64,000 nucleotides of DNA from Candidatus Poribacteria bacterium (GCA_965205015.1 OZ242029.1:3616001-3680000), one strand, 5' to 3'. Numbered from the stretch's first letter, positions 1 through 64,000 are shown. Notes: a model not told the origin generated them from the sequence alone. Numbers and translations are program-made.

Positions 1-80
1 GCACACATCAGCAGGAGCGCGATAAACCGGACGCTGAGAATGTGATGCATCATCTCTTTTTGAATCAATGTCGTTAGCAT
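1..80 (-). CDS. ABC transporter permease subunit (ABC-2 type), N-terminal fragment running off the window edge
   Basis: Manual translation MLTTLIQKEMMHHILSVRFIALLLMC fits the typical 'xxxLIxKE...R' permease start; AGGAG RBS upstream of the ATG at 80. Confidence 0.6.
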   Translation of the reverse strand, partial: MLTTLIQKEMMHHILSVRFIALLLMC

Positions 81-102
81 GATAATTTCTCCTGCGTTTT
101 TT

Positions 103-140
103 ACGTGAGTTCGGTTGCATCTCTTTTACCGAACTCACGT
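103..140. repeat. 13-bp perfect inverted repeat (hairpin; terminator or REP-like)
   Basis: acgtgagttcggt (103-115) ... accgaactcacgt (128-140). Confidence 0.7.
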
Positions 141-155
141 TATTATAGAGTGAAG

Positions 156-1412
156 TCAATCGAGGGATAACACGTCAGCGGACAACAATACCGATAGTTG
201 CTGAAGGATGTCCTGTCCTTCTTCCGATTTCAGAAATTCCGCGCCGAGTTGCGATTCGAGTTGCGCCTGTAGCTGTTCCTTAATTTGGCTTCCCACCTGT
301 GGGAGTGCTTGTTTGAAGATATCCATTCCCGTTGGCGTTTTGAGAAAGTCTTTTCCGAATTGTGCTTCAACTTGAGAGACAATTTCTTTCTCCAAAGCAC
401 CAAGCATTTTCGGCACGAATTGTTTGATGATCAGTTTTTCAGTTGCCTGTTTCAGTTGCTGCCTGCCTGCTTGTGTCTTGAGAAACGCCTTTCCGTGTTG
501 TTTGTGTAAGTCTCGCACAATGTCGGCGAGCGCGGAGAACCCCATTTTGTTGCTATCATAAATGTCTCTTTGCGGTCCGTTTCGATAGAGTTTTCCACTG
601 AGACTTAGGTTGAGACGGTAGTGTTCACAACGAACGATAGGTATCATCCCACCTTCCTGTGTCCACAGCATTTGTTGCCCCTCTTTCTCAGAGGGCCGAA
701 TCTCGTAGAGATAACTGCACGGCAGTGTCGGATCCGACGCATCTTCGGTGAGAACGCCGGGGACGCCGGCTGTTGTATCTGCTGGGCAGAGGAGAACTTT
801 TGCGTCCAGATACTGCGGCGAAAGTTCGGAAAGCCACTGCGGATATGCATCGGCGTTGGCAGCCTTATACTCATCAAGGGCGCGTTTGATCTGCCGCAAA
901 TTTTCTCTACACGTCTCAATCCCTTTGAGAGCCTCAGAACTCTGTTGCTCTGAGAGTGAGGCGAGTTCGTAAGGATAGGCATCTGCTAAGAGACACCGGT
1001 TGAGGCGCACCAATGCTTCCCCACCTTGCGGATTTTCTGCGATGAGTGCCTGTGTCTGTTCACTGAGTTCAATATTGGCGAACCGTTGCGCATCGTAAAG
1101 AGAACCCGCTTGAAGCAGTCGATTTAGGTCTGAAAGCAGTACTTCCTGCTGCCGAGGGGATGGGGTGCTTGCGCCATTGTATCCGAGTAACACCCACTGC
1201 ATATCTTCGGACAATTGCGATGCGATCAATTCGGACACCGGCGCACGCGTATCTTGGAGTTTCACGATCAAACTGCCGGGGTCTTTCATCGCCTCTCTAT
1301 TAAAGAGGAACTGATCTGTGCCTGCCTGTAGCGGCAGTTGCATGCTTATAGTTATCAGTAAAGTGACGAATAGAAGCGTTATTGACTTGGATCGTTCAAT
1401 GGTTTTTAACAT
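156..1412 (-). CDS. Secreted hypothetical protein with a pseudopilin/DUF1559-like central segment and three C-terminal helical repeats
   Basis: Signal peptide; CRENLRQIKRALDEY...YP..L..L.....LLCPAD segment; repeats QHGKAFLKT / QFGKDFLKT / QLGAEFLKS; AGGAG RBS. Confidence 0.6.
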   Translation of the reverse strand: MLKTIERSKSITLLFVTLLITISMQLPLQAGTDQFLFNREAMKDPGSLIVKLQDTRAPVSELIASQLSEDMQWVLLGYNGASTPSPRQQEVLLSDLNRLLQAGSLYDAQRFANIELSEQTQALIAENPQGGEALVRLNRCLLADAYPYELASLSEQQSSEALKGIETCRENLRQIKRALDEYKAANADAYPQWLSELSPQYLDAKVLLCPADTTAGVPGVLTEDASDPTLPCSYLYEIRPSEKEGQQMLWTQEGGMIPIVRCEHYRLNLSLSGKLYRNGPQRDIYDSNKMGFSALADIVRDLHKQHGKAFLKTQAGRQQLKQATEKLIIKQFVPKMLGALEKEIVSQVEAQFGKDFLKTPTGMDIFKQALPQVGSQIKEQLQAQLESQLGAEFLKSEEGQDILQQLSVLLSADVLSLD

Positions 1413-1462
1413 TTTTCAAAATCTCCTTAGGGTGTTGTATATTTCAGGTTTCTTATTGGGTG

Positions 1463-1545
1463 GCACAACCTAACAGGTTATGCTACGAAAGTGGCACAGA
1501 CTAACAGTCTATGCTACAACCGCACAACCTAACAGGTTATGCTAC
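1463..1545 (-). repeat. Three tandem GTAG-type REP palindromes
   Basis: gcacaacctaacaggttatgctac-like units at 1463, 1494 and 1522; reverse complement is GTAG followed by a hairpin. Confidence 0.8.
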
Positions 1546-1557
1546 AGGTTAATGACA

Positions 1558-4500
1558 TTAATCGGCTTCATCAATTGTGAAACGTAGCACGCCGTGACCA
1601 GGCGTCCCCACATAAAGTGTGTTACCATCAACAGCAAGAGAGGCAATCTTGATCGGAACTTCAGGTGTAACGTGTTTCCATGTGCTTGAATTCTCTTTCA
1701 ATTGATATATCTGTTGCTCAGTGGCGCCGTATACCGTTGTGCCGTCCACTGCAATTTTTTCTATGACAATCGGTGTGCCTTCCGCATCGGTTGCCGTGTG
1801 CCAGTGAATCCCATCGCTTGAGTACGTAACACCTTTATCGGTTGCCACGTAAAGCGTCGGTCCGGCGAAGGCGATAGCCTTGAATTGGGGAACAGAAAAC
1901 GGGAGGTTTGTCGTAACATCGTTCCAAGTGTCGCCTTCATCAAACGATTGAAGGAGATGGCCGTCCCGTTTGCCAACGTAAATCGTTTTACCTGAGACGC
2001 CAATTTTGAAATCAACGGAACCCTGAGCCTCAAGGGCAGCAATAGAATGAATAGACTCGCCTGCATCCGCTAAGCCAGTATTGAACCATTCAGTCATACC
2101 GGGCTTCCACCTGAAGAGTTGCTGGTTATATTCCATATAGTAAGTACTACCGCTGACAGCAAAACTTCCCAAATATATCTGAATGAGTTTAATCATACTT
2201 TCCTCGAAAACCTCACTGACAAATGTGCTGAACATATCCATATCAAAGTCTTCAGGTTTTAAATCAAAGTCTTCAGGTTTTAATCCTGTGTCTTCCTCAA
2301 TATTTTTCTCAAGTTCATCTCGTACGGGTTCCCGAAGCGCGTTTTTGACTGTTTCACCGATCAGTGTTTCAATGCTTATTTTCTCCAAACTCGGCATTCC
2401 AGGGACAGGCACTAATCCGTTATTCTCAGCAGCGACTCGGAAAAGTTGCGGTGCTGTCTCTTTGATACCTTTGACGTAGACACTATCGTTAAATTTCATC
2501 ATACTTGTGGGCATTTCAGCTTGATAATGTAAAATGGCAATTTCAGGATGTAAAACACGGGTCCACGATTCACCCCCATCAAGCGAGGCAACAAGTTCTG
2601 TCGCTGTTTTTGCATAGAGCGTATTATTGGCATAGACCAACTTGTCCACACCCGTCCTCACCAATCCTGTGCTAAACGGCTGCCATGTTTTACCTGCATC
2701 GGTCGTGCGATGAATCCCAAATGAACCACTTTTATAAAAGGTGTTCGCATCCGAGACGACAGTGGTGGAAGTCTCTCCTATAGCTGCGGTCCCTGCCCCT
2801 AAAGATATCCATGTCTCCCCGGCATCATTTGAGTAATAACTCCTACCGCCATATACGACTGAAAGTCTTTCTTGTGCTGCCACCATTTTGACGCTGGCAA
2901 GCCTTTCCGTTTCTGAGGTGTCATCCAGTTTTGGGTTGGCAGGTCCAACGGCAAGCATAAATCCATCGTCTCCCTCGGAAACTGCTTTTGCGAAATCTAT
3001 TGTCTGCCACGAATCTCCGAGGTCTATTGAATGGTAAAGCGACAGGGAGGTATTATTAGTTGTCCCTGATATGCCGATCGAAAAGTTAAAAGACTTAGCG
3101 CCGGGTCCGACGGCAACATAGAGGCGGTGATCAGTACTTGCCAATGCGCTAATATTTTGGGCTTCCGCTGCGGGTAATTGCAATTGCTCCCAACCTCCCG
3201 AACTGTGGCGATAGAGCCCATCGTCCGTCCCGACAAAGAGCGTGTTTTCAATAGCGGCGATTGCCTGAATTTTCCTATCGGTGAGTTTTCCGTCGGTAAG
3301 AGATGTCCACGATTTACCGGCATCCACAGAGCGAAATACACCATTAGCAAGTCCCAAGTACATTATAATATTGGCTTGCGCCCCAGGTGCCGCATCCGTT
3401 ATCAGCGTGCCAATTAATTGCCCTTCTGGACGCGTTCCCAATGAATTCCATGTTCTACCGCTATCTGCGGAAGCCAGGACTTCGGTACCGGAAACGATAT
3501 AAAGGGTATCCTGATGTTCTACCATTTGCCAGGACCCCTTAATGGACCCGTCAATGTTGACAGGTCTCCACGTGCTTCTATCGTCTGTTAACCTATAGAT
3601 ATCCGTGCCGACTCTGGCATAAGCGTCGCCGTTAGATGTGATAAAAAGATTGTTGACTATCCCGCCTTCGGGACCCTTCGTTTGGGTCCACTGCGGTTTC
3701 AGGGTTGAGACCTCTGTCGTGTTGACGGGCAGTGTGGCGAAAAGGGATTCGTCGGGTTTCTGACCTGCCCCGGGGCTTTTACCCGGGAGTGCTGAACTTC
3801 CCGCTTGACTCCGAACTGCGGGTTTCGCAGGGGAATCGTAAACAAAAACTGTGTCAATAATCTCAACCGTCGGTTCCGATGTTGCATCGAGGTTGTAAGG
3901 TCTCTGAAAGCGGGAGAGATACTGCGTGCCAACACCCATCATAAGAAAAATGAGAACAGCGGAAGCGGCAGAAACTGCCAAAGGGGCTACCGGCTTCCCC
4001 GTAGGCGCAGGCACGGGGCTCAGGCGCGAAACTTCCTGCATGATGTTTTCTGTCAATTGATCCGGGAGTTGGAAGCTGCCAAGATTCTCCTGAAGCACGC
4101 CTTCCTCTTTCCGTAAACGGTTACGGGCGCGGCTGAGGCGGCTTTTGACGGTATTCTGGGAGACACCGAGGAACTCGGAAATGGATTTGATCGTCATCTC
4201 GCCAAGGTAATGCAGCATCATCACCGTCCGTTCACTTTCTGGCAGTTTACGGAGCAGTTTCTTGACGACTTCGCGACGGGTTTCATCGGCTTCGGCTGCC
4301 TGTTTTTCTGCCTGATATCTGGAATATGACACTTTGTCCACCTCATTCGTATTGTCAGCGTCTAAGGATTCCATCGGTAGGCGATTCCTCCGGAGGTAAT
4401 CGTTAGATAGGTTTGCCGCAATGACATAAAGCCATCCTGGGAATTGGTTAGGGTTTTTCAGGGTCCCGAGTTTCTGGTACGCTTTGAGAAACGCGTCCTG

Positions 4501-4647
4501 TGTAATCTCTTGTGCGATGTGAAAATCACCGATCTTCCGCCACACCAGCGTGTGAACGCCTTTCTGATATTTCTTGACTAACGGGGTGAACGCGTCTTGG
4601 TCCCCTTGGAGTATCCGCTGGATGAGTTGAGCGTCGTTCTGTTCCAT
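1558..4647 (-). CDS. ECF sigma-70 factor with a transmembrane segment and a large extracytoplasmic BNR/beta-propeller extension
   Basis: Region 2 (AQEITQDAFLKAY...FPGWLYVIA) and region 4 (LPESERTVMMLHYL...GTVKSRLSRAR-like); hydrophobic helix; many SxDxGxTW Asp-box motifs; GGAGG RBS. Confidence 0.9.
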   Translation of the reverse strand: MEQNDAQLIQRILQGDQDAFTPLVKKYQKGVHTLVWRKIGDFHIAQEITQDAFLKAYQKLGTLKNPNQFPGWLYVIAANLSNDYLRRNRLPMESLDADNTNEVDKVSYSRYQAEKQAAEADETRREVVKKLLRKLPESERTVMMLHYLGEMTIKSISEFLGVSQNTVKSRLSRARNRLRKEEGVLQENLGSFQLPDQLTENIMQEVSRLSPVPAPTGKPVAPLAVSAASAVLIFLMMGVGTQYLSRFQRPYNLDATSEPTVEIIDTVFVYDSPAKPAVRSQAGSSALPGKSPGAGQKPDESLFATLPVNTTEVSTLKPQWTQTKGPEGGIVNNLFITSNGDAYARVGTDIYRLTDDRSTWRPVNIDGSIKGSWQMVEHQDTLYIVSGTEVLASADSGRTWNSLGTRPEGQLIGTLITDAAPGAQANIIMYLGLANGVFRSVDAGKSWTSLTDGKLTDRKIQAIAAIENTLFVGTDDGLYRHSSGGWEQLQLPAAEAQNISALASTDHRLYVAVGPGAKSFNFSIGISGTTNNTSLSLYHSIDLGDSWQTIDFAKAVSEGDDGFMLAVGPANPKLDDTSETERLASVKMVAAQERLSVVYGGRSYYSNDAGETWISLGAGTAAIGETSTTVVSDANTFYKSGSFGIHRTTDAGKTWQPFSTGLVRTGVDKLVYANNTLYAKTATELVASLDGGESWTRVLHPEIAILHYQAEMPTSMMKFNDSVYVKGIKETAPQLFRVAAENNGLVPVPGMPSLEKISIETLIGETVKNALREPVRDELEKNIEEDTGLKPEDFDLKPEDFDMDMFSTFVSEVFEESMIKLIQIYLGSFAVSGSTYYMEYNQQLFRWKPGMTEWFNTGLADAGESIHSIAALEAQGSVDFKIGVSGKTIYVGKRDGHLLQSFDEGDTWNDVTTNLPFSVPQFKAIAFAGPTLYVATDKGVTYSSDGIHWHTATDAEGTPIVIEKIAVDGTTVYGATEQQIYQLKENSSTWKHVTPEVPIKIASLAVDGNTLYVGTPGHGVLRFTIDEAD

Positions 4648-4674
4648 TACAAACTACCTCCGGAATCGTGTGTT

Positions 4675-4725
4675 ATCCATTGATTAGAGTGACGTAACAT
4701 GGGTGCGGAAAGGTTGCATTATTTT
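4675..4725 (-). promoter_or_regulatory. ECF-type promoter, copy 1 (-35 TGCAACC, -10 CGTC)
   Basis: Minus strand aataaTGCAACCttt-N-gttaCGTCac; duplicated 108 bp upstream. Confidence 0.65.
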
Positions 4726-4782
4726 ATCAAAAAGGTAAATGTTCGACAAACGGATTCACCGAACAGATTTTTGAAATTTAAC

Positions 4783-4833
4783 ATCCATTGACTTAGGTGA
4801 CGTAACTTAGATTTCAAAAGGTTGCATTATTTT
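4783..4833 (-). promoter_or_regulatory. ECF-type promoter, copy 2
   Basis: Same blocks (atccattga, gtgacgtaac, aaaggttgcattatttt) with identical spacing to copy 1. Confidence 0.65.
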
Positions 4834-5053
4834 CTAATTTTCTTTTATACTTGTTGAAGTATGTGTTATACTATAGCAATCAGCAGTCAGTAGTCAGCGG
4901 TCAGAAAGAGGGATAGGTTCACCCAAAAACCTCTTCGCTGATAGCCATAGTATACAGACTTTTGATGCAACTTGCTGGTTTACGTGAAGATTGAAAAAGT
5001 AAATGAGGTAATTGTTTGTGTGAACCACGACATGCGCAACTCGGAGGCATAGC

Positions 5054-5872
5054 ATGGAACACCATATAACAGATGAACAGTGGGAACATTTTTGGGAAAA
5101 CGGTTACGTGCGCATCGGACAAGTCGCGACGGATGCCGAACTCGAGGGACTGCAAGCGCGGATGGATGACATCATGCTCGGTAAAGCACCGCTGGATTAT
5201 GACCAGATCATGATGCAATTGGACCGGGCGCCCGGAAAAAACTCGCCGGGACCGCAGTCTAAGGGACACAAAGGTGCCACGTTGCTGTATCGGAAAATAC
5301 AGAACCTGGAGCTCGATCCGATCTTTTTGGAATATCTCCAGAAACCCGTTTTTCAAGAGGTGTGCGCGAAAATCTATGGAGATGACACCCCTGTTGCCTG
5401 TTTCCGGGCAATGTTTATGAATAAACCCGCACACGAAGGCACGCAGCTGACATGGCATCAAGACAGGTGGAGAGATCTCGATCGGGATCCGCAGATTACG
5501 ATTTATACCGCGCTGGATCCGGCAATGATTGAGAATGGTTGTGTACATATCATCCCGAAGTCGCATAGCAGGCTCATCAACCCTGAAAACGGATCCGGTT
5601 TTCTCACACAGGAACACATTGACGACATCGTCGCGAAGGCGACACCGCTCCCGATGGAGTTGAAGGCTGGTGAAGTCGTCTTACTCCACAATTGGATGCT
5701 ACACAGTTCCGGGACAAACGATACGGATATTCCGCGGCGGGCGTTTAGTGTCTGCTATATGCATGGTGAGACGCAGTCACATCACGGGCATACCTTTACG
5801 CGGGTGTTCGGCGACGGGGCGATCAGTGTTGACGATTTATCGAAGTTTAAGTATGAAAGCCCAATCGTTTAA
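5054..5872 (+). CDS. Phytanoyl-CoA dioxygenase (PhyH) family 2OG-Fe(II) oxygenase
   Basis: FWENGYV start, WHQD and LHSSGTN iron ligands, RRAFS motif. Confidence 0.9.
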   Translation: MEHHITDEQWEHFWENGYVRIGQVATDAELEGLQARMDDIMLGKAPLDYDQIMMQLDRAPGKNSPGPQSKGHKGATLLYRKIQNLELDPIFLEYLQKPVFQEVCAKIYGDDTPVACFRAMFMNKPAHEGTQLTWHQDRWRDLDRDPQITIYTALDPAMIENGCVHIIPKSHSRLINPENGSGFLTQEHIDDIVAKATPLPMELKAGEVVLLHNWMLHSSGTNDTDIPRRAFSVCYMHGETQSHHGHTFTRVFGDGAISVDDLSKFKYESPIV

Positions 5873-5886
5873 AAAAGGAGAAAAAT

Positions 5887-6891
5887 ATGGCGAAAATTCG
5901 ACTTGCCATGATTGGATGTGGCGGAAACTCCTCAGGTCACGCCAGACGCATGAATGAAAATCCTGACGTGCAAATCGTCGGTACCTGCGATGTGAATACC
6001 GACATTGCTAACGGCTATATCGATCGGAACCTGTCCGATCTGAGTCCACGTCCGGGGGCTTATGACGACATCGGCGCGATGCTGAAAGAGACCTCGCCGG
6101 ATGCCGTGGTTATCTCTACACCGCACACGCTCCATTTTGAGCAAGGGATGCAGGCACTTGAGGCGGGATGCCACGTTTTGATGGAAAAGCCGATGGTCAC
6201 GTCTTCTAAAGATGCCTATACTATCGCAGAAAAGGTGGAAGCGACTGGACTCACCCTTACGATCGGCTACAATACGCCATGTACACCCAATTTCTATTAT
6301 ACCCGAGAAATTATCCGTAGCGGGGAATTCGGCAAGCTGGAATTGGTCATTGGCTATATTACGCAGGGCTGGAAAGGTGGCACAACGGGAACGTGGCGGC
6401 AGAACCCGAAACTCTCTGGCGGTGGACAAGCCTACGACAGTGGCGCACACCTTCTGAACAGTCTCTGCTGGGCGGTCGAGTCGAAAGTCGCTGAAGTCTA
6501 TGCCTATACAGACAACCAGGACCGGGACGTTGACATCAATTCCTCGATTAACGTCAAGTTTGAAAACGGTGTCCTCGCGGCGATGGCGGTGAGTGGCAAT
6601 TGCCCAAGTCCCGGTGGTACACACATGGCGTTAGTCTTTGAGAACGGCAGGATCGAGGTTGACGGTTGGGGTGGCGGTTGGATTCGCGTCTGGAAAGGTG
6701 GCGAAGCGTTGGATCCGCCTCCGATTTCAGATGACATGTCCGCGGGTTCACCCGATGACAATTTCATTGATACTATCTTGGGCAGAGCGGAACCCCGTAC
6801 CAGTCCGATGAACGGGATTATCCAATCCGAGTTGATGGATCTCATCTATGAATCTGCGGAAACGGGTGTCCCAGCACGTCCAGAACGCTAA
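5887..6891 (+). CDS. Gfo/Idh/MocA family oxidoreductase
   Basis: IGCGG Rossmann motif, HVLMEKPM, GGGQAYDSGAH. Confidence 0.9.
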   Translation: MAKIRLAMIGCGGNSSGHARRMNENPDVQIVGTCDVNTDIANGYIDRNLSDLSPRPGAYDDIGAMLKETSPDAVVISTPHTLHFEQGMQALEAGCHVLMEKPMVTSSKDAYTIAEKVEATGLTLTIGYNTPCTPNFYYTREIIRSGEFGKLELVIGYITQGWKGGTTGTWRQNPKLSGGGQAYDSGAHLLNSLCWAVESKVAEVYAYTDNQDRDVDINSSINVKFENGVLAAMAVSGNCPSPGGTHMALVFENGRIEVDGWGGGWIRVWKGGEALDPPPISDDMSAGSPDDNFIDTILGRAEPRTSPMNGIIQSELMDLIYESAETGVPARPER

Positions 6892-6942
6892 ACCGATGCA
6901 TCCTTTTGGAAAGAAGTTGTAGGCGCGGTTTCCCAATCGCGC

Positions 6943-8112
6943 TTACTGCAACGTCGCGCCTTCAGGGCGAGGTGCTGTTGGTCGGATAGGCATCTTCTCA
7001 TAAGAATGGTATGTGAGGTCTGCTAAATGTGACGTTTCAATTCGGATGTGTCCTTCCGCCCGCGAGTGCATGAGTGCATCGAGAACACCCGTCACGAGGA
7101 GCGTCCGTTCCACAGGATACTGCGGTTCCCCTGTCACGAACATCTCTTCGATATTAAGACTCAAATAACTGAAATGCGCATGCGGTGGTCCGTTCTGTAG
7201 ATAAAATTCGGTTGCGTAGTGGGTATCGCCTGCCTTCGCCGCGTAAGCGAAATCAGAGACGTACCCGGTCAGCATCAGCACAGTAGAACGAAATCCATCG
7301 CTATGCTCCAACAGAAACGCCGTTGGATTCGGGCAACCCTCTATAAACGGAGTATCCGGACGATTTTCAATCTGTGCACACGCCTTTTCTGCTAAATCAA
7401 GAGACCACTTTCCTGCTTCACCCGCCTCCCAGACCGCGTCGCCTTCCAGACACTGAATTGCCACGATGCCGGACTCGCCGCCTTGCCGACGTTCGATCAT
7501 ACATTGCAGCGTCTCCAGTGAATGAAAACCGTAGGACTCTACACCGGCGTAACCGATACCGATGGCGGTTTCGAGTTCTGTATCAAGCGGATGTTCCAAA
7601 AAGGGGTTCCGCCAAGAGAGCGGTAGCGAGGAACCCGCCATAAACGGGACGTCGAGTGCCTTCGCGCGGTGATACATCCATATCGCGTCGTCCCAATTGT
7701 AGGAGAGGTGTTTATCACAGAAAACAGGCACCGACCTGCCGCTTGAGGCAAAGACACCGCAAATCTGCTCGAGCATATAGCGGCGCGGGTACATGTGTTG
7801 TCCGATTTCGTTATACGGGTAATCGCCGTGTTCGCCGATGAGTAGCACACCATCGACAGCCAATTCATTCCCACCGAGCGTTAAGGCTTGTCGAATACTC
7901 GGATAGATAGGGACGTTATGCTCGGCGGCTAAACCGACCCCGATGTCTCGGTCGTCTACCTGATCGAGATAGATGGAGGTCAATTCCACACGAGGCATCC
8001 GAAGTCCGGTATCCGTTGGGAACCCCTTCATGTACTTCGTAGCAATTACATCTGCGTGCGAGTGTTGATAATACGTCGTGATGATTGCGGCAATTTTCTT
8101 GGGCGTGTTCAT
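6943..8112 (-). CDS. Conserved hypothetical protein, Gfo/Idh/MocA-like NAD-binding fold
   Basis: VDGVLLIGEHGDYP, PVFCDKHLS, MAGSSLP and YGFHSLE motifs; long ORF co-oriented with argB. Confidence 0.7.
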   Translation of the reverse strand: MNTPKKIAAIITTYYQHSHADVIATKYMKGFPTDTGLRMPRVELTSIYLDQVDDRDIGVGLAAEHNVPIYPSIRQALTLGGNELAVDGVLLIGEHGDYPYNEIGQHMYPRRYMLEQICGVFASSGRSVPVFCDKHLSYNWDDAIWMYHRAKALDVPFMAGSSLPLSWRNPFLEHPLDTELETAIGIGYAGVESYGFHSLETLQCMIERRQGGESGIVAIQCLEGDAVWEAGEAGKWSLDLAEKACAQIENRPDTPFIEGCPNPTAFLLEHSDGFRSTVLMLTGYVSDFAYAAKAGDTHYATEFYLQNGPPHAHFSYLSLNIEEMFVTGEPQYPVERTLLVTGVLDALMHSRAEGHIRIETSHLADLTYHSYEKMPIRPTAPRPEGATLQ

Positions 8113-8124
8113 TGTTTCTCCAAT

Positions 8125-9000
8125 TCACCTAACAATTTCGGTCCCGATGCCGCCCTCTGTGAAGACTTCAAGGAGTAGCGAGTGCGGGATGCGTCCATCA
8201 ATGATATGTGTTTTGTATACGCCGCCGATGAGTGCTGTCGTGCATGCCTCAACCTTCGGCAGCATACCCCCTGCGATGAAACCTTCCTTGATTAATTGAT
8301 CTATTTCTCTCATACGCAGGGTAGGTATCAGCGAGGCTGTATCCGATAGATCGCGGAGGATACCGCGCGTATCCGTTAGGACAATCAATTTCTCTGCTTG
8401 GAACGCCGAGGCGATTTCCCCCGCCATTGTATCTGCATTGATATTATAGGTTTGCCCTTCAGTCCCAATACCGATCGGTGCGATGATAGGGATATAACCG
8501 GCTCTGTCGAGTGCCGTCACCGACTCGGTGTTCACGCCAATTATTTTCCCTACAAATCCCAAGTCGACCTCTATGTGTCGCCCATTTTCGTCGGTGATCT
8601 GCGTTTCCTGCTTCTCGGCGAGTATCAGATTGGCGTCCTTTCCAGACAACCCGATGGCTTTTCCGCCGTGTTGGTTGATCCGAGCGACAATCTCTTTGTT
8701 GATTGAGCCAAGCACCATCTCAGCGATTTCAACCGTTTCAGCGTCGGTTACTCGTAGCCCCTGTATAAACTCCGGAACTTTCCCAATCTTGTCCATCCAT
8801 GTGGTGATCCTCGGTCCGCCGCCGTGAACGATAATCGGTCGGATGCCGACGTATTTCATCAGCACAATATCCTGCATGACGGAATGGATGAGGGCTTCAT
8901 CCTCCATTGCGGCGCCGCCATATTTGATAACGATTCGCCGGTCGTAAAAGCGGCGGATATACGGTAAGGCTTCAATAAGAACTTCAGCCGTTCTGTTCAT
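8125..9000 (-). CDS. argB: Acetylglutamate kinase
   Basis: EALPYI, VIKYGG, VHGGGP, GLRVTD, NINAD and GGMLPKV motifs. Confidence 0.97.
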   Translation of the reverse strand: MNRTAEVLIEALPYIRRFYDRRIVIKYGGAAMEDEALIHSVMQDIVLMKYVGIRPIIVHGGGPRITTWMDKIGKVPEFIQGLRVTDAETVEIAEMVLGSINKEIVARINQHGGKAIGLSGKDANLILAEKQETQITDENGRHIEVDLGFVGKIIGVNTESVTALDRAGYIPIIAPIGIGTEGQTYNINADTMAGEIASAFQAEKLIVLTDTRGILRDLSDTASLIPTLRMREIDQLIKEGFIAGGMLPKVEACTTALIGGVYKTHIIDGRIPHSLLLEVFTEGGIGTEIVR

Positions 9001-9047
9001 ATTGTTCAGTCTCGTTCCCTATTTGTGATAAAATGGTGTATACTATT

Positions 9048-9076
9048 ATGATACGTGAACCCGCTGTGTTTGTCAA
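9048..9076 (-). promoter_or_regulatory. Sigma70 promoter of argB
   Basis: TTGACA-17bp-TATCAT on the minus strand. Confidence 0.55.
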
Positions 9077-9164
9077 ATTAAATGTAGCAATATAGCCATC
9101 AACCGTACGGATAGGTCTTGTGCCTATCCCATAACCGCCAATTTAAGAAAAAAATTCGAGGAAT

Positions 9165-10259
9165 ATGAACATAATGCAAATATCCGCACAGATTTCACAA
9201 TTTCACGGTGTAGGCATCCCATTTGAAGTTTGCGAAGTACCTATGGCTGCCACCTCAGACGACATCCTCGTCCGCGTTTCACTTTCAACGATCTGTGGCT
9301 CAGACCTTCATACAGTATCGGGACGTCGCGGCGCAGAAATTCCGTGTGTCCTCGGACATGAGGTCATTGGAACGGTTGCGGCACCAACACACCTGCGTTC
9401 AGCGGTTGGAGAGGCGCTAAATGAAGGCGATCGGATTACGTGGAGCCTCACGACCGCCTGTGGAACGTGTGACTATTGTGTGAATCGGAACCTCCCGCAG
9501 AAATGCGAGACGATGTTCAAATACGGTCATGCCCGGAGTGAAGGTGCCGATGCCTTTTCAGGTGGATTCGCTACGTATATCCTATTGCGTCCGGGGACAG
9601 CGATCTACCACATCCCTGAGGGTATGACAGACCGGGAGGCGGTCCCGATCAACTGTGCCCTTACAACGGTAGTGAACGGTTTCGCGAACATCGGCACACA
9701 TGCCGGTGAGACGGCTGTCGTCCACGGTGCCGGCATGTTGGGAATCTATGCGGCGTGCTATCTACGGGCGCAAGGATACGAATGTATCGTCGTTGTGGAT
9801 ACCAATGAGCGTCGTTTGGAGATTTCCAAACGCTTCGGCGCGACGCATACTTTCAACCCAAACAAGACCTCTGTTAAGGAGATTGACACCGCAGTGAAAG
9901 AACTGACAAACGGACGGGGTGCCGATCTCGGTGTAGAGGTCAGCGGCGCGACAGTTGGCATCCCGAACCTGGTTACGTGGTTGGCAATCGGTGGAAGATG
10001 TCTGACGCTCGGTTACGTCTATCCAAACGCTCATATCACTGTCGATGCCCACCAACTCGTCACAAAATGTGTGACGCTCCGGGGTGTTCATAACTATCAT
10101 TATACGGCTCTTGGCGATGCCATTCGCTTTGTTGAAGAAAACCGGAGGCGTTACCCGTTTGGGGAGCTCATCGGAGAAACATATCCATTGGCGGAGATTA
10201 ACACCGCCTTTGAGCACGCGTTTCGACAAGAGGTACTTCGCGTTGCTGTTGCGCCATAG
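9165..10259 (+). CDS. Zinc-dependent alcohol dehydrogenase (MDR), resembling the putative phosphonate-catabolism-associated family
   Basis: ICGSDLH, LGHE, CGTCDYC...LPQKC, GAGMLG. Confidence 0.85.
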   Translation: MNIMQISAQISQFHGVGIPFEVCEVPMAATSDDILVRVSLSTICGSDLHTVSGRRGAEIPCVLGHEVIGTVAAPTHLRSAVGEALNEGDRITWSLTTACGTCDYCVNRNLPQKCETMFKYGHARSEGADAFSGGFATYILLRPGTAIYHIPEGMTDREAVPINCALTTVVNGFANIGTHAGETAVVHGAGMLGIYAACYLRAQGYECIVVVDTNERRLEISKRFGATHTFNPNKTSVKEIDTAVKELTNGRGADLGVEVSGATVGIPNLVTWLAIGGRCLTLGYVYPNAHITVDAHQLVTKCVTLRGVHNYHYTALGDAIRFVEENRRRYPFGELIGETYPLAEINTAFEHAFRQEVLRVAVAP

Positions 10260-10269
10260 CCATCAGCCA

Positions 10270-10389
10270 TAGGGGTAGGTCTTGTACCTGCCCGTATGGG
10301 CATCACCGTCTTTGTAATTGGCAATAAATGGTCAGCCGTAGGGTCAGGTCTTGTACCTGTCCGTATGGGAATCGAAGTTCCCTCCTACA
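10270..10389. repeat. Cluster of REP palindromes between convergent genes
   Basis: Two gggtaggtcttgtacctgccc-like copies plus gggaatcgaagttccctcctaca; same family at about 9108, 15435, 15576, 29920 and 63685. Confidence 0.7.
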
Positions 10390-12844
10390 GTTCTGTATCA
10401 ATCCAACATCTTGTTCCATCGGTACGGAGGGTAATTGCGCCTGATGTGTCGGTTCGGAACATAGGACATCCACGGGTTCGATACCGCTCGACCACATCTG
10501 CATGCGGCAATTGATAGCGATTTCCGTGACCGAGTGAGAAGATCGCGTAATCCGGTTGAACGGCATCCAAAAACGGGGCACTGCTCGATGTCCGACTCCC
10601 GTGATGCGGCACTTTCAGGATTTCCGAACGGAGATCCTGTCCAGAGGCGATGAGTCGAGATTCTGCGTTTTTGCCGATGTCACCCGTGAATAAGATGTCT
10701 ACCTCACCGTAGGTAACCTTCATCACGAGTGAATCGTCGTTCTTGTCTGCATCCAGCAGATTCGTGGAACCGGGATCGATTGGATGTAAGAGGTGGAGTG
10801 TGGCAATTGATGTGAATTCAATCTCTCCGGCATACGGAAATGCATACGGGATGTTGCGTGTCTGGACAATCGTATGTAACCGTTGATGGGTTTGAGAATC
10901 GAGTCGCATATCCGCTATACCGAGGACCCGCCCTACTTTAAAGTTCTCTAAAACATAGCCGAGTCCACCGCCGTGGTCGAGGTCAGGATGCGTCAATACC
11001 ACCATATCGAGTTCCCGAATGCCGTGGAAGTCAAGGTAGGGTTCAATAATCCGCTCGCCGACATCATATTCAACCCGCTTCCGTTTCTGTGTGTCGTAAT
11101 AACGCCGTTGGATGCCACCATCAATCAGCATCGTTCGGTTATCTGGAAATCTGACGATTGCGGCGTCCCCCTGACCGACATCGAGTGTAATGACCTCCAA
11201 GAGTCTTCCCTTCTCATGGAAGGCAGTATCCCAGACCCAGATTGCCACAACGGACAGTCCGATGAGGCTTGCGACTTTCCATTGACGATAGACTGTCTGC
11301 CAGTGTGTAATGCCTAAGCAGCAGGCGATATAGAGGACGAACAGCCCGAACGTCGGTGGCGTTAACTTGACGACACCCCATATCTGTCCGAAAATGCCGA
11401 TCAGTGTCAGGAAGATGGAGATCATCGCGTGGTTGAGAACGCCAAGCAGCTGCGCGAACGGGAGATAGATAAAACCGACGGATATGGACACCATTCCTAT
11501 TGCAACGATGAGCGATACGAGTCCAACGGCGAAGGGACCGACGACGATGCCGAGCGGATATGCCCGATAGAAGTAGTAGGCGATGAGGGGTCCCGTTCCG
11601 ATTTGCGCTGCGAACGTTACGAGATAGGAAAGGACTCCCCATTTGATTGCGGCGTTCCGAAATTTCGTCAGGACTGAATCTTCGCTTTCCGAAGGTGGAC
11701 CCTCTGTGCGCTCCCACAATCGACGCAGCGGCTTCTCCATCTTCGGGACGAAGTAGACGATTGCGGCGACGGCGACAAAGGACAATTGGAATCCGACATC
11801 CCACAGTTGTAATGGGTTCAAAAGGAGGAGTACTAACGCCGCGAACGCTAACAAATTGAAGAGGTCCGCATCCCGATCGATGAGCGTCGCACAGAGAAAT
11901 AGAATTGCCATTAGCGAGGCGCGAAAGACGGAGGGTCGGAAGCCGATGAGGCAGGCGTAAATTAGCACTGCTATTATCGTCAAGAGACACAAAATCTTTT
12001 GCGGAAACCGGAAAAGTGAGAAACCGAAATAGCAGAACATCGCCACAAGTCCGACGTGCAGACCGGAGACGGCGAGCACATGGAAGGTGCCACTATTTCG
12101 GAAGAGAGCCAACGTCTCTGTGGGCACATCGCTGCGTTTACCGAGTAAGATGCCTTTGAGGAGTTGGGCATGCAATGCGGGTTCAAGAAGCGGCGTTTCG
12201 ACTTCAGGCTCCGTATAGATACCGTCAATCAGACGTTCGGTCCGAAGCCGGAGTGTCTCTATCCATCGTAAGGGCGGAAATCCACCCTGTTCACCGATTC
12301 GCACAAGTCCTTTCGTATCAATGATTCCGACGATTCCTTGTCGAGCGAGGTATGCCTGATAGTCAAATCCACCCGGATTGCGCTTGGCTTGCGGTTGACG
12401 CAGGACACCCGTCACGGTTAGACCTTTACCGTAGCGGAGGGGTCGCAACTTCTGAAATCTGATGAGGAATTTCGCCGATACCTGTTGTGTTGGGTCTGAC
12501 AGCAATTGGAGTTCACCGATGGCATAACAGGCATCCCACGCCTCCCCGCGTTCGGGCTGATATGTCGTCGTGCCTGAGAAGCTGATCGGCGCGTTGTAAA
12601 AGTGGGGTGGGACTGGCGAATGGGCGGCGGTTTCTAAGCGTAGCATGCCGCCAGCGAAGATAGCCAAATGCAGCAGTGCGTAACAGAGGTACCGCTGACG
12701 ATGTCTTGCTACGATGCTGCCGACACAACAGAGCAGCACAAATAGCCAAAGCCACAGAAACGGGAGGGATGCCCATTTGCCTGCGATGATGCCCAGTAGA
12801 TACGGGATGAGAAAGTAGAGTGCGGGACGTGGTTTGAATTTCAT
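10385..12844 (-). CDS. comEC: DNA internalization competence protein ComEC/Rec2
   Basis: NPGGFDY, HVLAVSGLHVG, PSVFRA, GFQLSF, DVGQGDA, THPDLDHGGG and KVPHHGS motifs. Confidence 0.95.
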   Translation of the reverse strand: MKFKPRPALYFLIPYLLGIIAGKWASLPFLWLWLFVLLCCVGSIVARHRQRYLCYALLHLAIFAGGMLRLETAAHSPVPPHFYNAPISFSGTTTYQPERGEAWDACYAIGELQLLSDPTQQVSAKFLIRFQKLRPLRYGKGLTVTGVLRQPQAKRNPGGFDYQAYLARQGIVGIIDTKGLVRIGEQGGFPPLRWIETLRLRTERLIDGIYTEPEVETPLLEPALHAQLLKGILLGKRSDVPTETLALFRNSGTFHVLAVSGLHVGLVAMFCYFGFSLFRFPQKILCLLTIIAVLIYACLIGFRPSVFRASLMAILFLCATLIDRDADLFNLLAFAALVLLLLNPLQLWDVGFQLSFVAVAAIVYFVPKMEKPLRRLWERTEGPPSESEDSVLTKFRNAAIKWGVLSYLVTFAAQIGTGPLIAYYFYRAYPLGIVVGPFAVGLVSLIVAIGMVSISVGFIYLPFAQLLGVLNHAMISIFLTLIGIFGQIWGVVKLTPPTFGLFVLYIACCLGITHWQTVYRQWKVASLIGLSVVAIWVWDTAFHEKGRLLEVITLDVGQGDAAIVRFPDNRTMLIDGGIQRRYYDTQKRKRVEYDVGERIIEPYLDFHGIRELDMVVLTHPDLDHGGGLGYVLENFKVGRVLGIADMRLDSQTHQRLHTIVQTRNIPYAFPYAGEIEFTSIATLHLLHPIDPGSTNLLDADKNDDSLVMKVTYGEVDILFTGDIGKNAESRLIASGQDLRSEILKVPHHGSRTSSSAPFLDAVQPDYAIFSLGHGNRYQLPHADVVERYRTRGCPMFRTDTSGAITLRTDGTRCWIDTEL

Positions 12845-12935
12845 ATTTTAATGTGCCTTGCGGGGGTTTTCCTCAGTGTGCCACCATTATACCCGTATCT
12901 CGGAAAATATTCTGTTTTTTGTCTGAATCAGTTTT

Positions 12936-13300
12936 CGTAGGTTGGGTTGAACGGTGTTAAAAATCAGAGGTCGGTATCCTAAAATATATCAAACCTGATA
13001 TAGCCGCATATACACCGAGATCCCCAGTGAAACCCAACGCTCTTTCTCTGAAATCCTGAAAACGTGGTGGCAGGTTCCCGTTGGGTTTCGCTATCCCCTT
13101 GATTTATGGTAGTTCCTACAATTAAATGAACACCCAAGAGTTGGCGAGGTTACAAACCTCGTCAGCGGCGACACGGGGTTTTGTGTTTTAGAGCGTATTC
13201 ACTTATTTCTGGGTTTTACTATATATGACGGTGTAGGGTGCTGAAATGTGCTTGAGTTACCCACATCGTCTTTCTCGGTTCCGCTCAACCCAACCTACGA
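12936..13300. mobile_element. Nested non-coding repeat: GTAGGTTGGGTTGA REP pair enclosing a TATAGT-type MITE, which itself encloses another palindrome
   Basis: cgtaggttgggttgaacgg ... ccgctcaacccaacctacg outer inverted ends; internal gaaacccaac/gttgggtttc; ttcacttatttctgggttttactata end shared with the 15661/18070 elements; ggcgaggttacaaacctcg inside. Confidence 0.7.
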
Positions 13301-13345
13301 GGAAACTGTGATGCGTTTTCTAAAATTGACATCTATAGGTTTCGT

Positions 13346-13374
13346 TTGACGCGTTCTTAACTTCGTGATACAAT
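13346..13374 (+). promoter_or_regulatory. Sigma70 promoter of the GNAT gene
   Basis: TTGACG-17bp-TACAAT with TG extension. Confidence 0.55.
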
Positions 13375-13405
13375 CCCCTCGAATATCACGCCGTAGGGAA
13401 CGTAA

Positions 13406-14734
13406 ATGCCAAAACACAGTATTCTCTCACAAATGCCGATTGATCTCGGTGACAACCTAAAACTCCGATTTGCGACGCCTGCCGATACGGAGACACTTGC
13501 GGAATTCAACACCCGCCTCCATGAAGAAGAAAGCGTGGGTCCGGGTATCCGAGACCTGATGTCGGGAGACCATCCTACCTGCAAGGCAAGCGATTTTACC
13601 GTCGTTGAAGATACGCAGACGGGGAAAATTGTGTCATCGCTCTGTCTGATTTCACAGACGTGGACGTATAGTGGTATCTCCTTCAAGTTCGGACAACCCG
13701 AATTCGTCGCCACTGAACCTGAATACCGCAGGAGAGGCTTAGTCCGAAAGCAGTTCGAGGTGATCCACGCCTTGAGTGAGGCGCGCGGGGAACTGATGCA
13801 AGGTATCACAGGTATCCCGTGGTATTACCGACTGTTCGGGTATGAGATGGCACTGGACATGGAAGCGGAGCGCGTTATCGACGGGATGCATATCCCTACA
13901 TTGAAAAAAGGGGAGACCGAGACGTGTCGGCTCCGACCCCGAACGGATGCGGATAACGCTTTCATTCAAGACCTCTATCAGAGTACCATTGCGCGGAAAG
14001 TCTTTATTTGCTCCCGGACACCGGCGATGTGGGACTATGAATTCAATGGACGTTCAGCGGGGAGTGAGGCACGGTATGAATGGCTGATCCTCGAAGATAT
14101 GGAGAGGACGCGACTCGGTTATGTCCAGCATTTCCAATGGTGTTACGAGAATTTTATTGTCATGCAAATGGAGCTGAAACCCGGCGTCGGTTGTCTACAT
14201 CACATCCGATCCCTGCTGCGAGCGTTGTGGAAAAAGGCAGAGGCGACACCGATTGTCGCTGAGAATGACAATCCGAAAGCAACAGGTGTGCAGTTCATGT
14301 TAGGACGTGAACACCCGATCTATCAGGCACTCCCCAAAGATCTTGTCCGTCAAGAGCCTCCTTATGCGTGGTATATCCGGGTGCCAGATCTGATAGCGTT
14401 TCTACGGCATATCCGACCCGCACTCGAAAAACACCTCATCGGCACTGTTGCGGAGGGTTACACGGGTGCGCTCAAACTCAACTTCTATCGCACTGGAATA
14501 CACCTTAAATTTGAACGGGGTCGCCTCACGGAGATTGCCGATTGGAACCCAAAAGATGTTGAGGACGGAGATGCCGCATTCCCTGACTTAACTTTCTTAC
14601 AATTACTCTGCGGACGGTGTCGAACAGAGGAATTGACCACAAATTTCGTTGATTGCTGGACGAACGGCAGTTCTCCTGCGGTCCTCCTCGATTGCCTATT
14701 TCCAACCTTCGCTGGCGAGGTGTGGCATCTTTAA
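13406..14734 (+). CDS. GNAT family N-acetyltransferase (Eis-like architecture)
   Basis: VATEPEYRRRGL acetyl-CoA motif, YYRLFGYE, C-terminal SCP2-like region. Confidence 0.85.
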   Translation: MPKHSILSQMPIDLGDNLKLRFATPADTETLAEFNTRLHEEESVGPGIRDLMSGDHPTCKASDFTVVEDTQTGKIVSSLCLISQTWTYSGISFKFGQPEFVATEPEYRRRGLVRKQFEVIHALSEARGELMQGITGIPWYYRLFGYEMALDMEAERVIDGMHIPTLKKGETETCRLRPRTDADNAFIQDLYQSTIARKVFICSRTPAMWDYEFNGRSAGSEARYEWLILEDMERTRLGYVQHFQWCYENFIVMQMELKPGVGCLHHIRSLLRALWKKAEATPIVAENDNPKATGVQFMLGREHPIYQALPKDLVRQEPPYAWYIRVPDLIAFLRHIRPALEKHLIGTVAEGYTGALKLNFYRTGIHLKFERGRLTEIADWNPKDVEDGDAAFPDLTFLQLLCGRCRTEELTTNFVDCWTNGSSPAVLLDCLFPTFAGEVWHL

Positions 14735-14736
14735 AA

Positions 14737-14800
14737 GTAGTAGGCATACTCCGTATGCCGTCACAGTAATAAAAGTAGTAGACCTACTCCGTATGCCGTC
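14737..14800 (+). repeat. Two tandem GTAG-led short palindromic repeats
   Basis: gtagtaggcatactccgtatgccgtc and gtagtagacctactccgtatgccgtc. Confidence 0.7.
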
Positions 14801-14851
14801 CCAACAATTTCCAGTCGCGACATTTTCTGACAGCTGAAAGTCAACATAACA

Positions 14852-15421
14852 ATGGTCACCCAATCGCATGTTGTCCTCAATATAGCCCTCCTCTCAAAGC
14901 GGGACAAACCCGTTCTTCACTTCTACGTCTTCATCGGTGCTGTCCTTCCTGACCTGCCGATGTTCGTCTTTTTCGCAGTCGAAACGTTTATCCTTAAGAC
15001 CTCACAGCGTGAACTCTGGGAGTCCCGATACTTCATGGAGGCGTGGCAGACGTTCTTTGACCTCTTCAACGCCGTCCCGCTGATTCTGATCGTCTTAGGT
15101 ATTGGGTATTACCTACTGAACTCCGAGCGAGTCGTCGTTTTTGCGTGGAGCATGCTTCTCCATTGCGGGTTCGATCTTGTGACGCATCACGACGACGGGC
15201 ATCATCACTTTTTTCCACTCTCCGACTTTGTCTTTGAAAGCCCGATTTCCTATTGGGACCGGGATCACCATGCTGGTATCGTTGCGCCGATAGAGCGATT
15301 GGTGATGCTCGCTGCCTCCATCTATCTATTTCCGAGATTGAAGACTCGACTGGCGCGATGGGGCCTGGTGGTCATCAATATCCTGTTCTTGGGTTCCTAT
15401 CTCCTCTTTTTTCTTCGGTAG
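14852..15421 (+). CDS. Membrane-bound metal-dependent hydrolase-like protein
   Basis: SH, GAVLPDLP, LLHCGFDLVTHHDD and FFPLS motifs; several TM helices. Confidence 0.75.
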   Translation: MVTQSHVVLNIALLSKRDKPVLHFYVFIGAVLPDLPMFVFFAVETFILKTSQRELWESRYFMEAWQTFFDLFNAVPLILIVLGIGYYLLNSERVVVFAWSMLLHCGFDLVTHHDDGHHHFFPLSDFVFESPISYWDRDHHAGIVAPIERLVMLAASIYLFPRLKTRLARWGLVVINILFLGSYLLFFLR

Positions 15422-15621
15422 CTCTGAGAAATATGGGCGGGCACAAGACCCGCCCCTACAAATCCGATTTCGATTTCATAGAAGACTCGGCTGGCGCGAT
15501 GGGGTCTGGTGGTCATCAATGTCCTGTTCTTGGGTTCCTATCTCTTCTTTTTTCTTCGGTAGCTCTGAGAAATATGGGCGGGTACAAGACCCGCCCCTAC
15601 AAATCCGATTTCGATTTCATA
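15340..15621 (+). repeat. 141-bp tandem duplication of the hydrolase 3' end, stop codon and REP
   Basis: Units 15340-15480 and 15481-15621 differ at 5 positions, all transitions. Confidence 0.9.
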
Positions 15622-15660
15622 CGGGTTCGATTAGAAAAGGCTGTCAGCGGTCGGTATATC

Positions 15661-15789
15661 TTATAGTAAAACCGAAAAATAAGTGAACATTCGTAGCACA
15701 AACTGTCCAGTTTGTGCAGGGGAGGCACGCAAACTAACAGTTTGCGCTACAATCGGGGTGTCCAAGTAATTATTGACTCTACTATAATT
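15661..15789 (+). mobile_element. 129-bp MITE-like element (TATAGTA...TACTATA ends) carrying an inverted REP doublet; left copy
   Basis: Reverse complement of 18070-18198 with 2 mismatches; internal gtagcacaaactgtccagtttgtgc / gcaaactaacagtttgcgctac. Confidence 0.85.
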
Positions 15790-16111
15790 GTCTGAATCGT
15801 GGATTCTATGGATTTCACGGATTGTTTGAATGAAGAATGTGTTGGTTTTCACGGAGGCTTCACGGAGGTTTTTATCATCGTAGATGGGCCGTGGGTTGCT
15901 GAGATTCAAAATACCCCTTCTCCGTGAAAAAACGAATGTGAAAATAAAATTAGCGTATCGTATCAGTATTCGCAGGAGTTTTGTAGCGTATCCTGTTAGG
16001 CTGCGCTCTTTTTTCTTGACATCCAGATAGTTGTGTCTGGTAATGCCGTTTCGCCTTTGAGAATCACCTCTTTCCCGATGTACATCACTACGAAACCACG
16101 CAAACGGCTTT

Positions 16112-17743
16112 CTATGCATCTGAAATGCGATGGATGTTGTACGGCAGCTGGCAGAAAGTGATACCTAAATGTGTCAACTCCTTCTGACTGACGAATTTCT
16201 GCGGTGCATAGACATACGCCTTTTGACCCGTTTCTTTGCACGCTTTCGCAATCTGCTCGGCACGCTCGCCATCTAACGCAGACGCATGGCTCTCCAGAAA
16301 ATCCAGCGAGGGTTCATAAATCAGATAGAAACGGATGTCGTTCGTCTCGCCGAAGTAGTAATCTTCCTGTTTTCTGGCAGCGGTTAACGCGCTCCCAATT
16401 GCGGTATAAGCGATATAGTCGGCTAAAGTTTCGTAGGTGGGGAGATTTTCGCCGGTGAGCATGCCTTCCTCGTCAATCCGTTCGCCGAGGGTGCAATAGG
16501 TGAAGGTGCCGCCGAGGCCATCTTGGAGGGACTCATCTGTGGCATTTTCAACACCAGTGCTGACGCGTCGGACGCGTTCGGCGGTGATCGTATCTGCATA
16601 GTCCTCACATTCAACGAGGATAAACTTCCGGTTCCCGCCATCCTCTTTGTTGAGTGCGAGGACAGCATGCGCAGTGGTGCCGCTGCCAGCGAAGGAGTCC
16701 AAAACAATATCTTCCTCTTGCGTACAAAGAAATACAAGCTCCTTTATCAGCAATGATGGTTTAGGATAAGAGAACTTATTGGGTCCCATAATATTTTTTA
16801 ATTCAATACTGCCATGTGCGGTTGTTTTAACAGCTTCAGAATCAAGCATAGATGGATATGCTGTGTACGTTTCAGTCCCAGCAGGCATAATTCTATACGC
16901 TTCAATGCGTCCATCAGGTTGTTTTTCAAAGACAATTAAATTGCTCTCAATAAGGTCTTGCATTGTAGATTGACTAACTCGCCAGCGGCCATCCGTTCCA
17001 TCAGCTCTAATAGGGTAGATTTCGTCGAATTCGTCGGAATGAATTGGATAGTACATCGTTGGTCTATCTTCCCGCCTATCGCCCTGTCCCCACTGTCGTA
17101 ACCTCTCTCTTGACTCCGCTTTTCTAATTCGCTTATCCGCCTTGAGTTTTACCGAATCTATCCTTTTAGCATAAACAACAATATACTCATGTAGCGTGGC
17201 AGTATTTTTGGCCGTGGCTCCACGTCCTAACCTTGAACGCCAGATGAAAGACTCAATAAAATTTTCCTCTCCAAAAACCTCATCCATCAGCATTCGCAAG
17301 CGATGCACTTCATTATCGTCAATTGAGATGAAAATCACACCGTCATCGGACAGTAACTCCTGTAATAAATGGAGCCGAGGCCACATCATACATAACCACT
17401 TATCGTGGCGTTCTAAATCCTCAAGGTCAACCGGACTGTGTTTCTCCAGCCACGCTTGCATCATCGGACTGTTGACGTTGTCGTTGTAGACCCAGTTTTC
17501 ATTGCCGGTATTATAGGGCGGATCAATGTAGATACACTTGACTTTGCCAGCATATCTCGGGAGCAGTGCCTTCAGGACGTGTAGATTGTCGCCGTGAATA
17601 ATCAGGTTATCATCCAACGGAGATGTGCGAGGAGATACATCTCTGTTCAGCGATTTCTGCTTGTCTATTTTTAGGGTACGGACAGGGACGGTGAGGTGAT
17701 ATCCGTAAATGAACTGTTTACCTTTGAAATCGAGTGTGGGCAT
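16112..17743 (-). CDS. mod: Site-specific DNA methyltransferase, Type III Mod-like (beta class); no res gene nearby
   Basis: MPTLDFKGK start, IHGDNL, IYIDPPYNTG, IFISIDDNE, YPKP and VLDSFAGSGTT; start moved to the ATG at 17743. Confidence 0.9.
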   Translation of the reverse strand: MPTLDFKGKQFIYGYHLTVPVRTLKIDKQKSLNRDVSPRTSPLDDNLIIHGDNLHVLKALLPRYAGKVKCIYIDPPYNTGNENWVYNDNVNSPMMQAWLEKHSPVDLEDLERHDKWLCMMWPRLHLLQELLSDDGVIFISIDDNEVHRLRMLMDEVFGEENFIESFIWRSRLGRGATAKNTATLHEYIVVYAKRIDSVKLKADKRIRKAESRERLRQWGQGDRREDRPTMYYPIHSDEFDEIYPIRADGTDGRWRVSQSTMQDLIESNLIVFEKQPDGRIEAYRIMPAGTETYTAYPSMLDSEAVKTTAHGSIELKNIMGPNKFSYPKPSLLIKELVFLCTQEEDIVLDSFAGSGTTAHAVLALNKEDGGNRKFILVECEDYADTITAERVRRVSTGVENATDESLQDGLGGTFTYCTLGERIDEEGMLTGENLPTYETLADYIAYTAIGSALTAARKQEDYYFGETNDIRFYLIYEPSLDFLESHASALDGERAEQIAKACKETGQKAYVYAPQKFVSQKELTHLGITFCQLPYNIHRISDA

Positions 17744-17825
17744 AAGGATTCCTAAAAAAAGATTATAACATATCATATTATAGCATAATATACCATAATT
17801 ATGCATAAATGTGCAGAATTATGCA

Positions 17826-17865
17826 ATAAAAACGCATATCATAGCATAAAAACGCATATCATAGC
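17826..17865. repeat. 20-bp perfect tandem duplication upstream of mod
   Basis: ataaaaacgcatatcatagc x2. Confidence 0.85.
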
Positions 17866-18069
17866 ATGAATGCATCAATCTCACTTCTCCTATTTTTTAT
17901 GGGAGTCGTGTTGTGGAAGGTATTTGGAGAAAAAAATATCGGAACGTCAGCGGTGTTCTGAATGAAGTCTAACAAAATTTTGGGTAATTCTATGAGGAAC
18001 AGCCTTCACTCAAGAAGGTGCTATAATCCTGTAAATCCTGATTCTGACAATGAACACCGCACATTACCG

Positions 18070-18198
18070 AATTATAGTAGAGTCAATAATTACTTGGGCA
18101 CCCCGATTGTAGCGCAAACTGTTAGTTTGCGTGCCTCCCCTGCACAAACTGGACAGTTTGTGCTACGAATGTTCACTTATTTTTGGGTTTTACTATAA
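18070..18198 (-). mobile_element. 129-bp MITE-like element; right copy, inverted relative to 15661-15789
   Basis: Direct sequence comparison; the same spurious peptide NYSRVNNYL.TPIVAQTVSLRASPAQ appears in both ORF-track entries. Confidence 0.85.
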
Positions 18199-18241
18199 AT
18201 TCTGAAACCTCATGAAACCGCACCTACCTTGGTTGGGTACG

Positions 18242-18748
18242 TTAGATCCCCATTCGGAGGGCGACGGCGGCGAGGAGGATGAGTAGGGATACGACTCCCA
18301 TCAGGCTCGATATGACTGACATCTGGGAACGGAGCAGCTTCAGTGCCGGCGGGAGTTCTTCAAGTGTTGGGTCCAAATTCTCAACTGCTGCGGCGAGTCG
18401 GGGTGCGAATATCATACTGTGCAATACCGTGAGGATAACCAACAGAAAGAAAAGTCCGATTTTGATGATGAATGTTCGCATAAACGCACTGGAAATCGGG
18501 GCGAGGGAGGTGAGGTCAAGGGCATCGAAGAGATTAACAAGGCCTGTGAAAAATAGGATACCGATACATCCCCATACGATAGGCTCAAAACGTTTCCCGA
18601 TTTGCGTCAAAAGCTGGATACGCTGGACAGGGGGCAGGTTTTGTCTGAAATGCGGAACGATCACCATCGCTAAAATCATGTTGCCGCCGATCCATACGAC
18701 AGCGGCGATAACGTGTAGCCAACGAGCTAAAAGCCAAAATATATCCAT
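18242..18748 (-). CDS. CopD/DUF4149-family membrane protein
   Basis: RWLHVIAAVVWIGG, FFTG, K...H pattern; 4 TM helices. Confidence 0.75.
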   Translation of the reverse strand: MDIFWLLARWLHVIAAVVWIGGNMILAMVIVPHFRQNLPPVQRIQLLTQIGKRFEPIVWGCIGILFFTGLVNLFDALDLTSLAPISSAFMRTFIIKIGLFFLLVILTVLHSMIFAPRLAAAVENLDPTLEELPPALKLLRSQMSVISSLMGVVSLLILLAAVALRMGI

Positions 18749-18773
18749 TTTTTTATGACTCCTTTATCAGTTG

Positions 18774-20627
18774 TCAGTTGAGTGTTGGGTTTCGATGGGT
18801 TTCAATATTGTTGATAACTGTATCGGCGCGGGCAATTAATGTGTTTCGTTCATCTACAGATAACGGCACAGGCGCGAATCGGTGGTAATCACACTTGGTG
18901 AGAAGATCGATGAGTTCATCAAGAACAGATTCGGGGATTCCGACGTGTGTGCATACTTGGCGTGCTGTGTCGATATTCCGTTGTGCCAAGTCGCATGTAT
19001 CCTCAAGATACTGATAAAGCACTTGGGCGAGTGCGTTGGCGAACGACGTCGCATTTTCTGTGGTGTGGCTATTTGCGAGTGCTGCAAGTGCCTCGCGTGC
19101 TTGTGAAGCGGGTGTTACGGGTTCTGTCTCGGTCTCTTGTGTTTTTCGCTTCCCGAGTCCACCCATATTGCGTGTGCCTGTTCCGGTCTCAGTGGATGAC
19201 TTCCTTCGCGTCGGTATCGCAAACCCAGTGCGATACCAGAGATACCCGCCTATTCCCAATGCTACTATCAGAATTGCCGAGAGGATTAACCAACGTAACC
19301 ATGGTGAACTACCGGTCTCATCTTCAGCGGGATCGTTTGGGTGGGGACGCACGGAAACAGGGATAGGGGTGGTCTGCGTCGTTGCATAAACCCCGCGGGT
19401 CGGATCGAAATAGGCGTATGCGATGGCGGGGATGCGGAATATCCCCCTTCTGGCAGCGGTTAGGGTGTATACGTACCCCCGGCTTGTTGGTGTCACTTCA
19501 AACGGATTGGGTCTGCTCACCATGACGCCTGCAATTGCTGGCAGCGTCGGGGGTGTGACTGTCTGGATGTTGCCGTGTCCGGAGATACGGACGGTGAGCG
19601 TGAGCGCGCGTCCGGCTTCAATCCAACCCCGCTCAATTTCAGCAGAAATTTGATATTCACCGATAGCACCGTTGAAGTGAGGCGGTCTGCCTATTTCGGG
19701 AATCGGTTGCACTGTCAAGGTCAACGGTTTGGTTTTTAAGGTTCTGCGTCCTTGCGGGAGGGGTAGGAACAGTTCAGCAGGTGCGATAATGATCTGTCCG
19801 GTTTTCTTTGGGTATAATTTATGTGTGTATTCTTCGACCCAAAATGTCCGCCCGCGAATTTGCTGTGTATAGGTCTGAGACTTTTGAAGTTTCTCAACGA
19901 GGAAGTCCCGGAAGGTCGGGAGTCGGGGAGTTGGGGACTCGCGAGTCGGGAGGACTGTCGTGTAGAGGTGTCGGAAGGTATACGTAAATGGTGCGTTGAG
20001 GTAGGGCTGCGCGGTATTGACCTCTGCTTCAACTTGATGGATCGCGTTGGTTGAGACATCTACGTATGTATCGGTACCGCTCACGCGAATCGAACCCGGA
20101 TTTGCGAAGTACGGGGTGCCTTGATAGGCGAGACGGATGTCGGATAGCGTAAAGTCGCCGATCGCTTGCGGGATCAATTCATAAGCCCACGCCATAGAAA
20201 CCGCAATCTTGTTTGTTTCTAATCGTGGTGTGGTTTCGGAATGCAGTGGCACTGCAAGGAACGCCGGTAGGAAATTGAACTGCGGTGCTTCAACATGCTT
20301 GATGTGTGCCTTCCCTGAAAGTGTGAGGTCCAACCGCGCTTTCTCTCCGAATTGGATGTGACGCGGATTCACTACGGCAGCGACATGAATCTCTTGGCTG
20401 TGTGCCGCTGTTACAAGAAAGATGAAAATGATGCCGACGAAAAAAAATGGGAGAAGGGGATGGAAGGATGGAAGAAGGGAAGGATGGAGGATCCACGCTT
20501 CCAACCTTCCAACCTTCCAACCAAGAATCTTTCCATCCTTCTGAAGTTTACCAATCCTTTTCACGCCGATATCCGCTTTTGCGTTGTTGTTGCAGTAATT
20601 TTTGCCGTAGTCTGTTTTCATTCTCAC
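18774..20627 (-). CDS. batD: BatD family protein (true start probably near 20500)
   Basis: Repeated Ig-like Bat domains (YELIPQAIGDFTL, LYPKKTG, FNGAIG, G.GNI, YFDP...Y); C-terminal TM and RFAP; follows a BatC-like TPR gene. Confidence 0.8.
   Translation of the reverse strand: MRMKTDYGKNYCNNNAKADIGVKRIGKLQKDGKILGWKVGRLEAWILHPSLLPSFHPLLPFFFVGIIFIFLVTAAHSQEIHVAAVVNPRHIQFGEKARLDLTLSGKAHIKHVEAPQFNFLPAFLAVPLHSETTPRLETNKIAVSMAWAYELIPQAIGDFTLSDIRLAYQGTPYFANPGSIRVSGTDTYVDVSTNAIHQVEAEVNTAQPYLNAPFTYTFRHLYTTVLPTRESPTPRLPTFRDFLVEKLQKSQTYTQQIRGRTFWVEEYTHKLYPKKTGQIIIAPAELFLPLPQGRRTLKTKPLTLTVQPIPEIGRPPHFNGAIGEYQISAEIERGWIEAGRALTLTVRISGHGNIQTVTPPTLPAIAGVMVSRPNPFEVTPTSRGYVYTLTAARRGIFRIPAIAYAYFDPTRGVYATTQTTPIPVSVRPHPNDPAEDETGSSPWLRWLILSAILIVALGIGGYLWYRTGFAIPTRRKSSTETGTGTRNMGGLGKRKTQETETEPVTPASQAREALAALANSHTTENATSFANALAQVLYQYLEDTCDLAQRNIDTARQVCTHVGIPESVLDELIDLLTKCDYHRFAPVPLSVDERNTLIARADTVINNIETHRNPTLN
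20457..20541. repeat. GGAAG/CTTCC palindromic repeat overlapping the batD N-terminus
   Basis: ggaaggatggaagaagggaaggatgg ... cttccaaccttccaaccttccaacc ... ttccatccttc. Confidence 0.7.
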
Positions 20628-21177
20628 TGAAACGTTCTAAGTGCCGAAGGGCTTCCGCTTTGCCAACGTCGTTCGGCTCGGTTTTCGGTGCGGGGTTTCT
20701 CTTTGCTTGCTGTTGTGCGAGGTCTTCCTGCTGTTTTAAAAGTTGACGCGCCACTGCAAGATTGTGTTGTGCGTCAGTATCTTGCGGGTCCAAGCGAAGT
20801 GCTTGCTGATAAGCGTCAATTGCACTCGTAAGGTCGCCGACTTTAAATTGGGCGTTTCCTAAGTTATACAGGATGCTTGATCGATTGAGAATATCTTCGG
20901 TTTGTTCGAAATGTCTTGATAGCGATGTCTGAAATGTCCGTGCCGCCTCTTGAAACCTACCTTGTTTATAGAGGGCAGTCCCCAGGTTATAGTGTGCAAC
21001 CGGATTGTCAGGTTTTTCAAGCGTTGCCTGTTGAAAAGCGGCTCGTGCTTCGTCGTAGTTTCCGCGCACATAAGCTTCGTTTCCAGCCTTCATGACGCGG
21101 GTCCAACCGCCTATCCACCCAACGAGGGCAATAACGAAAACAGTCGTAAACGAGCAACAGAGCATTTTGTTCAACAT
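20548..21177 (-). CDS. TPR protein, BatC-like
   Basis: GNEAY..G.Y..A, YNLGTALYKQG, YNLGNAQF and DAQHNLA repeats; C-terminal EKDW typical of BatB/BatC. Confidence 0.8.
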   Translation of the reverse strand: MLNKMLCCSFTTVFVIALVGWIGGWTRVMKAGNEAYVRGNYDEARAAFQQATLEKPDNPVAHYNLGTALYKQGRFQEAARTFQTSLSRHFEQTEDILNRSSILYNLGNAQFKVGDLTSAIDAYQQALRLDPQDTDAQHNLAVARQLLKQQEDLAQQQAKRNPAPKTEPNDVGKAEALRHLERFSENENRLRQKLLQQQRKSGYRREKDW

Positions 21178-21294
21178 GTTTTTATTGTAACAGATATTTT
21201 GGGGATTTGCAAGCAAATGCGAATGGCAATCAGCAGTAGGAGAAAATAAAAAAGGCGCGCTGAGAGAGCGCGCCCACGACAATAGCAATAGGTC

Positions 21295-22131
21295 TTATTG
21301 GCGTTTGATATCTGCCCAGATTGTTGTCAACTTCCCAGCGGGTTCGACGGAGACAACCAGCGGTTGGATTTCATCGAAGAAGCTCTGCTTGTCGGTTGCA
21401 TCTTTCGGGTAGATAGTAACGGCATCGTGCGTTGCATCGTCAAAGTGCAAGTTGAGATAAGCAGCACCCCCGGATTCACCGCACCGGTAGAGCAGGACGT
21501 TGGCACCTTTTTGCAATTCAACTTCAACAGTGTGAAGAATCGTTCGTGCGGCACCCGTCCACCGGGTATTGTTGTACCATTTTTCACCGTTAATCCAGAT
21601 CTGTGCCCAATCATCGTGCGCTGGGGACATCACAGCTGTCATGTCATCCGGTGAATCAATAACGCACATCACATAGGTATCGATGTTATCAGCGGGACCG
21701 CCACGGTTCATATTGTTGTCGTCCGCGACATCAAGTTCAAAGACCGTCCATGCCCGGTCTCCACCGTGGTCGTCTCCCCATGCCATATCGATGTCTTGGG
21801 TCATGAGCAAACCGTCAAGCGTCGAAAGTGAGACTTGATTCAGTTTTCCGCCGCTGCCTTCCTCGATGAAGTCCATCGGACCGGAGACTTGGAAGGTTCC
21901 ATTGTTTTCATAGTTTCCCTCGGGTCCGTACCATTTACCGATCCACGTATCAACACCACTGTCATCTTGTCTAAGGTTGTCACCGTTGGGTTCTGGATCT
22001 TCTAAGAGCATGTCTTCCGCCAGAGGACCACCGGTAATCGCGTTTGCTTGTGCAAATACAAGTTGTGAACCACTAATAATGAGTGTGAATACAATCGCGA
22101 TTGCGAGTGTAAAGGTATAAAATCTTTTCAT
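21295..22131 (-). CDS. Secreted beta-sandwich (PA14/galactose-binding-like) protein, paralog 1, with conserved C-terminal tail
   Basis: Signal peptide; SPAHDDWAQIWINGEKWYN core; ends VEPAGKLTTIWADIKRQ. Confidence 0.75.
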   Translation of the reverse strand: MKRFYTFTLAIAIVFTLIISGSQLVFAQANAITGGPLAEDMLLEDPEPNGDNLRQDDSGVDTWIGKWYGPEGNYENNGTFQVSGPMDFIEEGSGGKLNQVSLSTLDGLLMTQDIDMAWGDDHGGDRAWTVFELDVADDNNMNRGGPADNIDTYVMCVIDSPDDMTAVMSPAHDDWAQIWINGEKWYNNTRWTGAARTILHTVEVELQKGANVLLYRCGESGGAAYLNLHFDDATHDAVTIYPKDATDKQSFFDEIQPLVVSVEPAGKLTTIWADIKRQ

Positions 22132-22262
22132 TCTGTATCTTACATCCTTTTTTAGATTTAGAGATTAAAAACTAAAGCGATTAGGCGGCGTTATGGTGCC
22201 TCCTAAGATACTTTAACAGGTTATAAACGCTGAAATTGCGTTCGAGACTACAACTTATAATT

Positions 22263-22291
22263 ATTATAACACATAGACATAAATTTGTCAA
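22263..22291 (-). promoter_or_regulatory. Perfect-consensus sigma70 promoter of paralog 1
   Basis: TTGACA-17bp-TATAAT with TG extension. Confidence 0.75.
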
Positions 22292-22761
22292 GGTTTCAAT
22301 ACACGTGCAGCACCAAATTTATCGACTATGTAAGCAACACCGTCACCCTCAGATATACCTAAGAGAACCCTTGCATTTCCATCAGGGGCGAACAGTGAGA
22401 GGACCCCGCCCCCCTCGTTCACCATGAGAGACGCACCGGTTTTCTCCTTTGATCCCTGCGTTGTCACAACGCCATTGCCTTCCGCAACCAAAAGCGAAGC
22501 GGCACCGACTCCCTTTGGACCGTAAGTTACCACACGTCCGCCATTTCTGTCCCAAGAGATATGAACTCGGGGGTCCATATCATCACCCATGATCCTTATA
22601 TCCTTACGGACGATGAGTTCTCCGACGGTCAGTTTATCGATCGTTTCATATCCAAACTGTGCTTCTGTATTGTTGTTTGTGTTCCCTAACATAAAACCAG
22701 CGAGGGTCAGCAATCCCCCGAAAACCATATATTTCAACTTTTCAGGCGCTCTCAATTTCAT
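22288..22761 (-). CDS. Hypothetical exported protein with about 22-aa glycine-rich beta repeats
   Basis: N-terminal hydrophobic helix; ASLLVAEGNGV / ASLMVNEGGGV / LLGISEGDGV repeats; AGGAG RBS. Confidence 0.7.
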   Translation of the reverse strand: MKLRAPEKLKYMVFGGLLTLAGFMLGNTNNNTEAQFGYETIDKLTVGELIVRKDIRIMGDDMDPRVHISWDRNGGRVVTYGPKGVGAASLLVAEGNGVVTTQGSKEKTGASLMVNEGGGVLSLFAPDGNARVLLGISEGDGVAYIVDKFGAARVLKP

Positions 22762-22921
22762 TGAATTCTCCTTGTGAAAAAAATGCGAGAATGCCTTCAG
22801 AAAGGATTCTTTTTTGGCATTCTTGGTGTTATGTTAGGCATGAGGTGTCAGCAGTCGGGATTCGGAGATCCTTCCTACAGAGTTTATCAGGAGTCGGTTA
22901 TTCGGAAAAGAGAGCAAGAAA

Positions 22922-22954
22922 AAGCCCTCGTCTGAAAAGCGTAGACAAGGGCTT
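22922..22954 (-). terminator. Putative intrinsic terminator after paralog 2
   Basis: aagccct.gtct ... agac.agggctt hairpin followed by a T run on the minus strand. Confidence 0.55.
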
Positions 22955-22961
22955 ATGTTTC

Positions 22962-23807
22962 CTACTGGCTGCGCTTAATATCTGCCCAGATACTTGTCAA
23001 CTTTCCAGCAGGATCGACTGCAAGAGCACGAGAGGCTTCGCTGAAGAAACTTTTCTGGTCTTTCGCCTTGTCTGGATAGATTTGGCATAGCCTGTGCGTG
23101 TCTGAGTCAAAGTGCAAGTTGAGGTATGCGGCACCGCCGGATTCACCACACCGGTAAAGCACAACATTCCCGCCTTTCACCAAGTCGACTTCAATGTTGT
23201 AGTGCACGATCTGTGCGCCCCCTGTCCAGGTCCGGTCGTTGTACCACTTTTCACCATTGACCCAAATCTGTGCCCAATCGTCGTGTGCCGGAGAAAAGAT
23301 AGATTTCATATCTTTGGGCGCCTCAATCACACACATCACATACGTATCAATGTTATCGGCGGGACCATCTCTATTCATATTATCTTGATTTGCGACTTCA
23401 AGTTCAAAGACATCCCACTCTCGGGTACCGCCGTTCTTCTTAGCCCATTCCATTTTAACGGTCTGCGTCAGTTTCAAACCTGCGATCGTCGAAAGTTTGG
23501 GTTCCGTCAGTTTACCCTTGGTGCCTTCGTCGATCAAGTCTCTCAGCCCGGAAACTTGGAAGGTTCCATTGTTTTCGTAGTTGCCATCGGGCCCGTACCA
23601 CTTACTGATCCAATCTTTAACATCGGCGTGGTTCTCGGCCAACCCTGCGCCGTTTTCGACATCGGCCTCCTGGCGCCAATCTTTCTCCGGTATCGGACCG
23701 CCTTTGATATTGACTTTGTGCTTCTGTGCGAATGCGAGGTGCGAACTACTCACAACCAGCGCAAAAATAATGGCGATCGCAAGCGTAAGTTGATACACTC
23801 TGTTCAT
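22962..23807 (-). CDS. Secreted beta-sandwich protein, paralog 2
   Basis: Highly similar to 21295-22131; ends AVDPAGKLTSIWADIKRSQ; GGAGG RBS before the ATG at 23807. Confidence 0.75.
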   Translation of the reverse strand: MNRVYQLTLAIAIIFALVVSSSHLAFAQKHKVNIKGGPIPEKDWRQEADVENGAGLAENHADVKDWISKWYGPDGNYENNGTFQVSGLRDLIDEGTKGKLTEPKLSTIAGLKLTQTVKMEWAKKNGGTREWDVFELEVANQDNMNRDGPADNIDTYVMCVIEAPKDMKSIFSPAHDDWAQIWVNGEKWYNDRTWTGGAQIVHYNIEVDLVKGGNVVLYRCGESGGAAYLNLHFDSDTHRLCQIYPDKAKDQKSFFSEASRALAVDPAGKLTSIWADIKRSQ

Positions 23808-23921
23808 TTTTATCTCCTCCATAACGGATAAATTGTTAAAAGCACTGGGTCAAACGACAGTGTAACCCAGATTCGTTCATAGGTTGCGTAATGTTGAACC
23901 AGTCTAACATTACAATTTGGT

Positions 23922-23950
23922 AACATAACATTTATAGCAAAATTTGTCAA
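23922..23950 (-). promoter_or_regulatory. Sigma70 promoter of paralog 2
   Basis: cTTGACAaattt-17bp-TATGTT with TG extension. Confidence 0.6.
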
Positions 23951-24188
23951 GAAAATGTTAAATAAAATATTAAAAATACCATCAGAATCAGGATTTTCAG
24001 GATTATGAAGGGATTGGGACTAATTCTACAGGTGCGGTGTTTTTGATTAGGTGTTTCCCGTAGGAAACCGCACCTCTCCTATAGGGGTAAACTGAAAAAA
24101 TATGGCGGATCGTAGGACACGGTCGCCCTGCAATCCGCCATGTGTAAGGATGGGTTAGAAAACACGTAAATAGAAACGATGCGGTGTT

Positions 24189-25016
24189 CTATTTGCGTTT
24201 AATATCGCCCCACGTTGTTGCCAACTTTCCAACGGGATCCACGTCAAGCGCGCCACGAGCTTCATCGAAAAAGCTCTTCTGGTCTTTCGCTTTGTCCGGG
24301 TAGATGTCAACCGTGTCATGCGTTTTTTCGTCAAAGTGCAAGTTCATATACGCATCACCGCCGGATTCACCACACCGATAGAGGACGACATTCCCGCCTT
24401 TTTGCAATTCAACTTCAATGTTGTAATCGACCTGCTGGGCGGCACCCGTCCACAGAGAGTTATTGTACCACTTCTCGCCGTTGATCCAAATTTGGGCGTG
24501 GTCGTCGTGGGCAGGCGACATCACGGACTTCATTGCCTGGGGTGCCTTAATAACGATAATACCGTAGGTATCAATCGAATCCCCGGGACCGCCTCTGTTC
24601 ATGTGGTGCGAGTCCGCAGGATCAATTTCAAAGATTTCCCATCCTCGCGGTCCGCCATGTCCCTTATCCCAGCCGACATCAACGGTGAGCGTCAACTTCA
24701 AACCTTCAATGGTCGAAAGTTTAGGTTGCGTGAGTTTACCGTTGGTGCCTTCATCAATAAGGTCTTTTGGAGCCGAAGCGGGGAACCCACCGTTGTTTTC
24801 GTAGTTGCCATCGGGTCCGTAATACTTCGTGATCCAATTTTTGTTATCTGAATGGTCTTCGTTCAGTGCGGCTTCGGCTGGATTTTTGAGCCAATCTGCC
24901 TCTTTTAGAGGACCCCCTTTAATGTTGACCTTCTGTGCGAGTGCAAGGTGCGAAAGGCTCACAATCAGCGCGAACATAATCGCTGTCGCGAGCGTGAACT
25001 GATAAAACTTTTTCAT
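24189..25016 (-). CDS. Secreted beta-sandwich protein, paralog 3
   Basis: Same core motifs; ends DVDPVGKLATTWGDIKRK. Confidence 0.75.
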   Translation of the reverse strand: MKKFYQFTLATAIMFALIVSLSHLALAQKVNIKGGPLKEADWLKNPAEAALNEDHSDNKNWITKYYGPDGNYENNGGFPASAPKDLIDEGTNGKLTQPKLSTIEGLKLTLTVDVGWDKGHGGPRGWEIFEIDPADSHHMNRGGPGDSIDTYGIIVIKAPQAMKSVMSPAHDDHAQIWINGEKWYNNSLWTGAAQQVDYNIEVELQKGGNVVLYRCGESGGDAYMNLHFDEKTHDTVDIYPDKAKDQKSFFDEARGALDVDPVGKLATTWGDIKRK

Positions 25017-25148
25017 TGAAATTTGCCTCCTTTAGATAGACAATTCACACGACAGTCCAGGCACTGGTAGCCTGTCTGTTTCGCTAAAAAGTTAAGTGAA
25101 TCTCAATATTCAATCTGGATTCACTAAGAAAATCACGCGTTATCTATC

Positions 25149-25177
25149 ATTGTAAATTTTTAACGAAAATTTGTCAA
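25149..25177 (-). promoter_or_regulatory. Sigma70 promoter of paralog 3
   Basis: cTTGACAaattt-17bp-TACAAT. Confidence 0.65.
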
Positions 25178-25227
25178 GTGTTAATTGTCGGAATTTAGGG
25201 ACATTCAGTTTAAGGTTGCGGCGTGTG

Positions 25228-27042
25228 TTATGGATACGCATTGAGTGCCGATTGCCATTTGGTGAGTTGCGCGACGCGCTGCTGCGCATCCGCTGGTATT
25301 TCAAGGGGTCTGCCGCGAGTGTCAACGACCAATCCGACGACACCTCCTATGACCTCCGATTCAACGACTTGTCCATTCCCTGCACCGACATCGAACCGCC
25401 GCGAAGGCTGGAGTTTCACTGTTGCCTTTTCACCCAATGACAGCGGATAGAGACGGAGGTCGCCGTAGGGGACATCCTCGGCGATGGGTGGGTTGCCAGC
25501 GATACTGATTTCAATCGAAAGACAGACTTCACCTACCTTTGCGACGCCGACTGGTGCTATCGCGGTGCCTAAATGAATGAGGCAATCCCGTTCAAAGACT
25601 TGCGTCGCCGCTTCGGGGTTGACCTGCGCCAAAACACCGAGTTGTGGCATCATGAAGATACTATCAACGGCGAGATGGGTTATGCCTTCAGGTTGAAAAG
25701 CATCTATCATCATGAGCATGGCTTGCTGACGCCGGGGTGCGTGTGATAAGACACCCCCACTTCCGACGAGCATATCCAAGGAGAGCATATCAACGAGGGT
25801 TTGACCGCTTTCGGCTTGATCGAAGGCTTCAGAGATCGTCCGTTGTTGCTGGACCCCACGCAATTCTACGGCGAGTTGTTTGTGTTGTTCAAAAGCGAGT
25901 CGGAGTGCCTCACGCGCGATTGCTTGTTCGAGAATTAGCTCTTGCAACGTTTGTGGGATTGTGGTCGGACGAATCATTTTGTTTTTGATGCGGTTGCGGA
26001 GGTCGCCGACCTCAATATCAAACGGAACCCAACGGAGAACGTTTTCTAAGCCGGCTTCAGCGAGGACGTTGGAGACACTGTAACTCATACCGAGATTGGC
26101 ACTCACAGTGCGATTAAAGATGGGTTCCCCTTCTCTGTTTTTAAAGACGGAAAACACATCCGTCGTCGCGCCCCCGATGTCAACACCGACGACTTCGATA
26201 TCTTGTTGTGCGGAGACGGTCTGAATTATCTCACCGACTGCTCCAGGGGTCGGCATAATGGGTGCGTCTGTCCAGTCGATGAGTTTCCTGTAACCGGGTG
26301 CGTGTGCCATGACGTGTTCGAGGAATTGGTCCTGAATCTTGTGGCGTGTCGGCATGAGGTTTTCACGTTCTAAAACCGGACGGAGGTTGTCCACCATCTC
26401 TAATGCCATGACGTCTTTCAGGCGTTCTTCGATCGATGCGCGAGCGTCTCTGTTCCCGGCATAGATGAGGGGGAGTTCATAGGCGATACCCAACCGCGGT
26501 CTGGGGCGTGCAGCGGCGATGATCTCAGCCAATTCGACGACGTGCGAGGTTGTCCCGCCGTCAACACCCCCAGAAAGGAGGAGCATATCGGGACGTAGAT
26601 GCCGGATCCGTTCAATTTTTTCATGGGGGAGGCGTTTATCGTTGGAAGCAATGACGTCCATAACGATTGCACCAGCGCCGAGCGCGGCACGCTCCGCACT
26701 TTCAGCCGTCAGATTGCGGACGACACCTGCTACCATCATCTGGAGTCCGCCACCGGCACTGCTGGTGGATATGTAGATATCGACGCCTTCATCTCCGCGT
26801 TGGGGTTTGAGGATCACACCGTCATTGAGGAGTTTGCGGCCTGCGAGTTCCTCGACTTCGGTGATGGCATTAATAACACCCGCCGTTACGTCTTCAACAG
26901 GGGCTTCAACCGTGGTAGGTGCCTCACCCCGTACGATGAGTTGGTATTCCTCACCTCTTTTCTCGATTAGAATTGCTTTCGTTGTTGTGCTGCCACAATC
27001 CGTGGCAAGAATAGAGCGGATGGCCTCCGCGGGTTTGTTCAT
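25228..27042 (-). CDS. glmL: GlmL/MutL-like (glutamate mutase accessory) ASKHA-fold ATPase
   Basis: TDCGSTTTK, TSSAGGGL, TAESAERAALGAGA, GGVDGG, MPTPGAV and VDIGGATTDV motifs. Confidence 0.85.
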   Translation of the reverse strand: MNKPAEAIRSILATDCGSTTTKAILIEKRGEEYQLIVRGEAPTTVEAPVEDVTAGVINAITEVEELAGRKLLNDGVILKPQRGDEGVDIYISTSSAGGGLQMMVAGVVRNLTAESAERAALGAGAIVMDVIASNDKRLPHEKIERIRHLRPDMLLLSGGVDGGTTSHVVELAEIIAAARPRPRLGIAYELPLIYAGNRDARASIEERLKDVMALEMVDNLRPVLERENLMPTRHKIQDQFLEHVMAHAPGYRKLIDWTDAPIMPTPGAVGEIIQTVSAQQDIEVVGVDIGGATTDVFSVFKNREGEPIFNRTVSANLGMSYSVSNVLAEAGLENVLRWVPFDIEVGDLRNRIKNKMIRPTTIPQTLQELILEQAIAREALRLAFEQHKQLAVELRGVQQQRTISEAFDQAESGQTLVDMLSLDMLVGSGGVLSHAPRRQQAMLMMIDAFQPEGITHLAVDSIFMMPQLGVLAQVNPEAATQVFERDCLIHLGTAIAPVGVAKVGEVCLSIEISIAGNPPIAEDVPYGDLRLYPLSLGEKATVKLQPSRRFDVGAGNGQVVESEVIGGVVGLVVDTRGRPLEIPADAQQRVAQLTKWQSALNAYP

Positions 27043-27075
27043 GCACTCGATCTCCTGTTTTCAGATTTTAACAGA

Positions 27076-27867
27076 TTAATAGCCTAATTGGCGTAGGTAT
27101 TCGCGGTTCACCGTCATGCGTTCGAGATCTGAACGTTCCTCAACCTGGCCCGGGCATGCGGTAACCCAACGATCATAATTGAGTTCCTCGAGCGTTGACA
27201 TGATTCCGGGGAAATCCATGACAGTGCCAGCACCGACATCTACCCAGTCTACATCGTATGAGTTGCCATCTCCACCCGTGTAGCCTGAATAATCCTGTAG
27301 GTGAACGTAGACGAGGACATCGCTATAACGGCGAATGGATTCAATCGGATCGTAGCCCCAGAGTGCGGAATGCGATACATCTATACACAATTTACACTTT
27401 CGGAGGAGACTCATATATTTTGCCCAGTCGTCGATCGAGTCTACTGTCGTGTTTGTGTGGATATGATAACAGACTTCCAAGCCGTATTGTGATGCGTATT
27501 CCGCCCAGTCTTCGGAGACATCAGCGAGTGCGGCGAGATCGGAATTGTTCACTGGCCGGTCTTGGGGTTTTCCCGCACCCATGAACATGAAGCAATCGGC
27601 TTCAACTTCTGCGGCGAAGTCAATACGCCGTTTGTTGAGTTCCATCTGTTCCGTGTCTTGGTCGATCGGCAGTCCGCGTGCTGTTACGGCGGCGATGGGT
27701 AAATCCACATTGTTGCACACCTGTCGAATGTGTTGCGGCGTGCCGACCCAGTCCAGGGATTGCCGCATCTCCCAACCGTCCCATCCTGCGTCCTTGAGTT
27801 GTGTCAACAATTCCTCAAAATCTGGTGTCTGCCAACGTAATGTACTATATCCAAATTTGAAACCCAT
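27076..27867 (-). CDS. Sugar phosphate isomerase/epimerase (xylose-isomerase-like TIM barrel)
   Basis: GWDGWE, CYHIH, LCIDVSH, YVHLQD and G.G.MDF motifs. Confidence 0.85.
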   Translation of the reverse strand: MGFKFGYSTLRWQTPDFEELLTQLKDAGWDGWEMRQSLDWVGTPQHIRQVCNNVDLPIAAVTARGLPIDQDTEQMELNKRRIDFAAEVEADCFMFMGAGKPQDRPVNNSDLAALADVSEDWAEYASQYGLEVCYHIHTNTTVDSIDDWAKYMSLLRKCKLCIDVSHSALWGYDPIESIRRYSDVLVYVHLQDYSGYTGGDGNSYDVDWVDVGAGTVMDFPGIMSTLEELNYDRWVTACPGQVEERSDLERMTVNREYLRQLGY

Positions 27868-27885
27868 AGTGTTTCTCCTTGTTTG

Positions 27886-27976
27886 GCTATCGGTTGTCGG
27901 TTGTCAGCAGTCGGTAAAGAAGTTTCTGATTAAATCAAGGGGCTTTTTACTGATAGCTGATGGCTGACTGCCGACC
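27886..27976. repeat. Heptamer-type inverted repeat cluster (GTCAGCA / CTGATAG family)
   Basis: ctatcggttgtcggttgtcagcagtcgg ... ctgatagctgatggctgactgccgac; related tracts near 4878, 48890 and 63610. Confidence 0.6.
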
Positions 27977-28097
27977 CCTATCTAAAATATTGTAGCACAT
28001 TTAAAAATAAATTGCTTGCTATATAACGGTAGCATTTGCTAAACTATATCCGTAAAATTCAGGGATTTTCCGTAATTACCCATTTTAAGGAGAAAAT

Positions 28098-29063
28098 ATG
28101 GATAAAGTGAAACTCGGTTTCATCGGAACCGGTGGTATGGCTGGCGCGCACATGAGCAACCTTAAAGACAACTTTGAGGACGTTGAATTCTGTGCGATGT
28201 GCGACATCTCGGAAGACCGAGCAAAACAGCGTGCCGAGGAATTTGGCGGCAACGCTTACACCGACTATCGTGTCATGTATGACAAAGAGGATTTGGATGC
28301 CGTCTATATCTGCACACCGCCTTTCGCACACGGTGAACAGGAACGCATCGCCTGTGAAAAAGGCATCGCGATGTTTATTGAGAAGCCGATCCATTCCGAG
28401 TTAGAACCGGCGATCATCATCAATGAATACGTTGAACAGAGCGGTGTCGTCACGAGTGTTGGTTACCACTGGCGTTACGGTGGCAACGCGCAGAACGCGA
28501 AAGCCATGCTTGAAGCGCAACCGCAAATTCTCGGGGCACTCGGATATTGGATGGGTGGAATGCCCGGTACCCCGTGGTGGCGCGTGCGTGCCGAATCCGG
28601 TGGACAACACGTCGAACAGACAACACATATCTTTGATCTCGCTCGTTTCCTCGTCGGTAGCGATGGGAAGACTGTACACGGTGTCGCCGCAAGCGGTAGC
28701 ATGACGCATATAGAGAATTACGATATCGATGACATCAGCATGGTGAACATCGAATTCAAAAACGGTGCTGTTGCGAACATCGTCTCGGCGTGTGCGATGG
28801 AAGGTTTCGGGCGCGTGCATCTTGAAGTCTTCACACGCGGTCTTGTTGTGACCGTTGGGGGTCCGAACGAAGTAAACCGCGGGGGCGAGACAGAACCGCT
28901 CGCAAACGAAGGCGGACAGGACCGGGATCGTGTCTTTATCGATGCCGTAAAGAGCGGTGACACCTCCGAAATTCTATCACCTTACAGTGACGCATTAGAG
29001 ACGCTCCGCATTATGCTCGCGGCGAGTACCTCCTTCCGAACTGGCAAGGCGGTAGACCTGTAG
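28098..29063 (+). CDS. Gfo/Idh/MocA family oxidoreductase
   Basis: GFIGTGGMA, ICTPPFAH, FIEKP and SGGQHVEQTTH motifs. Confidence 0.9.
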   Translation: MDKVKLGFIGTGGMAGAHMSNLKDNFEDVEFCAMCDISEDRAKQRAEEFGGNAYTDYRVMYDKEDLDAVYICTPPFAHGEQERIACEKGIAMFIEKPIHSELEPAIIINEYVEQSGVVTSVGYHWRYGGNAQNAKAMLEAQPQILGALGYWMGGMPGTPWWRVRAESGGQHVEQTTHIFDLARFLVGSDGKTVHGVAASGSMTHIENYDIDDISMVNIEFKNGAVANIVSACAMEGFGRVHLEVFTRGLVVTVGGPNEVNRGGETEPLANEGGQDRDRVFIDAVKSGDTSEILSPYSDALETLRIMLAASTSFRTGKAVDL

Positions 29064-29115
29064 AAAATAACGGGGACGAGGAAACCTCGCCTCTACGAGA
29101 AAGAAAGAGAGAATT

Positions 29116-29871
29116 ATGCCAATTAATCAATCCATCTGTTTCGGCGGTTTCAGCCGTGACAGAGATCCAATAGAAGTCATCAAGAAAGCCGCTGAAATCG
29201 GTTATAAATCCGTTGAAATGCTACCCGCAGAATATTGGTCGGTCGTCCAGGACCACGGGATGCGCGTTGCGATTATCGTCGGACACGCCTCACTTCCCTC
29301 TGGATTGAACGATCCGAGCAACCATGACCGGATTGAAGATGAGATCCTTGAGAACATCGACATTGCGGCGGCAAACGACATTCCCGGACTCATCTGTTTT
29401 TCGGGAAACCGAGAAGGCAGATCGGACGAAGAGGGACGCGATAACACAATCGCAGGCTTGTCCCGTGTTACGAAAGCCGCTGAAGAGAAGGGGATCAATC
29501 TCTGCGTCGAACTGCTCAACAGTAAAGTCAACCACCCGGATTATCAGTGCGATAAGACGGAGTGGGGGGTCGAGGTCTGCAAAGGTGTCGGTTCACCCCG
29601 AGCGCAGCTGCTCTATGACATCTACCACATGCAGATCATGGAAGGCGATCTGATCCGCAACATCACGGATTACAGTGACTATATCGGGCATTACCATACC
29701 GCGGGGAACCCCGGGCGGCACGACCTCGATGACGAGCAGGAGATTTACTATCCTGCCGTGATGCGCGCCATTGTCAACACTGGATACGAACTCTATGTCG
29801 GACATGAATTCGGTCCTAAAGGCGATGCCTTCGATGCGATGCAACACGCCTTTGATGTGTGTAACGTCTAA
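29116..29871 (+). CDS. hyi: Hydroxypyruvate isomerase family TIM-barrel protein
   Basis: ELLNSKVNHPDY, LYDIYHMQIMEG, HYHTAGNPGRH and GHEF motifs. Confidence 0.85.
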   Translation: MPINQSICFGGFSRDRDPIEVIKKAAEIGYKSVEMLPAEYWSVVQDHGMRVAIIVGHASLPSGLNDPSNHDRIEDEILENIDIAAANDIPGLICFSGNREGRSDEEGRDNTIAGLSRVTKAAEEKGINLCVELLNSKVNHPDYQCDKTEWGVEVCKGVGSPRAQLLYDIYHMQIMEGDLIRNITDYSDYIGHYHTAGNPGRHDLDDEQEIYYPAVMRAIVNTGYELYVGHEFGPKGDAFDAMQHAFDVCNV

Positions 29872-30083
29872 GCGTGATAGACATTCGGGGTTACGAACCC
29901 CTCCCACAAGATGTGGACATAGGGTAGGTCTTTGTGCCTGCCCTATTTTTTTGTTAACAAAACGCGGATTCAATGTTATAATTTAAGTGTAGTTGTTATG
30001 CGCGGATGTCTCGGATGTGAAACCACAGCAATTGAAATGGAACAACCACCTAAGACCGATAGCGGTTAAAGGAGGAATTCAAA

Positions 30084-30887
30084 ATGCGGAACGGAATTAA
30101 GGGGTTACTTTTCGCCTTTATTGTTTTTGTTGCGTTGTGTTCTATCGCTGGTGCGAATCTTCAAGACGGGTTACTCGGATATTGGGCACTTGATGAGGCA
30201 GATGGGAAAACTGCCGCCGATTCGAGTGGAAACGGGAACGATGCAACACTTCAAGGGAACGGGGTCAAATGGCAACCGAACGGTGGAAGACTTGGGGGTG
30301 CCTTGGCATTTGATGGCAGTGGTGATGCTGCAGAAGACGATAACGGCGCAGACTATATCAATGGGCTTACGGCTATTACTGTTGCGGTTTGGGTGAAGTC
30401 GGCTGAAACCAACTCCGACCGAGGCTTTATTGATGGACGCGATCCGGGTGGCGACGATACCGTCCTGTCGTTGCGATATGATGCCGCAGGTTTTGAAGCT
30501 GGCGGGAGCGACCTGGTCAAAGCCGGCATTACCACAACAGGCGGAGTCCAACGGCTCGAGACCTCAAGTGACGTGCAGACGAAGTCCTGGCAACATTTTG
30601 CCTTGACATGGAGCAGTGGCAATGAACTGGCACTCTACATCGACGGTGAACTTGATACACCGACCTTTAACAGTCCGGCGACGAAAGGAAAATTGACGGA
30701 TGCCACCAAATTGGTCATAGGGAAGGGTGAGAAGGACCAAGGGCGTTCATGGAATGGACTTATCGACGATGTACGCATCTACGACAGAGTCTTGGATGAT
30801 GCAGAGATTGCCGACCTTGCGGCGGGTGAGCTCGCGGTTGAAGCGAGTGGAAAGTTAGCAACCGTTTGGGCACAGCTCAAGCAATAA
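30084..30887 (+). CDS. Secreted LamG (concanavalin A-like) domain protein with the conserved C-terminal tail
   Basis: GYWALDE, WQHFALTW, LYIDG, GLIDDVRIYDRVL; ends AVEASGKLATVWAQLKQ. Confidence 0.9.
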   Translation: MRNGIKGLLFAFIVFVALCSIAGANLQDGLLGYWALDEADGKTAADSSGNGNDATLQGNGVKWQPNGGRLGGALAFDGSGDAAEDDNGADYINGLTAITVAVWVKSAETNSDRGFIDGRDPGGDDTVLSLRYDAAGFEAGGSDLVKAGITTTGGVQRLETSSDVQTKSWQHFALTWSSGNELALYIDGELDTPTFNSPATKGKLTDATKLVIGKGEKDQGRSWNGLIDDVRIYDRVLDDAEIADLAAGELAVEASGKLATVWAQLKQ

Positions 30888-30911
30888 CATGCCAATTACA
30901 CGATTTTGATA

Positions 30912-31059
30912 GTGAAACCCAATATTCCAGTAAACGTGCCTCTTTGCGATGGAGTGTTGGGTTTCACTCACGTCTCAGAGCGATCAAGCAGACTGGAATC
31001 TGAAGGTTTCTGTGCTAAATACGTCTGATTTTTCATGTCTCGTTCAACCTAACCTACGA
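30912..31059. repeat. Partial GTAGGTTGGGTTGA REP composite at the left edge of the R-M locus
   Basis: gtgaaacccaa ... gttgggtttcact ... cgttcaacctaacctacg; related to 12936-13300 and 52662-52763. Confidence 0.65.
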
Positions 31060-31082
31060 ATCTTTATTTTTTATCAACGAAA

Positions 31083-33497
31083 ATGACACCTGAACAGAGA
31101 GCAAGACGCACCATAGACAAAATGCTTGAAGCAGCAGGATGGTACATCCAAAATTATGCTGAACGTGATACAGCTGCTGCGTTGGGTGTGGCTGTGCGTG
31201 AGTATCGGTTGAGAGCGGATCAGAGGGCGGATTATCTCCTCTTTATCGGTGGCGTTGCAATCGGGGTTATTGAAGCCAAACCAGAAGGCACAACTCTCAG
31301 CGGAGCCCTTCAACAAGCAGAACGGTATCGTGCGAATTTGCCAGATGACTTACCGAATCGCACCAGATTTTTCTTTTCCTACGCCTCAACAGGAGCTGAG
31401 ACATACTTTCGAGATATTCGGGATCCTGATTCTCGTTCTCGACAAGTATTTACATTTCATACGCCTGAAGCACTTGCCAACGCCTTTCACCAACCCAGTA
31501 CCTTGCGTGAGAGACTTAAAACGGATATACCGCGATTAGAGAAAGGCACTCTGAGAGACTGCCAATTTAAGGCAATAAACGGCCTTGAAGATTCTTTGAA
31601 GGAAGCGCGCCCGCGCGCGTTAATCCAAATGGCGACTGGCAGTGGAAAAACGCACGCTGCTGTAACCAGCACATATCGACTCATCAAATTTGCTAAGGTC
31701 AAACGGATCCTTTTTCTCGTAGACCGGCGGAACCTCGGTAGGCAGGCTTTTCGCGAGTTTCAGGGTTACACACCTCTCGATGACAATTCAAGATTCACGG
31801 AACTCTACAACGTTCAACACCTCGCCAGCAACACAATTGATCCGGTAAGTCAGGTCTGTATCACGACACTCCAACGTCTCTATTCTATGCTGAAGGGTGA
31901 AACCGACTATGAAATGGAAGCAGAAGAGTCTTCCGCTTTTGAAAATGAGGGGGAACAGATACCAGAAGTCGTCTATAATCCATCAATCCCTATTGATACT
32001 TTTGACGTTATCATTGTTGATGAATGCCATCGTTCCATCTACGGCAAATGGCGACAGGTGTTGGAATACTTCGATGCTTTCATTATCGGACTCACTGCAA
32101 CGCCGTATAGACAAACGCTCGGCTTTTTTGACCACAACCTCGTGTCTGAATATCGCCACGAACAAGCCGTAGAGGACGATGTAAACGTTGGTTATTACGT
32201 CTATCGGATTCAAACTGAAATTACGCAAAGCGGGAGCACAGTTGAGGCGGGTAGTTATGTCGCAAGACGTGATAGGCAAAGTCGGAGGCTTAACTGGGAT
32301 GAGTTAGACGCTGATGTCGAATATAGGGAAACACAATTGGATCGCGATGTGGTTGCCATAGACCAAATTCGAACAGTGATTCAAGCTTTCAAGGAAAAAC
32401 TTTTCACTGATCTCTTTCCCAGTAGACAAACTGTTCCCAAAACGCTTATCTTTGCGAAAGATGACTCTCATGCCGAGGATATTGTTCAGATTGTCCGAGA
32501 GGTGTTTGCCAAAGGAGACGAATTCTGTCAGAAGATTACCTATCAGAGTGATAGACCGGAAGATCTCATCAGAAGGTTTCGTACACAATTAAATCCACGA
32601 ATCGCTGTAAGTGTGGACATGATTTCTACCGGCACCGATATTAAACCGCTTGAGTGTTTAGTCTTTATGCGTGCTGTTCGGTCAAGTGGTTATTTTGAGC
32701 AGATGATTGGGCGCGGCGTGCGCGTCATCAGTCCTAACGATCTGCAAGCTGTCACCGGTGATGCAACTGCAAAAACGCACTTCATTATTGTTGATGCTGT
32801 CGGTGTCTATGAATCCGTCAAAACCGATTCACGAGCCCTTCCAGGCGAGCCAGCCACTCCTACGGAGCCAAACGGACCACCAGTAAGAGATCCCAACCAG
32901 CTTATTGATGATGTCAGCGTGGATCAAGTTACTGAAACTGGTTTTGACGATCAAAGTTTTACACAGATAGGGATAGTGATTCATGCCTTTAAACAGTTTA
33001 TTGATGAAAATGTGAATGAATTGTCAGCGTTGCAAATTCTTCGCAGAGTGTCAGGCGCGCGAGGCGCGCTGCGTGAAAACGATTTGAAAGCGTTAGAAAA
33101 AGCCTTGCTACAGCATTCAAACAGTCTGAGTCGCGAGTCATTATGGTTGGCTTACAAAAGACGGTCACCAGAGAACGTCCGAGGGGATACGGAACAACGC
33201 ACAGACCTCATATCCCTCGTTCGATTTGCTATGGGGTATAATCTTTTTCTGGAGCCGTTTCGTGCAACTGTCAACCAAAATTTTGAAGAGTGGTTAGGTG
33301 GTAAGGATTTTAACTCGGAGCAACATGAATGGCTTGAATTGATTCGAGACCACATTGCCACTTCACTTGATATTCGGATGGAAGACTTTGAGTACGCTCC
33401 CTTCGCGGAACGTGGAAATGGCACGAGGGTTTATCAACTTTTCGGTGATAACTTAAACAACATTCTAAAGGATCTTACAGAGGAATTGGTTTCCTAA
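31083..33497 (+). CDS. hsdR: Type I restriction enzyme R subunit (EcoEI/EcoAI-like)
   Basis: ADY..VIEAK..QAERY nuclease motifs; MATGSGKT, DECH, TAT and QMIGRG helicase motifs; EcoEI-R-like C-terminus. Confidence 0.93.
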   Translation: MTPEQRARRTIDKMLEAAGWYIQNYAERDTAAALGVAVREYRLRADQRADYLLFIGGVAIGVIEAKPEGTTLSGALQQAERYRANLPDDLPNRTRFFFSYASTGAETYFRDIRDPDSRSRQVFTFHTPEALANAFHQPSTLRERLKTDIPRLEKGTLRDCQFKAINGLEDSLKEARPRALIQMATGSGKTHAAVTSTYRLIKFAKVKRILFLVDRRNLGRQAFREFQGYTPLDDNSRFTELYNVQHLASNTIDPVSQVCITTLQRLYSMLKGETDYEMEAEESSAFENEGEQIPEVVYNPSIPIDTFDVIIVDECHRSIYGKWRQVLEYFDAFIIGLTATPYRQTLGFFDHNLVSEYRHEQAVEDDVNVGYYVYRIQTEITQSGSTVEAGSYVARRDRQSRRLNWDELDADVEYRETQLDRDVVAIDQIRTVIQAFKEKLFTDLFPSRQTVPKTLIFAKDDSHAEDIVQIVREVFAKGDEFCQKITYQSDRPEDLIRRFRTQLNPRIAVSVDMISTGTDIKPLECLVFMRAVRSSGYFEQMIGRGVRVISPNDLQAVTGDATAKTHFIIVDAVGVYESVKTDSRALPGEPATPTEPNGPPVRDPNQLIDDVSVDQVTETGFDDQSFTQIGIVIHAFKQFIDENVNELSALQILRRVSGARGALRENDLKALEKALLQHSNSLSRESLWLAYKRRSPENVRGDTEQRTDLISLVRFAMGYNLFLEPFRATVNQNFEEWLGGKDFNSEQHEWLELIRDHIATSLDIRMEDFEYAPFAERGNGTRVYQLFGDNLNNILKDLTEELVS

Positions 33498-33625
33498 TTT
33501 CCCTTCCTTGTGGGAGCGACCTTTGGTCGTGATTAAAAGGACTTGCCTTCAAATTAGACATTCGGTAAACTTATAGGGACTTAAGACGTTTAATTTAATA
33601 AAAGACATAGAAGAGATTCTCATAA

Positions 33626-35077
33626 ATGCGAACTCGATTTTCTAATGATTTGCCAAGAGGATGGATATGGACAACATTGGAGGAAATCAGCGAGATTATA
33701 CTGGGACAATCTCCTCCGTCCTCAACCTATAACACCGATGGAGAGGGACTGCCTTTCTATCAAGGTAAACTTGAATTTGGGAAACTCTATCCTACCCCGC
33801 GAAAATGGTGCACCACTCCAAAGAAGATTGCCCAAAAAGGCGATGTGTTCATTTCTATTCGCGCCCCAGTTGGACCAACGAACTTGTGTCCAGAGAAATC
33901 TGCGGTAGGAAGAGGGCTTGCCGCAATTCGTGGTTTGGGTGGAATCCAACCGTTATTCATCCTCTACCTGGTGCGTGGATTTGAAAATGAAATCGCAAGT
34001 AAGGGAACTGGAACAACTTTTGATGCAATAACGGGAAACCAACTCAAAACCTTTGAGATTCCAGTTCCACCGTTAGCAGAACAACGCCGCATTGTTGCCA
34101 AGATAGAGACACTGTTTACACAATTAGACGTAGCAGTTGATAGCTTAAAAGAAGCACACACGCAGTTGCAACGGTATCGCCGATCAATCCTCAAGGCTGC
34201 TTTTGACGGGGAGTTGACAAGGGAATGGCGCGAAGGATATTCGGGTGAACTTGAAACGATGCCGGTTTTAGAAGTTCCTACGCTGGACGGTTTACCAGAG
34301 CTGCCTGATAGTTGGGTATGGACGACCTTAGCAAGTTGCGCCGAGATTTTAGATAGTCAACGAGTGCCGATAAACGCAAAAGAACGGGCAACAAGGATAA
34401 GTGGTAAACCTGAGTCAAAACTTTATCCATACTATGGGGCAACTGGACAAGTTGGCTGGATTGATGATTACTTGTTTGATGACGAGCTCGTTTTATTAGG
34501 GGAAGATGGTGCCCCGTTTTTGGACTTTTTAAAAGACACTGCATATCTGATTAAGGGAAAAAGTTGGGTAAATAATCATGCTCATGTTTTGAAAGCAAAA
34601 ACTGAAATTTCGTCAAACCAATTTTTATGCGATTATCTAAATACTGTTGATTATCACGGTTATTTGACTGGAACAACAAGACTAAAACTCAACCAGTCAG
34701 CAATGCGAAAAATACTTGTTCCGATTCCACCGCTTCCTGAGCAGCAGTGCATTATTACAGAAATAGAACGTTGTTTCTGTATTGCTAACAAAGCTGAAAC
34801 AACCATTGCGGCAGAACTTAAACGTGCGGAACGTCTGCGGCAGTCTATCCTAAAACAAGCGTTCTATGGTAAACTCGCGCCGCAAGATCCGAACGATGAA
34901 CCAGCAAGCGTCCTATTGGAGAAAATTCGCGAAGAAAAAGAATATCAACAACCCAAACACGAAAAAAAGACGACGAAATCAAAGGCGCAGGACAGCGATG
35001 ATTATCCACTTCTCACGTTGGCCGGAGCGTTGGAACAAAATGATGATTCCATCAGCGATGCATCGCGGGTAGAATAG
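33626..35077 (+). CDS. hsdS: Type I R-M specificity subunit with an extra C-terminal tail
   Basis: Two TRDs, each followed by PPL.EQ..I; LP.GW.W repeats; SILK.AF.G.L and QDPNDEPASVLLEKI. Confidence 0.93.
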   Translation: MRTRFSNDLPRGWIWTTLEEISEIILGQSPPSSTYNTDGEGLPFYQGKLEFGKLYPTPRKWCTTPKKIAQKGDVFISIRAPVGPTNLCPEKSAVGRGLAAIRGLGGIQPLFILYLVRGFENEIASKGTGTTFDAITGNQLKTFEIPVPPLAEQRRIVAKIETLFTQLDVAVDSLKEAHTQLQRYRRSILKAAFDGELTREWREGYSGELETMPVLEVPTLDGLPELPDSWVWTTLASCAEILDSQRVPINAKERATRISGKPESKLYPYYGATGQVGWIDDYLFDDELVLLGEDGAPFLDFLKDTAYLIKGKSWVNNHAHVLKAKTEISSNQFLCDYLNTVDYHGYLTGTTRLKLNQSAMRKILVPIPPLPEQQCIITEIERCFCIANKAETTIAAELKRAERLRQSILKQAFYGKLAPQDPNDEPASVLLEKIREEKEYQQPKHEKKTTKSKAQDSDDYPLLTLAGALEQNDDSISDASRVE

Positions 35078-35090
35078 CGAGGTAATAACG

Positions 35091-35372
35091 GTGAATAAAA
35101 AAGATCAAGGCGAGTTTAAGAGAAAGGATGCTGATCCACTCCTCGCCCTTGCAGGAACGCTGAAATTTGATGTTAAAAAAATAAAGAAACGCATCAAGGA
35201 TTCTGTCCGTCTACAGATACGTGTAGTTGAAGGTCCCTATGCAAATCACCCAGATCCGCTCATCGCGTTGGCCGGAACGCTGCAATCTGATGTCACCGAC
35301 ATCGGTGAACGGCATGATGACTATATCGCGGACGCACTGTTGGTAGAATTATGGGGAGATCCAGATGAATAA
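35091..35372 (+). CDS. Small antitoxin-like protein with a duplicated DPL(L/I)ALAGTL motif
   Basis: GTG start with GAGGT RBS; C-terminal DPLIALAGTLQSDVTDIGERHDDYI resembles antitoxins usually paired with PIN toxins. Confidence 0.55.
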   Translation: MNKKDQGEFKRKDADPLLALAGTLKFDVKKIKKRIKDSVRLQIRVVEGPYANHPDPLIALAGTLQSDVTDIGERHDDYIADALLVELWGDPDE

Positions 35373-35598
35373 AGTAGACGTGAAGTGTAAGGCAAGAGAA
35401 GTTTTTGTTCTCGAATTCCTGCGTCAAGGCAATATTAGTGCCGGTAGAGCGGCACGACTGCTCAACATTTCGCGATGGGATCTCTTGGAATTGATGTACG
35501 AGGCCGGAATCTCTCCTTTTGACGACAGCCTTACAGGAGAAACGTTAGATGCTGAAGTTAAAAGTGCATTGAAAGATTTTGATGAACCCAACCTATAA
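35365..35598 (+). CDS. UPF0175-family (HTH) antitoxin-like protein, N-terminally short
   Basis: G.ISAGRAARLLNISRWDLLELM...GI motif; 8-bp overlap with the upstream ORF. Confidence 0.7.
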   Translation: MNKVDVKCKAREVFVLEFLRQGNISAGRAARLLNISRWDLLELMYEAGISPFDDSLTGETLDAEVKSALKDFDEPNL

Positions 35599-35732
35599 CA
35601 TTCTTATGAGCTATCAAACCGGATATTTGCAAAGTACCAATGCTGAAATAGTTATTGTGTTTGATAAAAATCTATGTTAAAATATACAAAAGAGTAGTAA
35701 ATTAATCTTAAAATTTGATTAGGTAGTACATT

Positions 35733-36548
35733 ATGGATGCAGAAAAAAGGAAACTTGATTTCGATAACCCTCCCGTAGAAGAGGTCGTATTGAGTATTCT
35801 TTTTCAATCACTCGATAACCTTCTGGCACCTCATCTTGGGGAAATTTGGCAGGTATTTAAAAAAGATGGGTTTATACGAATAATGGAGCAGCCACCGGTC
35901 ATACCGACTATGGAAACCTTCCCGAACCCAAGTCGGGAGCCTCAATTCCATATTAATGTTCCGGACCTTCCAAGGATTTGGTTCATCCATGAAAATGATA
36001 ACCAAATTCTACAAGTTCAACGCGATCGATTTACATTTAATTGGCGCAAAACCAAATCAGGTCAGAAATATCCTGGATTCTCAGCAATTTTTGAAAGTTT
36101 TGAAGGCTTCTATAATCGATTCTGCCAGACCATCAAAAACATGGACATTGGTTTATTGACTCCTTTGCAGTATGAACTAACCTATATTGATCAGCTGCCG
36201 CAAGGGGACAGTTGGAATACCCTTTATGATATAGGAAAAATCTACGATCCGTTTGTTGATTTCCAACAATCAGACTCATTTTGGTCAGATGCCGACTTTG
36301 TGAATTTACGGGTGTCATTCCCTATCCCAAACTTGCAAGGTCGTTTACATCTCGCAGTTGGTAATCGAGTAAAACACCCAGAACAACAACAAACGCTACA
36401 AACTGATTTTACAGCACGCGGTTTTTCAGAGAACACAGAATCTGAAATGAATATGTGGTTTGAGTTGGCGCATGACCAGATTCGTGAGAAATTTAGTAGC
36501 ATCTTTACAGAAGACATCCAGACACACGTATGGAAACGAAAATCATGA
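35733..36548 (+). CDS. TIGR04255-family (sporadically distributed) protein
   Basis: FDNPPVEEVVLSILF, RIWF, ILQVQRDRFTFNWRK...YPGF and ELTYID motifs; final AHD.I...F...FT. Confidence 0.8.
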   Translation: MDAEKRKLDFDNPPVEEVVLSILFQSLDNLLAPHLGEIWQVFKKDGFIRIMEQPPVIPTMETFPNPSREPQFHINVPDLPRIWFIHENDNQILQVQRDRFTFNWRKTKSGQKYPGFSAIFESFEGFYNRFCQTIKNMDIGLLTPLQYELTYIDQLPQGDSWNTLYDIGKIYDPFVDFQQSDSFWSDADFVNLRVSFPIPNLQGRLHLAVGNRVKHPEQQQTLQTDFTARGFSENTESEMNMWFELAHDQIREKFSSIFTEDIQTHVWKRKS

Positions 36549-37093
36549 GTACACGCAAAAGTTTCATCCCACATCCCGGCTATCAGAGTCAAATGGAATC
36601 GGAATTTATGAGTGCCCCCAATACCTTATCTTCAACTTCTTACGGCGTAGGTTTGCAAACTTACCAGACTAATCCTCCAATTGCAGATGAGAGGATATCG
36701 GGTTCGCCTCTGGACGCAAACCTATATTTATCTTGGATGGATGATGCCGATCGACAACTACAGGAAGTTCGTCAAGAAGCAGATGAAGCTTATATATTAG
36801 ATAATGAAATTGATCCGGTACCGGAGTCGGCATACGATGATGCTCTCTTTCTCTTAGAAGCATTCTTCCACTTTGGTATTCCTATGCCGGACTTGAGTTG
36901 GGCTGAAGATGGTAGTCTTACGCTTGGATGGTACCCAGAAAAAGGTACTATAGCAATCGGGATATATGGAGACAATCTTGTCATCTTTACTGCTTTCTTT
37001 GCAGAAAAACGTCAACTTGAAGGAATCTGCGAATTATCAGATACTCCAATGTTAGCAGGTTTCCTCACAACATTACTAAATATCCTCTATTAG
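36545..37093 (+). CDS. Acidic hypothetical protein translationally coupled to the TIGR04255 gene
   Basis: ATGA overlap at 36545-36548; low-complexity N-terminus; P.P.L...EDGSLTLGW core. Confidence 0.7.
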   Translation: MSTRKSFIPHPGYQSQMESEFMSAPNTLSSTSYGVGLQTYQTNPPIADERISGSPLDANLYLSWMDDADRQLQEVRQEADEAYILDNEIDPVPESAYDDALFLLEAFFHFGIPMPDLSWAEDGSLTLGWYPEKGTIAIGIYGDNLVIFTAFFAEKRQLEGICELSDTPMLAGFLTTLLNILY

Positions 37094-37188
37094 GACTTAC
37101 GCATTTCCTTTTAAAGTTCCCTGATAAGGGGAATTTAGGGGGTTAAATTGCTGAAATAACGCCTTTTTACACAATTTGCGTAAATCCT
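37092..37188. mobile_element. About 97-bp MITE with AGGACTTACGCA terminal inverted repeats
   Basis: aggacttacgca (37092) ... tgcgtaaatcct (37188); related element at 53728-53849. Confidence 0.7.
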
Positions 37189-37224
37189 GTTAATAAGAAC
37201 TATCTTTGTAATTAAGGAACTGAT

Positions 37225-37626
37225 ATGAAGGTTTCACCGGGTGAGACACTCACCCGTTTTATTCGTTATGGTAGCCATTTTTCCGATGTAACTAATAGAG
37301 TTCGACCTGATGCGTTTCTCCCACATAAAAGAAGTATTGATATATCTGTGTTTCGTATATCAGAACTTACCGAAGATGAAGTATGGAAAATTGGGCAGGA
37401 ATATGTTCATACAGAAGAAAGATCCGTAAAAGCAAGAGCAGATCTTTCCGCTGCTGTTGCTTATGAGAACAGTTTCGAGGTTGTACCAGACGAGCCTCCC
37501 CACAGGCATGCAAATATTGGATCTTTTCCTGTAGATAACGGTCCCACAAATAGAAAAGCGCGTCGATCACTCGCCGCCAAACTCGCTACACTTAGCAAAT
37601 TGGTCATACCCCCTGAAGAAACTTAA
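37225..37626 (+). CDS. Small hypothetical protein, possible ADP-ribosyltransferase-like fold
   Basis: LTRF..., AF.P, ISVFR and PDEPPHRHANI motif order; AAGGA RBS; the fold call is an inference. Confidence 0.55.
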   Translation: MKVSPGETLTRFIRYGSHFSDVTNRVRPDAFLPHKRSIDISVFRISELTEDEVWKIGQEYVHTEERSVKARADLSAAVAYENSFEVVPDEPPHRHANIGSFPVDNGPTNRKARRSLAAKLATLSKLVIPPEET

Positions 37627-37656
37627 TCTCAGCTTAAACATAATTAAAAAAGATCT

Positions 37657-39123
37657 ATGTCAAACGAATCTGCAACAATCGTCCAGAAACTCTGGAATTT
37701 CTGCAACGTGCTCCGGGATGACGGGGTCAGTTACGGAGATTATGTTGAACAACTTACCTATCTGCTGTTCCTCAAACTTGCCGACGAACAGACGAAACCG
37801 CCTTTCAACAAACCCGCAACAATTCCCATAGATTTAGATTGGGAGAGCCTTCTTAACGAAAGCGGTGCCGAGTTAGAGACACAATATGTCAAAATCCTTC
37901 GAGAACTGAGCCATGCCCAAGGCTTACTCGGTGTGATTTTCCGAAAATCCCAAAACCGCATTCAAACACCTGCGAACTTGCAACGCCTTATCCACCTTAT
38001 CAACGATGAGAATTGGAGCGGGATGACTGCCGACATTAAAGGCACTATCTATGAAGGACTTCTACAGAAAAATGCCGAAGATACCAAAAGTGGAGCAGGT
38101 CAGTACTTCACACCACGTCCTCTTATCAAGGCAATGGTTACCGTGGCACGTCCCGAACCGCTGCAAACTATCTGTGATCCTGCATGTGGGACTGGGGGTT
38201 TCTTTCTCGCTGCACACGACTACATTTCCGAAAAATATAGCAGTCGGATGGATCGCGAACAGAAGGATTTCCTTAGATTTAACACATTCGCTGGCACAGA
38301 CATCGTTGATAACGTCGTCCGTCTGTGTGTGATGAATTTATACCTACACGGTATCGGGGGAATGGAAAGTCCAATTACAACCGATGATAGCCTCAGTCGA
38401 GACACTGGAGATCGCTACGACATAGTACTTACAAATCCACCGTTCGGGAACAGGAGCAGTATTACAATCGCTGCTGATGGCAGTAGAAGAAACAACGCTT
38501 CACTCACCTATGAGCGCGATGACTTCTGGGCGACAACTTCGAACAAACAATTCAATTTTCTCCAACACATCAAGACGATTCTGAAGACAGATGGACGCGC
38601 TGCTGTCGTCCTTCCAGATAATGTTCTCTTTGAACGGGGCGCGGGAGAAACAATTCGCCAGCAATTACTCAAACAGTTCGATGTGCATACACTGTTGCGA
38701 TTGCCAACCGGCATCTTTTACGCCCAAGGGGTCAAAGCGAATGTGCTTTTTTTCGATAAGAGACCGGCGCGTGAAGAACCGTGGACCCGGAAACTCTGGA
38801 TTTATGACCTGCGAACAAATAAACGCTTTACACTCAAGACGAATCCACTGCAAGACACCGATCTGCAAGATTTTATAACCGCCTACAATCCAGAGAATCG
38901 CGAGGCACGGGTTGAAACTGAGCGGTTCCGTGCCTTTAGTTACGATGAACTGATCGAACGGGAACATGTCAATCTCGACATCTTCTGGTTGAAAGAGGAT
39001 TCGCTTGAGGATGCAGCGGACCTTCCGACGCCAGATGTATTAGTCGCGGAAATCACCGAAAATTTAGAGGCGGCATTAGCGCAATTTCAATCCATCCAAG
39101 ATGAATTAGACAATAACGAATAA
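37657..39123 (+). CDS. hsdM: Type I R-M methyltransferase subunit
   Basis: KLWNFCNVLRDDG, GQYFTPR, DPACGTGGF, NPPF and LRLPTGIFY motifs. Confidence 0.96.
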   Translation: MSNESATIVQKLWNFCNVLRDDGVSYGDYVEQLTYLLFLKLADEQTKPPFNKPATIPIDLDWESLLNESGAELETQYVKILRELSHAQGLLGVIFRKSQNRIQTPANLQRLIHLINDENWSGMTADIKGTIYEGLLQKNAEDTKSGAGQYFTPRPLIKAMVTVARPEPLQTICDPACGTGGFFLAAHDYISEKYSSRMDREQKDFLRFNTFAGTDIVDNVVRLCVMNLYLHGIGGMESPITTDDSLSRDTGDRYDIVLTNPPFGNRSSITIAADGSRRNNASLTYERDDFWATTSNKQFNFLQHIKTILKTDGRAAVVLPDNVLFERGAGETIRQQLLKQFDVHTLLRLPTGIFYAQGVKANVLFFDKRPAREEPWTRKLWIYDLRTNKRFTLKTNPLQDTDLQDFITAYNPENREARVETERFRAFSYDELIEREHVNLDIFWLKEDSLEDAADLPTPDVLVAEITENLEAALAQFQSIQDELDNNE

Positions 39124-41553
39124 ATGAAGACACATTTCCTTGAAAACCTTCTCGGTTGCCCATTAGAAGGGACGCTCTCGGCAATCCCAGCGGACACGAC
39201 TGCCCTCGAAACTTTCCTGAATACACTTTCCACAGATACACTTGAAAACGACCTCACACCGCAATGGGTGGTGCTTGCGGCGGGTAAAGGCACGCGTATT
39301 GACCCTACCGGACGCTTGAGCAAAACGCTGGACATCACCTTCGGTGAACAGAACACGCTCCAGTGCTCGCGGCGTTACCTGCCCGGCACGCGTCCCGATA
39401 TTGTCGTCATTAACCCACAGATGGCAGCGCGTATTGAGAAAAATGGGGATCCGGCGCAACTGCTGGGGCCTGATGCCATTCCGTGTATCCAAGAAGAGAT
39501 GAACGGCACAGGGGGTGCCCTGCAAGCGGCACTGCCCGCACTCCAAGCGTCCGACGCAGAATGGATCGGGGTCGCATTCGGCGATGAACCCTTTTTGGAT
39601 CGCGAGGTTTTCGCACAGACGCTGCTCTCCCACTTCATTTCTGGCGCGGATGTTACCCTCTGCGGCAAGGTCCCTGAAACGGTTGTGGATAAGGGGGGAC
39701 TCTTTTTCGATGTGGATGGAGGACTCACCGGGACCAAAGAGTGGTACGACATGACAGCGGCGGAAAAACAGGAGATGTGGGACCGGTGGCATCGCGGGGA
39801 AGCGTATACCAATACGGGTATCACACTGATTCGGAAGAGCGCGTTGATAGATCGGATATATCGGTTGCAACCCCACACAAACCGAAACGATGAACTCCAC
39901 CACGTTGATCTGATCCGACACTGTTATGAGGATGGATTGAAAACCAATGCTTTCATCTATCGCGGGGACGTGCTGTCAGGCGTTAACCGCTGGTCGAACG
40001 TGCTATCGGGTGAAGCGGCACTGTTTGCGGAGACGCGGGAATCTCTCGCAAGGAAAGGCGTTCGCGTTGACCCCACCGCACAGATCACGTTGGGCAGTGA
40101 AGACATTGAGATCGGGACGGCGTGCTATCTCCTCGGCAGGGTCCATCTCGGTGAAAAGGTTCGGATCGGGGATTACTGTCGACTTGAAAATGCTACGCTC
40201 CTCGGAGCGACAACGGTCGGAGATGCGGTTGGATTGCAGAACGTCACTGCCAACGATACAACGTTTGAAGCGAATCTACTCCCTGAAAGGTTAGCAGCAC
40301 CTGTTCGGGGGCTTGCGACAGGGAGTACGATAGAAAATAGCACTTTCGATGCGGTGAATGTGGGAAACAACGTCCAACTTTCATCCATTGTGGCGTGTGG
40401 GACGGTGATTCCTTCTGATATTGTCTTGTCACATCGGACACTCGGGGTCCCACCAGCGCACTCCCCCTCTGCTGTGCCAAAATCACTTTTCGAGCAGGTT
40501 GTAACAGACGCGTATATCCCTGGGGTTTTCACCTTCGGTGAGAAAAAAGGGTTGCCGGATTGGGAGAATTTGCGACACCATGTTCAATCTCACAGTGCGA
40601 CGGAATTGATCCCACGTGCGACGCGTAACCCACAATTGCAACAAGCGGCGTGCGCCGCGGTAGAAACACTTTTGGATCTTCGAGGCGCCGCTGGCGATTT
40701 TCTCATCGAATCCCTCACGCCAGAAGAACTCTGGGGCAGTATCTTTGAGATGGTTACGCTTTACACCGGCAATCCGAACCCCTACCACCACGATAAATTG
40801 AAAGCCCGACAGACGGCACTCGCACTCCTCCCCGAGTTTTGGAAAGACGATTGGTTAACCCGTTTGAAGGTGGTCGTCGCAGGCAATATTATCGATTACA
40901 GCAGTGAACGGGTTGTCAAAAAATTGAAAGCCAATCCTGATTATTTTTCTGAATCGCTCCGTGCGGCGGTTGACACCTCTTTTTCTATCGACTGTTATAA
41001 AGTATTCCGCGAAAAGGTGATTGACGCGGCACCGCAGGAGATCCTTTGGCTTGCCGACAACGATGGAGAGGTGATTTTTGACATCGCCTTCATTCAGGAA
41101 CTCGTGAAGTGTGGACACCGTATCGTTATTGTTGGAAAAGTGGACAACGCCAGTAACGATGCGACGGTCGCAGATTTACAGGAAATCGTGAGGTATCCGC
41201 AATTCCAAGAAGTCCAGACGGCGATACAAGAAGGGATTGTGAAATTGATGTCGTCCGGCGCGAAGACGATCGGGACGAATCTCTATCAGGGGACGCCTGA
41301 ATTTTTCAATGCATTGTTGGAGGCAGACCTCGTTATTTCAAAAGGACAAGGAAACTTTTTTACAACGCCGGGTTGGGCGAAAGACACATTTTACTTGCTG
41401 CTTTCCAAAGGTGTAACAGCGGAGCAGAGCACAGGCGTTGTTGCAGATCGGAATTTGTTGATTGACGGGCTTATTTTGGCTTACGTCCCGGGTGGAACGA
41501 AGCGGCACACGCCCCTCCGGCGTATCTGCCAAAAACAGACAAGTGGACATTAA
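39124..41553 (+). CDS. Fusion of a GlmU-like nucleotidyltransferase, a left-handed beta helix and a DUF89/ARMT1 damage-control phosphatase
   Basis: LAAGKGTR, GTGGA, GDEP, NTG and GVN; hexapeptide repeats; AGNIID, DNDGE, NDAT and SKGQGN. Confidence 0.8.
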   Translation: MKTHFLENLLGCPLEGTLSAIPADTTALETFLNTLSTDTLENDLTPQWVVLAAGKGTRIDPTGRLSKTLDITFGEQNTLQCSRRYLPGTRPDIVVINPQMAARIEKNGDPAQLLGPDAIPCIQEEMNGTGGALQAALPALQASDAEWIGVAFGDEPFLDREVFAQTLLSHFISGADVTLCGKVPETVVDKGGLFFDVDGGLTGTKEWYDMTAAEKQEMWDRWHRGEAYTNTGITLIRKSALIDRIYRLQPHTNRNDELHHVDLIRHCYEDGLKTNAFIYRGDVLSGVNRWSNVLSGEAALFAETRESLARKGVRVDPTAQITLGSEDIEIGTACYLLGRVHLGEKVRIGDYCRLENATLLGATTVGDAVGLQNVTANDTTFEANLLPERLAAPVRGLATGSTIENSTFDAVNVGNNVQLSSIVACGTVIPSDIVLSHRTLGVPPAHSPSAVPKSLFEQVVTDAYIPGVFTFGEKKGLPDWENLRHHVQSHSATELIPRATRNPQLQQAACAAVETLLDLRGAAGDFLIESLTPEELWGSIFEMVTLYTGNPNPYHHDKLKARQTALALLPEFWKDDWLTRLKVVVAGNIIDYSSERVVKKLKANPDYFSESLRAAVDTSFSIDCYKVFREKVIDAAPQEILWLADNDGEVIFDIAFIQELVKCGHRIVIVGKVDNASNDATVADLQEIVRYPQFQEVQTAIQEGIVKLMSSGAKTIGTNLYQGTPEFFNALLEADLVISKGQGNFFTTPGWAKDTFYLLLSKGVTAEQSTGVVADRNLLIDGLILAYVPGGTKRHTPLRRICQKQTSGH

Positions 41554-41612
41554 AGCACACTGGAAATTTCAAAAACGTTGGAGAGAACTCGACTGGTAAA
41601 ACCTAATTCGCA

Positions 41613-42947
41613 TCAATCCCTTGCTGTTACTCTGGAAATCGTGAATTCCCGTTTGCCTGAAGTGGGGAGTGGGATCTCCTTTACAAATTTCACCGTGACA
41701 ATGACATCAGCACCGAGTGCCTCCTGAATCTTCTGGACCATGTGTCGGCGCGCCGCTTCTGTCCACTGTGTGTTAATGACCACCTTCAAGACACAGTGTC
41801 TCAAGGTTTCTTGGATCAGTTGGAACTGCTCGAGACCGATGACATTATAGAATTGTTGCGTGAAGTAACCGGCGTGTATCAATGTGCCGGTTCTCGTTTG
41901 GAAGGTAGCCGTGCTACGTCCGAGAAGTTCCGCCAAAACCGGTAAGTGATTCCCACATGGGCATGCCTCGTCGGAGAGGCGGCCGATGTCTCCAATCCGA
42001 TACCGAATAAACGGCATTGCGTAGTTATTGAGTTGCGTGATGAGGATGTCCCCCGGTTCGGCATAAGGGTCAGGACTGTCTATCTCCAGGTAGAGGTCGT
42101 GGCAGTTGATATGCAGGCGTCCCTCTGCACATTCCATGGCGATTAATCCGACCTCGCGTCCGCCGTATCGGTTGTAAACTTTTGTGCTAAAAATAGTTTC
42201 CGCCAAATCGCGGTAGTGTGGCTGCAGCATCTCCGCCGAGGAGATAATTCCTTTCAAGCCCCACCTGGGCTTTAGGCCGTTCTCGAAAATGAATCTCGCG
42301 AACTGATAAAGCGATGAAGGGTAAGCGAGAATTGTTTGCGGAGGGGATTTGTCCATCTTCTGAAGGGTCGTCCGCATCCTTAGGTCTGTGAGATGAAAAC
42401 CGTTGAGCCAATAGTGATTCCGCCAAAAATTGTTCAATTGATGTTTCCAATCTCGAGCGGTTCCCATATCTGAGAGGGCACCCCAGATAATCAATTGGCG
42501 TTCACCGAAATCCCAGCCCGCCCATCGGTCGAAATAGTAGGCGCTCAAGTTTCGTTGATTCCAGTAATTCCTGTCCTGATAGAAGATAAGGGGTTCCCCT
42601 GTTGAGCCACCCGTCGCGTTTTTGATACGGTGCTTCTGCGGAACCGCTTCAGAGCAGAGACGCTCCAATTGCTCACGAATGTTCCTTTTCTCAAGCGTCG
42701 GAATTTGTGAAATATCTGGGGATTCTACTTCGAACAATTCACGGTAATAAGGGGTTGTTTGATACGCGTGCCGGAGGAGTTTTTCCAGTCGCACTCTCTG
42801 GAAGGCTAAGATGTCCGCGCGCGGTGCGTTGAGTAACGCAGTCGTTTTTGAAAGTTGCGAACGGTAACGGATCCCTTTGCGGTAGGTATTGTAGGCGTTC
42901 CATGCCGCCTTTGACATCAACTTTTTGGTAGTAGAACGGATTGGCAT
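41613..42947 (-). CDS. Phenylacetate-CoA ligase/CapK-like adenylate-forming protein
   Basis: TGGSTGEP, AYPSSL, YGGREVG, MPFIRYRIGD and SGK motifs. Confidence 0.88.
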   Translation of the reverse strand: MPIRSTTKKLMSKAAWNAYNTYRKGIRYRSQLSKTTALLNAPRADILAFQRVRLEKLLRHAYQTTPYYRELFEVESPDISQIPTLEKRNIREQLERLCSEAVPQKHRIKNATGGSTGEPLIFYQDRNYWNQRNLSAYYFDRWAGWDFGERQLIIWGALSDMGTARDWKHQLNNFWRNHYWLNGFHLTDLRMRTTLQKMDKSPPQTILAYPSSLYQFARFIFENGLKPRWGLKGIISSAEMLQPHYRDLAETIFSTKVYNRYGGREVGLIAMECAEGRLHINCHDLYLEIDSPDPYAEPGDILITQLNNYAMPFIRYRIGDIGRLSDEACPCGNHLPVLAELLGRSTATFQTRTGTLIHAGYFTQQFYNVIGLEQFQLIQETLRHCVLKVVINTQWTEAARRHMVQKIQEALGADVIVTVKFVKEIPLPTSGKREFTISRVTARD

Positions 42948-42950
42948 AAT

Positions 42951-44432
42951 TTATGGTCTCAGCGGATCAATATGCGGTGAATATCCTGACGGGAACTGAT
43001 CGCTCACGGAACGACCATCTTGAAACAGTTGTCCGGCATCTGGATTTTCAGGTTCGACTGGTGATGGGAAATCGCGCCACTTCTTGCCGTCGAGTGGACG
43101 TTCATAGCCATCCTCACGGAACCATTCAATCAATCGCTGTCGATAGACGTTGAGTGTTTTACCGTATGCGGGATTACCGGCGAGGCTGCGGTCATCAAGC
43201 CTTCCGGGGAACCGTCTGAAAAGCCACTCCTGTCGATCGGCGGCAGAATAGATGTATTTATATTCCCCCGTCAAGAGCATATAGAGTCCTGTACCTTCCT
43301 GTCCCAATTGTCCGACAATCGCATCTCGTTGTGTATTACCGGTGGCGACATCGGCAAGATCCGTGCCGCTTCGATCTGCCTGCAGTGGTAGGTCGGCTGC
43401 TCCGAGACAGGTTGGAAGGACATCCACCAGACTGGTCGGTGTGTCGCACTGTGTGTTTGCGGCAAATCGTTCAGGATAACGGACCAGTAGCGGAATCCGA
43501 GCCGCCGCGTCCAAGAACGATCGTTTTCCATAGCAGTCGTAGTCGCCGAGCAATTCACCGTGATCGGACGTGTATAAGATGAGCGTATTGTCCAATTCAT
43601 CCTCCGATTCGAGGTGGTCAAGGATGCGTCCGACTTGACAGTCGATGAAGGAAATCGCGGCGTAGTAAGCGGCTCGCATCGTCCGAAGAAGGTTCATATC
43701 CCGCCCTTGGTCCCGGTACTTATACCGATTTTGGTGTCGGTTCCAGTAGGTATGCAGATGCTCATAATCTGTGGGAAGGAACGGCAGTGGCATTTCAACC
43801 GAACGATAAAGTCGATTCCACGGCACTGGGGATTCAAACGGCGGATGCGGCTTGATGAAACTGCTCCAACACAGAAAGGGACGCTGCTTATCGCGTCCAG
43901 AGAGGAATTCCAGTGTTTTATCACCGACCCACTGCGTGTGGTGTAAACGGGCAGGCAGTTGTGAAGGTTGTGGGATATAGTAGTATTCGCTCCGTTCGCC
44001 GTGTGGTGCGACGATATGGTCGTAGCCGTTCTCACTCAGAAACTCGGTGAAATCATCGGGACCGGGACCCTCTTCGGAATAGTCTCGCGTTTCGAACCCC
44101 CACATCTTGCGTCCCTGCGGCGAAAAGTGCATTTTACCGATACCGTGTGTTTGGTAACCTACCTCGTTGAGCATTTCCATCACTGAAACGCGGTCCTGCG
44201 GCATTGGTGAATTGTTTGTGCATCCCGTTTCGTGTGCCCACTGACCGAGCAGGAAACTACAACGGGAGGCTACGCATACAGGAGATGGACAATATGCTGA
44301 CGTGAAACTCGTGCCCTCCCGGACAATACGATTGAGGCCTGGGGTTTGGATGATCGGATTTCCAAGCGCACCGATCGTATCAAAACGTTGCTGGTCTGTC
44401 ATCAGAAAGATGATATTGGGTTGTTTCGCCAT
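42951..44432 (-). CDS. Sulfatase (formylglycine-dependent, choline-sulfatase-like)
   Basis: PNIIFLMTDQ, CVASR signature, GKMH, KPHPP and SDHG motifs. Confidence 0.92.
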   Translation of the reverse strand: MAKQPNIIFLMTDQQRFDTIGALGNPIIQTPGLNRIVREGTSFTSAYCPSPVCVASRCSFLLGQWAHETGCTNNSPMPQDRVSVMEMLNEVGYQTHGIGKMHFSPQGRKMWGFETRDYSEEGPGPDDFTEFLSENGYDHIVAPHGERSEYYYIPQPSQLPARLHHTQWVGDKTLEFLSGRDKQRPFLCWSSFIKPHPPFESPVPWNRLYRSVEMPLPFLPTDYEHLHTYWNRHQNRYKYRDQGRDMNLLRTMRAAYYAAISFIDCQVGRILDHLESEDELDNTLILYTSDHGELLGDYDCYGKRSFLDAAARIPLLVRYPERFAANTQCDTPTSLVDVLPTCLGAADLPLQADRSGTDLADVATGNTQRDAIVGQLGQEGTGLYMLLTGEYKYIYSAADRQEWLFRRFPGRLDDRSLAGNPAYGKTLNVYRQRLIEWFREDGYERPLDGKKWRDFPSPVEPENPDAGQLFQDGRSVSDQFPSGYSPHIDPLRP

Positions 44433-44632
44433 GAGGAGTTCTGGTCCTTTAACCTAAAAAAGGCTTGGGTTCGTAGAAGAAGTCATAAGGAAAGCATATC
44501 ATTTTTCCAAAGAAAATGCAACCCCTCAACTTACCTTTCAACTTGACATTGAAACTCAGAAGTGATATTATTCTACATAAGAGGTCTTAAAGGACGACGC
44601 AAGATGGAAAAACATTCTTGAGGACGCATCAG

Positions 44633-45238
44633 ATGGCTTATAGCAACTTTACCTTAGAGTCGGTGGTGGCGACATTCCAATTAGAAAGGATTGAAGTCGA
44701 CAACATCTTTTCAGAAACAGAGCCTGTGGTACCGAGCAGCCACCTTACCCGCGCGTTGGCGAGAAACGTGTCGTTAGCGGTCGCTATAGGAACAGAGAAA
44801 GCACGTTCAGAAATGATTGTTGCTGAAATCCTTGTAGAACTCCGCGAACACTATGATCGACGTATCAGTCTTTTTTCGGGAATTGATTTCAGCGTTGATG
44901 CCGAAAAAGGCTTAATTGGGGTGTGTGACTTTTTAGTGAGTTTGTCACCGGTACAATTTTCTTTGGAGGCACCTATTATCGTGCTGGTTGAGGCAAAAAA
45001 CGCGGAGCCGAAACTTGGGTTAGGTCAGTGTGTTGCTGAGATGATTGCTGCACAACGCTTTAATGCTGAAAGAGAAAATGACATTCCATGCATTTATGGT
45101 GCTTCTACTACAGGCACTGAGTGGTACTTCCTCAAATTGGAAGGGCAGAAACTCCACATTGATATGGCAGACTATCAGATCGTGCAGTGCGACAAAATTC
45201 TGGGTATTCTCTCTGGAATGGTCTCGCAAAAAGTGTGA
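44633..45238 (+). CDS. Hypothetical PD-(D/E)XK nuclease-like protein
   Basis: EKARSE, G.CDF, VEAK, GQC.AEM.AAQ.FN and G..TTG..W.F; TTGACA promoter-like site near 44543. Confidence 0.7.
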   Translation: MAYSNFTLESVVATFQLERIEVDNIFSETEPVVPSSHLTRALARNVSLAVAIGTEKARSEMIVAEILVELREHYDRRISLFSGIDFSVDAEKGLIGVCDFLVSLSPVQFSLEAPIIVLVEAKNAEPKLGLGQCVAEMIAAQRFNAERENDIPCIYGASTTGTEWYFLKLEGQKLHIDMADYQIVQCDKILGILSGMVSQKV

Positions 45239-45292
45239 GGACCGCTTACAGGAAAAAGGAATCTCAAGTCTTCCTTAAAAACACCAAAACAG

Positions 45293-45490
45293 ATGCAGAA
45301 ATGGTATGAAAACAGAAAACTCCTGAACACCTTCATCGCTTTAATGTGTGTCAGTTTTATCGCTTACTTTTTCTTTCACTGGAAATGGGGATTGCCCCTG
45401 TTCCTGTGCAGCGGCACGGCAATTATGGTGAGAGGCGTGGTAAAAATTACGATGCGCATGCGAAGGAGAAAAAGACGCAAGGAACAATAA
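45293..45490 (+). CDS. Small two-TM membrane protein
   Basis: Two hydrophobic segments and a basic tail; fills the gap before the Tat enzyme gene. Confidence 0.5.
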   Translation: MQKWYENRKLLNTFIALMCVSFIAYFFFHWKWGLPLFLCSGTAIMVRGVVKITMRMRRRKRRKEQ

Positions 45491-45494
45491 AAAA

Positions 45495-46487
45495 ATGAAG
45501 AGACGAACGTTCATAAAACTGAGCGCGATTAGTGCAGCGGGAATGGTCCTGCCCCTTCAATTGGAAGGAGATGTGGCAGCGGTGCCACGACTGAAGCCGA
45601 GCACACTGATAACCCCGAATGCCGACTTCTATATCCTACAGATCGGAGATCCTGTTACGCTTGACGCGGCGACATGGCGATTGCCAATCACCGGGCTCAT
45701 CGAAAAACGGATACCCCCGCTGCGACTCGAAGAGATTACGGCGATGGAATCCGTCACAGCGATGCGAACGCTGAAGTGTATCGGTGACCCGATCGGCACA
45801 GAACAGATGAGCAATGCGGTGTGGAAAGGCATTCGGTTGCGCGATCTACTTGAGAGGGTCGGACCCAAACCAGAAGCGAAAGTGGTCGTTTTCCGGTGTG
45901 CCGACGGCTATCACACAGCGATTCCGTTGGAAAAGGCGATGCGGGAAGAGACGCTGCTCGCTTATGAAATGAACGATGAACCGCTACCGACTGAGCACGG
46001 CTTCCCCGTCCGATTGCTGAATCCGGGTCATTACGGTACGAAAAATCCGAAATGGATCATCAACATCCAGTTGGCGGAGGAACACGAAAGTTATTGGGAG
46101 AAACGGGGATGGGATCCGATCGCGAATGTGAAACTCGCCACAATGATTGGCACACCGAGTGAAGGCGAGGAGATTCCTGGCGGCACAGTCTATACCGTAA
46201 GCGGGGCAGCGTTCGATGCCGGCAACCACGGCGGTATCCAGAAGGTAGAAGTGAGTATCGACTACGGTCAGACTTGGGAAGAAGCAGAAATTTGGGCGAA
46301 AGATACCCTGCTTGCGTGGGTACTCTGGAAATGGGAGTGGCAGGTTCCTGAAAAATCGGAACCTGTTGAGATTTACGCCAGAGCCACCGGCAACAGTGGT
46401 GTTACGCAGGACGAAATCGGGATCGAAGTAGAACCGGTCGGCGCGATAGGCTATCACATGATTGACGCCGAGATTGTGATGCCGTAA
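45495..46487 (+). CDS. Tat-exported molybdopterin oxidoreductase (sulfite oxidase family)
   Basis: KRRTFIK Tat motif; LKCIG, W.G..L.DLL, HGFPVRL..PG.YG.K..KW; C-terminal dimerisation domain. Confidence 0.9.
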   Translation: MKRRTFIKLSAISAAGMVLPLQLEGDVAAVPRLKPSTLITPNADFYILQIGDPVTLDAATWRLPITGLIEKRIPPLRLEEITAMESVTAMRTLKCIGDPIGTEQMSNAVWKGIRLRDLLERVGPKPEAKVVVFRCADGYHTAIPLEKAMREETLLAYEMNDEPLPTEHGFPVRLLNPGHYGTKNPKWIINIQLAEEHESYWEKRGWDPIANVKLATMIGTPSEGEEIPGGTVYTVSGAAFDAGNHGGIQKVEVSIDYGQTWEEAEIWAKDTLLAWVLWKWEWQVPEKSEPVEIYARATGNSGVTQDEIGIEVEPVGAIGYHMIDAEIVMP

Positions 46488-46518
46488 TGTAGGAGGGGTT
46501 TTCAACCCCGATGCCTTA

Positions 46519-47715
46519 ATGCGCCTAAAACCGATCCAACTGCTCGCCGTTTATCTGCCAGTTCTGCTGATTGACTTTGCCCTGAGCAGCGTCTTAACGA
46601 ATACCTCTTTTTATACCAGTCATTTAGGACTCTCCTCAACCTTCCTTGGCGTGTTGATGGCAATAACCAACGGGGTTTTTGCACTGCTGGCGATCCCGTG
46701 CGGAAGACTCTCGGACCGGATAGAGCGGCGGTATATCCTTTACGCCGCGTGTCTGATACTCGGTGCTGCCTGCATTGGACTCGCCTTTTGTCGAAATAGG
46801 GGACATCTCCTGAGTGTCTTTCCTGGAATCGGTATCAGTATGGCACTCTTTTGGCCCGCTTACGAAGCGTGGCTCGCCGAGCAGGAAGGTGAAGGTGAAT
46901 TAATCCAACGGATTATGCTCTTCAACTTATTTTGGAGTATCGGCATGACCTTAGGTCCGGCACTCTCAAGTTATCTGTACGGCGAAGTTAATCCGTTTAG
47001 ACCTTTCTATCTTGGTAGTGGCGCGTGTCTGCTGACCCTCCTGACAATTTACGCGTCCCGTATTACCGAATCCGATGCATCTGTCCACACAGGTGAACCT
47101 GACTCGGAATCGCCTGAGATCCTGTATCCACCTCCACCGGTTCGGAGGACCTATCTCCATCTTGCCCGGTGTGCGAATTTCGTTTCGTGGTTTGCACTCG
47201 GTGTTCTCCGTAGGCTTGCACCGAAACTCATGTTGGAGATGGGAATACGTCCCGCAATATACGGAAATCTGATGCTGATCCTCGGTGGTGTACAAACGGT
47301 GGCGTTCCTTGTTCTCGGGACCGGCTATTCGACGCGGTGGCATTATCAGTTTACGCCATTGCTCATCGTTCAACTGCTGGCAATCCTGAGTTTCCTCGGA
47401 ATCGGGTTGACACAGTATACGCTTCTCTGGGCTTTCGCGTTTGCGGTTATTGGTGTATCTGTTGCGTTTACCTACTTCAGTAGTCTCTACTACGGGCTGG
47501 ATCGGCATGTGGATAAAGGGAATAAGAGTGGATGGCATGAAGCCATATTAGGTGTTGGTATCATGTTAGGTCCATTTCTTGGCGGTATCTCAGCGGACTC
47601 AGCATTGGGTGTTCAGAGTCCTTACCTACTCTGTGCAGTAGCGGTTGTTATCGCGATTCTTATAGAGATTGTAATGCTGCTCAAGAATTCTCGACATCCA
47701 GCAAATTCGCCGTGA
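46519..47715 (+). CDS. MFS transporter
   Basis: GRLSDRIERR motif A; about 12 TM helices. Confidence 0.88.
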   Translation: MRLKPIQLLAVYLPVLLIDFALSSVLTNTSFYTSHLGLSSTFLGVLMAITNGVFALLAIPCGRLSDRIERRYILYAACLILGAACIGLAFCRNRGHLLSVFPGIGISMALFWPAYEAWLAEQEGEGELIQRIMLFNLFWSIGMTLGPALSSYLYGEVNPFRPFYLGSGACLLTLLTIYASRITESDASVHTGEPDSESPEILYPPPPVRRTYLHLARCANFVSWFALGVLRRLAPKLMLEMGIRPAIYGNLMLILGGVQTVAFLVLGTGYSTRWHYQFTPLLIVQLLAILSFLGIGLTQYTLLWAFAFAVIGVSVAFTYFSSLYYGLDRHVDKGNKSGWHEAILGVGIMLGPFLGGISADSALGVQSPYLLCAVAVVIAILIEIVMLLKNSRHPANSP

Positions 47716-48811
47716 TGTAGTCTTCGTCGGGGGTAACGCCGAGACCTGGACGGTCGGGGACCGTAACGACGTGGTCGTGGATGTGGACGCCGCTGACTGC
47801 CAGGGTTTCCAGAAAAGCGGGGGCGTTGAGTTCAGCAGGGAGAACAAGGTCCAACGTTGAAAAGAGGTGGATGCTTGCGATGAACCCGATGCCGGCTTCT
47901 GTCAATCCGCTACCGAGAAGTTCGAGTGAGTTGGCTTCAGCGATCGGCACGCTCTTAAGACATTCGGTTAACCCACCAGATTTACACACTTTCAAAACGA
48001 CAGCGTCTGCACACTCCAAGCGTGCGATCTTCGCCAAATCGAAGTAGGTGAAGCATCCCTCGTCAATAGCGATCGGAATTGAGGCGTCTTCTCGGACTCG
48101 CTTCATACCGAACCAATCTTGACTTGCGACGGGTTGTTCCATACAGTAAATTTCACGGACATCTGCGACCCGTTTCAGCAATTCAAGCGCATTCGAGGGC
48201 GTGTAGGACTGATTTGCATCGATCCAAAGTTTGGCATCTGGTGCGGCTTCATGCACGGCGCGTAGGCGATCTTCATCCTCCGCAGGCGTTCCAGCAACCT
48301 TCACTTTGAAACAGGAACACGGCGCCAAGGCTTGCGCCTTCAATCCCATTATTTCTGGTGTATCGATACTCAACGCATAGCAGAGCGGTAGCGTATCGTG
48401 GCGTTTTCCACCGAAGAGGGTATGGAGTGGGACGTTAAGGATTTTTCCTTGGAGGTCGTGTAGGGCGATATTGACAGCGGCTTTCGCGAAAGGATGTCCA
48501 TTGCTAACGGCGGGTTTCAATGTCTGATAAATCGACGCATGGATCTGGTTCAGGTTCAGAGGATCGCGTCCGAGGAGCAATGGGGCGATGTGATGTCGAA
48601 CCGTGGTTGTGATGGATTCGGTGGTCTCGTAACTCCATGAAGGGAGTGCGCGTTGTTCACCCCAACCGGTGTAACCATCGTCCGTTGTGATCTTGACAAA
48701 AACATGGTCGCCTGCGGATCCGGGTGCCCCGACGAAACCCGTCCCGATATTAAAGATGTCTTTCATCCCGACAGCAGTCGGATAAACGTCTACGTGAGTT
48801 ATTTTGGACAT
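47681..48811 (-). CDS. Enolase-superfamily enzyme (muconate cycloisomerase / dipeptide epimerase-like)
   Basis: GWGE, FKVKV, DANQ, EQP, IDE and LKVCKSGG motifs. Confidence 0.88.
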   Translation of the reverse strand: MSKITHVDVYPTAVGMKDIFNIGTGFVGAPGSAGDHVFVKITTDDGYTGWGEQRALPSWSYETTESITTTVRHHIAPLLLGRDPLNLNQIHASIYQTLKPAVSNGHPFAKAAVNIALHDLQGKILNVPLHTLFGGKRHDTLPLCYALSIDTPEIMGLKAQALAPCSCFKVKVAGTPAEDEDRLRAVHEAAPDAKLWIDANQSYTPSNALELLKRVADVREIYCMEQPVASQDWFGMKRVREDASIPIAIDEGCFTYFDLAKIARLECADAVVLKVCKSGGLTECLKSVPIAEANSLELLGSGLTEAGIGFIASIHLFSTLDLVLPAELNAPAFLETLAVSGVHIHDHVVTVPDRPGLGVTPDEDYITANLLDVENS

Positions 48812-48889
48812 GTGTGAATCGGTTACTCCAATTTTGGAAAGTATCTCTGTATTTTAGCACACATTCCAGCAATTTATCAAACATAGATT

Positions 48890-49007
48890 GGCGATCAGCC
48901 GTCGGCGGTCAGCAATCGGAGACCATCAGAGGGCGAGGTTAGAAACCTCGCCAGCGGGGTGAAACGATTTGGATAATCCGGGGCGGTTAGGAAACCGCAC
49001 CTACCGA
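48890..49007. repeat. REP cluster in a divergent intergenic region
   Basis: Heptamer tract, ggcgaggttagaaacctcgcc and gcggttaggaaaccgcacctac palindromes. Confidence 0.65.
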
Positions 49008-49029
49008 GGCCGGAAAAACAGAATTTCCG

Positions 49030-49058
49030 TTGACACGTTCTCGACTATCCGCTATAGT
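49030..49058 (+). promoter_or_regulatory. Sigma70 promoter of the kdgK operon
   Basis: TTGACA-17bp-TATAGT. Confidence 0.65.
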
Positions 49059-49072
49059 AATATGAACACGGG

Positions 49073-49369
49073 TTGTGTCCTGTCCTTATGAGGAAATTAT
49101 GCATGCTATTTGTTATTTTTGTAATTCTCACACCTATCGCTGTTTGGTTGATTTTGCACTTCATGTCCCGGCGAAATGCCGACGTAGAAGCGACTGCACC
49201 GGAAGCATTGATAGAAGTTTGTGCGATCTGCCAAAACGAATTTACAATGACCGAATTGCTTGAAAAAGAGGTTGGTGGATACGGTAGGGTCTACTGTTTT
49301 TGCGGACAGTGTATTGAAAATCTCTATCACGAATACCAGAACAAAACAGACACCAAAATGGAAGGATGA
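49073..49369 (+). CDS. Small membrane-anchored protein with a CxxC...CxCxxC putative zinc finger (start uncertain)
   Basis: TM helix, CAIC and CFCGQC; ends 3 bp before kdgK. Confidence 0.6.
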   Translation: MCPVLMRKLCMLFVIFVILTPIAVWLILHFMSRRNADVEATAPEALIEVCAICQNEFTMTELLEKEVGGYGRVYCFCGQCIENLYHEYQNKTDTKMEG

Positions 49370-49372
49370 ACT

Positions 49373-50416
49373 ATGTACGATTTAGTTACATTTGGGGAGG
49401 CGATGATCCGACTCACCGCCCCGGAATATATGCGCCTTGAACAGGTATCATCGCTGGCAATCACAGCAGGCGGCGCAGAGATGAATGTCGCCGTGAATGC
49501 TGCACAACTCGGCATGCGGACGGCGTGGGTTTCACGACTCGTGGACAACTGGTCGGGTCGCTACATCCGTAACAAAGGGCGTGAACTCGGCGTGGATATG
49601 TCGAACATCATTTGGGTAGATTTCGATGGGATCGGCTTGGAGCGGAACGGATTTTATCATCTGGAAATGGGGGCGGGTCCGCGCGCGAGCAGTGTCACTT
49701 ATGACCGTGGCTATTCAGCGATTTCCAATGTGCAAGTCGGTGAGATCGATTGGGCATCTATTTTCAGCAATGCGCGCTGGTTCCACCTCAGTGGGATTAC
49801 GCCTGCTTTGTCGGCATCCGCGGCGGCGGTCTCGGCAGAAGCACTCAAAGCGGCGCGCGCGGCGGGGGTCAAAACGAGTTACGACCTGAACTTTCGTTCC
49901 AAGTTGTGGAGTGCAGCGGAAGCGCAAGCGGCGAATCAACCGATGATGGAGCATGTTTCTGTTCTTATCGGGAATGAAGAGGATTTCGAGAAATCGCTCG
50001 GTTTCGCGGCGGAGGGGACGACTGAGTCGTACAGTAGCCTTGAACCCGATAGCTACCAGGCGGTTGCACAGCGCGTCAAGGACGCGTTCCCGAGCATTGA
50101 AATGATAGGCACGACATTACGGGATGCCAAAACGGGGTGGCTGAACGATTGGCGGACACTCCTGTTTGATGGTGAAGAATTCTATTTGTCCCGTATCTAT
50201 GAGGATTTAGAGTTGGTAGACCGAGTCGGTGGCGGTGATAGCTTCTCATCGGGACTCATCTATAGTCTGCTGAATGGAAAATCACCACAAGAGGCAGTCG
50301 ATTTCGCAGGTGGGTATTCCGCTTTGGCGCATACGTTCCCTGGGGACTTCAACTGGGCGACAGCAGAAGAGGCAGAAAAAGCGATGGAAGCGGGGGGCGT
50401 GCGTATCAACCGCTAA
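49373..50416 (+). CDS. kdgK: 2-keto-3-deoxygluconate kinase (PfkB family)
   Basis: FGEAMIRL, GGAEMNVA, SGITPALS, DLNFRSKLW, DRVGGGDSF and PGDFN motifs. Confidence 0.88.
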   Translation: MYDLVTFGEAMIRLTAPEYMRLEQVSSLAITAGGAEMNVAVNAAQLGMRTAWVSRLVDNWSGRYIRNKGRELGVDMSNIIWVDFDGIGLERNGFYHLEMGAGPRASSVTYDRGYSAISNVQVGEIDWASIFSNARWFHLSGITPALSASAAAVSAEALKAARAAGVKTSYDLNFRSKLWSAAEAQAANQPMMEHVSVLIGNEEDFEKSLGFAAEGTTESYSSLEPDSYQAVAQRVKDAFPSIEMIGTTLRDAKTGWLNDWRTLLFDGEEFYLSRIYEDLELVDRVGGGDSFSSGLIYSLLNGKSPQEAVDFAGGYSALAHTFPGDFNWATAEEAEKAMEAGGVRINR

Positions 50417-50428
50417 ATAGAAAAAATT

Positions 50429-51439
50429 ATGGAAACCAAAATTCTTCTTTCTCCTATTTTTGAAAATACCGAATTCGATACTGCGGAACGTCGGGCGGCG
50501 TTGGCAGATTTAGCGCAGTTCGGTGAGTTGGGTATCCATCCCCCGGAACTGACCGCGGAACATGCTGAGGGCGTCGTTGGTGTGGTCGCAGGGGGAGTGC
50601 CTTTTCATGAAAGTTTCTATCAAGCGACGGAATCGCTCCGAATCATTGCGCGGTGGGGCGTGGGATATGAAACCGTTAACGTTGATTTAGCGACGGCGTG
50701 TGGGGTCATTGTCACGATTGCGCCTGAACACATGGTGACCGTCGCCGAGTATGCGATTGCACAGTGGTTCGCGACGATGAAGCGGGTCTACACCCTAAAC
50801 AATGCCTCCCATAACGGGGATTTCGGGCTTATCAAGACCCATGAGGTGATGGGGTCGACACTCGGTTTGTACGGCTTCGGTCGGATCGGTCAAGAGGTTG
50901 CGCGTCGAGCGCGTCCACTGCTCGGTGAACAGGGAAGGCTTTTGGTGTATGACATTCGTCCGGATATCGCTGAAATTGCGGCGGAATATGGGGCAGAGGC
51001 TGTTGATACACCGCTAACACTTTTCCAGGAGAGCGATACTGTATCTCTACACCTATCGGGTGCGGATACTGTTGTCGGCTATGAGGAACTCTGTGCGATG
51101 AAACCGCATGCCTCTCTCATCAACCCGTCGCGCGGAAACCTCGTTGACGATGCAGCCGCCAACCGCGCCGTCAGCGAAAACCGACTCTGGTATTATGTCG
51201 TGGATGATCCGGTTAATGGACCCCGAGCGATTCACAAAGACCACCCGCGTATTATCTGTACGAATCACAACGCCGGCATGACTGTTGAATCCGGTATTCG
51301 GTTGGATCTTCGGACGATTGGGCAGGTGACAGATGCGATTGAGGGGCGCGCACCGGCATACATGCTGAATCCAGAAGTCTTGGAGCATCCGAGGGTTAAG
51401 GCGTTTTGCAAGGACACTTCGCAACCCCTGAAGCTGTAA
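50429..51439 (+). CDS. D-isomer-specific 2-hydroxyacid dehydrogenase
   Basis: ARWGVGYE, VAEY, GFGRIG, INPSRG and TNHNAG motifs. Confidence 0.85.
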   Translation: METKILLSPIFENTEFDTAERRAALADLAQFGELGIHPPELTAEHAEGVVGVVAGGVPFHESFYQATESLRIIARWGVGYETVNVDLATACGVIVTIAPEHMVTVAEYAIAQWFATMKRVYTLNNASHNGDFGLIKTHEVMGSTLGLYGFGRIGQEVARRARPLLGEQGRLLVYDIRPDIAEIAAEYGAEAVDTPLTLFQESDTVSLHLSGADTVVGYEELCAMKPHASLINPSRGNLVDDAAANRAVSENRLWYYVVDDPVNGPRAIHKDHPRIICTNHNAGMTVESGIRLDLRTIGQVTDAIEGRAPAYMLNPEVLEHPRVKAFCKDTSQPLKL

Positions 51440-51441
51440 CT

Positions 51442-52557
51442 TTAGTGCTTTTGAAGTAAGAAAAGGAATTCTCGGTTCGGCTTCTCAGCGGCGTTCACCC
51501 ACTCATGCGTCCATCGCATACCTGCCATGACGTTTCTTTTGTAGGCGAGTTCGAGGACAGCGAGCAGTTTCCCGTTGTTTTGCATGACTTCGTTGAGTTG
51601 TTGGGCGGTTGCGCGACCCCCGGAACTATAAGAGAGCAGAATCCAGCGGGCGTGTGTCTCTCGGATTAACGTCGCAATGGCTTGGACGGCGATGAAGTGT
51701 CCGTCGTCATTGCGCCGGAATTCCTCGAATATGGAAGCGGCGAGGGGATCTGATGTATCCTTTCGCCGTTTTGCTTTGCCGAAAAGGGTGGGTTTGTCGA
51801 AAAGGACAACGCTTTTCCAGAGGTGATAGTAAGCGGCATATCGGACGCGGGAGGGTGGCATCTTCTCGTTGTTTGAACCGTAGGGCGGATCGAAATAGGC
51901 GAGATCAACGGAGACACGCGGCACGAGCTCAAAGATGTCGGTTTGATGGACTTGATGATTCCCGTCTGACGTGAAAACCTCCGGTACCTCCAACACGAAT
52001 TCTTTGTAAGCACGGGGTGCCCACGCTTTGAGATAGGCAGAAAAATGGCCAAGGGTGCTGTCGACGCGGTCGAGTGCGAGCATCAGGCTCGTGAGCGCGA
52101 CGGCTTTTTCGATGGGATCGAGTTTGAGGGTTTCTATTTCCTGTCGAACGGCATCTAATTTACGGGTGTTGTGGCGTTGCCACGGTTTTTTGCGTCCGTC
52201 TGCTTGGATTGCGCAGCCACCGTTGGCGTGTCCGCCGTAGTGTTCCGTGAACCAGCCATCCATAGGTGGAACGGCGTTGAGGTGATCGATGAGCGGTTGG
52301 TATGCTTCTCTCGGTTTTGTGTTGAGGAGGTAGCAGGTCCCGAGAACTTTTGACCACGGCGCGACATCGTTACAGATGACGGTATAGCCGAGTCTGGCGA
52401 GTGCTTGTGAGACGCGGGTGGTACCTGAGAAGCCGTCCAGGATTGTTTTGGCGTTGACTTTTTTGACGAGTTCCAAGACGTGTGGGATGAGTTTCAGCTT
52501 GGAGCCGATGTATTTGATGCCTTGTGTGGGCGGGGTGTGGAGAAGCGTGTGGGGCAT
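51442..52557 (-). CDS. DNA adenine methyltransferase (D12 / FokI-like alpha class)
   Basis: KYIGSK, DGFSGTTRV, YFDPPY and LSYS motifs; start moved to MPHTLLH because the upstream extension translates a repeat. Confidence 0.88.
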   Translation of the reverse strand: MPHTLLHTPPTQGIKYIGSKLKLIPHVLELVKKVNAKTILDGFSGTTRVSQALARLGYTVICNDVAPWSKVLGTCYLLNTKPREAYQPLIDHLNAVPPMDGWFTEHYGGHANGGCAIQADGRKKPWQRHNTRKLDAVRQEIETLKLDPIEKAVALTSLMLALDRVDSTLGHFSAYLKAWAPRAYKEFVLEVPEVFTSDGNHQVHQTDIFELVPRVSVDLAYFDPPYGSNNEKMPPSRVRYAAYYHLWKSVVLFDKPTLFGKAKRRKDTSDPLAASIFEEFRRNDDGHFIAVQAIATLIRETHARWILLSYSSGGRATAQQLNEVMQNNGKLLAVLELAYKRNVMAGMRWTHEWVNAAEKPNREFLFLLQKH

Positions 52558-52579
52558 GGATTTATGGTGATGGTGTATT

Positions 52580-52763
52580 TCGTCTGAATCGCGGATTGGC
52601 GCGGATTTTACGGATTTCGCGGATTTTGGGGTTTTCGGTATATCCAATATCTTGAGTGGCGTGTTGGGTTTCGCTGGATTTCAAAGTATTCGAGTCTCTT
52701 GGGAATGTGATTTTTCCTCCGGTATAAGTGTCACTTTCTCATGCTCGCTCAACCCAACCTACG
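52580..52763. repeat. GGATT 9-mer repeat tract plus half of a GTAGGTTGGGTTGA REP
   Basis: gtctgaatcgcggattggcgcggattttacggatttcgcggatt; gttgggtttcgct ... cgctcaacccaacctacg; GGATT family also near 15790, 18025, 23983 and 62078. Confidence 0.65.
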
Positions 52764-52777
52764 TCCTGAACCAACCA

Positions 52778-53707
52778 TCATTCCTCTATTTTATCCTTTT
52801 CAGAGTCATAAAGACGATATATTCCTCTTGATACCCGCCAATATCTATCACTGCCTCCAGGATAATGATGCCTTGAAGGATGGTTCACACAATCCGAATA
52901 AAGTTGGCAGTCTGCTGTACTGGGATTAAAATCGGAGTATTTCTCCAAAATAAGCTTACGAAGTTCTTTTAGTGTAAATTCAAAGCTGAGGTTTTTTCCT
53001 GTTAACTCCTGTACTGCCTCCCATACTACCTGATTTACTGGTTTATCTCCAGACCACCGTGAGGTTTGTGAAGTTCGCTGCTGCCGCGTTTTAGGCGTAA
53101 CGATCTTTTCTTCTCCGACTTTCGTTTCCGTACTGACGATTTCTTCTCCGGATTTAGTTTGAAACTTTGAAACCGCTATACAACTGACATCCATTTTGTA
53201 TAATGTTCGGAGGAATCGGCAAACACTCGTTACCCGCGGATGTATTTCTTCTCCAATGACAAACAAACGCAATTTCCGCTTGAGGGGTGGGAGTTCGTCG
53301 GTTTCAGGTATATCAAACACCTCCCTGAATGCATCCGGGAAAGTTTTACCTTTGAATTCGTCGCGTTTTTCAAAATAGGCATCAGCAATTTCATGAATCT
53401 GTTCAGGTGAAAGTTCATTTGCCCATGCTGCGTACTCAAGTAATTGGGCAACTACACTTCGTGGTGTTTTTCCACGCTTGAATTCAACGATGACGAGATT
53501 GCCTTCTGCATCCACGCCGAGCAGGTCTGGAAAGATAGTTCCTTCTTCATCTTGGGCACTCGGTTGTCTGTCGATCCACAGAACGTGTTCGCCTTGGATA
53601 ACTGCCCACGGGCTGTTTTCAAGCCAAATCTCCAGATGTTGTTCAAGTTCAACGTCTGTTTCTTCTGCGATAATAAGTCTATCTCCGTCCAATCTGAAAA
53701 TAGGCAT
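52778..53707 (-). CDS. NucS/DUF91-like PD-(D/E)XK endonuclease with a C-terminal winged-helix-like domain
   Basis: E..LE, PDLLGVD...VIVEFKR, VAQLLEYA; C-terminal CVNHPSRHHY...RG.YRLY. Confidence 0.8.
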   Translation of the reverse strand: MPIFRLDGDRLIIAEETDVELEQHLEIWLENSPWAVIQGEHVLWIDRQPSAQDEEGTIFPDLLGVDAEGNLVIVEFKRGKTPRSVVAQLLEYAAWANELSPEQIHEIADAYFEKRDEFKGKTFPDAFREVFDIPETDELPPLKRKLRLFVIGEEIHPRVTSVCRFLRTLYKMDVSCIAVSKFQTKSGEEIVSTETKVGEEKIVTPKTRQQRTSQTSRWSGDKPVNQVVWEAVQELTGKNLSFEFTLKELRKLILEKYSDFNPSTADCQLYSDCVNHPSRHHYPGGSDRYWRVSRGIYRLYDSEKDKIEE

Positions 53708-53727
53708 TGTTTCTCCCGAAAATCTAC

Positions 53728-53849
53728 AGAACTTACGCGATGCGCAATGAATTGTGCAACTACGAACCACACTTTTTTCATAACATCTCGTATTTACAAA
53801 AGCTCAATGTTTGTAGAGATGCGATTTATCGCATCTCTGTGTAAGTCCT
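53728..53849. mobile_element. MITE with degenerate AGGACTTACGCA ends containing a GTAG REP
   Basis: agaacttacgc ... tgtgtaagtcct; internal gtagagatgcgatttatcgcatctct. Confidence 0.55.
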
Positions 53850-53852
53850 AAT

Positions 53853-54422
53853 CTATTCAAAAAGTTGGGCGATGGGACACGTAAACCCTTCCACGACATC
53901 CTCACCTGTCAATGTGTCCGCACTTGTAAGCACTGTGAAATCTGTCTCGGAGCGGTAGACCATCACCGTCTTCGCGACGGGCTCAATCACCCAAACAAGG
54001 CGTGTCCCCGCCTTCAGATAGGCTAACGCTTTTTCGGTAACATCGTAGTGTTTATCTGTCGGCGAGACGACTTCGACCACTAAATCCGGCGGAATAGGCG
54101 ACCCTTTCCACCTGTCTTTCGGCAGCCGTTTTGTCGACACAAACGCGACATCCGGTTTCACCACCCTATCCCTTAAGCGAAATGTCGTGCCTGCGGTATA
54201 AGAACGTCCCAGCTGATGCTCAAAGATATGTAAACTCAAATGGCGGATAACATTACTACAGATTTCACCGTGTTCCATCGAGGTGGGTGGCATAGGGACT
54301 AATGCTCCTTTCACATATTCATACCCCTCTAAATCATTTTCAAGAAATTCGTCCAACGTCATTTCGGTTTTGTGTGCCGGTATCTCTTGAACAGATTCAG
54401 GGTTCCTTTGTGGATTAAGCAT
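53853..54422 (-). CDS. Uma2 family endonuclease
   Basis: EYVKG, PDVAFV, PDLVVEVVSP and K...Y..AG..LVWVIEP motifs. Confidence 0.92.
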   Translation of the reverse strand: MLNPQRNPESVQEIPAHKTEMTLDEFLENDLEGYEYVKGALVPMPPTSMEHGEICSNVIRHLSLHIFEHQLGRSYTAGTTFRLRDRVVKPDVAFVSTKRLPKDRWKGSPIPPDLVVEVVSPTDKHYDVTEKALAYLKAGTRLVWVIEPVAKTVMVYRSETDFTVLTSADTLTGEDVVEGFTCPIAQLFE

Positions 54423-54477
54423 CAATTTTTTCCTCCCAACTTGATATTAGGCATTGCATCTACAGTCATTCCACAAC

Positions 54478-55716
54478 TTATGTATGGCGAATTGCGTCAA
54501 TGGGCGTCATTTTGGCGGCTTGGCTGGCGGGATAGTAGCCGAAAAAGATGCCGATCATCGTGCCTGCAGCGACGGAAATTAGCACGGCTTCGGGGGTAAT
54601 TACAGATGGCCAGGTAAGCTCTCCAAAGAACTGACTTACCACCCATGCAAAGCCTTTCCCGACGACGGCACCAAACGCGATACCGAGCAGACTCCCAATG
54701 AGACATAATAGCACGGATTCGGTGAGGAACTGTAAACGGATGTCGAGACTTTTGGCACCGACAGCTTTCCGTAATCCGATCTCAGGGATCCGCTCTGTCA
54801 CCGAAACGAGCATGATGTTCAGAATACCGATGCCAGCGACAATCAACGCGACAGACGCAATGACGACAAGCACCATCTCTATAACAAAGATAATCCTTTT
54901 TCCGGCTTCAATCCCCTTTTTCGCGTTCCACGTTCGGAAAAAGGTATCGTCGTCACCGTGATTGCGCATGATAACGGCTTTCACCTCTTTCAGTGCCTGC
55001 TCAACCAGATCGATACTTTTGGCACGTGCGATGATGGCGCCAACCCGGTTCCGCCCGCCAAAACGGGTTTGTGCGGTTGTAATCGGAATGAAAATCATCT
55101 CGTCTTGGCTTTTGCCTTCGTCGAAACCATCACCCCGAGATTTCATAATGCCAACGACAGTGAAACGCTGGTTATTGATGCCGACCTCCTCGCCAATCGG
55201 ATTCTGTCCTTTAAATTGCTCCTTCCAGACTTTCGCGCCGATGACGCAGACCTTGTTCCAGAGGTCCATATCGGTATCGGCGATAAATCTTCCATATTCA
55301 GTTTCCCACTTTTGGACGGCTTGGTATTCATTTGTCGTTGCTCGGACATAACCCCTTCGGTGTTTCCCCTCAACTTCAAAGTCGATGGAATGACTTCTTT
55401 CGACGGTAGCGACCTCAACAGAAGGGCATTCTGTTAGAATGTCGTGGAGGTCTCGCATCTCTAAGTAATGTGGACTGGTGTTTTGTTGCCACCGATCGTT
55501 CTTTTCGATATAACTGGGTCGGTAAACACCGAACATACTCGGTCCACCGATGGTCTCAATTTGTGTCATCATGAGTTTTTCAGCACCTGCGCCGAAAGAC
55601 ATCATGGCGATCACACCCGCAATACCGATCGTTATTCCTAAGAGTGTGAGGATCGTGCGGAGTTTGCTCCCGCGAAGCACTGAAAACGCTGAGATGAGAT
55701 TCTCTAAAATTTGCAT
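54478..55716 (-). CDS. MacB/FtsX-family ABC transporter permease, copy 2
   Basis: LRTILTLLGITIG, GRF, GILNIMLVSVTER..EIGLRKAVGA and FGYYPA..AA. Confidence 0.92.
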   Translation of the reverse strand: MQILENLISAFSVLRGSKLRTILTLLGITIGIAGVIAMMSFGAGAEKLMMTQIETIGGPSMFGVYRPSYIEKNDRWQQNTSPHYLEMRDLHDILTECPSVEVATVERSHSIDFEVEGKHRRGYVRATTNEYQAVQKWETEYGRFIADTDMDLWNKVCVIGAKVWKEQFKGQNPIGEEVGINNQRFTVVGIMKSRGDGFDEGKSQDEMIFIPITTAQTRFGGRNRVGAIIARAKSIDLVEQALKEVKAVIMRNHGDDDTFFRTWNAKKGIEAGKRIIFVIEMVLVVIASVALIVAGIGILNIMLVSVTERIPEIGLRKAVGAKSLDIRLQFLTESVLLCLIGSLLGIAFGAVVGKGFAWVVSQFFGELTWPSVITPEAVLISVAAGTMIGIFFGYYPASQAAKMTPIDAIRHT

Positions 55717-55725
55717 GTCTTTTCT

Positions 55726-56976
55726 CTATGTATGACGGATGGCGTCAATGGGAGCCATTTTAGCGGCTTGACTGGCGGGATAGTAGCCGAAGAAGATACC
55801 TACCGCTGCACCCGCGCCGACGGAGATGAGAACGGCTTCGGGGGTCAGGACGGAGGGCCACGCCATTTCTGGTATAAACTTACCGACTATCCATGAGAAA
55901 CCTTGCCCCACGATAGAACCGAACGCGATACCGAGTAGACTCCCGATCAGACACAACAACACAGATTCCGTGAGGAACTGTAAACGGATGTCAAAACTTT
56001 TCGCGCCGACGGCTTTCCGTAATCCGATCTCAGGGATCCGTTCCGTCACTGAGACGAGCATAATGTTCAGGATACCGATACCGGCGACAATCAAGGACAC
56101 AGAAGCGATCACGACGAGTACTGATTCTATGATAAAGATCATTCTTTTCGCGTGTGCGATCCCCTTTTTCGCTGACCAGGTTCGGAAGAAGGTATCGTCA
56201 CCGCCGTGGTTGCGCATGATGATGGTCTTTACTTCTTTGAGTGCTTGATCCACGAGCAGCGGACTCTTGGCACGTACCATGATGTGTCCAACGTGGTCGT
56301 GTCCCCAAAACCGTTTCTGTGCGGTTGTAATGGGAATGAAGAGCATATTGTCATCGCTTTTGCCTCGCTCCAGGCCGTCTCCTCGACTCTCCATGATCCC
56401 GATAACCGTGAAACGTTTATTATTTCCGTGATTGTTGATGATGACTTCCTGACCGATCGGGTCCTGTCCTTTGAACTGTTCTTTCCAGATTTTGGAACCG
56501 ATGACACAGACTTTTGTCCAAGTGTCCATATCGGTATCGGCGAGGAATCTGCCGTACTCTGTGCGCCAGTCGCGAACGGCTTGGTATTCATTTGTCGTGG
56601 CGCGGAGATAGGTTTTTTGAAATTTTCCATCGACACCGAGGCTGATGTAGTAGCTCCCCTCGACCGTGGCGACCTCAACAGAGGGACATTCCGCTAAGAC
56701 ATCATGGAGGTCTTGCATCTCTAAGTGGTGTGGGCTGGTGTTGCGTTGCCAACGCCCGTTCTTGCGGATATATCCGGGTCGATAAACGCCGAACATGTTG
56801 GGACCCCCGATCTGGTTCACCTCCGCCATTAGGAGTTTCTCGGCACCGGCGCCGAAAGACATCATGGCGATTACCCCCGCAATACCGATCGTTATTCCTA
56901 AGAGCGTGAGAATCGTACGGAGTTTGCTCCCGCGAAGCACAGAAAACGCTGAGATAAGATTTTCCAGGATGTTCAT
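55726..56976 (-). CDS. MacB/FtsX-family ABC transporter permease, copy 1
   Basis: Same motifs; close paralog of the neighbouring gene. Confidence 0.92.
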   Translation of the reverse strand: MNILENLISAFSVLRGSKLRTILTLLGITIGIAGVIAMMSFGAGAEKLLMAEVNQIGGPNMFGVYRPGYIRKNGRWQRNTSPHHLEMQDLHDVLAECPSVEVATVEGSYYISLGVDGKFQKTYLRATTNEYQAVRDWRTEYGRFLADTDMDTWTKVCVIGSKIWKEQFKGQDPIGQEVIINNHGNNKRFTVIGIMESRGDGLERGKSDDNMLFIPITTAQKRFWGHDHVGHIMVRAKSPLLVDQALKEVKTIIMRNHGGDDTFFRTWSAKKGIAHAKRMIFIIESVLVVIASVSLIVAGIGILNIMLVSVTERIPEIGLRKAVGAKSFDIRLQFLTESVLLCLIGSLLGIAFGSIVGQGFSWIVGKFIPEMAWPSVLTPEAVLISVGAGAAVGIFFGYYPASQAAKMAPIDAIRHT

Positions 56977-57399
56977 TTTTTTTCCGTTTGGCGTAATATT
57001 TGTTCAGGGTTTGGGCATAAATTAGCAAAAACTTTTGATTGCATCAATTCTCAAGGTATGCTAAACTTTTTTCAATGAAAGATGGAGAGAACTCGGGAAC
57101 CGATACCGTTTCTTGATATTAAAGTATATCACAAAACGTTTAGAGGTTGCAAATCACTTTTTAACTGTGGGTCTCTGGGCACCGCTCCCTGTGCGAGTCT
57201 CTATAGGAAACCTGCAGGACACTGTACACGATGGTTTCTGGTGTATTCAAATTTCTTTCCATGTTTCCATTCCAGTTGGAATTGATCGAGAACCCGCTCG
57301 TAATGCAATTGGGTTTCCTTAAATGGCAGAATTTGTCTTTGCTTTACATGTGGAGAGCGGGGCAAGGGCTCCATAATTAAAAAATTAGGAGCGAAAGTT

Positions 57400-59253
57400 G
57401 TGCAGACGGTTCCTTTTGACGCGGGACACACGCTATTGTGGCGCGGGTCGCAAGAAGCAAGCGTACATCAAGCGGAATTAACCCGTTTGGTGCGACGCGG
57501 GGAACGCGCATGGGTTTTGCTACCGGCTGCGTTGTTAGAAACACGGTATCAATTGAACGCTGTGGAACAGTCCTTTGGTGATGTGGAACCAGCGACAGCG
57601 ATTCAGAGGAAACTCCGTCAATCTCAGTCGCGGAACGGAGTGGAGTACAATCAACACCACTTAATTGCACACCCCCAAGCGGATGCCCCCTGCTATAATA
57701 TCAGCGAGTATGTCCAGCGATGCATAGCAGGTGATCTTGAAATCGCGGAACGGCTTCGCGAACGGACGGTGATTCACCTGTACCAGACGGCATCGGCAAC
57801 GGAGGACCTTTTCGACAGGACGGAGGTTTCAGGGTTTATAGCACGCGTGTTGGTAGATTATTTAAAGCGCTACGGTAAAAATCATCTTATTGGGTTTACC
57901 TGTGAACTACCGAGATTTTTGTCCTTAGTAAACGTTCTAAGAAATGGTATAACGTCGGTGCCGTGGAGTCCTACACTGTTGGAGAGGACTGAGGAGACGC
58001 TTACAGCATATCTGCCCTTGATTTTCTATGAAACTTACAACTCGGCGGCAGTCAGGAACACATTTTGGAACGAGTTGACAACGCGATTCGCCACCTGTTT
58101 TCTGAGAGGTGTGCGCGATTTTTGTCATCAGGAAAAACTACAGTTCGCTTTAAGTCTCCCCGCGAGTGCAAAGGCACTGGAATTTGAGTTAGGGGCACTG
58201 TTGGCAGAAGTGGACTGCCCGATTCTAAACGCCACCGAAATAGATACACCGAAGCGACTCACCATTGCGAAATGGGTTTGTAGCAACACACAGTATGCTG
58301 GTATTTCACGAAAGGCATCCGAGAAAACGAGCAGACGAACGGTGTTTGAAGATGCGAGTCTCGGTTTCAATCTGTGGATAAATACGGAGCAGGCGGTAGC
58401 CCCGAAATCTTCTACGACAACGGAAAGATTATCACGCGGTTATCCAAAGAGACCGCTCCTTATGATCGCCCCGACACAGAGTCTCTGGACGAAACCTGAT
58501 GAGAAGCAGTGGAACGGATTGACGAAGGCGTGGGGATGGTTGTGTCAGAGTGTGTGGGAATTGGGATACGACTTCAGGATTGTCTCGGAGCAGGAACTGC
58601 GTTCAGCAGAAATAGCACAAAGCTCTGTAGGAAACCTGTGGGACGCTGCTGGCGGCATACGAAAACGGGGCAATCGGAGCGCGGGACTCAGTTTCCCGAA
58701 TGACCGAACAGACATTAAGGAAATTTATAAGGTTATTCTGCTTCCGAGTTGCATCTCGCTTCAAGAAGAGACGGTTAAACGTCTGAGCGGGTTCACGAAA
58801 GCGAAGGGGAGATTGATAGCGGACGAGCCGATTCCGTATTTGCTCAACGGCAGGATTGGACTTGAGCCGTATCCGCTGGAACACCTTATCTATGGGCGGC
58901 GGACAACTCTTCTACGGGGTCCACAAAACGAGAAAATTGAGAAGCTCAAAAAATGCCTTCAAAGATGGGTGGATCGTCCGATATCGGTGTATGTAAAGCC
59001 CAACAATGCCGTGGCAGATACCGTTCAGGTGCACCACCGAGGCGGGGCAAACTCTGAACGCTTTTATCTCTTCAATCACGGCGGTGAACCGATGGATGCC
59101 TTGATTGAAATGCCCTCCGTGGCGTCGCACGTTGCGGAATGGGATCTGTTTCAAGGCGTGGAAGAACGCGTTGATTTTTGGCACGCGAATGGAAAAACGT
59201 ATTTCAATAGTGCGTTTACAGTCAAACAGGGGCGACTTTTTGTGGTTTCGTAA
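57400..59253 (+). CDS. Hypothetical protein, possibly a degenerate glycoside hydrolase (GH106/GH42 trimerisation-like C-terminus)
   Basis: YGKNHLIGFTCELP, PWS..L, LGYDFRIVSE, YKVILLP and YLFN; GTG start with AGGAG RBS. Confidence 0.55.
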   Translation: MQTVPFDAGHTLLWRGSQEASVHQAELTRLVRRGERAWVLLPAALLETRYQLNAVEQSFGDVEPATAIQRKLRQSQSRNGVEYNQHHLIAHPQADAPCYNISEYVQRCIAGDLEIAERLRERTVIHLYQTASATEDLFDRTEVSGFIARVLVDYLKRYGKNHLIGFTCELPRFLSLVNVLRNGITSVPWSPTLLERTEETLTAYLPLIFYETYNSAAVRNTFWNELTTRFATCFLRGVRDFCHQEKLQFALSLPASAKALEFELGALLAEVDCPILNATEIDTPKRLTIAKWVCSNTQYAGISRKASEKTSRRTVFEDASLGFNLWINTEQAVAPKSSTTTERLSRGYPKRPLLMIAPTQSLWTKPDEKQWNGLTKAWGWLCQSVWELGYDFRIVSEQELRSAEIAQSSVGNLWDAAGGIRKRGNRSAGLSFPNDRTDIKEIYKVILLPSCISLQEETVKRLSGFTKAKGRLIADEPIPYLLNGRIGLEPYPLEHLIYGRRTTLLRGPQNEKIEKLKKCLQRWVDRPISVYVKPNNAVADTVQVHHRGGANSERFYLFNHGGEPMDALIEMPSVASHVAEWDLFQGVEERVDFWHANGKTYFNSAFTVKQGRLFVVS

Positions 59254-59297
59254 GATTTAAAGTCGCTTCTCATGTTAACAATATGAAAGGAGCAATT

Positions 59298-60857
59298 ATG
59301 ACGGGTGGAGATCTTTTTGTCGAATGTTTGAAAGCACAAGGTGTGAGTGTCATTTTCGGTTTGCCGGGCAACCATTTGGACACGGTTTATGAATCGTTAT
59401 ACAACAATCAGGACAGCATCGATCACTATGTCACACGGCATGAAGGTGGCGCATCATTTATGGCGGATGGTTACGCCCGCGCGACAGGCGATGTTGGTGT
59501 CTGTATGACTGTTCCGGGTCCCGGCTCAAACAACGCTTCTATCGGTATCGGTGAGGCAAATACAGCGTCTTCGCCGGTGCTTTGGATTACCGGACAGAAT
59601 CCATCCTACTTGGCATCACGGGACCCGAAGAAGAGTTTCCACGGGTTGGATCAGAGAGCTGCCTTCAGCACAATGACGAAACATCTGGAAATTGTGCATC
59701 GGGTAGACCAGATTCCGGGTGCCATTAATCGAAGTTTCAGTGCCTTACGTTCCGGTAGACCGGGACCTGTACTGATCGAGTTAGCGAAAGATGCGTTGGA
59801 TGCTGAAGCGGATTTTCCAGTTCCGCCCCGGAATAACGGTATTCAGACGACAGCGAGTCCCCAAGACGTAGATGCGGCACTATCATTGTTGAGCACCTCA
59901 GAACGTCCATTGATTATTGCGGGGGGTGGTATTAACCATACACGCGGCACTGCGGAGATACTGGAGTTCGCGGAGCTGCTGGACGCGCCCATCGTGATGA
60001 CGGGTTTTGGTAAAGGGTCGGTCCCTGAAGATTCACCGCATTCGATCGGTGTCTTCCGAGATGGTGTTTCCCAAGCGGCCATGGAAGCCTCCGACCTTAT
60101 TGTCGCTGTCGGCACTCGGTTTAACTACCGTGATACCGGCAACTGGAGCCTCAAGCTTCCGCAACCGTTGTTGCATATCGAAGCGGACGCAGAGGAAATT
60201 CACAAGGAATATCCTGCGACTGTCGGTATCGGTGCGAATCCGAAATTGGTTTTGCGTCAGTTGAACGCCGCGCTGCGCGACGAGAGACCGAAAGGGGGTT
60301 GGGGTGAAGGGTTACGTGAATTAAGACGACGATGGACAGCGGCTGAACGCCCTCGGATCCTCCAGGAGATGCGCGATGTGATGCCTCGCGATGCGATTTT
60401 GTCGGTTGACGTTAATATCACTGGCTATGGGGCATTAGCACATTTCCCGTGTTATCACCCGGGGAGTTATATCTTCTCCGGTGTATCTGTTGCAATGGGA
60501 ATCGGATTGACAGGTGCCATCGGTGCACAGGTTGCCTACCCAGAGCGGAAAGTCGTTGCGTTGAGTGGTGATGGTGGGTTTTTAATGACGTGTCCGGACT
60601 TTGCGACAGCGGTAATGTATAATCTACCCGTTGTGACGCTTGTGATGAACGATAATCAGTACACTTCGATTGAACGTGGACAACTCCGTCGCTTCGGCAA
60701 ACGGATCGGTGTCGAACTCGTCAACCCGGACTTCGTACAGTTTGCGGAATCGTTCGGCGCGGTTGGATTACGCGTTGAAGATCCAAGTGATTTTAGACCG
60801 ACGTTTGAAAAGGCACTCGCTTTGGACAGACCGGTTCTCCTTGAAGTGGTCAAGTAA
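59298..60857 (+). CDS. Thiamine pyrophosphate-dependent enzyme (acetolactate synthase-like)
   Basis: FGLPG, RHE...FMADGYAR, GPG, GRPGPV, GDGGF...ND and NPDF motifs. Confidence 0.9.
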   Translation: MTGGDLFVECLKAQGVSVIFGLPGNHLDTVYESLYNNQDSIDHYVTRHEGGASFMADGYARATGDVGVCMTVPGPGSNNASIGIGEANTASSPVLWITGQNPSYLASRDPKKSFHGLDQRAAFSTMTKHLEIVHRVDQIPGAINRSFSALRSGRPGPVLIELAKDALDAEADFPVPPRNNGIQTTASPQDVDAALSLLSTSERPLIIAGGGINHTRGTAEILEFAELLDAPIVMTGFGKGSVPEDSPHSIGVFRDGVSQAAMEASDLIVAVGTRFNYRDTGNWSLKLPQPLLHIEADAEEIHKEYPATVGIGANPKLVLRQLNAALRDERPKGGWGEGLRELRRRWTAAERPRILQEMRDVMPRDAILSVDVNITGYGALAHFPCYHPGSYIFSGVSVAMGIGLTGAIGAQVAYPERKVVALSGDGGFLMTCPDFATAVMYNLPVVTLVMNDNQYTSIERGQLRRFGKRIGVELVNPDFVQFAESFGAVGLRVEDPSDFRPTFEKALALDRPVLLEVVK

Positions 60858-60874
60858 TCTATAAGGAGTTTGAT

Positions 60875-62077
60875 ATGGCGAAAAAGATCGGTGTTCTAAC
60901 GGGTGGAGGCGATACGAGTGCTCTGAACGCCACCCTTAAAGGCATTGCGTTGAAAGCCGAGGAACTCGGTTTTGAACTGGTCGGATTCATGGAGGGGTGG
61001 CGCGGTGTCTTGAAGGGTGGACGGTACTTTACGCTGACGCCTGACCTGATTGATGAAAACCGGGGCGGGACGCTGCTAAAAAGTTCACGCACGAACCTGA
61101 TTAAAGATGGCAAATTGGATGAAGCGGTCAGCAATCTGAGAAAACTGGATATCAGCGGTCTGATTCCGATAGGCGGCGATGATACGTTGACGGTCGGTAC
61201 GGCGCTGTCGGATCAATTCACGACCACGTTCGTTACAAAGACGATTGATAACGATGTGGGTATCAATCCACCTGAAGGGGATGCCGTCGATTATTCTAAG
61301 ATGGTTAACTACTTCTGTCCCGGTTTCCCTTCATCAGCGAACAGTGTTATTAACTACGTCCGAGATCTGCGGACGACTACCTACTCCCATGATCGCGTGA
61401 TTGTTGTTGAGGCGATGGGGAGAGATGCGGGGTGGTTGACATTGTCTGCCGCTTATGGGCAGGCGGACCTCATCGTTGTTCCCGAGGTGCCGTATCAACC
61501 GGAGAAGTTGGCGGAAGCGATTCGCAAAAAACACGCTGAACAGGGAAATGTCATTGTTGTCGTATCTGAGGGTATCCGAAATGATGATGGGGAACTGATG
61601 ATTACCTCACAAGCGGAACTCGATGCTTTTGGGCATACGAAACCGGGAGGGTGTTCAGAGATTATCGTTGAGGCGATGAAGAAACTCCTTCCTGAAATTT
61701 CGAGCTCAGCGTTCCGAGCTTTGATACTCGGTTATCTCCAGCGGTGCGGTAGCCCGATTTCATTGGATAGAGATATTGCTATGAAGGCAGGCGCGATGGC
61801 GGTGCAGGCGCTCTCGGACGGTATGTTCAACGGTGTTGCGACGATTACGCGGACGGATGTCGGCATTGAACCGACCTTGTTGCCGTTGGACCAGGTGTTG
61901 AAACGGGATGCCTCTGGACATGTGATTCGGAGAAGTCTCGATCTACGGTTCTATGATGCGGAACAGTATCAGATGTCTCCAGCGGGTGCGGGATATTTCC
62001 GTCCGTTGTTCGGGGACTTACCGCGTCCGGATCGGTCGTTAGACGAGCGTTTGATTGAGATCGGTGAGATTGGGTAA
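60875..62077 (+). CDS. pfkA: 6-phosphofructokinase, probably PPi-dependent
   Basis: LTGGGD, GGT.L.SSR, GGDDT, KTIDND, EAMGR and LGYLQR motifs. Confidence 0.88.
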   Translation: MAKKIGVLTGGGDTSALNATLKGIALKAEELGFELVGFMEGWRGVLKGGRYFTLTPDLIDENRGGTLLKSSRTNLIKDGKLDEAVSNLRKLDISGLIPIGGDDTLTVGTALSDQFTTTFVTKTIDNDVGINPPEGDAVDYSKMVNYFCPGFPSSANSVINYVRDLRTTTYSHDRVIVVEAMGRDAGWLTLSAAYGQADLIVVPEVPYQPEKLAEAIRKKHAEQGNVIVVVSEGIRNDDGELMITSQAELDAFGHTKPGGCSEIIVEAMKKLLPEISSSAFRALILGYLQRCGSPISLDRDIAMKAGAMAVQALSDGMFNGVATITRTDVGIEPTLLPLDQVLKRDASGHVIRRSLDLRFYDAEQYQMSPAGAGYFRPLFGDLPRPDRSLDERLIEIGEIG

Positions 62078-62130
62078 GAATCAGGATTTTCAGTGAATGC
62101 AGGCGCGGTTTGAAACCGCGCCTTTCATTT

Positions 62131-62676
62131 TTAACTCCTTGTCTGAAAGGAAAATTGTTCCGCGACTACAAATCGGTCGTCCGTTTTAGGGGAGCGATAA
62201 ATCAGACTGATCGCTACCATTTCACACCGGACGGGTTGCCATTCGGTTTGGAGCCGCTCCTGTTCGGTGGGAAGGGATCGGTGAGGGAATTGCCCAACCG
62301 ATAGATGTGGATGAAAGCCGCCTGCGAATCGCGCCGTGTCGTCATAGTCAGGAAGGTGGTACATGAGTGTGCTGTGTAACCGCACAATCTCGTCTTCGGG
62401 GTCTGGCGTTAAGAACATGGTACACGACTTTCGGTGTCGGAAAGCATCAAAACGAGCGAGCGCAATAGAAAAGGGCGTTACCTGTTGTGCGGCGTTTGTG
62501 AGCGCGGGGATGACCGATGCAAAATCGTCACGTTCCGCGAACGGATAGAGCAGCGTTATGTGTGGCATCCATCGTTCAAAGTTTCGGTCGTAGATTCTGC
62601 GGATGGCTTGGATAGGGGGCTGCACCGATTCCGGTGGAATGAGGACAACGGCTGTGGTGTGGGTTTTGTTGGGCAT
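62131..62676 (-). CDS. 2H phosphoesterase (2'-5' RNA ligase family)
   Basis: PHITL and PHLSV HxT/S motifs. Confidence 0.85.
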   Translation of the reverse strand: MPNKTHTTAVVLIPPESVQPPIQAIRRIYDRNFERWMPHITLLYPFAERDDFASVIPALTNAAQQVTPFSIALARFDAFRHRKSCTMFLTPDPEDEIVRLHSTLMYHLPDYDDTARFAGGFHPHLSVGQFPHRSLPTEQERLQTEWQPVRCEMVAISLIYRSPKTDDRFVVAEQFSFQTRS

Positions 62677-62777
62677 AAATGAAATATGAATGTTTTTATC
62701 AATTCAATGTATTCATTTTTTGATTGAGAACCGGTGCGGTTGGAAACCGCACCTACCACTTGTGATCAGTAAAAGAA

Positions 62778-63578
62778 TTAACGACCGACGGACATTCCCC
62801 AGCGCCCACCATCAACATGAATGGTTTGCCCTGTGATGTAACAGGCATCATCGCTAAGAAGGAACGCTATAGCCGATGCGATCTCCTCCGGTCCACAGCG
62901 GCGTTTCATAATGCAGGAATTGATCGGTGTCTCCTCCAATTCCTTTTTGCGTGCGACAGGATCCGGTGCCCTCCCGAAGTGCATCTCTGTAACAACCCAA
63001 CCGGGTGCGACGGCGTTAACACGAATACCGTAGTCGACGAATTCATACGCCATTGTCTTCGTGAGAGAGACCAACGCGGATTTAATCGCATCGTAGACCC
63101 ATCCCCCGGGTCTGCCGAGATAACCGCCCTCCGATGAGAGATTGACGATCGCCGCTCCATCCTGTTTCAAAAGCGGTAACAGATGCTGCGTGATGACGAC
63201 CCAGCCGCGGAGTCCGATTGCGGTTTCGGGCTCCCAATTTGGAATCCATCCACCGTCTTCAATTTTTCCACCTCTCGCGATAGCGGCGTTATTGACCAGT
63301 ATATGGAGGGCAGAAAACTTGTCGGCGACTTCCTGCGCGGCGGCTTGGACACTTCCGTCATCGGCGAGATCGACTTCTATAAAAAGTGCCTTCCCACCTG
63401 CTTCTTGGATTTCGGCGACTGCTTGGTTCGCCATTTCGGCGTTGATGTCGGCGATGATGACGTGCGCGCCTTCAGCAGCGAGACGGTTCGCCGTTGCCCT
63501 GCCGATGCCGGAGGCACCGCCAGTGATCAATGCGACTTTATCTGTAAAACGGATTGTTCCCCATTGGTTTGTTTGCAT
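62778..63578 (-). CDS. SDR family oxidoreductase
   Basis: TGGASGIG, NNA, YDAIK, RVNAVAPG and VDGG motifs. Confidence 0.92.
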   Translation of the reverse strand: MQTNQWGTIRFTDKVALITGGASGIGRATANRLAAEGAHVIIADINAEMANQAVAEIQEAGGKALFIEVDLADDGSVQAAAQEVADKFSALHILVNNAAIARGGKIEDGGWIPNWEPETAIGLRGWVVITQHLLPLLKQDGAAIVNLSSEGGYLGRPGGWVYDAIKSALVSLTKTMAYEFVDYGIRVNAVAPGWVVTEMHFGRAPDPVARKKELEETPINSCIMKRRCGPEEIASAIAFLLSDDACYITGQTIHVDGGRWGMSVGR

Positions 63579-63672
63579 GATGTTGTAAATCCTTTTGTTG
63601 AGCCCTTAGCAATTAGCGATCGGCAGTCAGTGGTCAGCAATCAGCAGTATCGCGAGCATACAGAAACACCGG

Positions 63673-63746
63673 ATTTAGAATGTGCGGGTAGGCACAAGAC
63701 CTACTCCATTTAGAATGTGCGGGTAGGCACAAGACCTACCCCTACA
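63673..63746. repeat. 35-bp tandem duplication of a REP-containing unit
   Basis: atttagaatgtgcgggtaggcacaagacctac(t/c)cc x2. Confidence 0.85.
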
Positions 63747-63816
63747 GTGATTTTTCGGGATGGAATTACCGAAAAATTTATTGAAACTTCATGAAACCGC
63801 ACCTACCGGGTTTGGG

Positions 63817-64000
63817 TTACACGCCTGCGGCGAATCCACCATCGACGAGTAGGGAAGCACCGGTGACCCATTCTCCATCGTCGGAAGCGAAGAAAACTGC
63901 GGCGCGTCCGATGTCTCTCGGGAGCCCGAAACGTGGCAAAGCGGTTTTTTCTAAGGCTTCTTCAACCTGTTCGGGGGTGAGGTAGTCTTGGATTGACGTC
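63817..64000 (-). CDS. SDR family oxidoreductase, C-terminal fragment (start outside the window)
   Basis: Manual translation ...LPRFGLPRDIGRAAVFFASDDGEWVTGASLLVDGGFAAGV*. Confidence 0.8.
   Translation of the reverse strand, partial: TSIQDYLTPEQVEEALEKTALPRFGLPRDIGRAAVFFASDDGEWVTGASLLVDGGFAAGV

Follow-up and report, generated by a model that had tools for sequence, protein, structure and literature searches.

A candidate tripartite toxin-antitoxin-type module, with a predicted ADP-ribosyltransferase-fold protein, nested in a Type I R-M operon of Candidatus Poribacteria

In CmdTAC and related toxin-antitoxin-chaperone (TAC) systems, a toxin of the ADP-ribosyltransferase (ART) type and its antitoxin are joined by a third protein, which is proposed to control the antitoxin (PMC11618068; 10.1101/2024.02.24.581848). 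In DarT-DarG, Xre-RES, Tse2-Tsi2, TreX-TriX, and Tne2-Tni2, a small ART-fold protein is encoded next to a dedicated neutralising partner. ART catalytic triads are distributed over strands 1, 2, and 5 and read H-Y-E or R-S-E, and those of the small ART-fold toxins read H-Y-E, R-S-E, or R-E-S. KptA is described as an RNA-repair ART (PMC9503650). Moreover, a set of defence candidates (PDC) has been predicted by “guilt-by-embedding” in BREX, DISARM, or Type I R-M, and genes found inside Type I R-M loci usually represent systems independent of their host (10.1101/2024.01.29.577857). Among the PADLOC models, PDC-M32, a two-gene (A+B) phage defence candidate whose function is only predicted, is the only one with sequence similarity to the three genes of the trio described here, and the literature search for its functional description returned only a listing.

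The locus was analysed within a window of 64,000 nucleotides from a Candidatus Poribacteria bacterium (GCA_965205015.1 OZ242029.1:3616001-3680000), in which all the features discussed lie on the + strand. The initial annotation had described three open reading frames as carried within a Type I R-M operon. This placement is borne out by Pfam, which recognises a complete set composed of hsdR (31083-33497; ResIII, EcoEI_R_C, HSDR_N), hsdS (33626-35077; Methylase_S), and hsdM (37657-39123; N6_Mtase, 9.3e-67, and HsdM_N), and by the presence, in the gap between hsdS and hsdM, of three intact and co-oriented genes: g1 (35733-36548, 271 aa), g2 (start at 36530 or 36545, end at 37093), and g3 (37225-37626, 133 aa). 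A second embedded pair provides context, consisting of orf93 (35091-35372) and of a UPF0175 protein (35365-35598; Pfam UPF0175, 3e-08); its region matches PDC-S70 in PADLOC (2e-16), and both genes are found again in related loci. The trio had also been called AT-rich, which is correct in direction and modest in size, since the G+C content of g1-g3 is 0.40-0.43, compared with 0.44-0.47 for hsdR/S/M and 0.49 for the whole window. On the whole, the evidence leans towards g1-g2-g3 being a mobile, self-promoted cassette in the Type I R-M operon and a tripartite module of the toxin-antitoxin type.

Self-promotion is suggested by a promoter-like site upstream of g1 (35655-35683), which reads TTGTGT (35655-35660), a 17-nt spacer, and TAAAAT (35678-35683), with the TG of an extended -10 element two bases upstream. 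The site had been claimed in this form, is directly readable in the sequence, and is conserved in an alignment of the g1-upstream regions of 8 trio loci (mean column identity of 63%), in which no locus departs from TTG or TAAAAT and 7 of the 8 keep the TG. A generic promoter scan did not list it, because the -35 hexamer matches 3 of 6 bases, and the same scan found 8 promoter-like sites in the region against 11.5 in shuffled sequences, that is, fewer than in the shuffles, so that the match is weak by itself. Downstream, g2 and g3 are separated by a spacer of 131 nt (37094-37224), in which AAGGA precedes the g3 ATG by 7 nt; in relatives, this spacer is variable and mostly absent (about 17-60 nt), and an Rfam search of 34900-37800, spacer included, gave no match at E<=0.1. 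A terminator-like hairpin with an 8-bp stem (6 G-C) and a T-run (37238-37266) lies within codons 5-14 of g3. Its nucleotides are near-invariant among 15 related g3 copies, covariation is absent, and synonymous codon sharing is 0.88 at codons 4-15 versus 0.71 elsewhere in the gene.

The first gene encodes a member of the TIGR04255 family, as annotated (NCBIfam E 2.5e-16; 60.3 bits with a cut-off of 30; model positions 2-249 of 252), and a divergent one, given the 100-149 bits of the corresponding environmental trio proteins. It has no match in Pfam (E<=0.1), PADLOC, or PHROGs, and a full-text literature search found no paper on TIGR04255. The AF2 model of g1 (pLDDT 81.5, pTM 0.83) predicts a tandem alpha+beta fold, TBP-like or guanidino-kinase-like, with matches to TBP (Foldseek prob 0.98) and to the McsB/arginine kinase domain (Z 7.3-7.5). 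These matches are weak (Z <=7.5) and mixed, as they include TBP, AdoMetDC, guanidino kinases, and glutamine synthetase, and they point to no function.

The ATG of g2 at 36545 overlaps the g1 TGA (36546-36548), in the ATGA arrangement already read from the sequence, and the resulting 182-aa form (36545-37093) has the length of 8 of its 9 closest database matches (P0079-P0085 plus P0080), the ninth (P0086) being 187 aa long. The protein is composed of an N-terminal extension of ~55 aa, in which S/T/P/Q account for 45% of the first 55 residues, and of a highly conserved core of ~115 aa; the acidity attributed to the latter was verified, with a pI of 4.05 and 24 D+E against 5 K+R. The g2 family, in which 28 columns of the core are invariant, counts at least 130 proteins, and g2 itself has no meaningful match in Pfam, NCBIfam, or PHROGs. 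Likewise, sequence searches of the PDB with g1, g2, g3, and the g3 profile retrieved nothing meaningful (best matches HisZ, E 0.16, and eIF4E, E 0.083), and the ESM Atlas returned only unnamed or TIGR04255 clusters. Chance or spurious open reading frames were ruled out by the large conserved families to which g1, g2, and g3 belong.

The kinship with PDC-M32 becomes visible at the level of the families. PDC-M32B is weakly similar to 15 of 46 g3-family members (best E 3.4e-5), and the g2 core resembles, again weakly, the C-terminal part of PDC-M32A (positions ~252-346 of 375), with matches from 15 of 23 g2-family members (best E 4.1e-4) and from 5 of 10 environmental middle genes. The window g2 reaches E 0.037-0.039 against PDC-M32A (positions 275-346 of 375), which is below significance, the window g3 has no match to PDC-M32B at E<=0.1, and none of 10 environmental g3 proteins matches PDC-M32B at E<=0.01. 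Since their own scores are insignificant and the matches of their relatives are weak, the window pair is best described as remote kin of PDC-M32 and not as a member. The third gene differs outright, because neither g1 nor any of 10 TIGR04255 proteins matches PDC-M32A; the same result (0/10) excluded PDC-M32A as a TIGR04255-g2 fusion. The term “undescribed”, applied to the module in the initial annotation, has to be softened in view of these family-level matches to PDC-M32, against which the window proteins themselves miss significance; literature searches retrieved no published description of the TIGR04255-g2-g3 trio.

The idea that the three genes form a unit was upheld well outside this genome, as the trio is found again in numerous unrelated bacteria. 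Of the 35 environmental loci in which 1500 nt or more of upstream DNA is available, 29 show the order TIGR04255, g2-like gene, and g3, and a g2-like gene precedes g3 in 56 of the 60 loci where there is room for it (550 nt or more); all of these loci were retrieved with the single motif RHANIxGWP and therefore sample one subfamily. When the upstream proteins were tested, 23 of 26 scored as TIGR04255 above the cut-off (E 1.8e-28 to 2.3e-43), and the middle genes are homologous to g2 (hhalign 96.7%, E 4e-10). Middle and g1 genes overlap or abut in 19 of the 26 pairs with listed coordinates and do not in the other 7. Within the Poribacteria lineage, the claim had to be qualified, as the repeated element is the g2-g3 pair and TIGR04255 is an optional third part: across 30 loci of relatives, 40 of 41 g3 copies are immediately preceded by g2; 9 of these loci contain TIGR04255, which is always followed there by g2 and g3, and 31 of the 40 pairs lack it. 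The pair has the layout of a Type II-like toxin-antitoxin pair, with adjacent, co-oriented small genes and conserved pairing. Furthermore, g2 stands alone in 23 of its 63 copies in these loci, some g3 copies are interrupted by stops, and copies are tandemly amplified; a combination of solo g2 and broken g3 genes is typical of antitoxins left as orphans and toxins in decay.

Where TIGR04255 is present in Poribacteria (9 loci), the alignment of the neighbouring g2 always starts at residue 1-14, whereas in the 54 g2 copies without TIGR04255, it begins at residue 47 or later, without the N-terminal extension, so that the presence of TIGR04255 tracks the long g2 N-terminus (9/9 linked versus 0/54 unlinked copies). 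This correlation bears on the strongest alternative, a plain two-gene addiction module in which g2 is the antitoxin and g3 the toxin, stabilising the R-M island or mobile elements with no phage defence and with TIGR04255 as a mere traveller. It agrees with the repetition of the g2-g3 pair alone in Poribacteria (only 9 pairs with TIGR04255), with tandem amplification and some decayed copies, with trio-like operons on a plasmid and in a provirus, and with environmental neighbours that are mostly housekeeping genes. Nevertheless, a mere traveller would sit uneasily with the fixed position of TIGR04255 in the environmental loci, with its overlapping or abutting gene pairs, and with its link to the g2 extension; since addiction and defence can also coexist, this alternative is rated unlikely.

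The g3 family, large and unnamed as far as sequence comparison goes, comprises 2339 representatives at E<=1e-3, each corresponding to one 50%-identity cluster. No Pfam family was found for g3 at E<=0.1, nor anything meaningful in NCBIfam or PHROGs; 46 relatives gave no Pfam family at E<=0.01 and only chance-level NCBIfam rows. In the ESM Atlas, the nearest Pfam-bearing cluster is DUF6098 (0.91), a lead without backing, as the third gene of the Mycobacterium operon described below has no Pfam match. The AF2 model (pLDDT 96.5, pTM 0.88) was compared with 48161 chains by a search independent of Foldseek, and ART-superfamily chains dominate the top 50. The first 11 rows include 10 ART-superfamily or ART-like structures, namely KptA/Tpt1 (4), AvrPphF, CopC, Scabin, DarT (2), and TreX. 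The list also holds a Tse2 row, which we take to be ART-like; to our knowledge, Tse2 and AvrPphF, both among the top g3 matches, have ART-like folds with no demonstrated ART activity. Further ART-type toxins occur lower down (Tne2, PltA, pertussis, RES, SidE, Arr, LT, MTX, CARDS, DT, SPN, NarE, OspC3, and pierisin). The best match is the NAD+ lobe of TkoKptA (residues 88-180; Z 8.4, rmsd 2.5 Å over 91 aa), and the 16 Tpt1/KptA entries listed (15 at Z 6.3-8.4, one at 5.4) align with g3 at 3-11% sequence identity. As the Z scores are middling (<=8.4) and such values can reflect a common arrangement, the ART assignment rests on one superfamily dominating the list. The predicted structure is therefore in line with the ART-like fold first suggested for g3, the nearest structures being the nucleic-acid-directed ARTs KptA/Tpt1, followed by DarT and Scabin, and it places g3 in the ART superfamily at the fold level only.

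Conservation within the family highlights a possible active site. The near-invariant columns are R11, F31, P33, S41, W54, R71, L84, H95, A96, I98, and L120, and the order R...AF...SV...H, noticed at the outset in the single sequence, coincides with R11, F31, S41, and H95. According to the alignment and the model, strand 1 carries R11, strand 2 carries S41, and strand 5 opens with H95-A-N-I, a placement derived from secondary-structure order only. Where ARTs have their catalytic Glu, no conserved acidic residue is evident in the family, and H95 takes its place. The conserved R...S...H hence differs from the H-Y-E, R-S-E, or R-E-S of the small ART-fold toxins, with which g3 shares the fold class (Z 4.2-6.7 for DarT, RES, Tse2, TreX, and Tne2), the small size, and the adjacent partner, but no detectable sequence relationship; in addition, g2 is not, by Pfam, a macrodomain, an Xre HTH, or a known immunity family.

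The same structural matches raise a less probable alternative, for which we see a slender chance, in which g3 is an NAD+-dependent enzyme for nucleic-acid end processing or repair, or a KptA/Tpt1-related regulator, and g1 and g2 are substrate-recognition or regulatory subunits; RNA damage, e.g., might be counteracted in this way. All the best matches are indeed Tpt1/KptA NAD+ lobes, a lobe that the g3 alignment covers wholly, KptA itself is an RNA-repair ART, as noted above, and a neutral pI (6.98) and the lack of an obvious catalytic Glu would suit such a role. However, g3 has neither the two-lobe architecture nor the family sequence signature of KptA/Tpt1: it lacks the N-terminal lobe, since it aligns only to residues 88-180 of chains of 176-187 residues, and neither g3 (E<=0.1) nor 46 family members (E<=0.01) match Tpt1 in Pfam. 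The sporadic, multi-copy, decaying, and mobile distribution, together with orphan g2 genes, fits conflict systems better.

The mobility attributed to the tripartite cassette is consistent with the contexts in which it is found. One trio occupies the far end of a provirus (95% complete). A search of plasmids with g1 (tblastn) retrieved one Mycobacterium plasmid, on which a TIGR04255 operon with a trio-like layout sits beside a MobF relaxase; the same search with g3 gave no match, and the TIGR04255 protein of this plasmid retrieves only itself. The two downstream proteins compare with the g3 and g2 profiles at E 0.0048 (probability 7%) and E 0.0036 (probability 9%), respectively, so the operon is taken to have the same architecture, with a putative homology to g2 and g3. 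No Pfam family was found for the proteins of the Mycobacterium plasmid and of the environmental trios. Among 23 environmental trios, 2 are adjoined by AIPR and a Type I R-subunit fragment, and most neighbours are housekeeping genes (FtsK, UvrB, MutS, and asparaginase), so that no enrichment in defence islands is shown. It is very improbable that the cassette serves the host Type I R-M as an accessory regulator, e.g. in restriction alleviation or HsdR activity. Such a role would agree with the Poribacteria copies, almost all of which share the orientation of the operon and occupy the hsdS-hsdM gap or the position immediately behind hsdM, and with the R-subunit fragment that follows one environmental trio. 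Against it, R-M genes are absent, within the DNA seen, around the provirus copy, the Mycobacterium operon, and the majority of the environmental trios, the cassette has its own conserved promoter-like site, and independence is the usual status of genes embedded in Type I R-M (10.1101/2024.01.29.577857).

The trio thus qualifies well as a candidate immunity module of the toxin-antitoxin type that has no name as yet, and a mechanism can be proposed. The effector would be g3, whose minimal ART fold corresponds to the NAD+ lobe of KptA/Tpt1; it may perform NAD+-dependent ADP-ribosylation of a nucleic-acid or phosphate target or simply consume NAD+, leading to cell arrest. The neutral pI of g3 weighs against this part of the scheme, as nothing in the protein suggests a surface for binding nucleic acids. 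The g2 product, proposed as the antitoxin or immunity partner, would be the cognate neutraliser, its ~115-aa acidic core binding g3. The TIGR04255 protein g1 would be a regulatory third component, a stabiliser or sensor acting via the low-complexity N-terminal extension of g2, and its loss or titration, for instance by phage infection, would free g3. We infer the toxicity of g3, its neutralisation by g2, the role of TIGR04255, and a function in phage defence; the prediction of a joint g1+g2+g3 complex gave neither support for this scheme nor evidence against it.

The proposed logic would be analogous to that of TAC systems, with unrelated parts. The likeness lies in the three-gene scheme and perhaps in the g2 extension, which occurs in Poribacteria only where TIGR04255 is present. 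The differences concern the third protein, which is SecB-like in CmdTAC/TAC and here a TIGR04255 protein with a predicted tandem TBP-like/guanidino-kinase-like fold (SecB is not among the structure matches listed for g1), the gene order (third protein, antitoxin, and toxin), and the position of the extension. The ChAD element of TAC antitoxins is C-terminal, whereas the g2 extension is N-terminal.

More tentatively, TIGR04255 with g2-like and g3-like genes might constitute a widespread tripartite immune module, in which TIGR04255, as a tandem TBP-like protein, guards or senses through the g2 extension and a phage cue frees a minimal KptA-like ART with an unusual R-S-H centre; this single-lobe enzyme would then transfer ADP-ribose to the phosphate ends of nucleic acids or use up NAD+ in another way. 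If this broader and rather doubtful reading were true, the module would parallel TAC systems by convergence, with entirely different parts, TIGR04255 would acquire its first function, and the Poribacteria R-M locus would offer a natural series from guard-dependent to guard-independent antitoxins.

For the families involved, the analysis joins three orphans (TIGR04255, g2, and g3) in one conserved operon and gives this operon a testable mechanism, an ART-fold effector restrained by two partners. The case also backs “guilt by embedding” in Type I R-M for finding defence candidates (10.1101/2024.01.29.577857). A confirmed function of g3 would allow the annotation of thousands of genes, given the 2339 representatives that each stand for a whole cluster. 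Lastly, the correlation between TIGR04255 and the g2 extension amounts to a natural experiment in which a two-part toxin-antitoxin pair may be seen becoming dependent on a third protein.

The three genes g1, g2, and g3 lie within a single co-oriented block on the forward strand (31-41.6 kb of the window), in which ORF calling and Pfam confirm the nesting inside a Type I restriction-modification (R-M) operon proposed by the initial annotation. Specifically, hsdR (31083-33497) and hsdS (33626-35077), both assigned by Pfam, are followed by a small gene pair and by the trio, composed of g1 (35733-36548), which belongs to the TIGR04255 family as predicted (60.3 bits; cut-off 30), g2 (36545-37093), whose start overlaps the g1 stop in the expected ATGA coupling, and the g3 ORF (37225-37626), after which hsdM (37657-39123; Pfam) and a gene for an 809-aa fusion protein (39124-41553; Pfam domains MobA-like NTP transferase, hexapeptide repeats, and ARMT1-like/DUF89 phosphatase) close the block. 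The AT-richness noticed in the trio is borne out by a G+C content of 0.40-0.43 versus 0.44-0.47 in the hsd genes and 0.49 in the window. The small pair consists of orf93 (93 aa; 35091-35372), which contains an internal repeat of the DPL[LI]ALAGTL motif, and of a gene for a UPF0175 protein (35365-35598; Pfam) that overlaps it by 8 nt; both genes recur in related loci, and a solo g2 in relatives is often followed by a UPF0175 gene. The fusion gene begins one base past the hsdM stop, where G+C rises to 0.53; most related loci likewise have it beside the R-M genes, and additional g2-g3 pairs can lie next to it.

The promoter-like site noted for the trio is confirmed. The TTGTGT-17-TAAAAT with a TG extension is present upstream of g1, and in the aligned upstream regions of eight related trios TTG and TAAAAT are invariant and TG is kept in 7/8, while the flanks otherwise diverge; conversely, taken alone the site would be a weak consensus match, and it is unlisted by a generic promoter scan, whose total was below that of shuffled sequence. 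A terminator-like hairpin (37238-37266, forward strand; 8-bp stem, then TTTTATT) lies within g3 codons 5-14. Its nucleotides are nearly invariant across 15 related copies, without covariation, and synonymous codon sharing is 0.88 at the hairpin region versus 0.71 in the remainder of the gene; the hairpin may damp toxin expression or may reflect 5'-end constraints only. The g2-g3 spacer (37094-37224) measures 131 nt versus about 17-60 nt in relatives, and its extra ~85 nt are missing from the closest locus (L017) and match nothing in Rfam.

In species-representative genomes, a scan identified 30 related loci (28 titled Candidatus or uncultured Poribacteria, 2 "uncultured bacterium"), which were searched by tblastn with the window's nine proteins. 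They share the hsdR-hsdS...hsdM-809-aa backbone around a variable middle, with at most three g2-g3 pairs per locus, sited either in the hsdS-hsdM interval or past hsdM, before the fusion gene, and several copies interrupted. Within these arrangements, g2 lies directly upstream of 40/41 g3 copies, 40 of the 63 g2 copies are followed by g3 (23 are solo), and all nine TIGR04255 copies are followed by g2 and then by g3. Moreover, TIGR04255 and a long g2 N-terminus go together, since the g2 adjoining TIGR04255 in the nine loci can be aligned to the window's g2 from its residue 1-14 onward, whereas the alignment of the other 54 copies begins at residue 47 or later. TIGR04255 genes number one each, at this locus, in the three genomes checked (3/3). 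Across the phylum, 66 of the 150 genomes sampled contain g3 relatives, some of which carry internal stops. In relatives, the Type I R-M locus is a hotspot where solo g2 genes and as many as three g2-g3 pairs have accumulated (L002, L004, L012, L024, L026, L027, and others), with fragmented hsdM and g3 copies in some loci and duplicated or partial hsdM in L004 and L007.

The co-occurrence of the three genes, anticipated for other genomes, extends outside the lineage. A search with a degenerate pattern of RHANIxGWP, the motif most frequent in the family, yielded 119 stretches from metagenomes and 2 from viruses, 110/121 of which contain a g3-family ORF; this single motif makes the environmental sample one g3 subfamily. 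Among the 35 loci with at least 1500 nt upstream, simple ORF rules find two upstream co-oriented ORFs of ~165 and ~248 aa in 27, the distal one being TIGR04255 in 23/26 (E 1.8e-28 to 2.3e-43); recounted with local profiles, 29 have TIGR04255 and a g2-like gene, 3 a g2-like gene only, and 3 neither. A g2-like gene is also upstream in 24/25 loci with 550-1499 nt, and hhalign shows the environmental middle genes to be homologues of g2 (96.7%, E 4e-10). The TIGR04255/g2-like/g3 order is therefore the dominant architecture of the sampled subfamily, and the Poribacteria g2-g3 pairs that lack TIGR04255 resemble a derived form that has undergone amplification. Housekeeping genes make up most of the neighbours of 23 environmental trios, with AIPR, a Type I R-subunit fragment, DUF4143/AAA, RadC, and a DprA-like gene as single cases. 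On a Mycobacterium paragordonae plasmid (NZ_CP025547.1; L034 4974-6713), a TIGR04255 gene directly after a MobF relaxase gene, near a type IV coupling protein gene, is followed by overlapping 180- and 142-aa genes, whose products are only faintly similar to g2 and g3 in the same three-gene layout. A 21.7-kb provirus (G004, L157/L158; 95% complete as reported by CheckV) carries a trio at 19337-20978 on the minus strand, at the end opposite the integrase and beyond the portal and capsid genes. This trio is oriented against the phage genes, as is usual for morons and cargo.

By sequence, g3 has no match in Pfam, NCBIfam, PHROGs, or the PDB. It is nevertheless strongly conserved, with 78 close relatives, and among 1.84 billion cluster representatives its profile recovers 2339 proteins at E<=1e-3, of which 1057 reach E<=1e-10, mostly of 120-160 aa. 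The near-invariant columns are R11, F31, P33, S41, W54, R71, L84, H95, A96, I98, and L120, so that the R...AF...SV...H order initially read by eye coincides with real family signatures. The AlphaFold2 model (46-row alignment; pLDDT 96.5, pTM 0.88) yields only weak Foldseek matches in the PDB, led by KptA/Tpt1 (E 0.11, probability 0.87). In a Foldseek-independent comparison with 48161 chains, KptA (Z 7.5), Tse2 (6.7), AvrPphF (6.3), and mouse Tpt1 (6.2) lead, followed by CopC, Scabin, DarT, and TreX and, further on, by Tne2, PltA, pertussis toxin, Xre-RES, SidE, Arr, LT, MTX, CARDS, diphtheria toxin, SPN, NarE, OspC3, and pierisin; a second comparison gives TkoKptA residues 88-180 as the best match (Z 8.4, rmsd 2.5 Å, 91 residues), and 16 of the matches listed are Tpt1/KptA entries (15 at Z 6.3-8.4, one at 5.4), all these Z values being middling in absolute terms and of a size that can reflect a common arrangement. 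Since one superfamily is near-exclusive among the top matches, the ADP-ribosyltransferase (ART) fold foreseen for g3 is credible for the model. Only the NAD+ lobe of KptA has a counterpart in g3, the other lobe being absent, which places g3, although of ART fold, outside the Tpt1 family. In the model, the order of secondary-structure elements puts R11 in strand 1, S41 in strand 2, and H95 at the start of strand 5, the positions at which classical ARTs have R/H, S/Y, and the catalytic Glu; this Glu is not conserved in the g3 family.

The g2 protein shows the described composition, with 45% S/T/P/Q over the N-terminal 55 residues and a core pI of 4.05. Likewise unmatched by sequence in Pfam, NCBIfam, PHROGs, and the PDB, g2 is strongly conserved too (at least 130 close relatives), with a core of ~115 aa that has 28 invariant columns and an N-terminus that is variable or absent. 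The g1 model (pLDDT 81.5, pTM 0.83) consists of two similar alpha+beta halves. Foldseek gives TBP as the best match (E 1.1e-3, probability 0.98), with AdoMetDC and McsB next, while a wide structure search ranks first the catalytic domains of McsB and arginine/taurocyamine kinases (Z 7.3-7.5, 179-189 aligned), above spermine synthase, Mediator, SerRS, glutamate-cysteine ligase, glutamine synthetase, Dop, TBP, and Bet v 1-like proteins. The model thereby fixes a predicted fold class, a duplicated curved antiparallel sheet backed by long helices, rather than a function, and the conserved polar columns E17, Q94, and Y113 keep an enzymatic role possible.

The supposed novelty of the trio is upheld for its own proteins, as the only significant match of the window proteins to PADLOC v2 models is the neighbouring UPF0175 gene (PDC-S70, 2e-16), and is qualified by weak matches of relatives to the phage defence candidate PDC-M32. 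Specifically, 15/46 g3-family members match PDC-M32B (best E 3.4e-5) and 15/23 g2-family members match the C-terminal part of PDC-M32A (best E 4.1e-4), with 0/10 TIGR04255 proteins matching PDC-M32A; that each family corresponds to a different half of a single candidate system speaks for a distant shared origin only. PDC systems were defined by their position as cassettes within BREX, DISARM, or Type I R-M and were entered in PADLOC untested (10.1101/2024.01.29.577857), and a full-text literature search found PDC-M32 only as a listed PADLOC hit.

We infer the roles of the three proteins from fold, gene order, coupling, and feature co-variation. In the proposed mechanism, g3 would be an ART-fold effector, the g2 conserved core would neutralise it, and TIGR04255 would act on the g2 N-terminal extension. 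The first guess for g3 is that it uses NAD+ to modify a nucleic acid or a phosphate acceptor, as suggested by KptA, DarT, and Scabin as structural neighbours and by phosphate as the acceptor of KptA and RES (PMC9503650); NAD+ depletion is the second. The logic resembles that of toxin-antitoxin-chaperone (TAC) systems, in which a SecB-like chaperone recognises a ChAD element, and of CmdTAC, an ART-toxin TAC defence system (PMC11618068, 10.1101/2024.02.24.581848), with none of the parts in common. We lean slightly towards a tripartite toxin-antitoxin-type module, and in our own judgement an actual anti-phage role is possible, if somewhat less likely than not. Of the initial interpretation, the conservation of the trio and the ART fold of g3 are borne out, and the functional roles stay candidate ones. 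The trio would fall within a known kind of element, ART-toxin TA/TAC-like modules embedded in R-M operons, and is only a distant relative of the untested PDC-M32. For TIGR04255, of which a full-text literature search found no mention, the trio provides a first contextual role.
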